Shown: positions 1-32,095 of the stretch, piece by piece | Layout: every line of letters begins with the position of its first letter | How positions within the stretch are numbered: the stretch's first letter is position 1 | Source: Mycobacteriales bacterium | GTDB taxonomy: Bacteria; Actinomycetota; Actinomycetes; Mycobacteriales; SCTD01 | Reading direction: 5' to 3' | Length of the DNA: 32,095 nt | Assembly (NCBI GenBank): GCA_046594005.1 | Contig: JBKJQM010000127.1 | Location: forward strand, 1-32,095 | Program-made: the position numbers and the translations under genes | The notes under the pieces: generated by a model | What the model was told of the DNA's origin: nothing | The model's input: only the letters and a program-made list of their open reading frames with translations | Databases searched by the model: none

Positions 1-118
1 GGACCGGTTCGCCGCCTGCGGGCCGCGACCGGAGGGTGCGCCGGAGTCCTGCCCGCTCGCGCGCCTGCGCCGCCGGCTCCAGCCAGTCCAGCGGGCCGGC
101 CGCGTGCAGGAGGGTCAC
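1..118 (-). CDS. bioF: 8-amino-7-oxononanoate synthase, N-terminal 39 codons only (gene runs off the left edge)
   Basis: The minus frame from GTG at 118 (GGGAG about 10 nt upstream) reads VTLLHAAGPLDWLEPAAQARERAGLRRTLRSRPAGGEPV. The PLxWL...R..AGLRR.LR.RP pattern matches the conserved N-terminus of KAPA synthases such as mycobacterial BioF1. The fragment is very short. Confidence 0.5.
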   Translation of the reverse strand, partial: MTLLHAAGPLDWLEPAAQARERAGLRRTLRSRPAGGEPV

Positions 119-293
119 GCCGGGCAGTCTCCCAGGGGCGCCGTGGGCGTCCGGGCACGGGGGCACGGCGCCCCGGTCAGAGCGGCCGACCGCCCAGTCG
201 CCACCAGCCGAGCAGCCCGCAGAGCCCGACGGCCAGCGCGTTGACGACGCCGTGGGTGGCCGCGATCTGCGCGATGGACAGGAGCGGCACGTC

Positions 294-764
294 GTGGCGG
301 CGCGGCCGGTGCTCGACGGCGAGAAGGACTTCGAGGCGCGGCTGCTGGGTGTCCTGCGCGCGCGCGTCGACACGATGCAGTCGGAGAAGGACTTCGCCGT
401 CGACTTCTTCCGCTTCGCCGCGGACCCGACGAGCCCGCTGAGCCCGTTCAGCGACGAGTCGGCACCTGCACGCGAGGTGGCGATCGGGCTGTACGCCGAG
501 GCGGTGGAGGGCGCGGTCGGGCTGAAGGCGCCGGCGGACCTGCGCGAGGCGCTGCCGGAGCTGCTCTGGCTCTACCAGATGGGCGTCGTCCTGTTCTGGG
601 TGCACGACGACTCGGCCGGCTCGGCCAAGACCTACGCCCTCGTCGACCGCACGGTGCCCGTCGTCGTGCGGCTCGTCGGGCTGGCGCGGTACCGGCTGCT
701 GCGTGGGCTGGTGACCGACCTGCTGGGGCTGGTGCGCGAGCTGCGGACTCCACCCTCCCGCTAG
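294..764 (+). CDS. TetR-family C-terminal (ligand-binding) domain protein lacking the N-terminal HTH; possibly truncated or a pseudogene
   Basis: The frame is GC3-rich from about 290 to TAG at 764. The tail ...LPELLWLYQMGVVLFWVHDDSAGSAKTYALVDRTVPVVVRLVGLARYRLLRGLV resembles the C-terminal domains of actinobacterial TetR regulators. No HTH-like sequence occurs in any plus frame between 120 and 300. The start is uncertain (in-frame GTG at 252 or 294). Confidence 0.5.
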   Translation: MAARPVLDGEKDFEARLLGVLRARVDTMQSEKDFAVDFFRFAADPTSPLSPFSDESAPAREVAIGLYAEAVEGAVGLKAPADLREALPELLWLYQMGVVLFWVHDDSAGSAKTYALVDRTVPVVVRLVGLARYRLLRGLVTDLLGLVRELRTPPSR

Positions 765-773
765 GTTCTCGCC

Positions 774-1469
774 GTGCCCACCCTCGACCGCGACGGCGAC
801 GTCTTCCTGCTCGACCTCGGCACCGACGAGAACCGCTTCAACCCACCGTGGCTGCAGTCCGTCGGCGCCGCCCTGGACGAGGTCGAGGCGGCCTCGGGTC
901 CCAAGGCGCTGGTCACCCGCGCGACCGGCAAGTTCTGGAGCAACGGGCTCGACCTCGAGTGGCTGGGAGCGCACGCCGAGCAGAGCGGCCCCTTCGTCGA
1001 CGACGTGCACGCGCTGTTCGCCCGCGTGCTGGCCCTGCCGATGCCGGCGGTGGCGGCGCTGCAGGGGCACGTGTTCGCGGCCGGCGCGATGCTGGCCCTG
1101 GCGCACGACCTGCGGGTGATGCGGGCGGACCGCGGCTTCTTCTGCCTGCCCGAGGTCGACATCGCGATCCCCTTCACCCCCGGCATGGGGGCGTTGATCC
1201 AGGCCAGGCTCGCTCCGCAGACGGCCCACGTGGCGATGACGACGGGACAGCGTTACGGCGGCCAGCAGGCCCTGGCGAGCGGCATCGCCGACGCGGCGGT
1301 CGCCGAGGACGAGGTCGTCACCACGGCGGTCGCGCGGGCAGCCGCGCTCGCCGGCAAGGCAGGTCCCACGCTGGGCGCCATCAAGGAGCAGATGTACGCC
1401 GGGCCGCTCGCCCTCTTGAGAACGCGTTCCACCTCGGTGGCAGGAGGCGCCCGCCCGACGGCGAACTGA
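774..1469 (+). CDS. enoyl-CoA hydratase/isomerase (crotonase) family protein
   Basis: 231 aa. The crotonase-like core reads GKFWSNGLDLEW...AALQGHVFAAGAMLALAHDLRVMRADRGFFCLPEVDIAIPF. Codons are GC3-rich and the start is GTG. Confidence 0.8.
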   Translation: MPTLDRDGDVFLLDLGTDENRFNPPWLQSVGAALDEVEAASGPKALVTRATGKFWSNGLDLEWLGAHAEQSGPFVDDVHALFARVLALPMPAVAALQGHVFAAGAMLALAHDLRVMRADRGFFCLPEVDIAIPFTPGMGALIQARLAPQTAHVAMTTGQRYGGQQALASGIADAAVAEDEVVTTAVARAAALAGKAGPTLGAIKEQMYAGPLALLRTRSTSVAGGARPTAN

Positions 1470-1502
1470 GCGGCAACCCGCCTGCAACTCGCTGGAGCAC
1501 CC

Positions 1503-3908
1503 GTGCGCGTCGTCCTCACCGCTTCCCGTCCCCGCCTGGTCGCCGCCCTCGCGGCGGTCACGCTCACCGCGGGGCTCGCCGCGCTGCCCGGCGCCCAGGC
1601 GCAGCAGGCGTCCGGTCCGTACGCCGCGCCCACGGCCCGTGACGCCACGCCCCGGCCGCATGACGCGCCGGTGGCGACCTCGCCGGTGGACGTCGTCAAC
1701 CCGTGCGACCGGACGGTGCTGCCGACGCCCGGCCAGGACGGCACCACGTGCATGCTGCCGTGGCCGAGCAACCTCTACACCACGGGCACCGGCACGGACC
1801 GGCGACTGAACCTGCCGCTGGCCGGGATGCCGAAGAACGCCGCGGGCAAGCCGATCAACCCGCTGCCGTACGCCGACAGCGACGGGTTCTCACCCGGTCA
1901 GCTGATCGTCGTTCGCGTGCCCGGGCTCGACAACCCCGAGGCGTTCCAGCGCACCGGCTCGGTCCCGATCACGGACATGGCCCGCTACCGCGCCGCCGAC
2001 GCCCCGGTCGTCGTCATCGACGTGCAGACCGGCCAGCGGCACCCGATCTGGACCGAGATCGACACCAACCCGCTGAACCCCCTCGCGCAGGCCCAGGTGG
2101 CCTACGACGAGGGTGGCGGCGCCGACGCGGGCGTGCCCGCCCCGCCGGCGCGGCCCGAGAACACGGCCAACGTGAACCTGCTGATCCGGCCGGCCGTGAA
2201 CTTCGTCAACGGCCACCGCTACGTCGTGGGCCTGCGCACCCTGCGCGACAGGACGGGGGCGGTCATCCCCGCGACGCCGACGTTCGCGCAGTACCGCGAC
2301 GGCGGACCGCTGGCCGCTGCCGACCCCCGGACCGAGCGCTACGAGAAGGACGTCTTCCCGGTGCTCACCGAGGCCGGCTTCGCGCGCTCGGACCTCTACC
2401 AGGCCTGGGACTTCTCCGTCGCCAGCGCGACGAACATCGCCGGCCGGCTGCTCCACATGCGCGACGACTCCTTCGCCCAGCTCGGCGACACCAAGCTCGC
2501 GGACCGCAGGGTCCAGGGTGACGCGCCGCCGTTCACCGTCGACGCCGACACGGTCGCCGCGGACGGCGTCCACACGATCACGGGGACGTTCACCGTCCCC
2601 TGCTACATCAGCACGCCGGCCTGCGCGCCGGGCGGTGAGTTCGTCTACGCCGACCCGACGACCCGGATGCAGCCGCTGCAGCTCCCGGGCAACGTGACGA
2701 CCGCGAAGTTCACCTGCAAGGTGCCGCGCCGGGTCTACGACGCGACGACGCTGGAGAAGGTGCGACCGAGCCTGTACGGCCACGGCCTGCTCGGGGGGCA
2801 GGGCGAGGTCGGGCAGGGCCAGGTCGCGGCGATGACCCGTGAGCACGGCTTCATGTACTGCGCGCCGGACTGGGAGGGCTTCGCCACCCAAGACCTGCCG
2901 ACGGTCGCCGCCGCGCTCGTCGACATGGACCGCTTCCCGGCGGTCATCGACCACACCCAGCAGGGCGAGCTGAACTTCCTGCACCTCGCCCGGCTGATGA
3001 TCCACCCGAAGGGACTGTCGTCCAACGCGGCGTTCCAGGTCGACAAGGGCGCGGGCAAGCAGTCCTTCCTCGACACCACGCGCGCCTACTACGACGGCAA
3101 CAGCCAGGGCGGCATCTACGGCGGCACCGTCATGGCGGTCGCCCCGGACATGGACCGGGGCGTGCTCGGGGTGCCCGGCATCAACTACTCCACGCTGCTG
3201 ACCCGCAGCGTCGACTTCGCGCTCTACTCGGTGCCGCTCTACACGACCTACCCGAGCGAGCTCGAGCGGCCGTTGCTGCTCTCGCTCATCCAGATCCTCT
3301 GGGACCGGGCCGATCCCAACGGCTACGTCAACCAGCTCAAGCCGGGCAACGAGCTGCCGAACACCCCTGCCCACAAGGTGATGTACCAGGTGGCGTTCGG
3401 GGACCACCAGGTCGCCAACGTCTCCGCCGAGGTCGCTGCCCGCACCATCGGCGCGGGCCTCGACCCGAGCTCGCTGTCCACCGGACGCTCGCCCGACGTG
3501 ACGCCGCAGTGGGGCATCCCGCGCATCGCGGCCTACCCGTACGACGGCAGCGCCCTGGTCTACTTCGACAGCGGTCCGCAGAGTGCGAGCAACCGGCGAG
3601 GCACCCCGGCGCCGCCCACGACCAACACGCCGCCCAAGCTCGGCCAGGACCCGCACGAGGCCCCGCGCAACACCGCCTGCGGCCGCGTGATGAAGACCAA
3701 CTTCCTGCGCCCGGACGGCGCCGTCACCGCGCCCTGCCTCGGTGCGCCGTACTTCTCCTTCGACTGGCACGGCGCCGACGGCGTGCCCGGTCAGGGGGAC
3801 ACCGTCCAGCCCGGCGACGCCTGGACCTACCCGGCGCCCGCACCCGTCGAGCAGACGCCGACCTGCCCCGGCAAGTCCCGCAAGCCCGGGTGCCCGGCCC
3901 GCGGCTGA
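1503..3908 (+). CDS. large secreted protein with an alpha/beta-hydrolase-like GxSxG site (putative esterase/lipase; family not recognised)
   Basis: 801 aa, with GGAG 6 nt upstream of the GTG. The signal peptide reads MRVVLTASRPRLVAALAAVTLTAGLAALPGAQA. A candidate nucleophile elbow is YYDGNSQGGIYGG and an upstream YGHGLLGG could form the oxyanion region. GC3 is consistently high. Confidence 0.75.
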   Translation: MRVVLTASRPRLVAALAAVTLTAGLAALPGAQAQQASGPYAAPTARDATPRPHDAPVATSPVDVVNPCDRTVLPTPGQDGTTCMLPWPSNLYTTGTGTDRRLNLPLAGMPKNAAGKPINPLPYADSDGFSPGQLIVVRVPGLDNPEAFQRTGSVPITDMARYRAADAPVVVIDVQTGQRHPIWTEIDTNPLNPLAQAQVAYDEGGGADAGVPAPPARPENTANVNLLIRPAVNFVNGHRYVVGLRTLRDRTGAVIPATPTFAQYRDGGPLAAADPRTERYEKDVFPVLTEAGFARSDLYQAWDFSVASATNIAGRLLHMRDDSFAQLGDTKLADRRVQGDAPPFTVDADTVAADGVHTITGTFTVPCYISTPACAPGGEFVYADPTTRMQPLQLPGNVTTAKFTCKVPRRVYDATTLEKVRPSLYGHGLLGGQGEVGQGQVAAMTREHGFMYCAPDWEGFATQDLPTVAAALVDMDRFPAVIDHTQQGELNFLHLARLMIHPKGLSSNAAFQVDKGAGKQSFLDTTRAYYDGNSQGGIYGGTVMAVAPDMDRGVLGVPGINYSTLLTRSVDFALYSVPLYTTYPSELERPLLLSLIQILWDRADPNGYVNQLKPGNELPNTPAHKVMYQVAFGDHQVANVSAEVAARTIGAGLDPSSLSTGRSPDVTPQWGIPRIAAYPYDGSALVYFDSGPQSASNRRGTPAPPTTNTPPKLGQDPHEAPRNTACGRVMKTNFLRPDGAVTAPCLGAPYFSFDWHGADGVPGQGDTVQPGDAWTYPAPAPVEQTPTCPGKSRKPGCPARG

Positions 3909-3927
3909 CCGCTCGTAGGGTGCCCGG

Positions 3928-5487
3928 ATGACCTGGGAACCCGAGCTCGCGGAGCTGGCCCACCGGCAGGCGCTGGCTGCCGAGCTGGGCGGCGCCGAGC
4001 GCGTCGCCCGGCAGCGCGCGACGGGCCGGCGCACGGTGCGCGAGCGCCTCGACGACCTGCTGGACGACGGCAGCTTCGCCGAGGTCGGCAGCGTCGCCGG
4101 CACTGCCGAGTACGACTCGGACGGTGGGCTGACCGGCTTCGTCCCGGCGAGCATCATGGCCGGCACGGGTCGGCTCCACGGCCGTCGGGTCGTCGTGACC
4201 GGCGACGACTTCACCGTCAAGGGCGGCGCCGCGAACCTGCAGCTCGTCGCCAAGCAGGTCGACGTGGAGCGGCGCGCGGTCGCGGAGCGGGTGCCCGTGG
4301 TCCGGCTGCTCGACGGCACCGGCGGTGGCGGCACGGTCGAGTCGCTCGAGCAGTTCGGGCGGACCTACGTGCCATTCAACCCGGGCTGGGACGCCATGGT
4401 CGAGGCGCTGTCGACGGTGCCGGTCGTGACCGCCGCGCTGGGACCGGTCGCCGGGCTCGGGGCGGTGCGCCTGGTGACCAGCCACGTCAGCGTGATGGTG
4501 CGTGAGCTCGCGCAGGTGTTCGTCGCGGGGCCGGCCGTGGTCGAGGCGGGCATGGGCGAGACGGTCGACAAGGAGGCGCTCGGCGGCTGGCGCGTCGCCG
4601 GACGCGCGGGCACCGTCGACCTCGTCGCAGACACCGAGGCCGAGGCGCTCGAGCTGGTGCGCCGGGTGCTGTCCTACCTCCCGCAGCACGTGTGGGAGCT
4701 CCCGCCGGTCGTCGCCTGCGAGGACCCGGAGGATCGCGAGGACGAGGCGCTGCGGTCGATCGTGCCGCGGGAACGGCGTCAGCCGTACGACGTCCGGGCC
4801 CTGCTGCACAGCGTGTTCGACACCGGGTCGGTCCTCGAGCTCGGTCGGCTGCACGCGCCCGGCACCGTCACCGCCTTCGCGCGACTCGGCGGCCGGCCGG
4901 TCGCGGTCCTGTCCAGCGACCCCCGCGTCTACGGCGGCGGGATGACGGCGTCCGGCGCCGACAAGCAGGCCCGCTTCGTCGACCTCGCCGACACGTTCCG
5001 GCTGCCCGTGGTGCACCTGGTCGACCAGCCGGGGTTCGTCATCGGCTCGGCCAGCGAGGCCGCCGCTGTGGTGCGCCACGGCGCGCGGGCGCTGTCGGCG
5101 GTCGAGCAGTCGCGGGTCCCGTGGGCCTCGGTGCTGGTCCGCCGGTGCTTCGGTGTCGCGGGCGCCGGCCACCGTCCCCTGGGTCGCTGGTCGTACCGGA
5201 TCGCGTGGCCGTCGGGCGACTGGGGCTCGCTGCCGATCGAGGGTGGCCTCGAGGTCGCGTTCAAGCGGCTGCTGGCCGAGAGTCCCGACGCCGTAGCGCT
5301 GAAGGAGCAGATCGCAGCCCGGCTCGAGTCCGTCCGCTCGCCCTTCCGCACGGCCGAGAGCTACCTCGTCGAGGAGGTGGTGGATCCGGCCGCCACTCGG
5401 GCACTGCTGTGCGCATGGGCGGCGCAGGCGTACGAGGTCCTCGCGACGCTGCCGGGCGGACCCGTCGGGCGGGGAGCACGCCCCTGA
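3928..5487 (+). CDS. acyl-CoA carboxylase carboxyltransferase (beta) subunit
   Basis: 519 aa. Carboxyl-transferase features include N-terminal RERLDDLLDDGSFAEVG, DFTVKGGA and a second half with SDPRVYGGGMTASGADKQARFVDLADTFRLPVVHLVDQPGF. Confidence 0.85.
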   Translation: MTWEPELAELAHRQALAAELGGAERVARQRATGRRTVRERLDDLLDDGSFAEVGSVAGTAEYDSDGGLTGFVPASIMAGTGRLHGRRVVVTGDDFTVKGGAANLQLVAKQVDVERRAVAERVPVVRLLDGTGGGGTVESLEQFGRTYVPFNPGWDAMVEALSTVPVVTAALGPVAGLGAVRLVTSHVSVMVRELAQVFVAGPAVVEAGMGETVDKEALGGWRVAGRAGTVDLVADTEAEALELVRRVLSYLPQHVWELPPVVACEDPEDREDEALRSIVPRERRQPYDVRALLHSVFDTGSVLELGRLHAPGTVTAFARLGGRPVAVLSSDPRVYGGGMTASGADKQARFVDLADTFRLPVVHLVDQPGFVIGSASEAAAVVRHGARALSAVEQSRVPWASVLVRRCFGVAGAGHRPLGRWSYRIAWPSGDWGSLPIEGGLEVAFKRLLAESPDAVALKEQIAARLESVRSPFRTAESYLVEEVVDPAATRALLCAWAAQAYEVLATLPGGPVGRGARP

Positions 5488-5507
5488 GGGTCGAGTCGTC
5501 GGTGCGG

Positions 5508-6326
5508 CTAGAGACCGGCGCGCGCGGCGCCGAGGCCGACGACGCGGCCGTACTGCGCGCCGAGCAGGCGGGGGAGCGCCGCCATCGCCCAGGCGTCCGG
5601 GCCGACGAGGATGCGGGCCTTGTCACGTCGCAGCCCGCGCACGATGGTCCGGGCGGCCGTCTGCGGTGACGTGCGCGCGAGCTGGTCGAACAGGTCGGCG
5701 GTCTGCGCCGGGTCCTCCGACGCGGTGGTGCGGGCGTTGCGGGCGATGGCCGTCCGGATTCCGCCGGGGTGGATGCAGCTGACGCTGACGGGGGTCCCGC
5801 TGGTCGCCATCTCCTGGCGCAACGCCTCGGTGAAGCCCCGCACGGCGAACTTCGCGGCGTTGTAGGCCGCCTGCTTGGGGACCGCGATGATGCCGAAGAT
5901 GCTGGAGACGTTGGCCAGCTGACCGTCGCCGGACGCGGCCAGGTGCGGCAGGAACGCCTGCGACCCCGCGACGACGCCCCAGTAGTTGATGTCCATGAGC
6001 CAGTGCATGTCCTTGTCGGACAGCTCGGCGACCGGGCCGTGCAGCGCGACGCCGGCGTTGTTGACCACCAGATGCACGGCGCCGAAGTCTGCGGCCACCT
6101 GGTCGGCGTGCGCGAAGACCGCCTCGCGGTCCGCGACGTCCAGCGCGTACGAGCCGACGTCGCCGCCGAACCGGCTCACGACCTGCGCGGTGTCGGCCAC
6201 CGACGCCTCGTCGACGTCGGACAGCGCGAGCCGAGCGCCGTGGCCGGCCAGCTCGATCGCGAGCGCCCTGCCGATGCCCGACCCGGCCCCCGTGATGACG
6301 GCCGTCCTGCCTGCGTAGCCCCGCAC
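5508..6326 (-). CDS. short-chain dehydrogenase/reductase (SDR) family oxidoreductase
   Basis: 272 aa. It has the TGAGSGIG Rossmann motif, NNAG and the catalytic YNAAK. GGGGAGGGG lies upstream of the GTG start. Confidence 0.9.
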   Translation of the reverse strand: MRGYAGRTAVITGAGSGIGRALAIELAGHGARLALSDVDEASVADTAQVVSRFGGDVGSYALDVADREAVFAHADQVAADFGAVHLVVNNAGVALHGPVAELSDKDMHWLMDINYWGVVAGSQAFLPHLAASGDGQLANVSSIFGIIAVPKQAAYNAAKFAVRGFTEALRQEMATSGTPVSVSCIHPGGIRTAIARNARTTASEDPAQTADLFDQLARTSPQTAARTIVRGLRRDKARILVGPDAWAMAALPRLLGAQYGRVVGLGAARAGL

Positions 6327-6382
6327 GTCTGGCCCCTCCCCGCGGCAGCGGCTGCCGTCGCGAGGACGCTACCGGCGGGCGG

Positions 6383-6655
6383 CTACTCGTCCTCGCGGGC
6401 CAGCACCAGGGCGATCTGCGTCAGGAGCTGGCGCGGCTCGAGGTCCTCGCTGGCCGCCGCCATCGGCAGCAGGAGCGCGGACAGGTTGAGCAACCCGAAG
6501 TAGCCCTGTGCGAGGGCGCCGACGCCGTCCTCGTCCACCAGCTGCTGCAGGTAGGCGCCGACCGGCCGGGGGGAGCCGGCCTCCATCTCGAGCAGGAAGT
6601 CCGTCAGGGCGCCGATCGCCGCCGAGGTGGCCGCCCGGCTCTCCGGCGTCGTCAC
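6383..6655 (-). CDS. hypothetical small acidic protein (90 aa)
   Basis: GC3 is very high throughout the frame. The gene is in the same orientation as the SDR gene and 56 nt upstream of it. I recognise no motif. Confidence 0.6.
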   Translation of the reverse strand: MTTPESRAATSAAIGALTDFLLEMEAGSPRPVGAYLQQLVDEDGVGALAQGYFGLLNLSALLLPMAAASEDLEPRQLLTQIALVLAREDE

Positions 6656-6831
6656 GCGCCGAACCTACCGGCGGCGTCGGTCAGGGGTGCTGCGACCAGG
6701 GCGCGCGGCAGTCCGGGCACTGCCACAGGAACTCCACATGGCGCGAACCACCTCCGCGGGACCGAATCTTGCGGCAGCATGCGGGCCGGACGCACCGAGC
6801 GCTCCTGGACGCGTGAGAGGAGCCACACCAC

Positions 6832-8076
<1,245 letters not shown>

Positions 8077-8155
8077 GCGCCGGCTCCGTCGACGCCGGGG
8101 GGTCGATCGCGCACGCGGACGAGCAGGCCGACCTGGTCGTGCTGCCCTCACCCTC

Positions 8156-9214
8156 GTGAGCGAGCGCCGGGCCGGCCCGCCGCCGCTCCTGCGCAGCGCC
8201 GTTCGACGCGTGCGCGGTGTGCGGGCGCGCGCGGAGTCGTGGGACGAGGACCGCCGGCGCACCTGCTGGCCGACGACGCAGCCGTTCTCGGGCGCGAGCG
8301 CACCCCGTGTCGCCGCCGTCGTCGTCAACTACGACACCGCGCAGATGACGGCGCAGCTGGTCTTCTCGCTGATGCGCGTGCTCGAGCCCGGCTCGCTGAA
8401 GAGCATCGTCGTGGTCGACAACTCGCCCGAGCCCGACTCCACGGGTGTGCTCCAGGGCCTGCACGACGCCGGCATCATCTCCCTGCTTCGCAACGCGGTC
8501 CGGCCGTACCACGGTCCCGGTCTGAACCGCGGGCTCTCCCATCTCGCCGAGCAGCAGAGCGCCGGCCAGGGGGTGGATCTCGTGTGGATCCTCGACTCCG
8601 ACGTCATCGTGCTGCGTCCGGAGGCCCTCCGCGCCACCGTCGAGGCGATGTCGCGGTCGGGTGCGGTGCTGGCGGGCCAGGTGCGCAGCCCGTTCCCCCT
8701 GCGCTGGCCGGAAGGACGCGTCCTCCCGAACGAGGCTGACCCGTGGACGATCTGGCAGCCGCACTGGCGGCCGGACGAGGAGCCGGTCGGCGGCGCCGTG
8801 GGGCCGCATCCGCGCTACTGGCCGTACGTGCACGTGAGCAGCCTGCTGCTGGATCCCACGGTCCTGTGGCAGCGCCCGCTGCCGCCCTTCCAGGAGGACG
8901 GCGAGCCCGGAATCGCCCTGCAGGTCGCGCTGCACCAGCAGGGGCTGCGCGCTGTCGACGTGCCGGTGTTCCGCGACGAGCTGCTGCTGCACCTGGGCCG
9001 CGGCACTTCGTTCGCCGTGCGCGACGGGCATCGGTGGCGCAACCGCTACTACCGGTGGTCGCGCTACGAGACCGCGCACCACTTCGAGGGCAACGAGCAG
9101 GGGGCCGTGCGCTACGAGGCGTTCTGGCGGGCGTTCGTCGGGGAGGCGCCCGTCGCCGACGCCGGGGTGGTCGTCGACGCCTGCCTGCGGGCTCGGCGCC
9201 TGTCGTTCGCCTAG
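8156..9214 (+). CDS. family 2 glycosyltransferase-like protein
   Basis: 352 aa. The GT2-type N-terminal fold reads VAAVVVNYDTAQMTAQLVFSL...IVVVDNSPEPDS, followed by a DSD (DxD-like) motif at LDSDVIVL. No TM segment is evident. The start codon is uncertain (no clear SD at 8156). Confidence 0.7.
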   Translation: MSERRAGPPPLLRSAVRRVRGVRARAESWDEDRRRTCWPTTQPFSGASAPRVAAVVVNYDTAQMTAQLVFSLMRVLEPGSLKSIVVVDNSPEPDSTGVLQGLHDAGIISLLRNAVRPYHGPGLNRGLSHLAEQQSAGQGVDLVWILDSDVIVLRPEALRATVEAMSRSGAVLAGQVRSPFPLRWPEGRVLPNEADPWTIWQPHWRPDEEPVGGAVGPHPRYWPYVHVSSLLLDPTVLWQRPLPPFQEDGEPGIALQVALHQQGLRAVDVPVFRDELLLHLGRGTSFAVRDGHRWRNRYYRWSRYETAHHFEGNEQGAVRYEAFWRAFVGEAPVADAGVVVDACLRARRLSFA

Positions 9215-12198
9215 ACCGTCCGCCTGCGGCGCAGCGTGACCGCACCGAGCAGGAGCAGCAGGGCTGCGAGCGCGGGGACACCGGCCGTGACGCCCGTCGC
9301 GGGCAGCTGCCCCGTGGCAGCCGGCCGGCCGGCGCCAGCGGGAGCGCCTGGGGTCGGTGCCGTCGCGGTGCCGGTCCCGGTGCCGGCCGTGCGGGCGCGG
9401 TGCGTCGAGAAGCCCACCACCTGCTGGAACGTCGGCCGGTTCTGCCAGTCGATCGGCCGCGTGCCGACGAGCCCGCCCGTGGTGGCCCGGATGAAGTCCT
9501 CGCTCTTGTCGTAGGTCAGCGCGCTGACCGTGGCCGCGCCCTGCTCGGCCAGGATGCGGGACGTCGCTGCAGCCAGCGAGGCGCGCAGCTGCGCGCGGCA
9601 GGTCGCGAGCGAGCCGCCGCCGCAGTACGTCTGGGAGTAGGCACCGGTGACCGAACGGCCCAGCACGGAGCGCAGGTCCTTGGAGACGTAGCCGTACCAG
9701 GCGACGCCGTTCCAGGACGACCCGAGCCCGAGGCGCGGGTGGTCGTCGATCTTCTGCGGCAGCTGGTCGACGAGGTCACCCAGCGTCCCCCGCAGCACGT
9801 CCTTGGCGACCGACTGGCCGGACGGGCCCTGCCACCACTCGTCGAACAGGGCGATGGCGGAGGCGTTCCCGTAGGTGCCGTCGCGGTCGCGGTCGACGCG
9901 GTGGGTCTGCGCCGCCAGCCACGCCTTGAGGGTGTCGATCGCCGGCTTCTGCGCCGGGTCGTCCCCGACGACGTCCAGCAGCAGCGGCAGCAGGACCTCG
10001 CCGCGCAGGTCGGTGGTCGCGGCGTCCTGCATGGCCTCGACGAGGCCGACCCGGGTGATCTTCCTGCCCCCGGCGATGCGCTCCCGGATACGCTTGTCCA
10101 GCAGCAGTGAGCGGTAGACCGGGCCGTAGCTCCAGGTGTTGTCGGCTGCCGAGAAGCCCGGCGCCTGCTTGTTGTTCCAGCTCGTCAGGTAGCCCTGCGG
10201 AGGGTTGGTCTGCTTCGGCTTGGCCGCGAACGGGATGAAGCCGCGCCAGTCGTAGGTGCGGTCGCCGAAGCGCGGCAGGTCGGCCGAGACGCCGGGCGCG
10301 CGTACGGGCAGCAGACCGCTCTTGAAGTAGGAGATGTCGCGGTCGTCGACGTAGAACCAGTTGAACGTGTAGTCCACGCCGTCGAAGGCGCGCTGGAAGC
10401 TGGCGGCGTCGTGGGTGAAGCCGGGGTCGTTGACGCGCGAGAAGCCCACCGCCGAGTCGAGCTCCTGGCCGTACGTCGAGCGCTGCAGCACCAGGGCGAC
10501 GGGCTTGCCGCCGACGGTGGTGCGCTCCTGGACGATGCCGTGGCGCGTGCGCTGCACCTGCAGCCGGACGACCTGCGGCTCGGCCGTGCCGGCCGCGGAC
10601 GGGAGGGCGGTCTCCTCGTGGACGTAGGCGTCGAACGGCGTGCACGTCCCGTCGACGAGGTAGGCCGTCGATCCGGTCGTGGGTGCGCTGCCGTCGACGT
10701 TGCACAGGCGCTCGGCGACGGTGTCGATGAGGTCGCCGGACGCTGAGGTGGCTGACCAGGCGTAGTCGACGCCGTGGCCGAGCTCGACCAGCAGCTGGGT
10801 CCCGGTGAAGGACACGCCGCGGGCGGCGATGCCGGGTCCGCGCAGGGAGACCTCGGTCAGCAGCTGAGGGGTGAAGTAGCCGGTCTGCGGGCCGAACACG
10901 ACGGTCGGGTGGCCGGACTCGGAGTGCGCGGCGTCCACGAGCAGGGCGTTGCTCATCCCGTGGGCGCGCAGGCCGAGGTCGAGCTTGCCGAACGGGCCGT
11001 CCAGCACGCCGAAGGTGGGCGACTCCGGGTCGGCGGCGGCGGGCACGGCGAGCCCCGCGCTGCCGGCGTCGCTGCCCGTCGCCGGCACCGCCGTCGCGGT
11101 CAGGTCGGGCAGGGCTGCGCCCGGCGCGGACGGGTCCACCGCCTTGCCCTCGTACGGGAAGCGGATCGACGCCGTGGTCGGCGCCTCCGGGTCGTTGCGC
11201 TCGCGGAAGTCCTCGAAGACCGAGATCGCCTTCGTGCGGCCGTACTTGGCCTCGAGCTGTCGCAGCCAGCGCGCGTTCGCGGTCTCGCCGCCACCGCCCT
11301 TGCCGAAGATGCCGCCGACCAGCGAGGCGATGTAGACGATGTCCGCGCGGGTGAAGTCGGTCGGCGGGTTGCGCAGCGCGGCGTACTCGACCGGGCAGTC
11401 CGGGCCGAAGCCGGCGCCGACCTGCGCCTCGCCTCCGGTGACGGCACCCACGGGTGCGCCGAACGCCAGGGGGCACAGCGCGCGCTGGGCAGCGTTGATG
11501 CCCTCGACGAAGGCGTCGAGGCGGCGCAGCAGGGCCGCCCCCTCCTTCGGGAACCGGGTGAGGGTCTTGTCGAGCTGCGCCTCGGCCTCGGCGCGGGTGT
11601 ACGCCGCCGCCTTGAGCTGGCTGGCGTCCATCGCGATGTTGCCGGGTGTGCCGCCGAGGAACTCCGCGCTGCGGGCTGCGCCGACGTGGCGCAGCAGGTC
11701 GGTGAGGAACATGCGGTCCTGCGTCCCGGCGTAGCCGGCGCCGTAGGCGACGTCCTCGGCGGTGACGCCGGTGATGAAGGGGACGCCGAAGCGGTCGCGC
11801 TGGACGCGCGTGCCGGGCCGCGGGGTCTCGGTGCTGACCACCTGGTCCGCGGGGAGGTCGATGGGCGCCTCCTTGAAGTACTTCGTCAGGTCCGAGGTCG
11901 CGAGCTGGCCGGGCGCCTTGGTGTTGATGGCGTCGTACATCTCGAGCTGGTCGGCGAAGTTCTGCGGTGTCGTCCCGCTCGCGATGCGGCTCGGGCCCAC
12001 GGCGACCGCGTCCGGAGCGGAGACGTTCCCCCGTGACCCCGGCGGCAGGATGTTCAGCACGGTGCTGCCGCCGTCGTACGTCGTGCTGCCGGCGGCGTGG
12101 GCGGGCAGGGCGGCGCCGACCAGGGCCAGCAGGACCGCACCGGTGGCGGCCAGGGCGGCCGGGGCCGTCGAGCGGGGACGGGACGCGGTGCGGATCAC
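9211..12198 (-). CDS. penicillin-acylase-family Ntn hydrolase with signal peptide and C-terminal LPXTG cell-wall sorting signal
   Basis: I trimmed the 1095-aa track ORF to the GTG at 12198, which has GAGGAG 6 nt upstream. The signal peptide reads VIRTASRPRSTAPAALAATGAVLLALVGAALPAHA. Penicillin-amidase-like features include the candidate beta-chain nucleophile context GMSNALLV...GPQTGYFTPQ. The C-terminus LPATG + VTAGVPALAALLLLLGAVTL + RRRRTV is a classical sortase signal. Confidence 0.85.
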   Translation of the reverse strand: MIRTASRPRSTAPAALAATGAVLLALVGAALPAHAAGSTTYDGGSTVLNILPPGSRGNVSAPDAVAVGPSRIASGTTPQNFADQLEMYDAINTKAPGQLATSDLTKYFKEAPIDLPADQVVSTETPRPGTRVQRDRFGVPFITGVTAEDVAYGAGYAGTQDRMFLTDLLRHVGAARSAEFLGGTPGNIAMDASQLKAAAYTRAEAEAQLDKTLTRFPKEGAALLRRLDAFVEGINAAQRALCPLAFGAPVGAVTGGEAQVGAGFGPDCPVEYAALRNPPTDFTRADIVYIASLVGGIFGKGGGGETANARWLRQLEAKYGRTKAISVFEDFRERNDPEAPTTASIRFPYEGKAVDPSAPGAALPDLTATAVPATGSDAGSAGLAVPAAADPESPTFGVLDGPFGKLDLGLRAHGMSNALLVDAAHSESGHPTVVFGPQTGYFTPQLLTEVSLRGPGIAARGVSFTGTQLLVELGHGVDYAWSATSASGDLIDTVAERLCNVDGSAPTTGSTAYLVDGTCTPFDAYVHEETALPSAAGTAEPQVVRLQVQRTRHGIVQERTTVGGKPVALVLQRSTYGQELDSAVGFSRVNDPGFTHDAASFQRAFDGVDYTFNWFYVDDRDISYFKSGLLPVRAPGVSADLPRFGDRTYDWRGFIPFAAKPKQTNPPQGYLTSWNNKQAPGFSAADNTWSYGPVYRSLLLDKRIRERIAGGRKITRVGLVEAMQDAATTDLRGEVLLPLLLDVVGDDPAQKPAIDTLKAWLAAQTHRVDRDRDGTYGNASAIALFDEWWQGPSGQSVAKDVLRGTLGDLVDQLPQKIDDHPRLGLGSSWNGVAWYGYVSKDLRSVLGRSVTGAYSQTYCGGGSLATCRAQLRASLAAATSRILAEQGAATVSALTYDKSEDFIRATTGGLVGTRPIDWQNRPTFQQVVGFSTHRARTAGTGTGTATAPTPGAPAGAGRPAATGQLPATGVTAGVPALAALLLLLGAVTLRRRRTV

Positions 12199-12376
12199 GG
12201 CACTCCTCAGCAGCGGAGGTCGTCCCCGCGTTGCAGGTGTCTTTCGACGGAGGGGCCCGCGGCACCTGCCCATCTCCGGACAATGCAGGACGAGACCGGA
12301 CGGCCGGCCGTAGATCGAGTGACAAGGATCTTCCCGTATCTCTTGGGGAATCCCGCCGCCCGCCGACAACGAACAG

Positions 12377-13204
12377 GTGGCCAGCCGGGTTGTGCAGCGC
12401 TCCGAGCGGTGGCTCGCCCGGTTCGGCGGCGACGTGCCGACTCTCGCGCACCTGCTGCTCGACGCCGCCCGGTCGGCAGCCGGCCGTCCTGACGGCATGT
12501 CGGACCTGCGCGAGAGCGCGCAGGGCCTGGGGGTCCTGCGCGCCCAGGAGGGGCACGCCGTCGCCGGGCTCGTCGAGGACCTCGTCTCGCTGCGCGAGGT
12601 GCTGATCGCCGACGGGCACCCGGCGGACGCCGCCCACGCGGTGGTCGACGTGGCGCTCTCGCTGGCCGCGGCCGCCTACGTCGACGAGCTCACCGCGGTC
12701 CTCGGCAGGAAGGCCACGCGCGACCCGCTCACGGGTCTGCCGAACCGCGCGGCCTTCGAGGAGGCGGTGCTGCACGAGATCGCCGGCGGACCCCGGTCGA
12801 CCCCGCCGGCTCTGGTCCTGGTCGACCTCGACCGCTTCAAGCTGGTCAACGACACCGACGGCCACCTTGCCGGGGACGCGGTCCTCGTCGCGGTGGCCGA
12901 TGTCCTGCGCAGCAACCTGCGCCCCTCGGACGTCGCCTGCCGGTTGGGCGGCGACGAGTTCGCGGTCGTCCTCGGACGCACCTCGCCGGCCAAGGCGCTG
13001 CAGATCGCGCGCCGGCTGCTCACGGCTGCCCGCGTCGCGCCGGGGCTGTCGAGCCCGGGCGCGCGCGTCACGTTCAGCATGGGGATCGGCTGGCTGCCGA
13101 CGCCGTCGGAGGCGCAGGACCTGGTGGCGCTGGCCGACGGTGCGCTGTACGCGGTCAAGCGCGCCGGCGGGGACGACGTCCGGACCGCCGAGGGCTCCGC
13201 GTGA
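12377..13204 (+). CDS. GGDEF diguanylate cyclase with a helical N-terminal domain and a canonical I-site
   Basis: 275 aa. Motifs present are DPLTGLPNRAAF, DLDRFKLVNDTDGHLAGD and GGDEF. An RPSD (RxxD) sits exactly 5 residues upstream of GGDEF. An alternative in-frame start is the ATG at 12497. Confidence 0.85.
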   Translation: MASRVVQRSERWLARFGGDVPTLAHLLLDAARSAAGRPDGMSDLRESAQGLGVLRAQEGHAVAGLVEDLVSLREVLIADGHPADAAHAVVDVALSLAAAAYVDELTAVLGRKATRDPLTGLPNRAAFEEAVLHEIAGGPRSTPPALVLVDLDRFKLVNDTDGHLAGDAVLVAVADVLRSNLRPSDVACRLGGDEFAVVLGRTSPAKALQIARRLLTAARVAPGLSSPGARVTFSMGIGWLPTPSEAQDLVALADGALYAVKRAGGDDVRTAEGSA

Positions 13205-14283
13205 TGGGGCGGCACAGCCGGCGCCGGCGGCACCGGCCGTACGGGGGCGCCGACCGGCTGCTCCTGCTCGCGTCGGTGCTCGGCGGGTCTGCCGAGACGG
13301 CGACCGCGCTGGTGCAGCAGGCTCGACGGGGCGTCGGCCGCGGCTGGACGCGCACCGCCGACCAGGAGCTGGTCCCGCTGCTCGCCGGGCTGGCGGACGC
13401 GCTGCCGGACGCCGACGAGGCACGGGGCCGCCTGCTGCAGGTGCTGGTCGACGTCGAGCACCGCCCGCTCGCCACGTGGGGTCCGCGAGTCTGCGGCAGC
13501 GTGGAGGAGGCGCGCCTGCTGCTCGAGGCCGCGCGCCGTCGGACGGGCACCGAGTCGCGCGGAACGGCCTGCCGCGGCTGGCGTCTGGTCGCGAGCCGCG
13601 ACCGGCTCACCCACGCCGAGCAGCAGGCAGCTGACGGTCATCTCGAGCTGTGCCGCCGGTGCCGCGAACGGCTCGCGGCGGTGGAGCGGAGCCGACGTGA
13701 GCTGATCGGTGCGGCCACCGCGACGGCCTCCCTCGTCGCCGCCGGAGCAGCCGTCGCCGGCGGCTCGGTCACGGCTGCGGCGGGCGGGCTGCTCGCCGGC
13801 AAGACCGCCGTTGCCGTCGTGGCTGCGCTCGGCACCGCGGTCGCCGTCGGCGGCGGCATCACGGTGGCGCAGGGGTCGGCCGTCGACCGGCCGCCCTCCT
13901 CGCCGTCCGTGCAGGTCGCGACCAGCAGTGCGCCGAGCCCGACGACGACGCCGCCGGCGAGCAGTCCTGCCGGTACGGCGCCGGTCCCCGGTACGTCGGT
14001 CACACCCGTGGTGCCCGCCGCTCCCGCAGCAGACGGAGGCGGTGCGTCTCCCACGACCGGTCCTGCCCAGGCGCCGCTGCCGGAGGCGAGCCTGCCGGCC
14101 GGCGCACCGGTGCTGCCTTCCCTGCCACCGCTGCCGGAGGTGTCCGTGCCGGTGCTGCCGTTGCCCCTGCCGTCGTCCCTGCTGCCCCCGTCGTCGCTGC
14201 CGCTGCCCCCGCTGCCCCCGCTGCCCCCGTTGCCCGTCCCGCTGCCGTCGTCGATCCAGGTGCCCTTCCCCGTCCTGCGCTGA
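13201..14283 (+). CDS. ZAS-motif (HxxxCxxC) anti-sigma-factor-like single-pass membrane protein with a Pro-rich extracytoplasmic tail
   Basis: 360 aa. The start GTG at 13201 (or ATG at 13204) overlaps the TGA of the upstream GGDEF gene (GTGATG). The N-terminus has sigma region-4-like stretches (ADRLLLLASVLGGSAETATALVQQARR and LLQVLVDVEHRPL...SVEEARLLLEAARRR). These are followed by GHLELCRRCRERL, an Ala/Gly-rich TM segment and a P/S/T/L-rich tail. Confidence 0.7.
   Translation: MMGRHSRRRRHRPYGGADRLLLLASVLGGSAETATALVQQARRGVGRGWTRTADQELVPLLAGLADALPDADEARGRLLQVLVDVEHRPLATWGPRVCGSVEEARLLLEAARRRTGTESRGTACRGWRLVASRDRLTHAEQQAADGHLELCRRCRERLAAVERSRRELIGAATATASLVAAGAAVAGGSVTAAAGGLLAGKTAVAVVAALGTAVAVGGGITVAQGSAVDRPPSSPSVQVATSSAPSPTTTPPASSPAGTAPVPGTSVTPVVPAAPAADGGGASPTTGPAQAPLPEASLPAGAPVLPSLPPLPEVSVPVLPLPLPSSLLPPSSLPLPPLPPLPPLPVPLPSSIQVPFPVLR
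14203..14229 (+). repeat. three perfect tandem copies of CTGCCCCCG (encoding LPP repeats)
   Basis: Read directly at 14203..14211, 14212..14220 and 14221..14229. A fourth identical copy lies at 14182..14190. All lie inside the Pro-rich tail of the ZAS-like ORF. Confidence 0.9.
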
Positions 14284-14431
14284 CGCGCGAGCGGGGACGA
14301 CTGCCCGCGGCCACGGAGTCGGGACCTTCGGCCCCTGCCGGTGCACCTGTTCGCGTGGACGATGGGGCGAGCCCGAAGGACCGACAGGGCCGCCCGACAC
14401 CACCACCCAGGCCCGACCCCGGAGGTCACCC

Positions 14432-14650
14432 GTGAACACCCGCCGCCTCGCCCTGCTCGCCGGCTCTGCCCTGCTGGTGCCGCTGGCGCTGGTGGTCACC
14501 GCCGGCCCCGCCCTCGCCGTTCCGCCGAGCCCCACGTTCGGCTCGCACGTCGCTTCGTGTGCGCAGATCTCGACCGGCTTCACCGCTGAGATGAACCCGA
14601 GTCACCACCACGGCCCCGACGCCGACGACATGACCGGCATGTCCTGCTGA
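14432..14650 (+). CDS. small secreted His/Met/Cys-rich peptide (72-aa precursor, about 43-aa mature); candidate metal (copper) binding
   Basis: GGAGG (14421..14425) lies 6 nt upstream of the GTG at 14432. The Sec-type signal reads VNTRRLALLAGSALLVPLALVVTAGPALA|VP. The predicted mature part is VPPSPTFGSHVASCAQISTGFTAEMNPSHHHGPDADDMTGMSC. Codons are GC3-rich. In the ORF track it is hidden inside a 313-aa shadow ORF. Confidence 0.7.
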   Translation: MNTRRLALLAGSALLVPLALVVTAGPALAVPPSPTFGSHVASCAQISTGFTAEMNPSHHHGPDADDMTGMSC

Positions 14651-14772
14651 CCGGGCGCGCCCCGGCGACAGGGGAGCGTGAGCGGCCCGCCGGCCGCTCC
14701 GCTCGCGTCCTGGCGACCTACGAGCGGGCCGCCCGCGGCTACGACCGGTACTGGCGGCGGCTGTGGCTCCTG

Positions 14773-15363
14773 GTGGCCGGCGGCGCCGCCGAGAAGGCGA
14801 TGCTCGACGCGGTGACCGCAGCCGTGACGTCCGCCGCCATGACGACGGCCGCCGGCCGGCCGCGGGTCCTGGACGCTGGTGCGGGCACCGGCGCGCTGTC
14901 CCGCCGGCTGGCGCAGCTGCTGCCCGGCACGCACCCCGTCCTCGTGGACCTCTCGCCGGGCATGCTCGAGGGCGCCCTCGACCTGGCCGACCCGCGGGCG
15001 GTCGCGTCGGTGGCGGCGCTGCCGTTCGCCGACGACACGTTCGACGTGGTCATGTCCGCCTGGGTCATCGAGACGGTCGACGACCCCGCCGCCGCGGTGA
15101 CGGAGATGCTGCGGGTGCTGAGGCCGGGCGGACTGGTCGCGTACTCGTTCTGCTCCCGTCCCGCCCGTCGCTGGGACCGGTGGCGGACCGGCCCGACGCG
15201 GGCGGTCGTCCACGCGCTGTTCGCCGGCCACTTCCTGCGCGAGGAGCGGACGCCGTTCCACGACTGCGCGGCGTCACGGCGCAGCTCGTTCGGATCCGGA
15301 GCGGCCTCGGTCGTGCTCCTCGGCAAGTGCTGCACCATCGCAGAGGCCGACAATACCCCTTAG
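14773..15363 (+). CDS. class I SAM-dependent methyltransferase (start probably upstream of the first canonical start codon)
   Basis: The SAM-binding motif is VLDAGAGTGALSRRL, followed by DLSPGML, FDVVMSAWVIE and LRPGGLV. The frame stays open upstream to 14590 and reads ...ARVLATYERAARGYDRYWRRLW, which looks like a genuine MTase N-terminus. No ATG/GTG/TTG precedes it in frame. Confidence 0.75.
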   Translation: MAGGAAEKAMLDAVTAAVTSAAMTTAAGRPRVLDAGAGTGALSRRLAQLLPGTHPVLVDLSPGMLEGALDLADPRAVASVAALPFADDTFDVVMSAWVIETVDDPAAAVTEMLRVLRPGGLVAYSFCSRPARRWDRWRTGPTRAVVHALFAGHFLREERTPFHDCAASRRSSFGSGAASVVLLGKCCTIAEADNTP

Positions 15364-15369
15364 GGGTAT
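15353..15369. promoter_or_regulatory. perfect 8-1-8 palindrome ATACCCCT-T-AGGGGTAT; candidate CsoR/RicR-type copper-repressor operator
   Basis: Read directly. It overlaps the TAG stop of the methyltransferase ORF and lies about 80 nt upstream of the 15450 start. The GC tract with TA flanks matches the general architecture of CsoR-family operators. The 1-nt spacer rules out an RNA hairpin. Confidence 0.55.
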
Positions 15370-15449
15370 CATCGGTCGGTCCCTTCGACGTGGGGGCAGG
15401 TGTGGAGCCCCGCCGCCTCGAGCGGCGGCGCCCAGGGAGCAGACATACC

Positions 15450-15890
15450 GTGACGAGCATGGGCGGGACTGCGGTGAGGACGAGGGCGGCCTACCCGCTC
15501 GCTGTCCTCGGCGTGCTGCTCGGGCTGCTCGCGATGCACGGCCTCGCCAGCGCCCACCACGCCGCTGCGAGCTCGGCCCGGCTCGTGACGCAGGACGTGC
15601 CCGACCCCGCGGCGCACCACCACGGCAGCGCCGTCGCGCTGTCCGCTGCTGCTCGCGACGTCGTGCTTGCCGCGCCAGCACGCCCGGCCTGTGACCAGGA
15701 CTGCCCTGCGGTCGTCGTGCTCTGCCTCGCGGTGCTGACCGGCGCCGCGCTCGCGCTGCTGCTGGCCGGCCGCCGCTCCCGGGCACTGCCTCTGCCGCCC
15801 GCGCGGCGTACCGCCGGCGCGCTTCCACGTCCGGCGCGACACGCTCGGGGGCCCGATCCCGTACGGGAGCTCTGCATCAGCAGGACGTAG
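15450..15890 (+). CDS. small His-rich membrane protein (resembles the DUF6153-type proteins that accompany DUF305 genes)
   Basis: 146 aa, with GGGAG about 10 nt upstream of the GTG at 15450. The N-terminal TM segment LAVLGVLLGLLAMHGLASAHH is followed by AAHHHGS, a Cys pair (ACDQDC) and a second TM segment VVVLCLAVLTGAALALLLAG. The family assignment is from memory only. Confidence 0.65.
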   Translation: MTSMGGTAVRTRAAYPLAVLGVLLGLLAMHGLASAHHAAASSARLVTQDVPDPAAHHHGSAVALSAAARDVVLAAPARPACDQDCPAVVVLCLAVLTGAALALLLAGRRSRALPLPPARRTAGALPRPARHARGPDPVRELCISRT

Positions 15891-15977
15891 GCCGACCGCC
15901 GCGCGCCACCGACCCCAAAGGCGCAGACGGCCCGACCCGCACGTCCCTGACACCCTCTTCCCGAACGGAGCACCACC

Positions 15978-16580
15978 ATGAACAAGCGCCACCTCACCGC
16001 GTCCGCGCTCCTCGCGTCCGCACTCGTCCTCACCGCCTGCGGCAGCAGCGGCGACGACACGGCCGCCGCCAACGGTGGCAGCAGCACCAGCGCCGAGACG
16101 GCCAAGGGCAACGACGCCGACATCGCCTTCCTGTCCGGCATGAAGCCGCACCACGAGCAGGCCGTCGAGATGAGCGAGATGGTCCTCGCGGCGAACCCGC
16201 CCGCCGAGGTCGCGGCGATCGCGCAGCAGATCAAGGGCGCACAGGCCCCCGAGATCGAGCAGATGACGACCATGCTCGCGGACCTCGGCGAGGGCGCCGA
16301 CGGCGGCCACAGCATGGGCAGCGGCATGGACATGGGCGCTGCCGGCCACGAGGGGATGATGAGCGACGCCATGATGACAGCGCTCGACGACGCGACCGGC
16401 ACCGACGCGGCCCGGCTCTACCTCGAGGGCATGGTCCGGCACCACCAGGGCGCCATCAAGGCCAGCGACGACGAGATCGCCGAAGGGAAGTACGCGCCCG
16501 CCCTCGAGCTGGCGAAGAAGATCAAGGCGGCGCAGACCACCGAGATCGCCGAGATGCAGGACCTGCTCGCGAACCTGTAG
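15978..16580 (+). CDS. DUF305 family lipoprotein (ferritin-like four-helix protein, associated with copper homeostasis)
   Basis: 200 aa. The lipobox is LVLTAC. There are two DUF305 signature repeats: DIAFLSGMKPHHEQAVEMSEMVL and RLYLEGMVRHHQGAIKASDDEI, plus two ...AQ.PEI.QM-type helices. Confidence 0.85.
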   Translation: MNKRHLTASALLASALVLTACGSSGDDTAAANGGSSTSAETAKGNDADIAFLSGMKPHHEQAVEMSEMVLAANPPAEVAAIAQQIKGAQAPEIEQMTTMLADLGEGADGGHSMGSGMDMGAAGHEGMMSDAMMTALDDATGTDAARLYLEGMVRHHQGAIKASDDEIAEGKYAPALELAKKIKAAQTTEIAEMQDLLANL

Positions 16581-16586
16581 CCGACC

Positions 16587-16625
16587 GCAGCGTGCCCCGT
16601 CCAGCCCGTGGACGGGGCACGCTGC
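16587..16625 (+). terminator. 17-bp perfect stem / 5-nt loop hairpin immediately after the DUF305 gene
   Basis: GCAGCGTGCCCCGTCCA gcccg TGGACGGGGCACGCTGC, read directly, begins 7 nt after the TAG. No U-tract follows, which is common in high-GC actinobacteria. Confidence 0.7.
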
Positions 16626-16629
16626 GTGC

Positions 16630-16776
16630 ATGACCCCGCTCAGGAGACCGGCCGCCGGACTGCTCGCGGTCGCGGCGGACCGCACCGTCGGCAGCTGCAG
16701 CGTCGTCCGTCTGGCCGACGGGACCTGGGTCGTCGACGGCTGCACCGCCAGCGTCCCGAACACCCCGCCGACGTAG
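16630..16776 (+). CDS. possible small protein (48 aa, two Cys)
   Basis: The ATG ORF reads MTPLRRPAAGLLAVAADRTVGSCSVVRLADGTWVVDGCTASVPNTPPT with high GC3. No SD is present and the ATG abuts the terminator hairpin, so support is weak. Confidence 0.3.
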   Translation: MTPLRRPAAGLLAVAADRTVGSCSVVRLADGTWVVDGCTASVPNTPPT

Positions 16777-16797
16777 CGACGAGCCGAGGAGGCCCGC

Positions 16798-17526
16798 GTG
16801 ACCGCGAGACTGAGGAGGCACCCCGTACTGTCCGCCGTGCTCGCCGTCCTGCTCGTCCTCGCCGCCGTCTGGGCCGTCAAGCTCGTCCGGCTCCAGCGCA
16901 GTGTCGCCGCGAACGCCTCCTACTGGGCCGAGCCCCGCGGCCAGGCCGGCGGGCTGCTGTACGTCGCACTCGGCGACAGCGCCGCGCAGGGCATCGGCGC
17001 GAGCAGTCCGCGGAGGGGCTACGTGTCCCTCATCGCGGGCCGGCTCCGCGACCAGACAGGCGGGCCGGTCGAGATCGTCAACCTGAGCAGGTCCGGGGCA
17101 CGCATCGAGGACGTCCTGGACCGGCAGCTCCCGGCGCTGGCCGCGCTGGGCAGGACGCCCGACGTGGTGACCGTGGCGATCGGCGGGAACGACATCCGCG
17201 CGTACGACCGGACGACGTTCGCCCAGCAGGTCGACCGCCTGACCAGTGCACTGCCCGCCGGGACCTACGTCGCCGACGCGCCCTACTTCATGCACGGGCG
17301 GTGGGAGCGCGATGCCCAGCAGGCCGCTGAGCTGCTCAGGACGAGCGTCCGCGCGCACGGCCTCGAGCCGGTCGCGCTCCACCAGGCCCTCAGGGCGCAG
17401 GGCTCGCAGGCGATGCTCACGCAGTTCGCCGCCGACTGGTTCCACCCGAACGACCGCGGCCACCGGGTCTGGGCCGACGCGTTCTGGCAGCGCATGCAGG
17501 CGGACCCGGCCCTGCGCCCCCGCTGA
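16798..17526 (+). CDS. membrane-anchored SGNH/GDSL hydrolase
   Basis: 242 aa, with GAGGAGG upstream of the GTG. The N-terminal TM segment is VLSAVLAVLLVLAAVWAV. SGNH blocks are present: block I (ALGDSAAQG), block III (AIGGNDI) and block V (DWFHPNDRGH). Confidence 0.85.
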   Translation: MTARLRRHPVLSAVLAVLLVLAAVWAVKLVRLQRSVAANASYWAEPRGQAGGLLYVALGDSAAQGIGASSPRRGYVSLIAGRLRDQTGGPVEIVNLSRSGARIEDVLDRQLPALAALGRTPDVVTVAIGGNDIRAYDRTTFAQQVDRLTSALPAGTYVADAPYFMHGRWERDAQQAAELLRTSVRAHGLEPVALHQALRAQGSQAMLTQFAADWFHPNDRGHRVWADAFWQRMQADPALRPR

Positions 17527-17551
17527 CCGAGAGGTCTGGAAGGGTGGGGTC

Positions 17552-18736
17552 ATGAGCGGTGCGCACCGGCACGCCGCCCACGGCGAGGGCCCGCAGGTCG
17601 TGCGAGGGCGGCGGGCACTTGCCGCAGCCGTCGTCGTGCTGCTGCTGGCGACCGGCGTCGGGCTGTTCCTGCTGCGCCCCACGGGGGAGGCGGACGGCGC
17701 GTTCCCGAGCGTGGGCGAGCGCGTCAAGGGGACCGTCACCGCCGCCCGGACCTCGCCGTGCCAGAGCGCGAGCCCCGACGCCCCTGCGGGCGCCGACCCG
17801 GAGCTCTGCGTCGCTCTGACCGTCCGCGTCGACGAGGGTCCCGACAGGGGCATCGAGGTCGAGCAGGAGGGCGGCGACAACGCGACCGGCAGGCTCGCTG
17901 TCGGGGACGAGGTCGTGCTCGCCGCCGACCCGGGGGCGACTGACCCCCAGGTGCGCTACCAGCTCACCGACACGCAGCGCGGCACGTCCCTCGCGGTCCT
18001 CGCGGTCCTGTTCGCGGTCGCCGTCGTAGCGCTGGGGAGGCTGCGCGGGCTGCTCGCCCTCGTCGGCCTCGCGATCAGCTCCGTGGTGCTCGTCGGGTGG
18101 CTGGTCCCCGCGCTGCTCGACGGGAGGCCGCCCGTCCTCACGGCGACGGTCGGCGCAGGCGCGATCATGCTCGCGGTGCTGCTGCTCGCGCACGGCCCGA
18201 ACGTGCGCACGGCCACGGCGATCGTCGGGACCGCCGGCAGCCTCCTGCTCACGCTCGGGCTCGCCGCGGCCTTCGTCGAGGCGAGCAGCCTGACCGGCCT
18301 GACGAGCGAGGAGGCGACGTTCGTCCAGGCCGTCTTCGGCGGCCTCGACGTCCGCGGGCTGCTGCTGGCAGGGATCGTCGTCGGGGCGCTCGGGATCCTC
18401 GACGACGTCACCGTCACGCAGGTCGCCGCCGTCTACGAGATCCGCCTGGCCGATCCGGCGATGCCGACGGCAGCGCTGTACCGAGCCGGGCTGCGGGTGG
18501 GCCGCGACCACGTCGCGTCGCTGGTGAACACGTTGCTGCTCGCGTACGCCGGGGCGTCGCTGCCGCTCCTGGTCATCTTCACGACCAGCGGCGAGGGCCT
18601 GGTCGGGACCCTGACCAACGGCGTCGTCGCCGAGGAGGTCGTCCGCACCCTCGTCGGCAGCATCGGGCTCGTCGCCGCCGTCCCGCTCACCACGGCCCTG
18701 GCCGCCGCCACCTGCCCGCCGCGGAGCAGCGACTGA
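17552..18736 (+). CDS. YibE/F-like integral membrane protein
   Basis: 394 aa, starting at ATG with GGGTGGGG upstream. After one N-terminal TM segment and an extracytoplasmic domain there are multiple TM helices. A YibE/F-like stretch reads GILDDVTVTQVAAVYEI...GRDHVASLVNTLLLAYAGASLPLLV. Confidence 0.75.
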   Translation: MSGAHRHAAHGEGPQVVRGRRALAAAVVVLLLATGVGLFLLRPTGEADGAFPSVGERVKGTVTAARTSPCQSASPDAPAGADPELCVALTVRVDEGPDRGIEVEQEGGDNATGRLAVGDEVVLAADPGATDPQVRYQLTDTQRGTSLAVLAVLFAVAVVALGRLRGLLALVGLAISSVVLVGWLVPALLDGRPPVLTATVGAGAIMLAVLLLAHGPNVRTATAIVGTAGSLLLTLGLAAAFVEASSLTGLTSEEATFVQAVFGGLDVRGLLLAGIVVGALGILDDVTVTQVAAVYEIRLADPAMPTAALYRAGLRVGRDHVASLVNTLLLAYAGASLPLLVIFTTSGEGLVGTLTNGVVAEEVVRTLVGSIGLVAAVPLTTALAAATCPPRSSD

Positions 18737-18870
18737 CCCCGGCTCGCCCGAGGTACGCGTCACGACCAGGCCGATGGCAGGGAGCGGGCGCGTGCGCGCG
18801 GCAGTCGGCGCAGCACGCCCAAGACAGGCGCACGTCGATCCGCCGGGCAGGAGCGGCAACCCCAGCAGTG

Positions 18871-20766
18871 TCAGGCGGCGGGGCTGGTCTGCAGCACGCG
18901 CCCGTCCGACAGCCTCAGCCCGTCAGCGCAGCGCGCCTCGACCAGGCCGTCGCCGTACTGCTGGTGGAACAGCGCCGCGTAGCGACCGCCCTGCGCGAGC
19001 AGCTCCTCGTGGTCGCCCTGCTCGACGACGCGTCCGTCATCGACGACGAAGATGACGTCGGCCGCACGGATCGTGGACAGCCGGTGGGCGATCGCGATGG
19101 TCGTCCGGCCGCGCATCAGCGGCTCGAGCGCGGTCTGGACGAGGCGCTCGCTGAGGGTGTCCAGCGCGCTGGTCGCCTCGTCGAGGATGAGCACGGTCGG
19201 GTCCTTGAGCAGGACGCGCGCGATCGCGAGCCGCTGCTTCTCGCCGCCGGACAGCCGGTAGCCGCGCTCCCCGACGACGGTGTCGTAGCCGTTCTCCAGC
19301 TCGAGGATGCGCTCGTGGATCTGCGCAGCCTTCGCCGCCGTGACGACCTCGTCGAGCGACGCGTCCGGCCGGGCGTACGCCAGGTTGTCGCGGACCGTGG
19401 CGTGGAACAGGTAGGTCTCCTGCGTGACCATGCCGATGGCGCCGGACAGCGAGGCCAGCGTGAGGTCGCGGACGTCGTGCCCGTCCAGACGCACCGTGCC
19501 GGACGTCGTGTCGTACAGCCGCGGCACGAGGTAGCTGATCGTCGTCTTGCCTGCACCTGAGGCGCCGACGATCGCGGCGAGCTGGCCGGGTCGCACGTGC
19601 AGGTCCAACCCCTGCAGGGCCCAGCGGCGGGGACGGTCACCGGCCGCCTCCGCCTCGTACGAGAACCTGACGTCCTCGAGCCGCACCTCGCCGCGCGGAG
19701 CGGTCAGCGCCACGGCGTCCGGGCGCTCGAGGATGTCGACCTCGAGGTCGAGGTAGGCGAAGACGCGGGCGAACAGCGCGAGGCTGCTGGTGATCTCGGT
19801 GGAGGTCTGCAGCAGCTGCCCGATCGGCATGAAGAGCCGGGTCTGCAGCGTGGTGACGGCGATGATGGTGCCGGCGCTCGGGCCGTCGCCACGGGAGAGC
19901 TGGACCGCCGCGAGGGCGTAGACGGCGACCGGGGTCAGTGCGAAGAAGCTGGAGACGACGGCGAAGAAGGCCCGGCCGACGATCTGCTGGCGGACCTGCA
20001 GCCGGGCGAGCTCCTGGTTGGCCGCGGCGTACCGACCGGCGTCGCGGTCCTGGCGTCCGAAGGCCTTGGCCAGCAGGACACCCGAGACCGACAGCGACTC
20101 CTGGGTGATGGCGCTCATCTCCGACAGCGCGCCCTGCGTCTGGCCGGTGAGCTGCCGACGGATCCGGCCGACGCGTCCGGTCAGCCAGAGGAAGACCGGC
20201 AGCAGGGCGAGCGACAGCAGGGTCAGCTGCCACGACAGCAGCGACAGGGCCACCAGCGTCGAGACGATGACCACGAGGTTGCCGAGGATCGAGCTGGCCG
20301 TCTCGGTGATGACCGACTGGAGCCCGCCGACGTCGTTCTGCAGGCGGCTCTGGATCTCGCCGGTGCGCGTGCCGGTGAAGAAGCGCAGGCTCAGGCGCTG
20401 CAGGTGTGCGAACAGGCGTCCGCGCAGGTCGCGCATGACGTCCTGACCGACGCGGTTGGTGAGGTAGGCCTGCCAGACCCCGAGCACCGCCCCCACCAGC
20501 GTCGCCGCCGCCATGGCCCCGCACAGGAGCAGGACGATCGGGAGGTCCGGGCCGCCGTCGACGAACAGGCCGCGGTCGAACACCACCTTGATGAGCAAGG
20601 GCGGGACGACACCGAGGCCGGCCGTCACCAGGATCAGCGCGCCGATCGCGGCGACGGCCCGGCGGTACGGCGCGAACAGCCCGACGACCCGACGCAGCAG
20701 CGCGCGGTCCTGTCCGGCCTCGCGCAGCGCCCGTGCGGCCTGGGAGGCGCTGGCCCCGCCCCCCAA
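18871..20766 (-). CDS. ABC exporter, fused permease/ATPase (MsbA/MdlB type)
   Basis: A six-TM exporter domain is followed by Walker A (GASGAGKTT), the signature LSGGEKQRLAIAR and Walker B (ILILDEATSALD). I trimmed the 801-aa track ORF to the TTG at 20766. The longer version overlaps the FMN-reductase gene and reads as Arg/Gly-rich nonsense. The exact start is uncertain. Confidence 0.85.
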   Translation of the reverse strand: MGGGASASQAARALREAGQDRALLRRVVGLFAPYRRAVAAIGALILVTAGLGVVPPLLIKVVFDRGLFVDGGPDLPIVLLLCGAMAAATLVGAVLGVWQAYLTNRVGQDVMRDLRGRLFAHLQRLSLRFFTGTRTGEIQSRLQNDVGGLQSVITETASSILGNLVVIVSTLVALSLLSWQLTLLSLALLPVFLWLTGRVGRIRRQLTGQTQGALSEMSAITQESLSVSGVLLAKAFGRQDRDAGRYAAANQELARLQVRQQIVGRAFFAVVSSFFALTPVAVYALAAVQLSRGDGPSAGTIIAVTTLQTRLFMPIGQLLQTSTEITSSLALFARVFAYLDLEVDILERPDAVALTAPRGEVRLEDVRFSYEAEAAGDRPRRWALQGLDLHVRPGQLAAIVGASGAGKTTISYLVPRLYDTTSGTVRLDGHDVRDLTLASLSGAIGMVTQETYLFHATVRDNLAYARPDASLDEVVTAAKAAQIHERILELENGYDTVVGERGYRLSGGEKQRLAIARVLLKDPTVLILDEATSALDTLSERLVQTALEPLMRGRTTIAIAHRLSTIRAADVIFVVDDGRVVEQGDHEELLAQGGRYAALFHQQYGDGLVEARCADGLRLSDGRVLQTSPAA

Positions 20767-20789
20767 CGGCCCGCCGCCACCCGGCGTGG

Positions 20790-21347
20790 TCAGGACCGCT
20801 CCCGCGACGTCCAGGCGGCGATCGCGTCCAGGACGCCGGCCGCTTCCCGCGCGGGCCACGGCTGCTTCAGGCTGCCGTCCTCGGCGAAGGCGGCGTAGAC
20901 GCGCGGCAGCGCGACCTGCTGGCGCAGCGGGACCATGTCGAGCTCGACCACGACCTGTCGCAGCTGCTCGACCGCGCGCAGCCCGCCACCCGAGCCGCCG
21001 TAGCCGACGAAGCCGACCGGCTTGCCACCCCACTCGGCGTAGACCGTGTCGAGCGCGTTCTTGAGCACGGCCGGGTAGCCGTGGTTGTACTCCGGCGTGA
21101 CCAGCACGTACGCGTCGGCTTCGGCCACCTTGGCCGCCCACGCGCTCTGCGCCGCGTCCTCGTAGCCGCCGGCGGCGGGGGGCTTCGGGAGGTCGAAGAA
21201 CGGCAGGGGCCAGTCGCGCAGGTCGACCAGCTCCAGGCGCAGGTCGTCCCGTGCCGCGCCGACCTCCAGGAACCACCGAGCGACGCGCTCGCCGGCCCGC
21301 CCTTGGCGGGTCGACCCGAGCACGACGTGCACCAGGGGTGCGGTCAC
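20790..21347 (-). CDS. NADPH-dependent FMN reductase family protein
   Basis: 185 aa. Matching stretches are VLGSTRQGRAGERVARW, VLVTPEYNHGYPAVLKNALD and GFVGYGGSGGG. The stop lies 23 nt upstream of the ABC exporter start. Confidence 0.85.
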   Translation of the reverse strand: MTAPLVHVVLGSTRQGRAGERVARWFLEVGAARDDLRLELVDLRDWPLPFFDLPKPPAAGGYEDAAQSAWAAKVAEADAYVLVTPEYNHGYPAVLKNALDTVYAEWGGKPVGFVGYGGSGGGLRAVEQLRQVVVELDMVPLRQQVALPRVYAAFAEDGSLKQPWPAREAAGVLDAIAAWTSRERS

Positions 21348-21451
21348 CGGACGCGCCGCGGAAGCACGAACGCGACAGCGGCGCCGACCTCGAGGTGCAT
21401 CGGCATCAGCTGGGAGGCCGTGGTCCGGACGACGGGTTCGGTGGTGGTCAT
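21344..21451 (-). CDS. 35-codon upstream/leader ORF overlapping the FMN-reductase start
   Basis: Hand translation gives ATG ... MTTTEPVVRTTASQLMPMHLEVGAAVAFVLPRRVR TGA. AGGAGAG lies 5 to 6 nt upstream of the ATG. GC3 is high (about 31 of 34 codons by hand count). Its TGA overlaps the GTG of the FMN-reductase gene (GTGA). Confidence 0.5.
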   Translation of the reverse strand: MTTTEPVVRTTASQLMPMHLEVGAAVAFVLPRRVR

Positions 21452-21472
21452 GAGCTCTCCTGAGGTCTCGGT

Positions 21473-21508
21473 GACAAGTTCATGGTGCAGACAACAGTTG
21501 AGGTTGTC
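21473..21508. promoter_or_regulatory. candidate MarR operator: GACAAC-N7-GTTGTC inverted repeat plus an upstream GACAAG half-site, in the divergent promoter region
   Basis: Read directly: GACAAG (21473..21478), GACAAC (21490..21495) and GTTGTC (21503..21508). They sit in the most AT-rich stretch of the 21452..21539 intergenic region, between the marR-like gene and the leader-ORF/FMN-reductase/ABC operon. Confidence 0.4.
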
Positions 21509-21539
21509 AATCATCTATACGACCAAGTACCTTCGAGGC

Positions 21540-21968
21540 ATGCCCAGCGCTGCGGAGCTCCGTCGCACCGAGGCAGTGGTGCAGGCCTTCCTCGGACTGG
21601 CCGGGCGGATGCGCCAGCACTTCGCCACACGCGTCGCCGAGCTCGACCTCACGCCGCCGCAGGCGCATCTCCTGCGCGAGCTGGCCGGCGGGGCCCGGCC
21701 GATGGGCGAGCTCGCCGGGCAGCTGCACTGCGACGCTTCCAACGTCACCGGGCTCGCCGACCGCCTGGAGCACCGCGGCCTGGTCGAGCGCCGGCCCTCG
21801 CCGGGCGACCGCCGGGTGAAGGTGCTCGTCCTGACCGCCGAGGGCGAGCGGCTGCACGCCTCGCTCGTCGAGCGGCTGATGACCGACTCGCCGCTGACGC
21901 GCGGCCTCACGGCCCGCGACCAGGCGGAGCTGCTACGCCTGCTGCAGCAGCTCGAACCGCCGGGCTAG
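21540..21968 (+). CDS. MarR family transcriptional regulator
   Basis: 142 aa. The winged-HTH region reads LTPPQAHLLRELAGGARPMGELAGQLHCDASNVTGLADRLEHRGLVERRPSPGDRRVKVLVLTAEG. The SD is weak or too close, so the transcript may be leaderless or short-leadered. Confidence 0.85.
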   Translation: MPSAAELRRTEAVVQAFLGLAGRMRQHFATRVAELDLTPPQAHLLRELAGGARPMGELAGQLHCDASNVTGLADRLEHRGLVERRPSPGDRRVKVLVLTAEGERLHASLVERLMTDSPLTRGLTARDQAELLRLLQQLEPPG

Positions 21969-22404
21969 CGGCCGAGCACCTCGCGGCGCAGCGCCGCCCG
22001 CTGCGGGCCGAAACGCACTGCCTCGTAGGCGATCAGCGCGACGAGCAGCGCGGTCACGACGGCGACCGCGCTGCTTGCGTCGCGTCGTCCGTGGCGGCTG
22101 CCGCCCCCAGCACCTCCAGCCCGACGACCCCGCCGCCCATGGCCACGAGGCGGCGCGGTGCGCCCTCGGCGGGCGTCGCCCGGCGGCAGGTGGTCGTCCA
22201 GACGCAGAGCGAGAGCCGCGTCGACAGCGAGCGGGGACGTCGCCATGACCTCCGTGTGCCTCGCGTGGGCCGGCCGTGACGCGACGCAAGACCGGCATGG
22301 GGGGCGAAGCCCTCGGCGCGACGTTCGTCCGGTCACTCACCGGCTACCTCGACACCGCACCACGCATCCGGCACGCTCGTGCCCCGACCCGTGATGGGAA
22401 TGCC

Positions 22405-23133
22405 GTGACCGCTGCACCCGCCAGCTACGACGACCTGACGGCGCTGTTCGTCAACTGCACGCTCACCCCGTCCCCAGGCCTGTCGCACACGCAGCTGCTG
22501 ATGGACCGTTCCCTCGGCCTGATGCGCGACGTCGGTGTCACCGTCGACACCGTCCGCGTCGCGGACCACGTGGTGCCACCCGGCGTCCAGCCGGACATGA
22601 CCGATCATGGCGCGGAGCGCGACGACTGGCCGGCGCTGCAGCAGCGGGTGCTCGACGCCGACATCCTGGTGCTCGGCACGCCGATCTGGCTCGGCGACAA
22701 GTCGTCGGTGTGCACCCGCGTCATCGAGAGGCTGTACGGCTTCAGCGGCCAGACGAACGCGGCCGGGCAGTACCTCTACTACGGCCGCGTGGGCGGCGTG
22801 GTGGTCACGGGCAACGAGGACGGCATCAAGCACGTGGCCATGAGCGTCCTGTACTCGCTGCAGCACCTCGGCTACGTGGTCCCGCCGCAGGCCGACGCCG
22901 GATGGATCGGCGAGGTGGGGCCCGGTCCCAGCTACGGGGATCGCCTGGACGACGGGACGGTGGCCGGCGCCGACAGCGACTTCACCGAGCGCAACCTCAC
23001 CTTCATGACCTGGAACCTGCTGCACCTGGCCAGGATGCTGAAGGACGCCGGCGGGATCCCCGCCCACGGCAACGTCCGTACAGCGTGGGACACCGGCACC
23101 AGGTACGGGCTGCACAACCCGGAGTACCGGTAG
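22405..23133 (+). CDS. flavodoxin-like fold / NAD(P)H-dependent FMN reductase family protein
   Basis: Matching stretches are LFVNCTLTPSPGLSHT, ADILVLGTPIWLGDKSSV and GGVVVTGNEDG. I chose the GTG at 22405. The track ORF starts at 22276, but the extra N-terminus is not protein-like. Confidence 0.75.
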   Translation: MTAAPASYDDLTALFVNCTLTPSPGLSHTQLLMDRSLGLMRDVGVTVDTVRVADHVVPPGVQPDMTDHGAERDDWPALQQRVLDADILVLGTPIWLGDKSSVCTRVIERLYGFSGQTNAAGQYLYYGRVGGVVVTGNEDGIKHVAMSVLYSLQHLGYVVPPQADAGWIGEVGPGPSYGDRLDDGTVAGADSDFTERNLTFMTWNLLHLARMLKDAGGIPAHGNVRTAWDTGTRYGLHNPEYR

Positions 23134-23206
23134 CACCCGGGGCCGGCCGGCCGCCGGTCCTCGGTCCGTACGGCGCTCGTCGCCGGGATCACTGCAGGGA
23201 CGAACG

Positions 23207-23232
23207 GGAGGAGCCCAGAGGGACACTCCTCC
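23207..23232 (+). terminator. hairpin GGAGGAG-N12-CTCCTCC downstream of the flavodoxin-like gene
   Basis: Read directly: a 7-bp stem and 12-nt loop about 75 nt after the stop at 23133. No U-tract follows. It could be a terminator or a structure in the 5' region of the next gene. Confidence 0.3.
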
Positions 23233-23405
23233 AGGATCGGGTCTCTTGCACATGACCCGCTGTGGCCCCGAGATCCGGCCGCATCGAGCATGCCGACGCC
23301 TCGCGTTCTTGTCATGCGGTGGGCACGGGCGCGATCGTTCAGCGACCCGCACCCTGCGCGACACCTGTCCGAGGCACAGTGTGCGCTCCTGACCCTGGAG
23401 GCGGC

Positions 23406-24626
23406 ATGGCGATCACCCTGTACGGCACCGGCTGGTGCAGCGACTGCAAGCGCTCCAAGCAGTTCCTCGGCGAGCAGCGCGTGCACTACGACTACGTGGA
23501 CGTCGACGCCGACCCCGCGGGACGCGCCGTCGTCCAGGGCCACAACGGCGGCAAGGACATCATCCCCACGATCGTCTTCGACGACGGCAGCGTGCTCGTC
23601 GAGCCGAGCAACGCCGAGCTCGCCGCCAAGCTCGGCCTGCAGACGGCCGCGAAGAACGCCTTCTACGACCTCGTCGTCGTCGGATCGGGGCCGGCCGGTC
23701 TGACCGCTGCCCTGTACGCCGCCCGCGAGGGCATGGCGGTGCTCGTCGTCGAGCGGGGCGGCGTCGGCGGGCAGGCGGGCGTGACCGAGCGGCTCGACAA
23801 CTTCCCGGGCTTCCCGGAGGGCGTGACCGGGTCCGAGCTCGCCGACCGGCTGCGGGCGCAGGCCGAGCGCTTCGGCGTCGAGGTCCTTCCGGCGCAGGAG
23901 GTCACGAGCATCGCCTCCGACGGTGCCTACCGGGTCGTCACCACCGGCGACGGCAGGGAGGTCACCGCCTTCGCGGTCCTGCTGACCATGGGCTCGACCT
24001 ACCGGCGGCTCGGGATCCCCGGCGAGGACGAGCTCATCGGCGCGGGCGTCCACTTCTGCGCCACCTGCGACGGGCCGTTCTACCGGGACCGCGCGGTCGT
24101 GGTGATCGGCGGCGGCAACAGCGCCGGTGAGGAGAGCGTCTTCCTCGCGAAGTTCGCCAGCTCGGTCACCGTCGTGACCCGCGACGCCTCGATGTCGGCC
24201 AGCAAGGTCGTGGTGCAGAAGCTGAGCGAGGATCCGCGCATCTCCGTGCTGACCGGCGCTACCCCCACGGGCTTCGTCACCGACGACGCCGGCAAGCTCG
24301 TCGCGCTGGAGGTGCAGCGCGACGGCGGCACCGAGCAGGTGCCTGCCGACGGTGCCTTCGTCTTCATCGGCCTGTCGCCCAACAACCAGCTCGTCGCCGA
24401 CCTGGTCGAGCTGGACGCCGCCGGCTTCGTCGTCGCCGACCTCGGCATGCAGACGAGTGTCCCCGGGGTCTTCGTCGCGGGCGATGTCCGGAGCGGGTCG
24501 ACCAAGCAGGCCGCGAGCGCCTCGGGCGAGGGTGCGTCCGCCGCACTCGCGATCCGTCGCTACGTCGAGCCCCTGGCGAGCGGGATGCGTCCGGGCCTCG
24601 CCGTGTCCAGCGGGGCGAGCATCTGA
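23406..24626 (+). CDS. glutaredoxin/mycoredoxin-like domain fused to thioredoxin-disulfide reductase
   Basis: 406 aa, with GGAGG 4 nt upstream of the ATG. The N-terminal roughly 80 aa form a thioredoxin fold: ITLYGTGWCSDCKRSKQFL...GGKDIIPTIVFDDGSVL. The rest is TrxR-like: FAD site VVVGSGPAGLTAALYAAR, redox-active CATCDG, NADPH site VVIGGGNSAGEE and C-terminal GVFVAGD. Confidence 0.85.
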   Translation: MAITLYGTGWCSDCKRSKQFLGEQRVHYDYVDVDADPAGRAVVQGHNGGKDIIPTIVFDDGSVLVEPSNAELAAKLGLQTAAKNAFYDLVVVGSGPAGLTAALYAAREGMAVLVVERGGVGGQAGVTERLDNFPGFPEGVTGSELADRLRAQAERFGVEVLPAQEVTSIASDGAYRVVTTGDGREVTAFAVLLTMGSTYRRLGIPGEDELIGAGVHFCATCDGPFYRDRAVVVIGGGNSAGEESVFLAKFASSVTVVTRDASMSASKVVVQKLSEDPRISVLTGATPTGFVTDDAGKLVALEVQRDGGTEQVPADGAFVFIGLSPNNQLVADLVELDAAGFVVADLGMQTSVPGVFVAGDVRSGSTKQAASASGEGASAALAIRRYVEPLASGMRPGLAVSSGASI

Positions 24627-25012
24627 TGGCCGGCCCGGTCGCGCTGACCGAGGCGCTCGCCCGTGTCGACGCCCTGTGGAGCCCGCACGTCGTCCTGCAG
24701 GTGAACGAGTACGACGTCCGCGTCGCCAAGGTGGCCGGCGAGCACGTCTGGCACGCGCACGACGACACCGACGAGTTCTTCCTGGTGCTGGACGGCGAGC
24801 TGACGATCGCCCTCGAGGAGCCGTCCGGCGGACGGACCGTCGTGCTGCCGACCGGCAGCGTCTTCGTGGTCCCGCGCGGGACCCGGCACCGGCCGTCCTC
24901 GGCAGGCGGCGCGTCCATCCTCATGCTCGAGCCGTCCGGCACCCTCTCGACGGGGGACGCCGTCGACCTGCCGGGGCACGTCGACCGCACCACGGGTCAC
25001 GCCCTGGACTGA
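24626..25012 (+). CDS. cupin domain protein
   Basis: 128 aa. Its ATG shares one base with the TGA of the previous gene (TGATG). The cupin core reads HVWHAHDDTDEFFLVLDGELTI...VVPRGTRHRP. Confidence 0.8.
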   Translation: MAGPVALTEALARVDALWSPHVVLQVNEYDVRVAKVAGEHVWHAHDDTDEFFLVLDGELTIALEEPSGGRTVVLPTGSVFVVPRGTRHRPSSAGGASILMLEPSGTLSTGDAVDLPGHVDRTTGHALD

Positions 25013-25723
25013 CCGCCCAGCCCCGCCCACGTGCGGTCGGCCACAGCTCGAGCGGCGGCCCGGAGGTGAGCGCGCCCGCCAGGGTCCGAGCGGTGGCCTC
25101 ACGCAGCGCTGACTGCCGCCGTGCTCGGGTGACCGCTGACCCCGGCAACGTCGCGGCGTCGGCGACGGGCTCGCGGGTGACGCCCGGCCAGACCCGGCCC
25201 TGGTGGCCTCGTAGACCCGGTCGACAGCTCAGGATGTCAGTCAGCAAGCGCGTGTCGCGCGCCCCTCACGACCGACGCGGGGGTTGCAGGACCCTGGACG
25301 GTTGCGCCGGCCCGCCGGTATTCTCGCAGCGGTTGAACCAGCAGCCGTGGCGTGCCAGCCGCCTCAGACCCTGGGTCCGCGGAGCCACCTCGTCACCTCC
25401 TTGCCCTCGAAGGTGTGCGCTGTGTCCGCGGTCGAACAAGGCTCAAGCCAGAGTGCTCGCTCACGCCGATCACGGCGGTCTGAACTCGACGTGGTCGTGG
25501 ATCAGGTCTGCGGCATCCAGGCGTGGACGCACGCCCACAAGGGCCGCCTGGAGGCGGAGGGGGCGGGCTCCCGCGAGGCGCGCTTGGACACGGCCCGCCG
25601 CCGAGATCTGCTGGAGCGGCAGTAGCAGGCCGTCGTGGATCACACCGCCCTGCATCTTGCGCAGACCAGCGGACTGCTGCACACGTTCGCGGCGACCCAT
25701 GCGGTGGTCGCGCACCGTCAGCC

Positions 25724-26047
25724 GTGGTTCAAGGGCAAGGTGATCGGGGCCTTCGCCAGGGCGGAGTCGTGCTGGCCGCTGACCTGGAGAACGGCGCTGA
25801 TGCCCTCGGCGTGGTTGTCGCTGAGCAGCCCGACTTCCTCATCCTCGATGACAAGCTGCCCATGTTCAGCGGGCTGGAGGTCACGAAGGCGGTCGCCCGG
25901 TTCGCGCCGCGCACCGTGGTGCTGGTGCAGGTGGCGGACCACTGGGAGGTCGGCCCCTTCTTGGACGCAGGTGCAACGACGGTCTACACCCGGCGCACGT
26001 CGCCCGCAGACATCGCTGCCGACGTGGTCGCGACCGTCAACGCGTGA
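25724..26047 (+). CDS. stand-alone receiver-like (degenerate REC / pseudo-receiver) domain protein
   Basis: The segment ...VVLAADLENGADALGVVVAEQPDFLILDDKLPMFSGLEVTKAVARFAPRTVVLVQ... matches the central REC pattern (NG.EAL...PD.ilLD..mP.m.G.Ev). The N-terminal acidic DD pocket and the conserved Lys context are not evident. I chose the GTG at 25724; the upstream part of the track ORF is not protein-like. Confidence 0.45.
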   Translation: MVQGQGDRGLRQGGVVLAADLENGADALGVVVAEQPDFLILDDKLPMFSGLEVTKAVARFAPRTVVLVQVADHWEVGPFLDAGATTVYTRRTSPADIAADVVATVNA

Positions 26048-26229
26048 CGGCTCGAACTGCTGTCGGTCGCCGCTCGCTCGAGACAGGCGGAGTACCGTCC
26101 AGGGCCTGGGCCACCCTGCGAGGTGGCGAACGGGTGTTGTCGGAACAGCGTCTGTGGACGGGTCCCTTCGAGGGCTCCCCCGGCGGGTCCGCCGTTGCGG
26201 TCCTGCACCCGTCCTGAGAGCAGACGCGC

Positions 26230-26940
26230 ATGAGCGCGGATCGCCCTGCAGTCCCGCCGTACGAGGCGTTCGACGAGCTGTCCCGTCTCATCGTCTCCGA
26301 CCACTCGGTCGACTCGGTGCTGACCGCCGTCGCCGAGGTGGGCAAGAGGCTGCTGCCCACCGCCGCCGAGATCTCCGTGACCCTGGTTCGCGGCGCCGCC
26401 GCCGAGACCGTCGCCACAACGGGCCCGCTGGCCGTCCTGATGGACGAGCGGCAGTACGAAGGAGGAGCCGGTCCCTGCCTCACAGCGGCGAAGACCGGGC
26501 AACTCGTCGAGGTGAGCGATGCCGCGTCGGCCGAGCAGTGGCCGTTGTTCGCAGCGGGTGCCCGCGAGCACGGCGTCGGCAGCAGCCTCAGCGTCCCGGT
26601 GAAGCTGCCCGAGCCGATCAGCGCCGGCCTGAACATGTACAGCCTGCGGAAGGACGGGTTCGCCGAGCCGGACGTCGAACTTGCGCGCACCCTGGCTGCC
26701 TACGCCGCGGCTGCGCTCGCCAACATCCACTTGTTCGAGTCGCAGAAGCGGGTGGCTGAGCACCTGGAGCGAGCACTGGAGTCCCGTGGGGTGATCGACC
26801 AGGCCAAGGGCATCGTGATGGCAGAGCATCGATGCACAGCGGACCAGGCGTTCGCGCGTCTGGTCGAGATGTCCCAACGGACCAACCGCAAGCTCCGGGA
26901 AGTTGCCGAGGAGCTCGTCAAGCGCACCGTGGACGGCTGA
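26230..26940 (+). CDS. GAF + ANTAR domain RNA-binding regulator
   Basis: 236 aa. GAF-like features are GPCLTAAKTGQLVEVSD...WPLF...HGVGSSLSVPV...AGLNMYS. The C-terminal ANTAR domain reads LERALESRGVIDQAKGIVMAEHRCTADQAFARLVEMSQRTNRKLREVAEELV. Confidence 0.88.
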   Translation: MSADRPAVPPYEAFDELSRLIVSDHSVDSVLTAVAEVGKRLLPTAAEISVTLVRGAAAETVATTGPLAVLMDERQYEGGAGPCLTAAKTGQLVEVSDAASAEQWPLFAAGAREHGVGSSLSVPVKLPEPISAGLNMYSLRKDGFAEPDVELARTLAAYAAAALANIHLFESQKRVAEHLERALESRGVIDQAKGIVMAEHRCTADQAFARLVEMSQRTNRKLREVAEELVKRTVDG

Positions 26941-26979
26941 CCGCCTTCCTCATCGCTGAGCGGTAGCGGGCACGCGTTC

Positions 26980-27135
26980 TTACTCCGCCCACCAGCGCCC
27001 CGGGCGCACCAGCCCGGCGCTCAGCACCAGCCAGCCCGTCAGCTCGCGGATGAACAACGCGACATCGAGCTCGACCAGCGAGTCGTACTGCTCGACCAGG
27101 CGCTCCACCGCCGCTGGTGAGCCGCAGTCATCCAT
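26980..27135 (-). CDS. small ORF (51 aa), possibly the C-terminal remnant of a larger gene
   Basis: Hand translation gives MDDCGSPAAVERLVEQYDSLVELDVALFIRELTGWLVLSAGLVRPGRWWAE-TAA. GC3 is very high (about 48 of 51 codons by hand count). It is below the track's length cut-off, and I found no SD and no family assignment. Confidence 0.35.
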   Translation of the reverse strand: MDDCGSPAAVERLVEQYDSLVELDVALFIRELTGWLVLSAGLVRPGRWWAE

Positions 27136-27249
27136 GGCGAGCGGCTGTACCCGCTGCCATCCCGTTGACGCTTGCGGCGTTGTGTCGGCCCGCCGGCCGA
27201 CAGGCGGTGCCCGGCATCAGCCGTCCAGAAGGACGTGGCTGTCGCTGCC

Positions 27250-27516
27250 TCAGCGCGGTTCGGGCGCGGCTCGCGGCTGCATGCGCTCGCCTTGTGGGCC
27301 GAAGACCGACAGGACCTCGACCGCGCCCTCTCCGGCACTTCCGAACCAGTGCGGGACCCGCGTGTCGAACTCGGCGACCTGTCCGACTCCGAGGACGACG
27401 TCGCGGTCGGCCAGGATCAGCCGCAGCCGACCGATCTCGCGAGAGACGCCCGGCCCGGGTGGTTGCTGGCGGATTCGCGACCATCGAGCGTCACCAGGGC
27501 AAGCGCATCCACCCAC
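27250..27516 (-). pseudogene. remnant of an XRE-HTH/cupin transcriptional regulator (cupin half only, apparently frameshifted)
   Basis: The tail GRLRLILADRDVVLGVGQVAEFDTRVPHWFGSAGEGAVEVLSVFGPQGERM is the characteristic C-terminal cupin of actinobacterial XRE-cupin regulators. The upstream part (..LDGRESASNHPG..) continues in another frame. No HTH domain is found before the tRNA. Confidence 0.5.
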
Positions 27517-27816
27517 CCCATCGCCAGCAGGTTGTCGGGGGAGGGGACCGGAACCAGCCGCTGGAAGGAAGGGACCGGGGAGCGGTAGCGCTCAGGCTCG
27601 AGATTCGGTGGAGAGCGCCTGCGCGGTGCTCAGGTCGGAGGGAAGACGCGGGCGTCTCCCCACCGGATCCCGGGGCAGCTCAGCATCACCCACACCAGGC
27701 TTCCAGGACCTGTGCGATCGGTCCGGCACTGCGTGGGCGTCGAGCTCGAGGGGGTCGAGGGCGCTCCGAGGGCGACCGCGCTCGCTTCCGGTCCCACCGG
27801 GACGGAGAACGACTCT

Positions 27817-27844
27817 GGGCCCTCTTCCGCAGGGAAGAAAGCCC
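27817..27844 (-). terminator. hairpin immediately downstream of tRNA-Lys
   Basis: On the minus-strand RNA it reads GGGCUUUCUUCC cugc GGAAGAGGGCCC, a 12-bp stem including two G-U pairs. On the plus strand those two positions are C-A mismatches, so the structure is strand-specific for the tRNA transcript. Confidence 0.6.
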
Positions 27845-27857
27845 AGGTCAGTTGGGG

Positions 27858-27930
27858 TGCGCCGCCAGGGACTTGAACCCCGAACCCGCGGATTAAGAGT
27901 CCGCTGCTCTGCCAATTGAGCTAGCGGCGC
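27858..27930 (-). tRNA. tRNA-Lys (anticodon CTT)
   Basis: The reverse complement folds by hand as a cloverleaf: acceptor GCGCCGC/GCGGCGC, D-arm GCTC-AATTGGCA-GAGC and anticodon arm GCGGA-CTCTTAA-TCCGC (anticodon CTT). The variable loop is GGGTT and the T-arm is CGGGG-TTCAAGT-CCCTG, with discriminator A. The 3' CCA is not encoded. Confidence 0.93.
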
Positions 27931-27959
27931 GCGTCGTACGGGTGAGGACGATAGCAGTC

Positions 27960-28346
27960 CTAGGACGGCTCCCCGTCGACAGGCGGGGCGGGCGTGCTCG
28001 GGCTCAGCGGGCGTAGGCCCTCGGCGGCGCGGGCGTCGCGCAGCAGCAGCGCGAACTCCTCGGAGTGCAGATCCGCGAGCGCGTCCTGAGCAGCGCGCCG
28101 GGCCCGTCGCTCGCGCACCTCCAGGTCGCCGCTGCCGACCGACCCGAGCCGCGGCCCGCGAACGGCCGGCTCGCTCGGCGCGGCGGCCGGGCGCGGCGCC
28201 GTGCGGGTGCGGGTGACGGGGGCGGCGCGCTTGCGGGGCGCCGGCTCGGGCGTCGTCAGGCAGGGCGTGCAGGTCGTCGCGTCGCCCTCGAACTCGGCGG
28301 CGGGGCGCACCTTGCGGCAGGTGTCGCACCGTCTCCAGCCACTCAC
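27960..28346 (-). CDS. hypothetical protein with an N-terminal CxxC...CxxC zinc-ribbon and a Pro/Ala/Arg-rich linker
   Basis: GC3 is high from the GTG at 28346: VSGWRRCDTCRKVRPAAEFEGDATTCTPCL.... The track ORF extends to 28451, but that extension has poorer GC3. It would also leave only 17 nt to the divergent acyl-CoA synthetase start. Confidence 0.6.
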   Translation of the reverse strand: MSGWRRCDTCRKVRPAAEFEGDATTCTPCLTTPEPAPRKRAAPVTRTRTAPRPAAAPSEPAVRGPRLGSVGSGDLEVRERRARRAAQDALADLHSEEFALLLRDARAAEGLRPLSPSTPAPPVDGEPS

Positions 28347-28468
28347 CGTCTGGGCCCTGCAGGTCGCGTCGCCACACCGCCACGGTACGGCGCGGGCGGC
28401 TCCGCTCGACGTGCCGGTCCCCGTACGGCAGGTTGCAGTGACCCGCACCACAGCCCGAGGAGCACGTC

Positions 28469-30103
28469 GTGACCGACCCCGTCGTCAGCACCATGCAGGA
28501 CACCCAGCTGACGGTGAGCAGCCTGCTGCGACATGGCGCCACCGTCTACGCCGGCAGCGTCGTCCGGACCTTCGACGGGGACGGCGTGCGGGAGGCGACG
28601 TACGCCGAGGTGGGCGAGCGGTCGGCACGGCTGGCGGGCGCGCTCGCCGGCCTCGGCATCGGGCAGGGGGACCGCGTCGGGACGTTCCTGTGGAACACCC
28701 AGGAGCACCTCGAGTGCTACCTCGCCGTCCCGTCCATGGGGGCGGTCCTGCACACCCTGAACCTGCGACTGTTCCCCGAGCAGCTGGCGTACGTCGTCAA
28801 CCACGGTCAGGACCGGGTCGTCGTGGTGGACGCGACCGTGCTTCCGCTGCTGGTCAAGGTCGCGGACCAGCTGACGACCGTCGAGCACTACGTGCTGGTC
28901 GGCGACGCCGACACGAGCGGCCTCGGCGACGTGCCCGTGCACCGCTACGAGGACCTGCTCGCGGCAGCCGAGAGTGCCTACGAATGGCCTGATCTCGACG
29001 AGCGGTCGCCGATGGCGATGTGCTACACGAGCGGCACGACGGGCAACCCGAAGGGCGTCGTCTACAGCCACCGGTCGACCTACCTGCACTCGCTGGCGAG
29101 CGGCACGGGCAACGGCTTCGCCCTGTCGGAGCGCGACAACGTGCTGCCCGTCGTGCCGATGTTCCACGCCAACGCGTGGGGCCTGGCCTACTCCGGGTGG
29201 CTGGCCGGCTGCGACTTCCTCCTGCCCGGCCGCTTCCTGCAGGCCGAGCCGCTCGCCCGGATGATCGCCGAGCACCGGCCCACCGTCGCCGGGGCGGTCC
29301 CGACGATCTGGAACGACCTGCTGTCCTACGTGGACGAGCACCCGACCGACCTGACGTCCCTGCGGCTGGTCGCCTGCGGCGGCTCGGCCGTGCCGCTCAA
29401 GCTCATGCAGCGCTTCGAGCAGGACCACGGGATGCACATCGTGCAGGCCTGGGGGATGACCGAGACCTCACCGCTGGCCGCCATCGCGCACGTCCCGGCA
29501 GGCGCGGCAGAGGGCGACGAGTGGACGTGGCGGTCGCGCACCGGCCGGATCATGGCCGGCGTCGAGATGCGGCTCGTCGACGACAGCGGGACGGTCCTGC
29601 CCTGGGACGGCGAGGCCGTCGGGGAGATCCAGGTCCGCGGGCCGTGGATCACCGGCGCCTACCACCTGGACGACGACCCCGAGAAGTTCATGGACGGCTG
29701 GCTCCGGACCGGCGACGTCGCGTCGGCGCTGCCCAACGGCTTCCTGCAGATCACCGACCGCAGCAAGGACGTCATCAAGTCGGGCGGCGAGTGGATCAGC
29801 TCGGTGGAGCTGGAGAACACCCTCATGGGGCACGAGGCGGTCTTCGAGGCGGCCGTCGTCGCCGTGCCGGACGAGCGGTGGGACGAGCGTCCGTTGGCGT
29901 GCATCGTGCTGCGCCCCGGCGCGACGGCGTCGCCGGACGAGCTCTCCGCGTTCCTGTCGGACAAGGTGGCGCACTGGTGGCTGCCGGAGCGCTGGAGCTT
30001 CATCGACGCCGTCCCGAAGACGAGCGTCGGGAAGTTCGACAAGAAGGTCCTGCGCAAGCAGTACGCCGACGAGCAGCTCGAGGTGCAGCGGATCGCTAGG
30101 TGA
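28469..30103 (+). CDS. AMP-dependent acyl-CoA synthetase/ligase (long/medium-chain fatty-acid CoA ligase type)
   Basis: 544 aa, with GAGGAG 6 nt upstream of the GTG. The AMP-binding motif is MCYTSGTTGNPKGV, followed by QAWGMTETSP, GWLRTGD and KDVIKSGGEWIS, with a C-terminal KTSVGKFDKK. Confidence 0.9.
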   Translation: MTDPVVSTMQDTQLTVSSLLRHGATVYAGSVVRTFDGDGVREATYAEVGERSARLAGALAGLGIGQGDRVGTFLWNTQEHLECYLAVPSMGAVLHTLNLRLFPEQLAYVVNHGQDRVVVVDATVLPLLVKVADQLTTVEHYVLVGDADTSGLGDVPVHRYEDLLAAAESAYEWPDLDERSPMAMCYTSGTTGNPKGVVYSHRSTYLHSLASGTGNGFALSERDNVLPVVPMFHANAWGLAYSGWLAGCDFLLPGRFLQAEPLARMIAEHRPTVAGAVPTIWNDLLSYVDEHPTDLTSLRLVACGGSAVPLKLMQRFEQDHGMHIVQAWGMTETSPLAAIAHVPAGAAEGDEWTWRSRTGRIMAGVEMRLVDDSGTVLPWDGEAVGEIQVRGPWITGAYHLDDDPEKFMDGWLRTGDVASALPNGFLQITDRSKDVIKSGGEWISSVELENTLMGHEAVFEAAVVAVPDERWDERPLACIVLRPGATASPDELSAFLSDKVAHWWLPERWSFIDAVPKTSVGKFDKKVLRKQYADEQLEVQRIAR

Positions 30104-32066
30104 CGACCACCAGCACCGCGCCGGCGTCGACCTGATCCCCTGCTGCGACGCCGATCTCGGTGGCGGTGCCGTCGACCGGCGCGCGCACCGCGTGCTCCAT
30201 CTTCATCGCCTCGAGCACGACGAGCACCTGCCCGGCGGTGACGGCGGCACCCGCCTCGACCTCGACGCGGACCACCGTGCCGGGCATCGGTGCGGTGAGC
30301 GCCCCGGCCGCGACACCCGAGCCGGGCTCCGGGTAGCGCTCGACCTCCAGCAGCGCAGTGGCGCCGAGCGGTGAGTCGACGTACGACGTCGGGCCGACCG
30401 CGTGGACGTCGTAGCGACGCCGGACGCCCGCGACCTCGAGGTCCACGAGCGATGCGGACGCCGACCACACCCGCACGTCCGACAGCGGCTCGCCGTCGAC
30501 CTCGACCACGGCGCCGCTGCGGCTGGTGCCGTAGCCGACCTGCACGGCCCGGTCGCCGAGCTCGTACGCCGTCGTCTGCAGCGTGCTCGGGAGGCTGCGC
30601 CAGCCCGACGGCACGGGCTGCTGCACGCCGGCCCGCTCCCGCCGGCCCGCTGCGGCGGCGAGCGCGGCGGCTGCGGCGTGCAGCCGTACGGCGTCGTCGT
30701 CCGCCAGCGGCCGTCCCAGGTGCGCGGCGTCGTGCTGCTCGAGGAAGGACGTGTCGACGTCACCGGCGAGCCACGCCTCGGACCGGAGCACCCGCACCAG
30801 CAGGTCGCGGTTGGTGGTGACGCCGTGCAGCTGCGCACCGGCCAGGGCGGCCGCCAGTTGGGCCGACGCCTGTGCCCGGGTGCCGCCGTGGGCGACGACC
30901 TTGGCGAGCATCGGGTCGTAGTGCATGCCGACCACGGAGCCGTCCTCGACGCCGCTGTCGACCCGCACGCCCGGTCCCGTCGGGACCGAGAAGCGCGACA
31001 GGGTGCCCGTCTTGGGCAGGAACCCGCGCGGCACGTCCTCGGCGTACAGCCGCGCCTCCACGGCGTGCCCCGAGATCCGGGCCGCCGCGACCTCGGGCGG
31101 CAGCGGGTGGCCGTCGGCCACGAGCAGCTGCAGGGCCACGAGGTCCAGGCCGGTGACGAGCTCGGTGACCGGGTGCTCGACCTGCAGGCGGGTGTTCATC
31201 TCGAGGAAGGCCGGCGTGCCGTCGGGGGCCAGCACGAACTCCACGGTTCCGGCGCCGGTGTAACCGACGGCTTGCGCCGCCGCGATCGCCGCCGCGCAGA
31301 GCCGCTCGCGCAGCGCCTCGTCGACGGCGGGGGAGGGCGCCTCCTCGAGGACCTTCTGGTGACGGCGCTGGACCGAGCAGTCGCGCTCGAACAGGGCGAC
31401 GCAGGTGCCGTGCGTGTCGGCCATGACCTGCACCTCGACGTGCCGCGGCCTGACGACGTAGCGCTCCAGGAAGACCGTCCCGTCGCCGAACGCCGACGCC
31501 GCCTCGCGACCCGCGCTGCGGACGGCGTCCGCGAGATCAGCTGCTGCGTCGACGATCCGCATGCCGCGACCGCCGCCACCCGCGCTCGCCTTGACCAGGA
31601 CCGGGTAGCCGACGTCCTCGGCCGCCATCAGCAGCGCCTCGTCGGACAGGCCGGTCGCGTCCACCCCCGGCAGGCACGGCACCCCGGCGTCGGCCATCAG
31701 GCGCTTGGCCGCCAGCTTGGAGCCCATCGCCTCGATCGCATCGGCAGGCGGCCCTACCCAGGTGAGGCCGGCCTCGACGACGGCCCGGGCGAACGACGCG
31801 TCCTCGGACAGGAAGCCGTAGCCCGGGTGCACGGCGTCGGCGCCGGCGTGCAACGCGGCCGCGACGACGAGGTCACCGCGCAGGTAGGTGTCGGCGGGGG
31901 AGCTGCCCGGCAACCGGACAGCCGCGTCGGCCTCCCGCACGAACGGCGCGTCGGCGTCCGCGTCCGAGAAGACGGCGACCGTGCCGATGCCGAGCTCGCG
32001 GCACGTCCGGAAGATGCGGCGGGCGATCTCCCCGCGGTTGGCGACCAGCAGTTGCTCGACGGCCAT
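30096..32066 (-). CDS. acyl-CoA carboxylase alpha subunit (biotin carboxylase + biotin carboxyl carrier domains)
   Basis: The biotin carboxylase N-terminus reads LLVANRGEIARRIFRTCRELGI and an ATP-grasp core follows. The C-terminal lipoyl/biotinyl domain carries EAMKMEH. I chose the ATG at 32066 because GGAGG lies 6 nt upstream; the track start is GTG at 32078. The 3' end overlaps the convergent synthetase gene by 8 nt. Confidence 0.9.
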   Translation of the reverse strand: MAVEQLLVANRGEIARRIFRTCRELGIGTVAVFSDADADAPFVREADAAVRLPGSSPADTYLRGDLVVAAALHAGADAVHPGYGFLSEDASFARAVVEAGLTWVGPPADAIEAMGSKLAAKRLMADAGVPCLPGVDATGLSDEALLMAAEDVGYPVLVKASAGGGGRGMRIVDAAADLADAVRSAGREAASAFGDGTVFLERYVVRPRHVEVQVMADTHGTCVALFERDCSVQRRHQKVLEEAPSPAVDEALRERLCAAAIAAAQAVGYTGAGTVEFVLAPDGTPAFLEMNTRLQVEHPVTELVTGLDLVALQLLVADGHPLPPEVAAARISGHAVEARLYAEDVPRGFLPKTGTLSRFSVPTGPGVRVDSGVEDGSVVGMHYDPMLAKVVAHGGTRAQASAQLAAALAGAQLHGVTTNRDLLVRVLRSEAWLAGDVDTSFLEQHDAAHLGRPLADDDAVRLHAAAAALAAAAGRRERAGVQQPVPSGWRSLPSTLQTTAYELGDRAVQVGYGTSRSGAVVEVDGEPLSDVRVWSASASLVDLEVAGVRRRYDVHAVGPTSYVDSPLGATALLEVERYPEPGSGVAAGALTAPMPGTVVRVEVEAGAAVTAGQVLVVLEAMKMEHAVRAPVDGTATEIGVAAGDQVDAGAVLVVVT

Positions 32067-32095
32067 CAGTGCCTCCACACGCCGTAGGCGCGCGC

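Follow-up and report, generated by a model that had tools for sequence, protein, structure and literature searches.

Does an open reading frame of 72 codons, read from GC-rich DNA and rich in histidine, methionine and cysteine codons, represent a genuine gene, and if so, what could its product do for the cell? This question is raised by a locus near the middle of the window, as we call the whole stretch of 32,095 nucleotides that was analysed. A preliminary description, made from the letters of this DNA, had proposed that the frame at 14432..14650 on the forward strand encodes an unannotated small secreted peptide that may bind copper outside the cytoplasm. We compared the frame, its product, its upstream region and its neighbours with those of its relatives, and weighed copper binding against other explanations.

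A short conserved gene

The frame starts with GTG at 14432, comprises 72 codons and terminates with TGA at 14648-14650. A Shine-Dalgarno sequence, GGAGG, is located 6 nt before the GTG (14421..14425, forward strand), and the GC content by codon position (0.67/0.57/0.92) resembles that of the adjacent genes. Start, ribosome-binding site and high GC3 thus agree with what the preliminary description had reported. The same applies to the nesting of the frame within a shadow ORF of 313 aa (13709..14650), which is read in the same frame, ends in the 72 codons of the peptide ORF and overlaps with its upstream portion a better-supported gene in a different frame (13201..14283). The term "unannotated" was correct for the list of open reading frames used at that time, but it does not hold elsewhere, as gene callers and RefSeq have already entered members of the family as "hypothetical protein".

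An ORF of 72 codons is by itself without significance in DNA of 73% GC, and the window contains dozens of overlapping ORFs, among which spurious long ones are frequent. Moreover, the gene as found in the window is present in three soil-metagenome DNA runs only. These observations would be in line with a chance frame that is never translated. Such a reading is nevertheless effectively refuted by comparison with related sequences, and we give it a negligible probability. The characteristic residues are conserved over hundreds of protein clusters and the signal peptide is retained, as are the start and the ribosome-binding site: six close homologues share a common start (ATG/GTG-AAC) preceded by the common motif GGAGGTC[AG]CC. 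In addition, the identical protein was gene-called on an independent soil-metagenome contig, which is 99% identical to the window and whose sole difference within the peptide ORF is synonymous. Since start, ribosome-binding site and core residues are conserved across homologues, and not because of its size, the 72-codon ORF is judged to be a genuine gene. For another family member (locus L052), three RNA-labelled runs contain short contigs that comprise nothing but the peptide gene and ~170 nt of upstream sequence and end at the stop codon; these contigs hint at expression of this one member.

The translated precursor consists of MNTRRLALLAGSALLVPLALVVTAGPALA, followed after the predicted cleavage site by VPPSPTFGSHVASCAQISTGFTAEMNPSHHHGPDADDMTGMSC. 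Residues 1-29 (14432..14518, forward strand) make up the predicted signal peptide, with two arginine residues near the N-terminus, a hydrophobic core and cleavage between ALA and VP. The predicted mature peptide of 43 aa (14519..14647, forward strand) carries the family core and, as confirmed by a recount, contains four histidine, three methionine and two cysteine residues, with no lysine or arginine. When judged by crude rule-based criteria, the window protein possesses a positive n-region, a hydrophobic h-region (best 12-residue Kyte-Doolittle window, 2.57) and small residues at positions -3 and -1. Features of n-, h- and c-regions are likewise found in 148 of 152 family members, in agreement with the earlier assignment of a Sec-type signal with this cleavage site, and the peptide is probably exported by this route. 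A lipobox was found in none of the 152 members. Export by the Tat pathway was considered for the stretch T-R-R-L-A-L-L in the window protein and rejected: the RR pair is missing in close homologues, a Tat-like motif occurs in only 3/152 members and S/T-R-R-x-F-L-K is not conserved.

Conserved residues of an unnamed peptide family

Searches of the window protein against Pfam and NCBIfam returned no family at E <= 1, a profile search of the PDB gave nothing below E = 1.5, and none of the profiles for CusF, CopC, CopK, PcoE/SilE, PCuAC, DUF305/CopM or HMA matched it. When 44 family members were compared with Pfam, NCBIfam and PDB profiles, no consistent match emerged either. Two members showed weak similarity to the "HHHH-motif protein" NF040554 of NCBIfam (best E = 0.0014, cut-off 40 bits). 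This candidate was discarded, as the match of the one member examined (12.5 bits over residues 4-36) covers the signal peptide and not the His motif. Hence, the earlier statement that the peptide belongs to no named family is substantiated: the family is unnamed, mostly actinobacterial and has no database accession. Structure prediction with AlphaFold2 on a 112-sequence alignment resulted in a low-confidence model (pLDDT 59.9, pTM 0.25), in which the mature part forms a single helix (residues 38-48) and from which no site geometry can be read. The mature peptide is predicted to be largely disordered.

When clustered at 90% identity, the proteins retrieved by profile searches form at least 446 clusters, whose lengths nearly always fall within 63-85 aa and typically are about 65-75 aa; at 50% identity the family is represented by 50 clusters. 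With 72 aa including the signal peptide, the window precursor fits this range. Carriers are Streptomyces, Micromonospora, Nocardioides, Intrasporangiaceae, Propionibacteriaceae and many soil MAGs, with Streptomyces albogriseolus JCM 4616, Pimelobacter simplex, Janibacter sp. HTCC2649 and Knoellia locipacati among the strains, and a tblastn search of plasmids produced family matches on two Streptomyces linear plasmids only. The consensus core of the family, FGxHVxxCAQxxGFxGxHNPGMHxGxxGW…C, corresponds in the window protein to F36-G37-x-H39-V40-x-x-C43-A44-Q45 … G49-F50 … M54-N55-P56-S57-H58-H59-x-G61 … C72.

Position statistics were derived from 222 unique cores. The window protein contains all of the invariant residues (G37, H39, N55, P56, H59 and G61) and all of the near-invariant residues V40, C43, A44, G49 and F50 (broad alignment A2, also A4). 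The near-invariant G64 and W65 (A4) are not matched, because the sub-clade of the window protein has GP-x… at this place and lacks the tryptophan after the motif; it is further marked by NPSHH, as opposed to NPGMH in the family, and by a tail of the form M-x-x-M-x-C. Two ligand-like positions of the window peptide thereby deviate from the consensus. Position 54, a histidine in 200/222 and a methionine in 15/222 cores, is M54 in the window, and position 58, a methionine in 193 and a histidine in 15 of the 222 cores, is H58.

C43 and the cysteine in the C-terminal tail co-occur in 202 of the 222 cores. Eleven cores have lost C43, and nine of these carry histidine (7) or methionine (2) instead; in the same nine cores the tail cysteine is also absent and the tail is rich in histidine and methionine. 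An exchange of cysteine for histidine or methionine is usual for metal ligands, unlike for a purely structural disulfide. The replacement pattern therefore suggests that C43 may be a metal ligand, and the paired gain and loss of both cysteines is compatible with a disulfide, too. The initial proposal that histidine, methionine and cysteine residues of the peptide act as ligands is thus strengthened in part: H39, C43, positions 54 and 58, H59 and the C-terminal cysteine are conserved, but the HHH run is not, as position 60 can be Q, R or H in the family, nor is the MTGMSC tail as a whole.

Neighbouring genes and the upstream region

The copper context that had been noticed around the window gene extends to the family. 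Family loci (n=77) were gathered with the narrower alignment A3 as query and compared to 80 control loci centred on an unrelated ABC transporter. At least one copper gene was present within ±5 kb in 38/77 family loci and in 4/80 control loci (odds ratio 18.5, Fisher p = 1e-10); about half of the 77 family loci are without a copper gene within 5 kb. The copper neighbours comprise CopA-type ATPases (21 loci), multicopper oxidases (14), CsoR (11), DUF305 proteins (10) and CopZ (9), and SHOCT membrane proteins, cytochrome b domain proteins and DoxX-like proteins also recur. The ATPase at locus L002 carries the motifs CPC, YN and MxxSS, which in P1B-1 pumps are hallmarks of specificity for Cu(I). 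On pFRL4, a plasmid of Streptomyces sp. F2, the gene for the family member WP_024126353.1 is flanked on one side by that for a SHOCT protein and on the other by that for a cytochrome b domain protein, and a metal-sensitive regulator as well as a heavy-metal ATPase are encoded nearby. Within the 32-kb window no gene for CopA, CsoR, a multicopper oxidase or CopZ was found. An unverified ORF for a protein of ~9 kDa has been proposed in Corynebacterium glutamicum between cg3286 and copR (PMC3140484); our plasmid searches gave no Corynebacterium match.

CsoR-type boxes are more numerous in family loci (21) than in the controls (3). The sole good match to the pattern TACCC-N3-7-GGGTA in the window, at 15354-15368, lies in a perfect palindrome, ATACCCCTTAGGGGTAT, at 15353..15369 (no strand assigned), which overlaps the stop codon of a methyltransferase gene. 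It is located upstream of a gene for a His-rich membrane protein with a weak match to DUF6153 (15459..15890, forward strand; Pfam PF19650, E = 2.7e-4, under the gathering score). A DUF305/CopM-type lipoprotein is encoded at 15978..16580 on the forward strand (Pfam DUF305, E = 1.3e-41) and reaches 88.1 bits against the NCBIfam model of CopM, for which the cut-off is 90. Proteins of this family are periplasmic and bind copper, as has been reported for CopM (PMC4335983). The operator and the DUF305/CopM gene lie 0.7-1.3 kb downstream of the peptide gene. The palindrome described earlier is thus present in the cluster, but both the peptide gene and the methyltransferase gene precede it, and it is not part of the promoter of the former. 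Since a CsoR-type box within 600 nt upstream of the peptide gene was found in 0/77 family loci, CsoR control of the peptide gene was rejected, and the palindrome is assigned to the DUF6153/DUF305 genes.

The methyltransferase gene itself (14719..15363 with a putative start, forward strand) encodes a class I SAM-dependent enzyme (Pfam Methyltransf_11, E = 3.8e-21) whose orthogroup shows 63-84% identity across 13 loci. Its four invariant cysteine residues are consistent with a metal-related role. A family peptide is encoded within 1.4 kb of this methyltransferase in 6/12 assessable loci, in either gene order. At L002, L087 and L088 only 7-44 nt separate the two genes, and in the window no terminator was predicted between them. 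The methyltransferase is a likely operon partner of the peptide gene. This enzyme occurs in only 4/77 family loci, and about half of the methyltransferase loci contain no peptide gene; because these loci still lie within metal islands, an independent metal-related role of the methyltransferase is suggested. The class I methyltransferase beside a CsoR-type regulator on pFRL4 is only a distant paralogue of the window enzyme (32% identity over the SAM-binding core).

Upstream of the peptide gene, a promoter or leader region at 14305..14431 (forward strand) is conserved with 73% mean identity in a five-locus alignment (A6). It contains element B, CCCGAAGGACCGACAGG (14371-14387, forward strand), a -10-like hexamer position that reads GACGAT in the window and TACGGT in the relatives, and a predicted DevR/OsdR (DosR-type) box, GGGACCTTCGGCCC, at 14321..14334 on the forward strand, 111 nt 5' of the start codon. 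This box follows the palindromic pattern GGGMC-N4-GKCCC, is the unique match in the window, where 0.06 are expected by chance, and recurs at an unchanged position in L002, L003, L087 and L088; looser boxes are found at L046, L054 and L058. Its sequence is identical to predicted OsdR sites of Streptomyces coelicolor, CGGGACCTTCGGCCCT and AGGGACCTTCGGCCCC, among those quoted in PMC5069765, and the known DevR/OsdR regulons have to do with hypoxia and redox stress, not with copper. The window encodes no DevS/DevR pair. Rfam gave no match near the gene, neither for the whole window at the gathering threshold nor for 14250-14700 at E <= 1, and simple promoter and terminator scans of 14100-16100 found nothing. 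A leader RNA structure was also considered: RNAalifold pairs the box with the Shine-Dalgarno region, but with an unfavourable covariation term, and a promoter or operator is preferred. Judging by the sequence, a promoter with a DevR/OsdR-type box seems to control the peptide gene.

Possible roles and comparison with known systems

With a confidence somewhat above even, we propose that the secreted peptide, as a member of a copper-linked family, binds copper in the envelope by means of a site formed by histidine, cysteine and methionine. The precursor would be exported and cut after Ala29, giving rise to a largely unstructured peptide of ~43 aa outside the cytoplasmic membrane. There, H39-x3-C43, (H/M)54-N-P-(G/S)-(M/H)58-H59 and the C-terminal cysteine would most likely make up a site for soft metals, with Cu(I) or Cu(II) as its probable occupant, and the peptide may buffer envelope copper or pass it on. 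CopA-type efflux ATPases, multicopper oxidases, DUF305/CopM, SHOCT membrane proteins and CopRS-like sensors would be the likely partners, because they are the most frequent neighbours. In the window and its close relatives, the peptide gene and the Cys-rich class I SAM methyltransferase would constitute one unit, and hypoxia, NO or redox stress would induce it through the DevR/OsdR-type box, not through the nearby CsoR operator. A more far-reaching version, in which a new family of envelope copper mini-proteins with a hitherto undescribed His/Cys/Met site forms together with the methyltransferase a DosR-type module against Cu(I) at low oxygen, when Cu(I) is more toxic, and the peptide is perhaps methylated before export, appears distinctly doubtful to us.

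The box, conserved or in looser form at the loci named above, would also fit an envelope factor for hypoxia or redox stress that belongs to a DevR/OsdR-induced, dormancy-type regulon, with the cysteine pair acting as a thiol-disulfide switch or with another metal or cofactor bound (Zn, Ni, Fe, haem); the copper context would then reflect envelope-stress islands. This is in line with the co-variation of the two cysteines, the recurrent cytochrome b domain and DoxX-like neighbours, a CBS-domain neighbour at L001 and the arrangement at L004, where methyltransferase and peptide genes adjoin those for a GAF-HisKA_3 kinase, a Response_reg-GerE regulator and an Acg-type nitroreductase. However, DevS, DevR and nitroreductase neighbours are seen at one family locus only, and DevR-like regulators are no commoner than in the controls. 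The main neighbours are instead copper-specific (Cu(I)-type ATPase, multicopper oxidase, CsoR, CopZ), lost cysteines are replaced by histidine or methionine and not by neutral residues, and the peptide contains neither CxxCH nor any other haem motif. Hence, we regard a redox function or the binding of another metal or cofactor as unlikely.

Genes for histidine kinases of the OmpR/PhoR type (22/77 loci, 5/80 controls) and for response regulators (21/77 and 6/80) are frequent neighbours, often divergent from the peptide gene as at L065, and one family member bears the JGI annotation "Spy/CpxP family protein refolding chaperone". It is thus conceivable that the peptide serves, with or without metal, as a CpxP/ZraP-like accessory or signal of a membrane sensor and modulates a CopRS/CutRS-like kinase. 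We see a slim chance for this, as no two-component system is located beside the window gene, most loci are without a kinase and the Pfam family Metal_resist (CpxP/ZraP-like) matches 1/44 members at E = 0.29. Being compatible with copper binding, such a role would moreover represent a variant of the main explanation and no true alternative. The proximity of the methyltransferase in half of the assessable loci, the short gaps and the missing terminator would also suit a RiPP-like peptide that is methylated in the cytoplasm, for example at histidine or cysteine, and is active in its modified form. This is hardly probable in view of the few family loci with this methyltransferase and the many metal islands in which the enzyme occurs without a peptide. 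Furthermore, the N-terminus resembles a classical hydrophobic signal peptide and no RiPP leader, and neither another maturation enzyme nor a dedicated protease or transporter was seen nearby.

If the peptide does bind copper in the envelope, the family would be a widespread, uncharacterised part of actinobacterial copper handling. It would extend the known range of envelope copper proteins by a new ligand scaffold of very small size, and a name could be given to hundreds of "hypothetical proteins". As a peptide of 43 residues is within reach of chemical synthesis, its binding would be directly measurable. The DevR/OsdR-type box further points to a possible tie of hypoxia and redox signalling to envelope metal handling, which to our knowledge has been little explored outside Mycobacterium tuberculosis.

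When compared to CusF, CopK, PcoE/SilE, CopC and CopM, the family resembles these proteins in its predicted signal peptide, its small size, its ligand-type histidine, methionine and, in part, cysteine residues, and the location of its genes beside those for Cu(I) efflux ATPases, multicopper oxidases and copper sensors; one protein of the CopM/DUF305 type is even encoded 1.3 kb downstream in the window. It differs from them by a much shorter mature part (about 35-45 aa), which is predicted to be largely disordered and shows no detectable sequence similarity to them, and we know of no conserved cysteine pair or HNPGMH motif as a feature of those families. With the CsoR/RicR regulons of Actinobacteria the locus shares a perfect palindrome in the cluster, and family loci exceed the controls in CsoR genes and boxes, but the palindrome is found 3' of the peptide and methyltransferase genes and none within 600 nt upstream of the family peptides. 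The promoters controlled by DevR/DosR in M. tuberculosis and OsdR in S. coelicolor are matched by a predicted box that equals predicted OsdR sites and has a comparable distance (~-50 to -110; PMC5069765), whereas the DevS/DevR pair is missing from the window and the OsdR targets quoted in that study include no small secreted His/Cys peptide. Within the family itself, an example for comparison is WP_024126353.1 of pFRL4, which agrees with the window peptide in length, signal peptide and the core motif of the family. The window peptide belongs to a distinct sub-clade, characterised by NPSHH, the loss of the tryptophan, the pairing with a methyltransferase and the DevR/OsdR-type box.

A conserved small gene and its family

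The peptide gene (14432..14650, + strand) starts with GTG at 14432 and ends with TGA at 14648-14650, and a Shine-Dalgarno sequence GGAGG (14421-14425, + strand) lies 6 nt before the start codon. It represents the C-terminal 72 codons of a 313-aa ORF in the same frame (13709..14650), whose 5′ portion overlaps, in a different frame, the gene at 13201..14283. Its GC content per codon position (0.67/0.57/0.92) is like that of the neighbouring genes. The predicted signal peptide MNTRRLALLAGSALLVPLALVVTAGPALA is followed by the predicted 43-aa mature peptide VPPSPTFGSHVASCAQISTGFTAEMNPSHHHGPDADDMTGMSC, which contains four His, three Met, two Cys and neither Lys nor Arg. The coordinates, GTG start, GGAGG spacing, GC3-richness and mature composition of the preliminary description thus agree with the sequence. 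Since the window has 73% GC and is crowded with overlapping ORFs, ORF length is little evidence of coding, and the status of the gene is hence argued from its conservation.

The 360-aa ORF at 13201-14283 shares 4 nt with the stop-codon end of the GGDEF gene (12377..13204). Its product combines a CxxC-containing centre with a hydrophobic stretch and a C-terminus rich in Pro and Ser; it has no match in Pfam or NCBIfam and no homologue among the family loci. A tRNA gene (27858-27930, - strand, 66.8 bits) is the sole Rfam match in the window.

A word-index search identified a first homologue of 71 aa (59% identity), and three further ones were found in genome contigs. HMMER with a two-sequence profile yielded representatives of 50 clusters (50% identity), almost all of them 63-85 aa long, and a profile built from 44 members at least 446 clusters at 90% identity. 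None of these 446 clusters contains a Pfam domain, and with one exception ('Spy/CpxP family') all source-given names are 'hypothetical protein', as is the RefSeq name of WP_024126353.1, a member on the Streptomyces plasmid pFRL4. Searches of Pfam, NCBIfam and PDB returned no family for the window protein or any of the 44 members, bearing out the preliminary description, which had recognized no named family; weak NCBIfam 'HHHH-motif' hits fall on the signal peptide, and this identity was rejected. Members occur in 80 genome loci, including Micromonospora, Streptomyces, Nocardioides, Intrasporangium, Knoellia, Janibacter, Amycolatopsis and Propionibacteriaceae and also a few MAGs of Acidimicrobiia, Chloroflexi and Methylomirabilota. 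In the family consensus, the signal peptide leads into FGxHVxxCAQxxGFxGxHNPGMHxGxxGWxxxxxC, and a Met-Asn start and the ribosome binding site GGAGGTC[AG]CC are common to the six closest homologues (comparison loci L001-L004, L087 and L088). The identical protein was gene-called on an independent soil-metagenome contig (L085), which is 99% identical to the window without indels; the single difference within the ORF is synonymous. A spurious ORF is effectively excluded by this conservation and is highly improbable, and, judged by the same conservation, the ORF is a real gene of a large unnamed family.

Conserved residues, predicted export and expression

Position statistics were taken from 222 unique cores (numbering of the 72-aa precursor), for which H39 and H59 were demanded by the search pattern; both are invariant in independent alignments too. 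Position 54 is His in 200 and Met in 15 cores, position 58 Met in 193 and His in 15, and C43 occurs together with a tail Cys in 202/222. The conserved, ligand-like His/Met/Cys positions are thus H39, C43, 54, 58, H59 and the tail Cys. C43 is absent in 11 cores, in nine of which it is replaced by His (seven) or Met (two), and in these nine the tail, too, lacks its Cys and is rich in His and Met. That both Cys disappear together would fit a disulfide; exchange for His or Met in particular is the pattern of metal ligands. The window peptide bears the minority variants M54 and H58, and H60, the third His of its HHH run, is Q, R or H in the family. Hence, neither the HHH run nor the MTGMSC tail, both stressed in the preliminary description, is a conserved family feature. 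A low-confidence AlphaFold2 model (112 sequences, pLDDT 59.9) contains a single helix (residues 38-48), which would place H39 and C43 on the same face, and is otherwise disordered. The terminal Cys is lost or overrun in some close homologues (L003 5893-6129, L088 3501-3755, L087 4569-4829), with the tails …MHGWPAR, …MHRTSDLVAGSTE and …MHCSACSSPARPSRK; these differences may be frameshifts, MAG assembly errors or real variation.

By a crude rule-based test, 148/152 members possess a positive n-region, a hydrophobic core and an AxA-like site, while a lipobox was found in 0/152 and a Tat-like motif in just three. The window T-R-R-L-A-L-L resembles a Tat motif, but the RR is absent from close homologues, so that Sec, as originally proposed, is the better reading of the export route.

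The window sequence was found in no RNA run. For the peptide gene of a Pimelobacter simplex-like locus (L052, 5983..6183), three RNA-labelled metagenomic runs contain short contigs spanning 5817-6188 alone, i.e. the gene and ~170 nt upstream, ending at the stop codon. These contigs weakly suggest a short discrete transcript, at low depth and from libraries that may contain DNA.

Copper genes and a methyltransferase in the neighbourhood

We surveyed ±5 kb around the peptide gene in 77 loci by six-frame translation and comparison of the ORFs with reference proteins. A CopA-type ATPase was found in 21/77 loci, a multicopper oxidase in 14, CsoR in 11, a CopZ-like HMA protein in nine and DUF305, whose synteny the preliminary description had proposed to check, in 10. 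Any of these genes, or DUF6153, was present in 38/77 family loci versus 4/80 control loci around homologues of the window ABC transporter treated identically (odds ratio 18.5, Fisher p = 1e-10), an effect size that is approximate because control and family taxa overlap just partly. The ATPase of L002, a close family locus, has CPC, YN and MxxSS motifs, which mark Cu(I) specificity in P1B-1 pumps. On pFRL4, a divergent heavy-metal ATPase gene is followed by those for a SHOCT protein, the peptide, a hypothetical protein and a cytochrome b domain protein, with a metal-sensitive regulator and a second ATPase close by. A SHOCT membrane protein is encoded in 24/77 loci, mostly directly upstream on the same strand, and a cytochrome b domain protein in 11/77. 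In many of the loci L005-L084 the SHOCT gene abuts the peptide gene upstream (e.g. L016 5407-5949, L030 5458-5853, L099 8562-8855), and genes for a cytochrome b N-terminal domain protein and for an ABC-2 transporter pair recur as well; this arrangement may be a conserved operon.

The 32-kb window itself encodes no CopA, CsoR, multicopper oxidase or CopZ. It contains a perfect 17-bp CsoR-type palindrome, ATACCCCTTAGGGGTAT (15353-15369), overlapping the methyltransferase stop codon ~90 nt upstream of a DUF6153-like gene (weak match) and a DUF305/CopM lipoprotein gene; CopM is a reported copper binder (PMC4335983). CsoR-type boxes gave 21 hits in 17 family loci versus three hits in controls. CsoR control of the peptide gene was rejected, with 0 boxes within 600 nt upstream in any family locus.

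The downstream methyltransferase (14719..15363, + strand) is of the class I SAM type. Its orthogroup (13 loci, all Frankiales- or Mycobacteriales-type MAGs, 63-84% identity) has four invariant Cys in FCSRP, HDC and CCT (window 14719-15363; L002, L086-L096), a pattern that recalls metal(loid) methyltransferases; no specific family match of that kind was found for the window enzyme. In six loci (window, L002, L087, L088, L092 and L094, the latter two on the contigs of L010 and L004, respectively) a family peptide is encoded no more than 1.4 kb away, leaving out of the count a further locus that begins at a contig edge. The peptide precedes the methyltransferase in five; the order is reversed in L004. 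Metal islands are the usual setting of the orthogroup, and ArsR-CopA, DUF305, DUF2933, multicopper oxidase or CsoR genes are present at the peptide-less loci too, so that the methyltransferase belongs to metal islands independently of the peptide. As it occurs in just 4/77 family loci, it is a partner in the window sub-clade and no general family partner. The conserved N-terminus YERAARGYDRYW begins at 14719 with no in-frame ATG, GTG or TTG upstream (window 14590-14800); the first in-frame start is GTG 14773, and the frame structure is identical in L085. A non-canonical start (e.g. CTG 14710), N-terminal truncation or frameshifting from GTG 14678 are possible.

A DosR-type box and the possible role of the peptide

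The 127 nt upstream of the peptide gene (14305-14431) share 73% mean identity with the upstream regions of L002, L087, L088 and L003. In L002 and L087, a DUF2933-like gene intervenes between this region and the peptide gene. The core of the window region is the sole DosR-type box of the window, GGGACCTTCGGCCC (14321-14334), identical to the predicted S. coelicolor OsdR/DevR sites CGGGACCTTCGGCCCT and AGGGACCTTCGGCCCC; for this site class, regulator binding was demonstrated by EMSA (PMC5069765). Element B (14371-14387) repeats the box as a degenerate inverted copy 51 nt further downstream. In the relatives, TACGGT follows the box by ~31 nt and resembles a -10 hexamer; if so, the centre of the box would fall near -43, as is usual in promoters activated by DevR. 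Looser boxes precede the peptide genes of L046, L054 and L058 (controls, 0-1 hits). The box of the window recurs in unrelated actinobacterial loci (L091 4534-4547, L035 8014-8027, L051 481-494 and 1044-1057, L074 4534-4547 and L007 5480-5493), at 90-135 nt ahead of genes that include DUF2933-like, DoxX-like, SHOCT-membrane and DUF1918 ones. This spread hints at a wider regulon overlapping metal islands. In L004, a GAF-HisKA_3 kinase, a Response_reg-GerE regulator and an Acg-type nitroreductase adjoin the methyltransferase and peptide genes; no regulator of this type is encoded in the window. Judged from sequence, a DosR-type regulator probably controls the family members of the window clade.

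In the best-supported reading, resting on conserved ligand-like residues and gene context, the peptide would be a Sec-exported mini-protein of ~43 aa that acts in the cell envelope as a ligand of a soft metal, most likely copper. There it would buffer the metal or shuttle it for co-encoded efflux, oxidation or sensing machinery. A redox or other-metal role tied to the DosR-type box is possible but unlikely. That the peptide is an accessory of a sensor is more doubtful still, even with two-component systems as frequent neighbours (OmpR/PhoR-type kinase in 22/77 loci, response regulator in 21/77) and the single 'Spy/CpxP family' name, and its being a substrate of the methyltransferase is less probable again.

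The family is a large one, and the copper hypothesis lends itself readily to testing, with function inferred throughout. In Corynebacterium glutamicum, an unverified ORF of ~9 kDa, divergent to copR, is mentioned for the cg3286-copR region of the copper-induced CopRS locus (PMC3140484); it is placed much like family members beside two-component systems. The family motif is absent from the searchable literature. The family has no detectable relationship to any described small envelope copper-binding protein and no database name; such proteins as a functional class are well known.

Follow-up and report, generated by a model that had tools for sequence, protein, structure and literature searches.

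A predicted CsoR/RicR-type operator preceding a DUF6153-DUF305/CopM gene pair

Genes and sequence elements of the locus

The window, i.e., the whole stretch of DNA analyzed here, is a complete contig of 32,095 nt. At positions 15353..15369 it reads ATACCCCTTAGGGGTAT, a site with no strand assigned that we list as a predicted CsoR/RicR type-2 operator. Direct reading of the sequence bears out the original description of two perfect 8-nt arms around a single central base (ATACCCCT-T-AGGGGTAT, with the central T at 15361), and an inverted-repeat search places this perfect 8-1-8 palindrome inside a longer, imperfect one (15347..15375, likewise strandless; CCGAcaATACCCCTtAGGGGTATcaTCGG) with 14-nt arms that are 86% complementary. 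The center of the palindrome coincides with the end of a SAM-dependent methyltransferase gene on the forward strand (14773..15363; Pfam Methyltransf_11, 6.7e-21; start uncertain, with the frame open from 14590): the TAG at 15361-15363 is indeed its stop codon, as had been proposed, and the translation of this frame ends in ...AEADNTP*. Orthologues of the methyltransferase in two related loci (L127 and L129) share 83-84% identity with it, and the C-terminal tails differ beyond ...GKCCT.

The next gene on the same strand (15450..15890) encodes a His-rich membrane protein of the DUF6153 family, of 146 or 143 aa depending on whether translation begins at GTG 15450, which has a GGGAG 9 nt upstream, or at the conserved ATG 15459. 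The palindrome lies 80 nt from the former and 89 nt from the latter, inside the range of box-to-start distances for copZ/copA targets. Against Pfam PF19650 (DUF6153) the product of 15450/15459-15890 scores 22.4 bits, under the cut-off of 27.7; among its 100 homologues many are annotated with PF19650, including relatives at 50-58% identity, and those in L129, L092 and L038 exceed the cut-off. The motifs LLGLLAMHGL and ...ELCISRT (ELC/SISR) are common to the window protein and the DUF6153 homologues. This gene is followed by one for a DUF305/CopM-family lipoprotein (15978..16580, forward strand; lipobox LTAC; Pfam DUF305, 1.3e-41), so that the originally described arrangement, a site some 80 nt upstream of a His-rich membrane protein and then a DUF305 lipoprotein, holds. 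The lipoprotein scores 142.6 bits against PF03713 (DUF305; cut-off 27) and falls just under the cut-off of 90 for NCBIfam CopM (88.1 bits, 2.9e-25). CopM is a Cu(I)-binding protein that makes cells resistant to copper (PMC4335983), and the window lipoprotein is presumed to be a copper-binding protein of the envelope. None of the papers searched mentions DUF6153, and a search for DUF305 together with CsoR found no prior description.

Two putative promoters can be recognized between the palindrome and the DUF6153 gene. The predicted -10 hexamer of the upstream one, P2, is TATCAT at 15367..15372 (forward strand), which overlaps the right arm of the palindrome and would place a transcription start at about 15379. 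A TANNNT hexamer occurs at box offset 14, the modal value, in 23 of 48 high-GC sites that precede a csoR or HMA gene; the window palindrome has its TATCAT at exactly this offset, and an identical TATCAT is present in L078 and L080. No -35-like TTG was found at the usual offset from TATCAT, and a simple sigma-70 promoter/terminator scan of 15150-16100, which is uninformative for actinomycete promoters, found nothing. The downstream element, P1, is a putative leaderless-type promoter with a conserved -10-like hexamer (TACCGT, 15446..15451, forward strand) exactly 7 nt before ATG 15459; the pattern TANNNT-N7-ATG/GTG, with varying middle bases, is present in 14/14 DUF6153 loci compared, and likewise in L143 and L145. 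P1 lies 77 nt downstream of the box, and the box center is ~98 nt upstream of the P1 start. Because the box is too far from P1 to occlude it, the model set out below requires the predicted second promoter, P2.

A GC-rich inverted repeat (CGCCGCC-N6-GGCGGCG, 15411..15430, forward strand) is located within a block, CGCCTCGAsCGGCG..., that is conserved upstream of DUF6153 genes. The "GC hairpin" noted here originally thus exists as a 7-bp inverted repeat, while in L121-L127 and L145 the block is conserved as sequence and not as a stem. This conserved block includes the TANNNT exactly 7 nt before the ATG, an element that resembles a leaderless-type promoter. The possibility that the repeat is a terminator dividing the box from the gene was rejected, given the absence of a T-run and a conservation confined to the sequence. 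As for the palindrome itself, the assertion that it is unable to form an RNA hairpin proved wrong: with a 3-nt loop the RNA can form a stem of 7 bp extended by 6 outer pairs, and the 121-nt region folds with z = -2.7 vs. shuffles. An RNA-level explanation therefore needs rebuttal on other grounds. No T-run follows the palindrome stem-loop and no rho-independent terminator was called there, and an Rfam search of 15200-15600 returned a chance miRNA match only (E=0.68).

Agreement with the CsoR/RicR consensus and occurrence across genomes

The palindrome agrees at 17/17 core positions with the published streptomycete CsoR consensus, ATATACCCCTNAGGGGTATAT (PMC3902906), and departs from this 21-nt sequence at its outer flanks, which are CA/CA here vs. 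AT/AT. It contains the TAC-X9-GTA arrangement (TAC at 15354-56, spacer CCCTTAGGG, GTA at 15366-68), which is needed for CsoR binding and whose mutation, by the swaps TAC->TTC and GTA->GAA, abolishes it in Streptomyces lividans (PMC3902906); the RicR box, TACCCCGCTGGGTA, is a site of the same type (PMC3944814). The palindrome is the sole such site in the window even with 3 mismatches permitted, vs. a shuffle expectation of 0.01 per window for sites with up to 3 mismatches and an analytic expectation of 1.0e-6 per window for the exact pattern. Taken as a class, perfect 8+8 palindromes show no excess over Markov simulations (7 observed vs. 10.6 +/- 4.7). The departure from chance lies in the specific sequence and, in a window of 74% G+C, in its A/T content, in line with the first impression of a site conspicuous in GC-rich DNA; it does not lie in palindromy itself.

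A genome-scale motif scan, as proposed along with the original prediction, was performed on public genomes, one genome per species, and yielded at least 120 loci with the exact motif. Among the 120 matches listed, 87 have csoR, copZ, copA or DUF305 within 1.5 kb, which establishes the association with csoR/copZ/copA genes; the corresponding fraction for high-GC genomes only, among the matches listed, is 60/77. Directly downstream of the motif, a PF02583 CsoR gene is found at 38 sites and an HMA/CopZ/P1B-ATPase gene at 37, i.e., one or the other at 75 of the 120 sites listed. Together with the consensus identity, this association supports the reading of the palindrome as a DNA site for a CsoR/RicR-family protein likely acting in trans on the metal genes downstream, a reading that had been understated.

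The contig carries no CsoR gene that could be detected, even at E<=10, with an HMM built from the 38 CsoR genes, and Pfam scans of the remaining contig genes did not find one either, in agreement with the earlier statement that no CsoR-like ORF is visible. A 94-aa ORF on the reverse strand (6383..6664) was considered as a CsoR candidate and rejected, having no Pfam, NCBIfam or CsoR-HMM match. The label "orphan" given to the site carries no weight, since the window is the whole 32-kb contig and control of several loci in trans is usual for both CsoR and RicR (PMC3902906, PMC3944814).

The association of a CsoR-type box with the DUF6153-DUF305 cassette recurs independently in more distant lineages, with differing spacings. 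In L092 (Microbacterium sp. NPDC056736) an exact box precedes DUF6153 and DUF305 at a spacing of 21 nt; in L140 (a metagenome contig) a degenerate box, ACACCCC-CCT-GGGGTAT, stands between a divergent csoR-copZ pair, whose CsoR has the canonical C-H-C, and DUF6153-DUF305 at 79 nt; and in L143 (another metagenome contig) GTACCCCC-C-GGGGGTAC is found about 255 nt upstream of the cassette. These three loci are unannotated sequence observations and not characterized systems. In two mycobacteria (L082 and L098) the box is followed by DUF305 and then csoR. Conservation at orthologous loci, whose failure had been named beforehand as counting against the reading, was not borne out; the link reappears in L092, L140 and L143, but the box is absent from the nearest relatives of the locus: none with up to 3 mismatches was found in L121-L139 or L141-L142, and a CsoR-type box is present in only 2 of 16 homology-retrieved DUF6153-DUF305 loci having upstream sequence. 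The cassette occurs in three arrangements, i.e., behind an operon of an ArsR/SmtB-type regulator, an ATPase and DUF2470 (L121-L127), behind an unrelated palindrome, GTCCGTACGGAC, which takes the place of the box within the identical methyltransferase-DUF6153-DUF305 gene order (L129), and behind the perfect CsoR box of the window. We have also considered the box as a scar left by deletion of a 3.6-kb ArsR-ATPase-DUF2470 block such as that seen in L127. This was rejected on the evidence of L129: because the methyltransferase and DUF6153 genes are adjacent there without the box, the block is independent of the box.

Proposed regulation and alternative explanations

The explanation that we favor, with a probability of roughly 0.78, is that the palindrome is a type-2 operator of a Cu(I)-sensing repressor of the CsoR/RicR family encoded elsewhere in the genome. 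At low copper, apo-CsoR would occupy the box (in Streptomyces lividans, as two tetramers per site) and, as the box overlaps the -10 hexamer TATCAT (15367-15372), the bound repressor would block RNA polymerase. Binding of Cu(I) to CsoR would then release the repressor from the DNA and permit transcription from near 15379 into the DUF6153 and DUF305/CopM genes, whose products, a membrane protein and a lipoprotein, are presumed to be copper-handling proteins of the envelope. The copper-responsive P2 would probably operate in tandem with P1, the conserved leaderless-type promoter right before the DUF6153 ATG.

A genuine CsoR-family operator might also serve another role. The protein bound there might be a paralogue responding not to copper but, e.g., to persulfide, nickel or aldehyde, or the site might be a roadblock that stops transcripts reading through from the methyltransferase gene. 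It might also be a recent acquisition, or a site in decay, that affects the cassette little and leaves it to be driven mainly by the conserved leaderless-type promoter. The presence of the conserved P1 77 nt downstream of the box and the lack of box conservation in the closest relatives fit such a role, as does the sensing of non-copper effectors by members of the family (PMC8643695). Five exact boxes in other phyla, among the matches listed, lie upstream of thioredoxin genes, and the CsoR-family protein of one relative (L122) is without the His ligand. We nevertheless consider this role unlikely: csoR, copZ or copA stands beside the great majority of the exact boxes among the matches listed, the genes downstream of the window site belong to the copper-binding CopM family (PMC4335983), a perfect 17/17 site is unlike decay, and the -10 box is at the modal offset.

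The palindrome could instead act only in RNA, as a 3' stem-loop of the methyltransferase mRNA (an I-shaped terminator or a stabilizer), its likeness to a CsoR box being coincidental. The predicted fold (the 7-bp stem with its 3-nt loop and 6 outer pairs, and the z of -2.7 for the 121-nt region) and the position of the stem across the methyltransferase stop codon speak for this reading, which we rate as very unlikely in view of the missing T/U run and terminator call, the lack of an Rfam family match, and the methyltransferase 3' ends of the orthologues L127 and L129, which have no comparable stem. By chance alone, identity to a 16-base protein-binding consensus is moreover expected 1e-6 times; a role in RNA, though compatible with operator function, leaves the sequence unexplained. 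That the palindrome is a functionless product of chance is, in our estimation, extremely improbable. The window has no excess of perfect 8+8 palindromes (7 seen vs. about 10.6 expected), so much is consistent with chance, but this particular sequence is expected only 1e-6 times, it stands where one gene ends and copper genes follow, and its motif is strongly linked to CsoR regulons across the genomes of the matches listed.

Under the favored explanation, the site is a textbook kind of CsoR operator at a target not yet described, and no new mechanism is involved; the understanding of CsoR operators is unchanged, as the palindrome conforms perfectly to a consensus that has been in print since 2012-2013. 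If the operator is confirmed, the actinomycete CsoR regulon gains the DUF6153-DUF305/CopM pair, DUF6153 is placed for the first time in a functional context, that of envelope copper stress, and a cytoplasmic Cu(I) sensor becomes tied to an exported copper-binding protein. Confirmation would also provide a small and clean case of regulatory turnover, in which close relatives have put one cassette under the control of different metal sensors. A broader and more speculative reading, which we hold to be unlikely, is that DUF6153-DUF305 constitutes a portable envelope copper module with its own leaderless-type promoter that has been re-wired to different metal sensors among close actinomycetes, and that in this window a single 17-bp palindrome combines a stop codon, a 3' RNA stem-loop and a copper-responsive operator/promoter. 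Were this true, the locus would be a compact case of regulatory turnover and of a palindrome with dual DNA and RNA function, and DUF6153 would receive its first regulatory assignment.

Relation to known copper-responsive systems

The closest resemblance in sequence is to the type-2 operators of S. lividans (csoR-4375, copZA1 and copZA2), whose 17-nt core is identical to the window site. The likeness extends to the TAC-X9-GTA inverted repeat around G/C tracts in a high-GC actinomycete and to the regulation in trans of loci away from csoR, namely copZA1 and copZA2 (PMC3902906). The S. lividans targets are copZ-copA or csoR, whereas the window target is the DUF6153-DUF305/CopM cassette; the stop codon of a co-directional upstream gene falls within the window box; the outer flanks of the box are CA instead of the AT of the 21-nt consensus; and the 80-89 nt between the box and the start codon include a second, conserved putative promoter.

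The RicR regulon of Mycobacterium tuberculosis (ricR, lpqS, mymT, socAB, mmcO and Rv2963; PMC3944814) offers a second parallel, in which a CsoR paralogue represses dispersed loci through a TACCC...GGGTA promoter palindrome and in which control extends beyond efflux pumps to envelope lipoproteins and membrane proteins. It differs in that no target named in PMC3944814 is described as DUF305 or DUF6153, and in that the spacing of the box TACCCCGCTGGGTA is shorter than that of the window palindrome. With the copMRS system of Synechocystis the likeness lies in the target, CopM and the window lipoprotein sharing a family (NCBIfam CopM): the Synechocystis CopM is a DUF305 protein that is copper-induced, exported and Cu(I)-binding, with a function in resistance (PMC4335983). 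The regulatory inputs stand in contrast, since periplasmic copper, sensed by the two-component system CopRS, governs CopM in the cyanobacterium, whereas the cassette in the window would take its signal from a cytoplasmic CsoR-type repressor.

Sequence of the box and a possible role in RNA

The palindrome ATACCCCTTAGGGGTAT at 15353..15369 (the box) is, in our estimate with a probability of roughly 0.78, a functional operator of the CsoR family that governs transcription into the downstream cassette, which comprises genes for a His-rich DUF6153 membrane protein and a DUF305/CopM-family lipoprotein. A direct read of 15100-15700 confirmed both the perfect 8-nt arms flanking T15361 and the TAG (15361-15363) inside the box as the stop codon of the methyltransferase ORF, whose product ends in ...GKCCTIAEADNTP*; an imperfect extension of the arms reaches 15347..15375. 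The original prediction held that the palindrome stands out from its background, which is true of the exact sequence (1.0e-6 occurrences expected in the window from base composition, with A and T at ~13% each) but not of perfect 8+8 palindromes, a class without enrichment (7 observed vs. 10.6 +/- 4.7 simulated). The improbable part of the box is its particular sequence, not palindromy as a class, and it remains a single copy in the 32,095-nt window even when three mismatches are allowed (0.01 matches predicted by shuffles).

The streptomycete CsoR operator consensus is a 21-nt pseudopalindrome, ATATACCCCTNAGGGGTATAT; S. lividans CsoR occupies each site as two tetramers released by Cu(I), and any base swap in the TAC/GTA inverted repeat (halves 9 bp apart) abolishes binding (PMC3902906). 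The box agrees with this consensus at all 17 core positions, including TAC-N9-GTA, and differs solely in the outermost flanks (CA/CA in the window vs. AT/AT). On the strength of this match, the box reads as a flawless copy of the consensus core rather than the look-alike originally described, the CsoR/RicR-type assignment itself having been essentially right.

An RNA hairpin had been considered excluded by the 1-nt spacer, which proved wrong: in the RNA fold of 15340-15460, AUACCCC-UUA-GGGGUAU forms a 7-bp stem with a 3-nt loop and six outer pairs, and the 121-nt stretch has a folding energy of -57.7 kcal/mol (z = -2.7). A palindrome acting at the RNA level only would, however, leave the identity to a protein-binding consensus unexplained; moreover, a U-run is absent, the terminator scan finds no terminator, Rfam yields no family match, and no such stem is present at orthologous methyltransferase 3' ends. 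Besides its probable function as a DNA operator, the box may have a secondary RNA role.

Genomic context of the exact motif

A scan for exact ATACCCCTNAGGGGTAT, in which a single genome represented each species of bacteria and archaea, gave at least 120 loci, mostly in Actinomycetota, with others in Bacillota, Saccharibacteria, Chloroflexota and a few further groups; the figures that follow are among the matches listed. The closest plausible ORFs to the left and right of each site were taken, their products were clustered, and Pfam was run on representatives. Directly downstream lies a PF02583 CsoR-family gene (38 sites), an HMA/CopZ or P1B-ATPase gene (37), thioredoxin (5), DUF4396 (3) or DUF305 (2), with smaller groups including MFS transporters. 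By HMM searches, csoR, copZ, copA or DUF305 is found within 1.5 kb of the box at 87/120 of the listed loci (60/77 in high-GC and 27/43 in low-GC genomes), in a genome-scale test of the kind proposed with the original prediction; at 10 of the other 33 the site is <600 nt from the end of the sequence block examined. Because of this association with copper genes among the matches listed, any exact box found in a high-GC actinomycete has a very high a priori likelihood of being a working operator of the CsoR family.

Exact boxes directly upstream of thioredoxin genes (L028, L041, L097, L099, L117) belong to Bacillota/Clostridia and a Chloroflexota (Roseiflexaceae) MAG; the cited CsoR papers do not list thioredoxin as a regulon member, and it is not mentioned in PMC4938975. 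DUF4396 membrane-protein genes directly follow exact boxes in Amycolatopsis and Streptomyces (L001, L021, L101), with a Cys-rich protein next in L101. Two loci (L075, 745-787; L110, 7876-7918) carry two tandem exact boxes with starts 26 nt apart, equal to the 26-bp dual-site spacing of gut Firmicutes CsoR promoters (PMC4938975).

Gene order and promoter geometry in the window

Third-position G+C analysis and Pfam scans place the box (15353-15369) between genes for a GGDEF protein (12377-13204), a Pro-rich ORF (13201-14283) and the methyltransferase (up to 15363; Methyltransf_11, 6.7e-21) on one side and, on the other, those for DUF6153 (15450/15459-15890), the DUF305 lipoprotein (15978-16580; 1.3e-41, lipobox LTAC), a GDSL lipase (16798-17526) and a YibE/F membrane protein (up to 18736). 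The DUF6153 match in the window (22.4 bits) is below the Pfam cut-off of 27.7; homologues carry PF19650 and share with the window protein the motifs LLGLLAMHGL and ...ELCISRT. The DUF305 protein also matches the NCBIfam "CopM family metallochaperone" (2.9e-25); Synechocystis CopM is an exported, copper-induced Cu(I)-binding resistance protein (PMC4335983). The stretch 13201-14590, between the GGDEF and methyltransferase genes, holds a 360-aa ORF that is rich in Pro and Ala and matches no Pfam family. The methyltransferase of homologous locus L127 has a predicted length of 476 aa, so the N-terminal region of the window gene may be longer or different. Around a GAF-ANTAR regulator gene (26218-26940), no ORF passes the third-position G+C filter at 24626-26218 and 27590-28440.

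In agreement with the original prediction as regards CsoR, HMMs from 38 CsoR and 37 HMA/ATPase proteins found no CsoR, CopZ or CopA encoded in the window, even with filters off at E<=10; as the window is a complete contig, the absence of csoR there says nothing about the genome. A 94-aa ORF at 6383-6664 (minus strand) was rejected as a CsoR by Pfam and NCBIfam scans.

Promoter geometry was compared with 75 reference sites from the matches listed, oriented by a downstream csoR or HMA gene. At high-GC reference sites TANNNT starts at box offset 14 in 23/48, where it is the right-arm TAT plus three bases, and at offset 16 in 13/48, with a -35 TTG peak at offset -9 (11/48), and many csoR genes begin 9-13 nt past the box, implying leaderless transcripts. 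TATCAT at offset 14 in the window (15367-15372), a hexamer identical in loci L078 and L080, predicts a transcription start near 15379; no -35-like TTG is found at the reference offset, which reads AGGCCG. On the minus strand TATTGT (15350-15355) is likewise a TANNNT at offset 14 with no minus-strand gene there; conceivably, the box also controls a transcript that runs antisense to the methyltransferase gene.

A second element lies closer to DUF6153: TANNNT exactly 7 nt before the conserved ATG in 14/14 DUF6153 loci, and also in L143 and L145, with T, A and T kept and the middle varying (TACCGT, TATTCT, TACTCT, TACTGT, TATCGT, TAGGTT); in the window TACCGT (15446-15451) precedes the ATG at 15459. 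This TANNNT-N7-ATG arrangement, kept even 36-50 nt behind DUF2470 inside an operon, looks like the signature of a leaderless-type promoter (P1). The GC hairpin proposed at 15411-15430 exists as a repeat, but within a block (CGCCTCGAsCGGCG...) in which the sequence is conserved and the stem is not. The (C/T)TCGAsC(G/T)GC block (window 15411-15432; also L121, L122, L125-L127, L131, L133, L134, L138, L145) lies ~22 nt upstream of the P1 -10 hexamer, a greater distance than a standard -35 element allows, and could be a site of another regulator or alternative sigma factor. The box centre, ~98 nt upstream of the conserved DUF6153 start, is too far from P1 to occlude it, and the best model therefore needs a box with its own promoter; we infer that this promoter (P2) would act in tandem with the conserved P1. 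Translation of transcripts from P2 could begin at the in-frame GTG at 15450, which is preceded by GGGAG at a distance of 9 nt.

Recurrence of the pairing and possible turnover of regulators

DUF305 lies within 1.5 kb of an exact box at 7/120 of the matches listed vs. roughly 0.1 by random placement, our estimate on the assumption that a genome of 5-8 Mb has a few DUF305 genes. In Microbacterium sp. NPDC056736 (L092) an exact box is followed after 21 nt by DUF6153 (PF19650, 43.7 bits) and then a DUF305 lipoprotein; two mycobacterial loci (L082, L098) have the order box, DUF305, csoR; and in Streptomyces maoxianensis (L101) the cassette adjoins a box-DUF4396 unit. A metagenomic locus retrieved by DUF305 homology (L140) reads copZ <- csoR <- ACACCCC-CCT-GGGGTAT -> DUF6153 -> DUF305, its 95-aa CsoR (PF02583, 9e-29) having the RLxR motif and Cys...His-x3-Cys ligands. 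In locus L143, retrieved by DUF6153 homology, DUF6153-DUF305 is preceded at ~255 nt by a perfect GTACCCCC-C-GGGGGTAC, after which comes TACTGT; of DUF4396, no more than a similar fragment, ATLHCPTGCATGEG (3746-3990), is kept between this box and DUF6153.

Lack of conservation at orthologous loci was named with the original prediction as a result that would speak against it, and in the narrow sense this is what L121-L139, L141 and L142 show (no box with up to three mismatches), although the box-cassette pairing recurs in other lineages. Of the cassettes retrieved by homology, 16 have usable sequence upstream, and a CsoR-type box is present in only two of these, L140 and L143; the closest DUF6153 homologues are only ~57% identical to the window protein. 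In L121, L122-L124 and L127 an operon precedes the cassette by 36-50 nt and encodes a regulator of the HTH_5 (ArsR/SmtB) type, a cupredoxin/HMA P-type ATPase and DUF2470; L121 and L127 have the same GDSL lipase after the cassette as the window, and in L127 the orthologous methyltransferase (83% identity) is just upstream of the operon. This ~3.6-kb block (L121 6372-9964, L122 6358-9964, L127 6370-9949; counterpart 15363-15450 in the window, 3207-3386 in L129) shows presence/absence between orthologous methyltransferase and cassette, and a conserved ACCCGTGCAGnCGCACGGTTGTACGG upstream of HTH_5 is probably its operator. The minus strand of L122 (3743-4569) also encodes a protein of the CsoR family, 137 aa long, in which the usual His ligand is apparently replaced (...LEDQLDAC...). 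Its partner is a DUF7937 membrane protein, it has no type-2 box upstream, and it is possibly a non-copper paralogue.

The closest syntenic relative, L129, has the gene order of the window, methyltransferase (84%) -> DUF6153 -> DUF305 (71%), with no CsoR box in the 178-nt spacer; a different perfect palindrome, GTCCGTACGGAC (3305-3325), stands where the window has the box, which suggests another regulator there. Methyltransferase homology stops just past ...AAGTGCTGCAC, leaving the box in a non-conserved tail. Given this position and its absence from orthologous loci, the box is lineage-specific, and its independent recurrence with the cassette in other lineages speaks for recruitment on several occasions and against an accident.

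Overall, the literature search found nothing on DUF6153 and nothing tying DUF305 to CsoR, and what is new is the DUF6153-DUF305/CopM cassette as a candidate CsoR target, the evidence for different regulators of this cassette among close relatives, and the conserved leaderless-type promoter ahead of DUF6153. In kind the box is ordinary, a consensus operator for a CsoR/RicR repressor that would act in trans, of the same kind as the M. tuberculosis RicR box TACCCCGCTGGGTA (PMC3944814).
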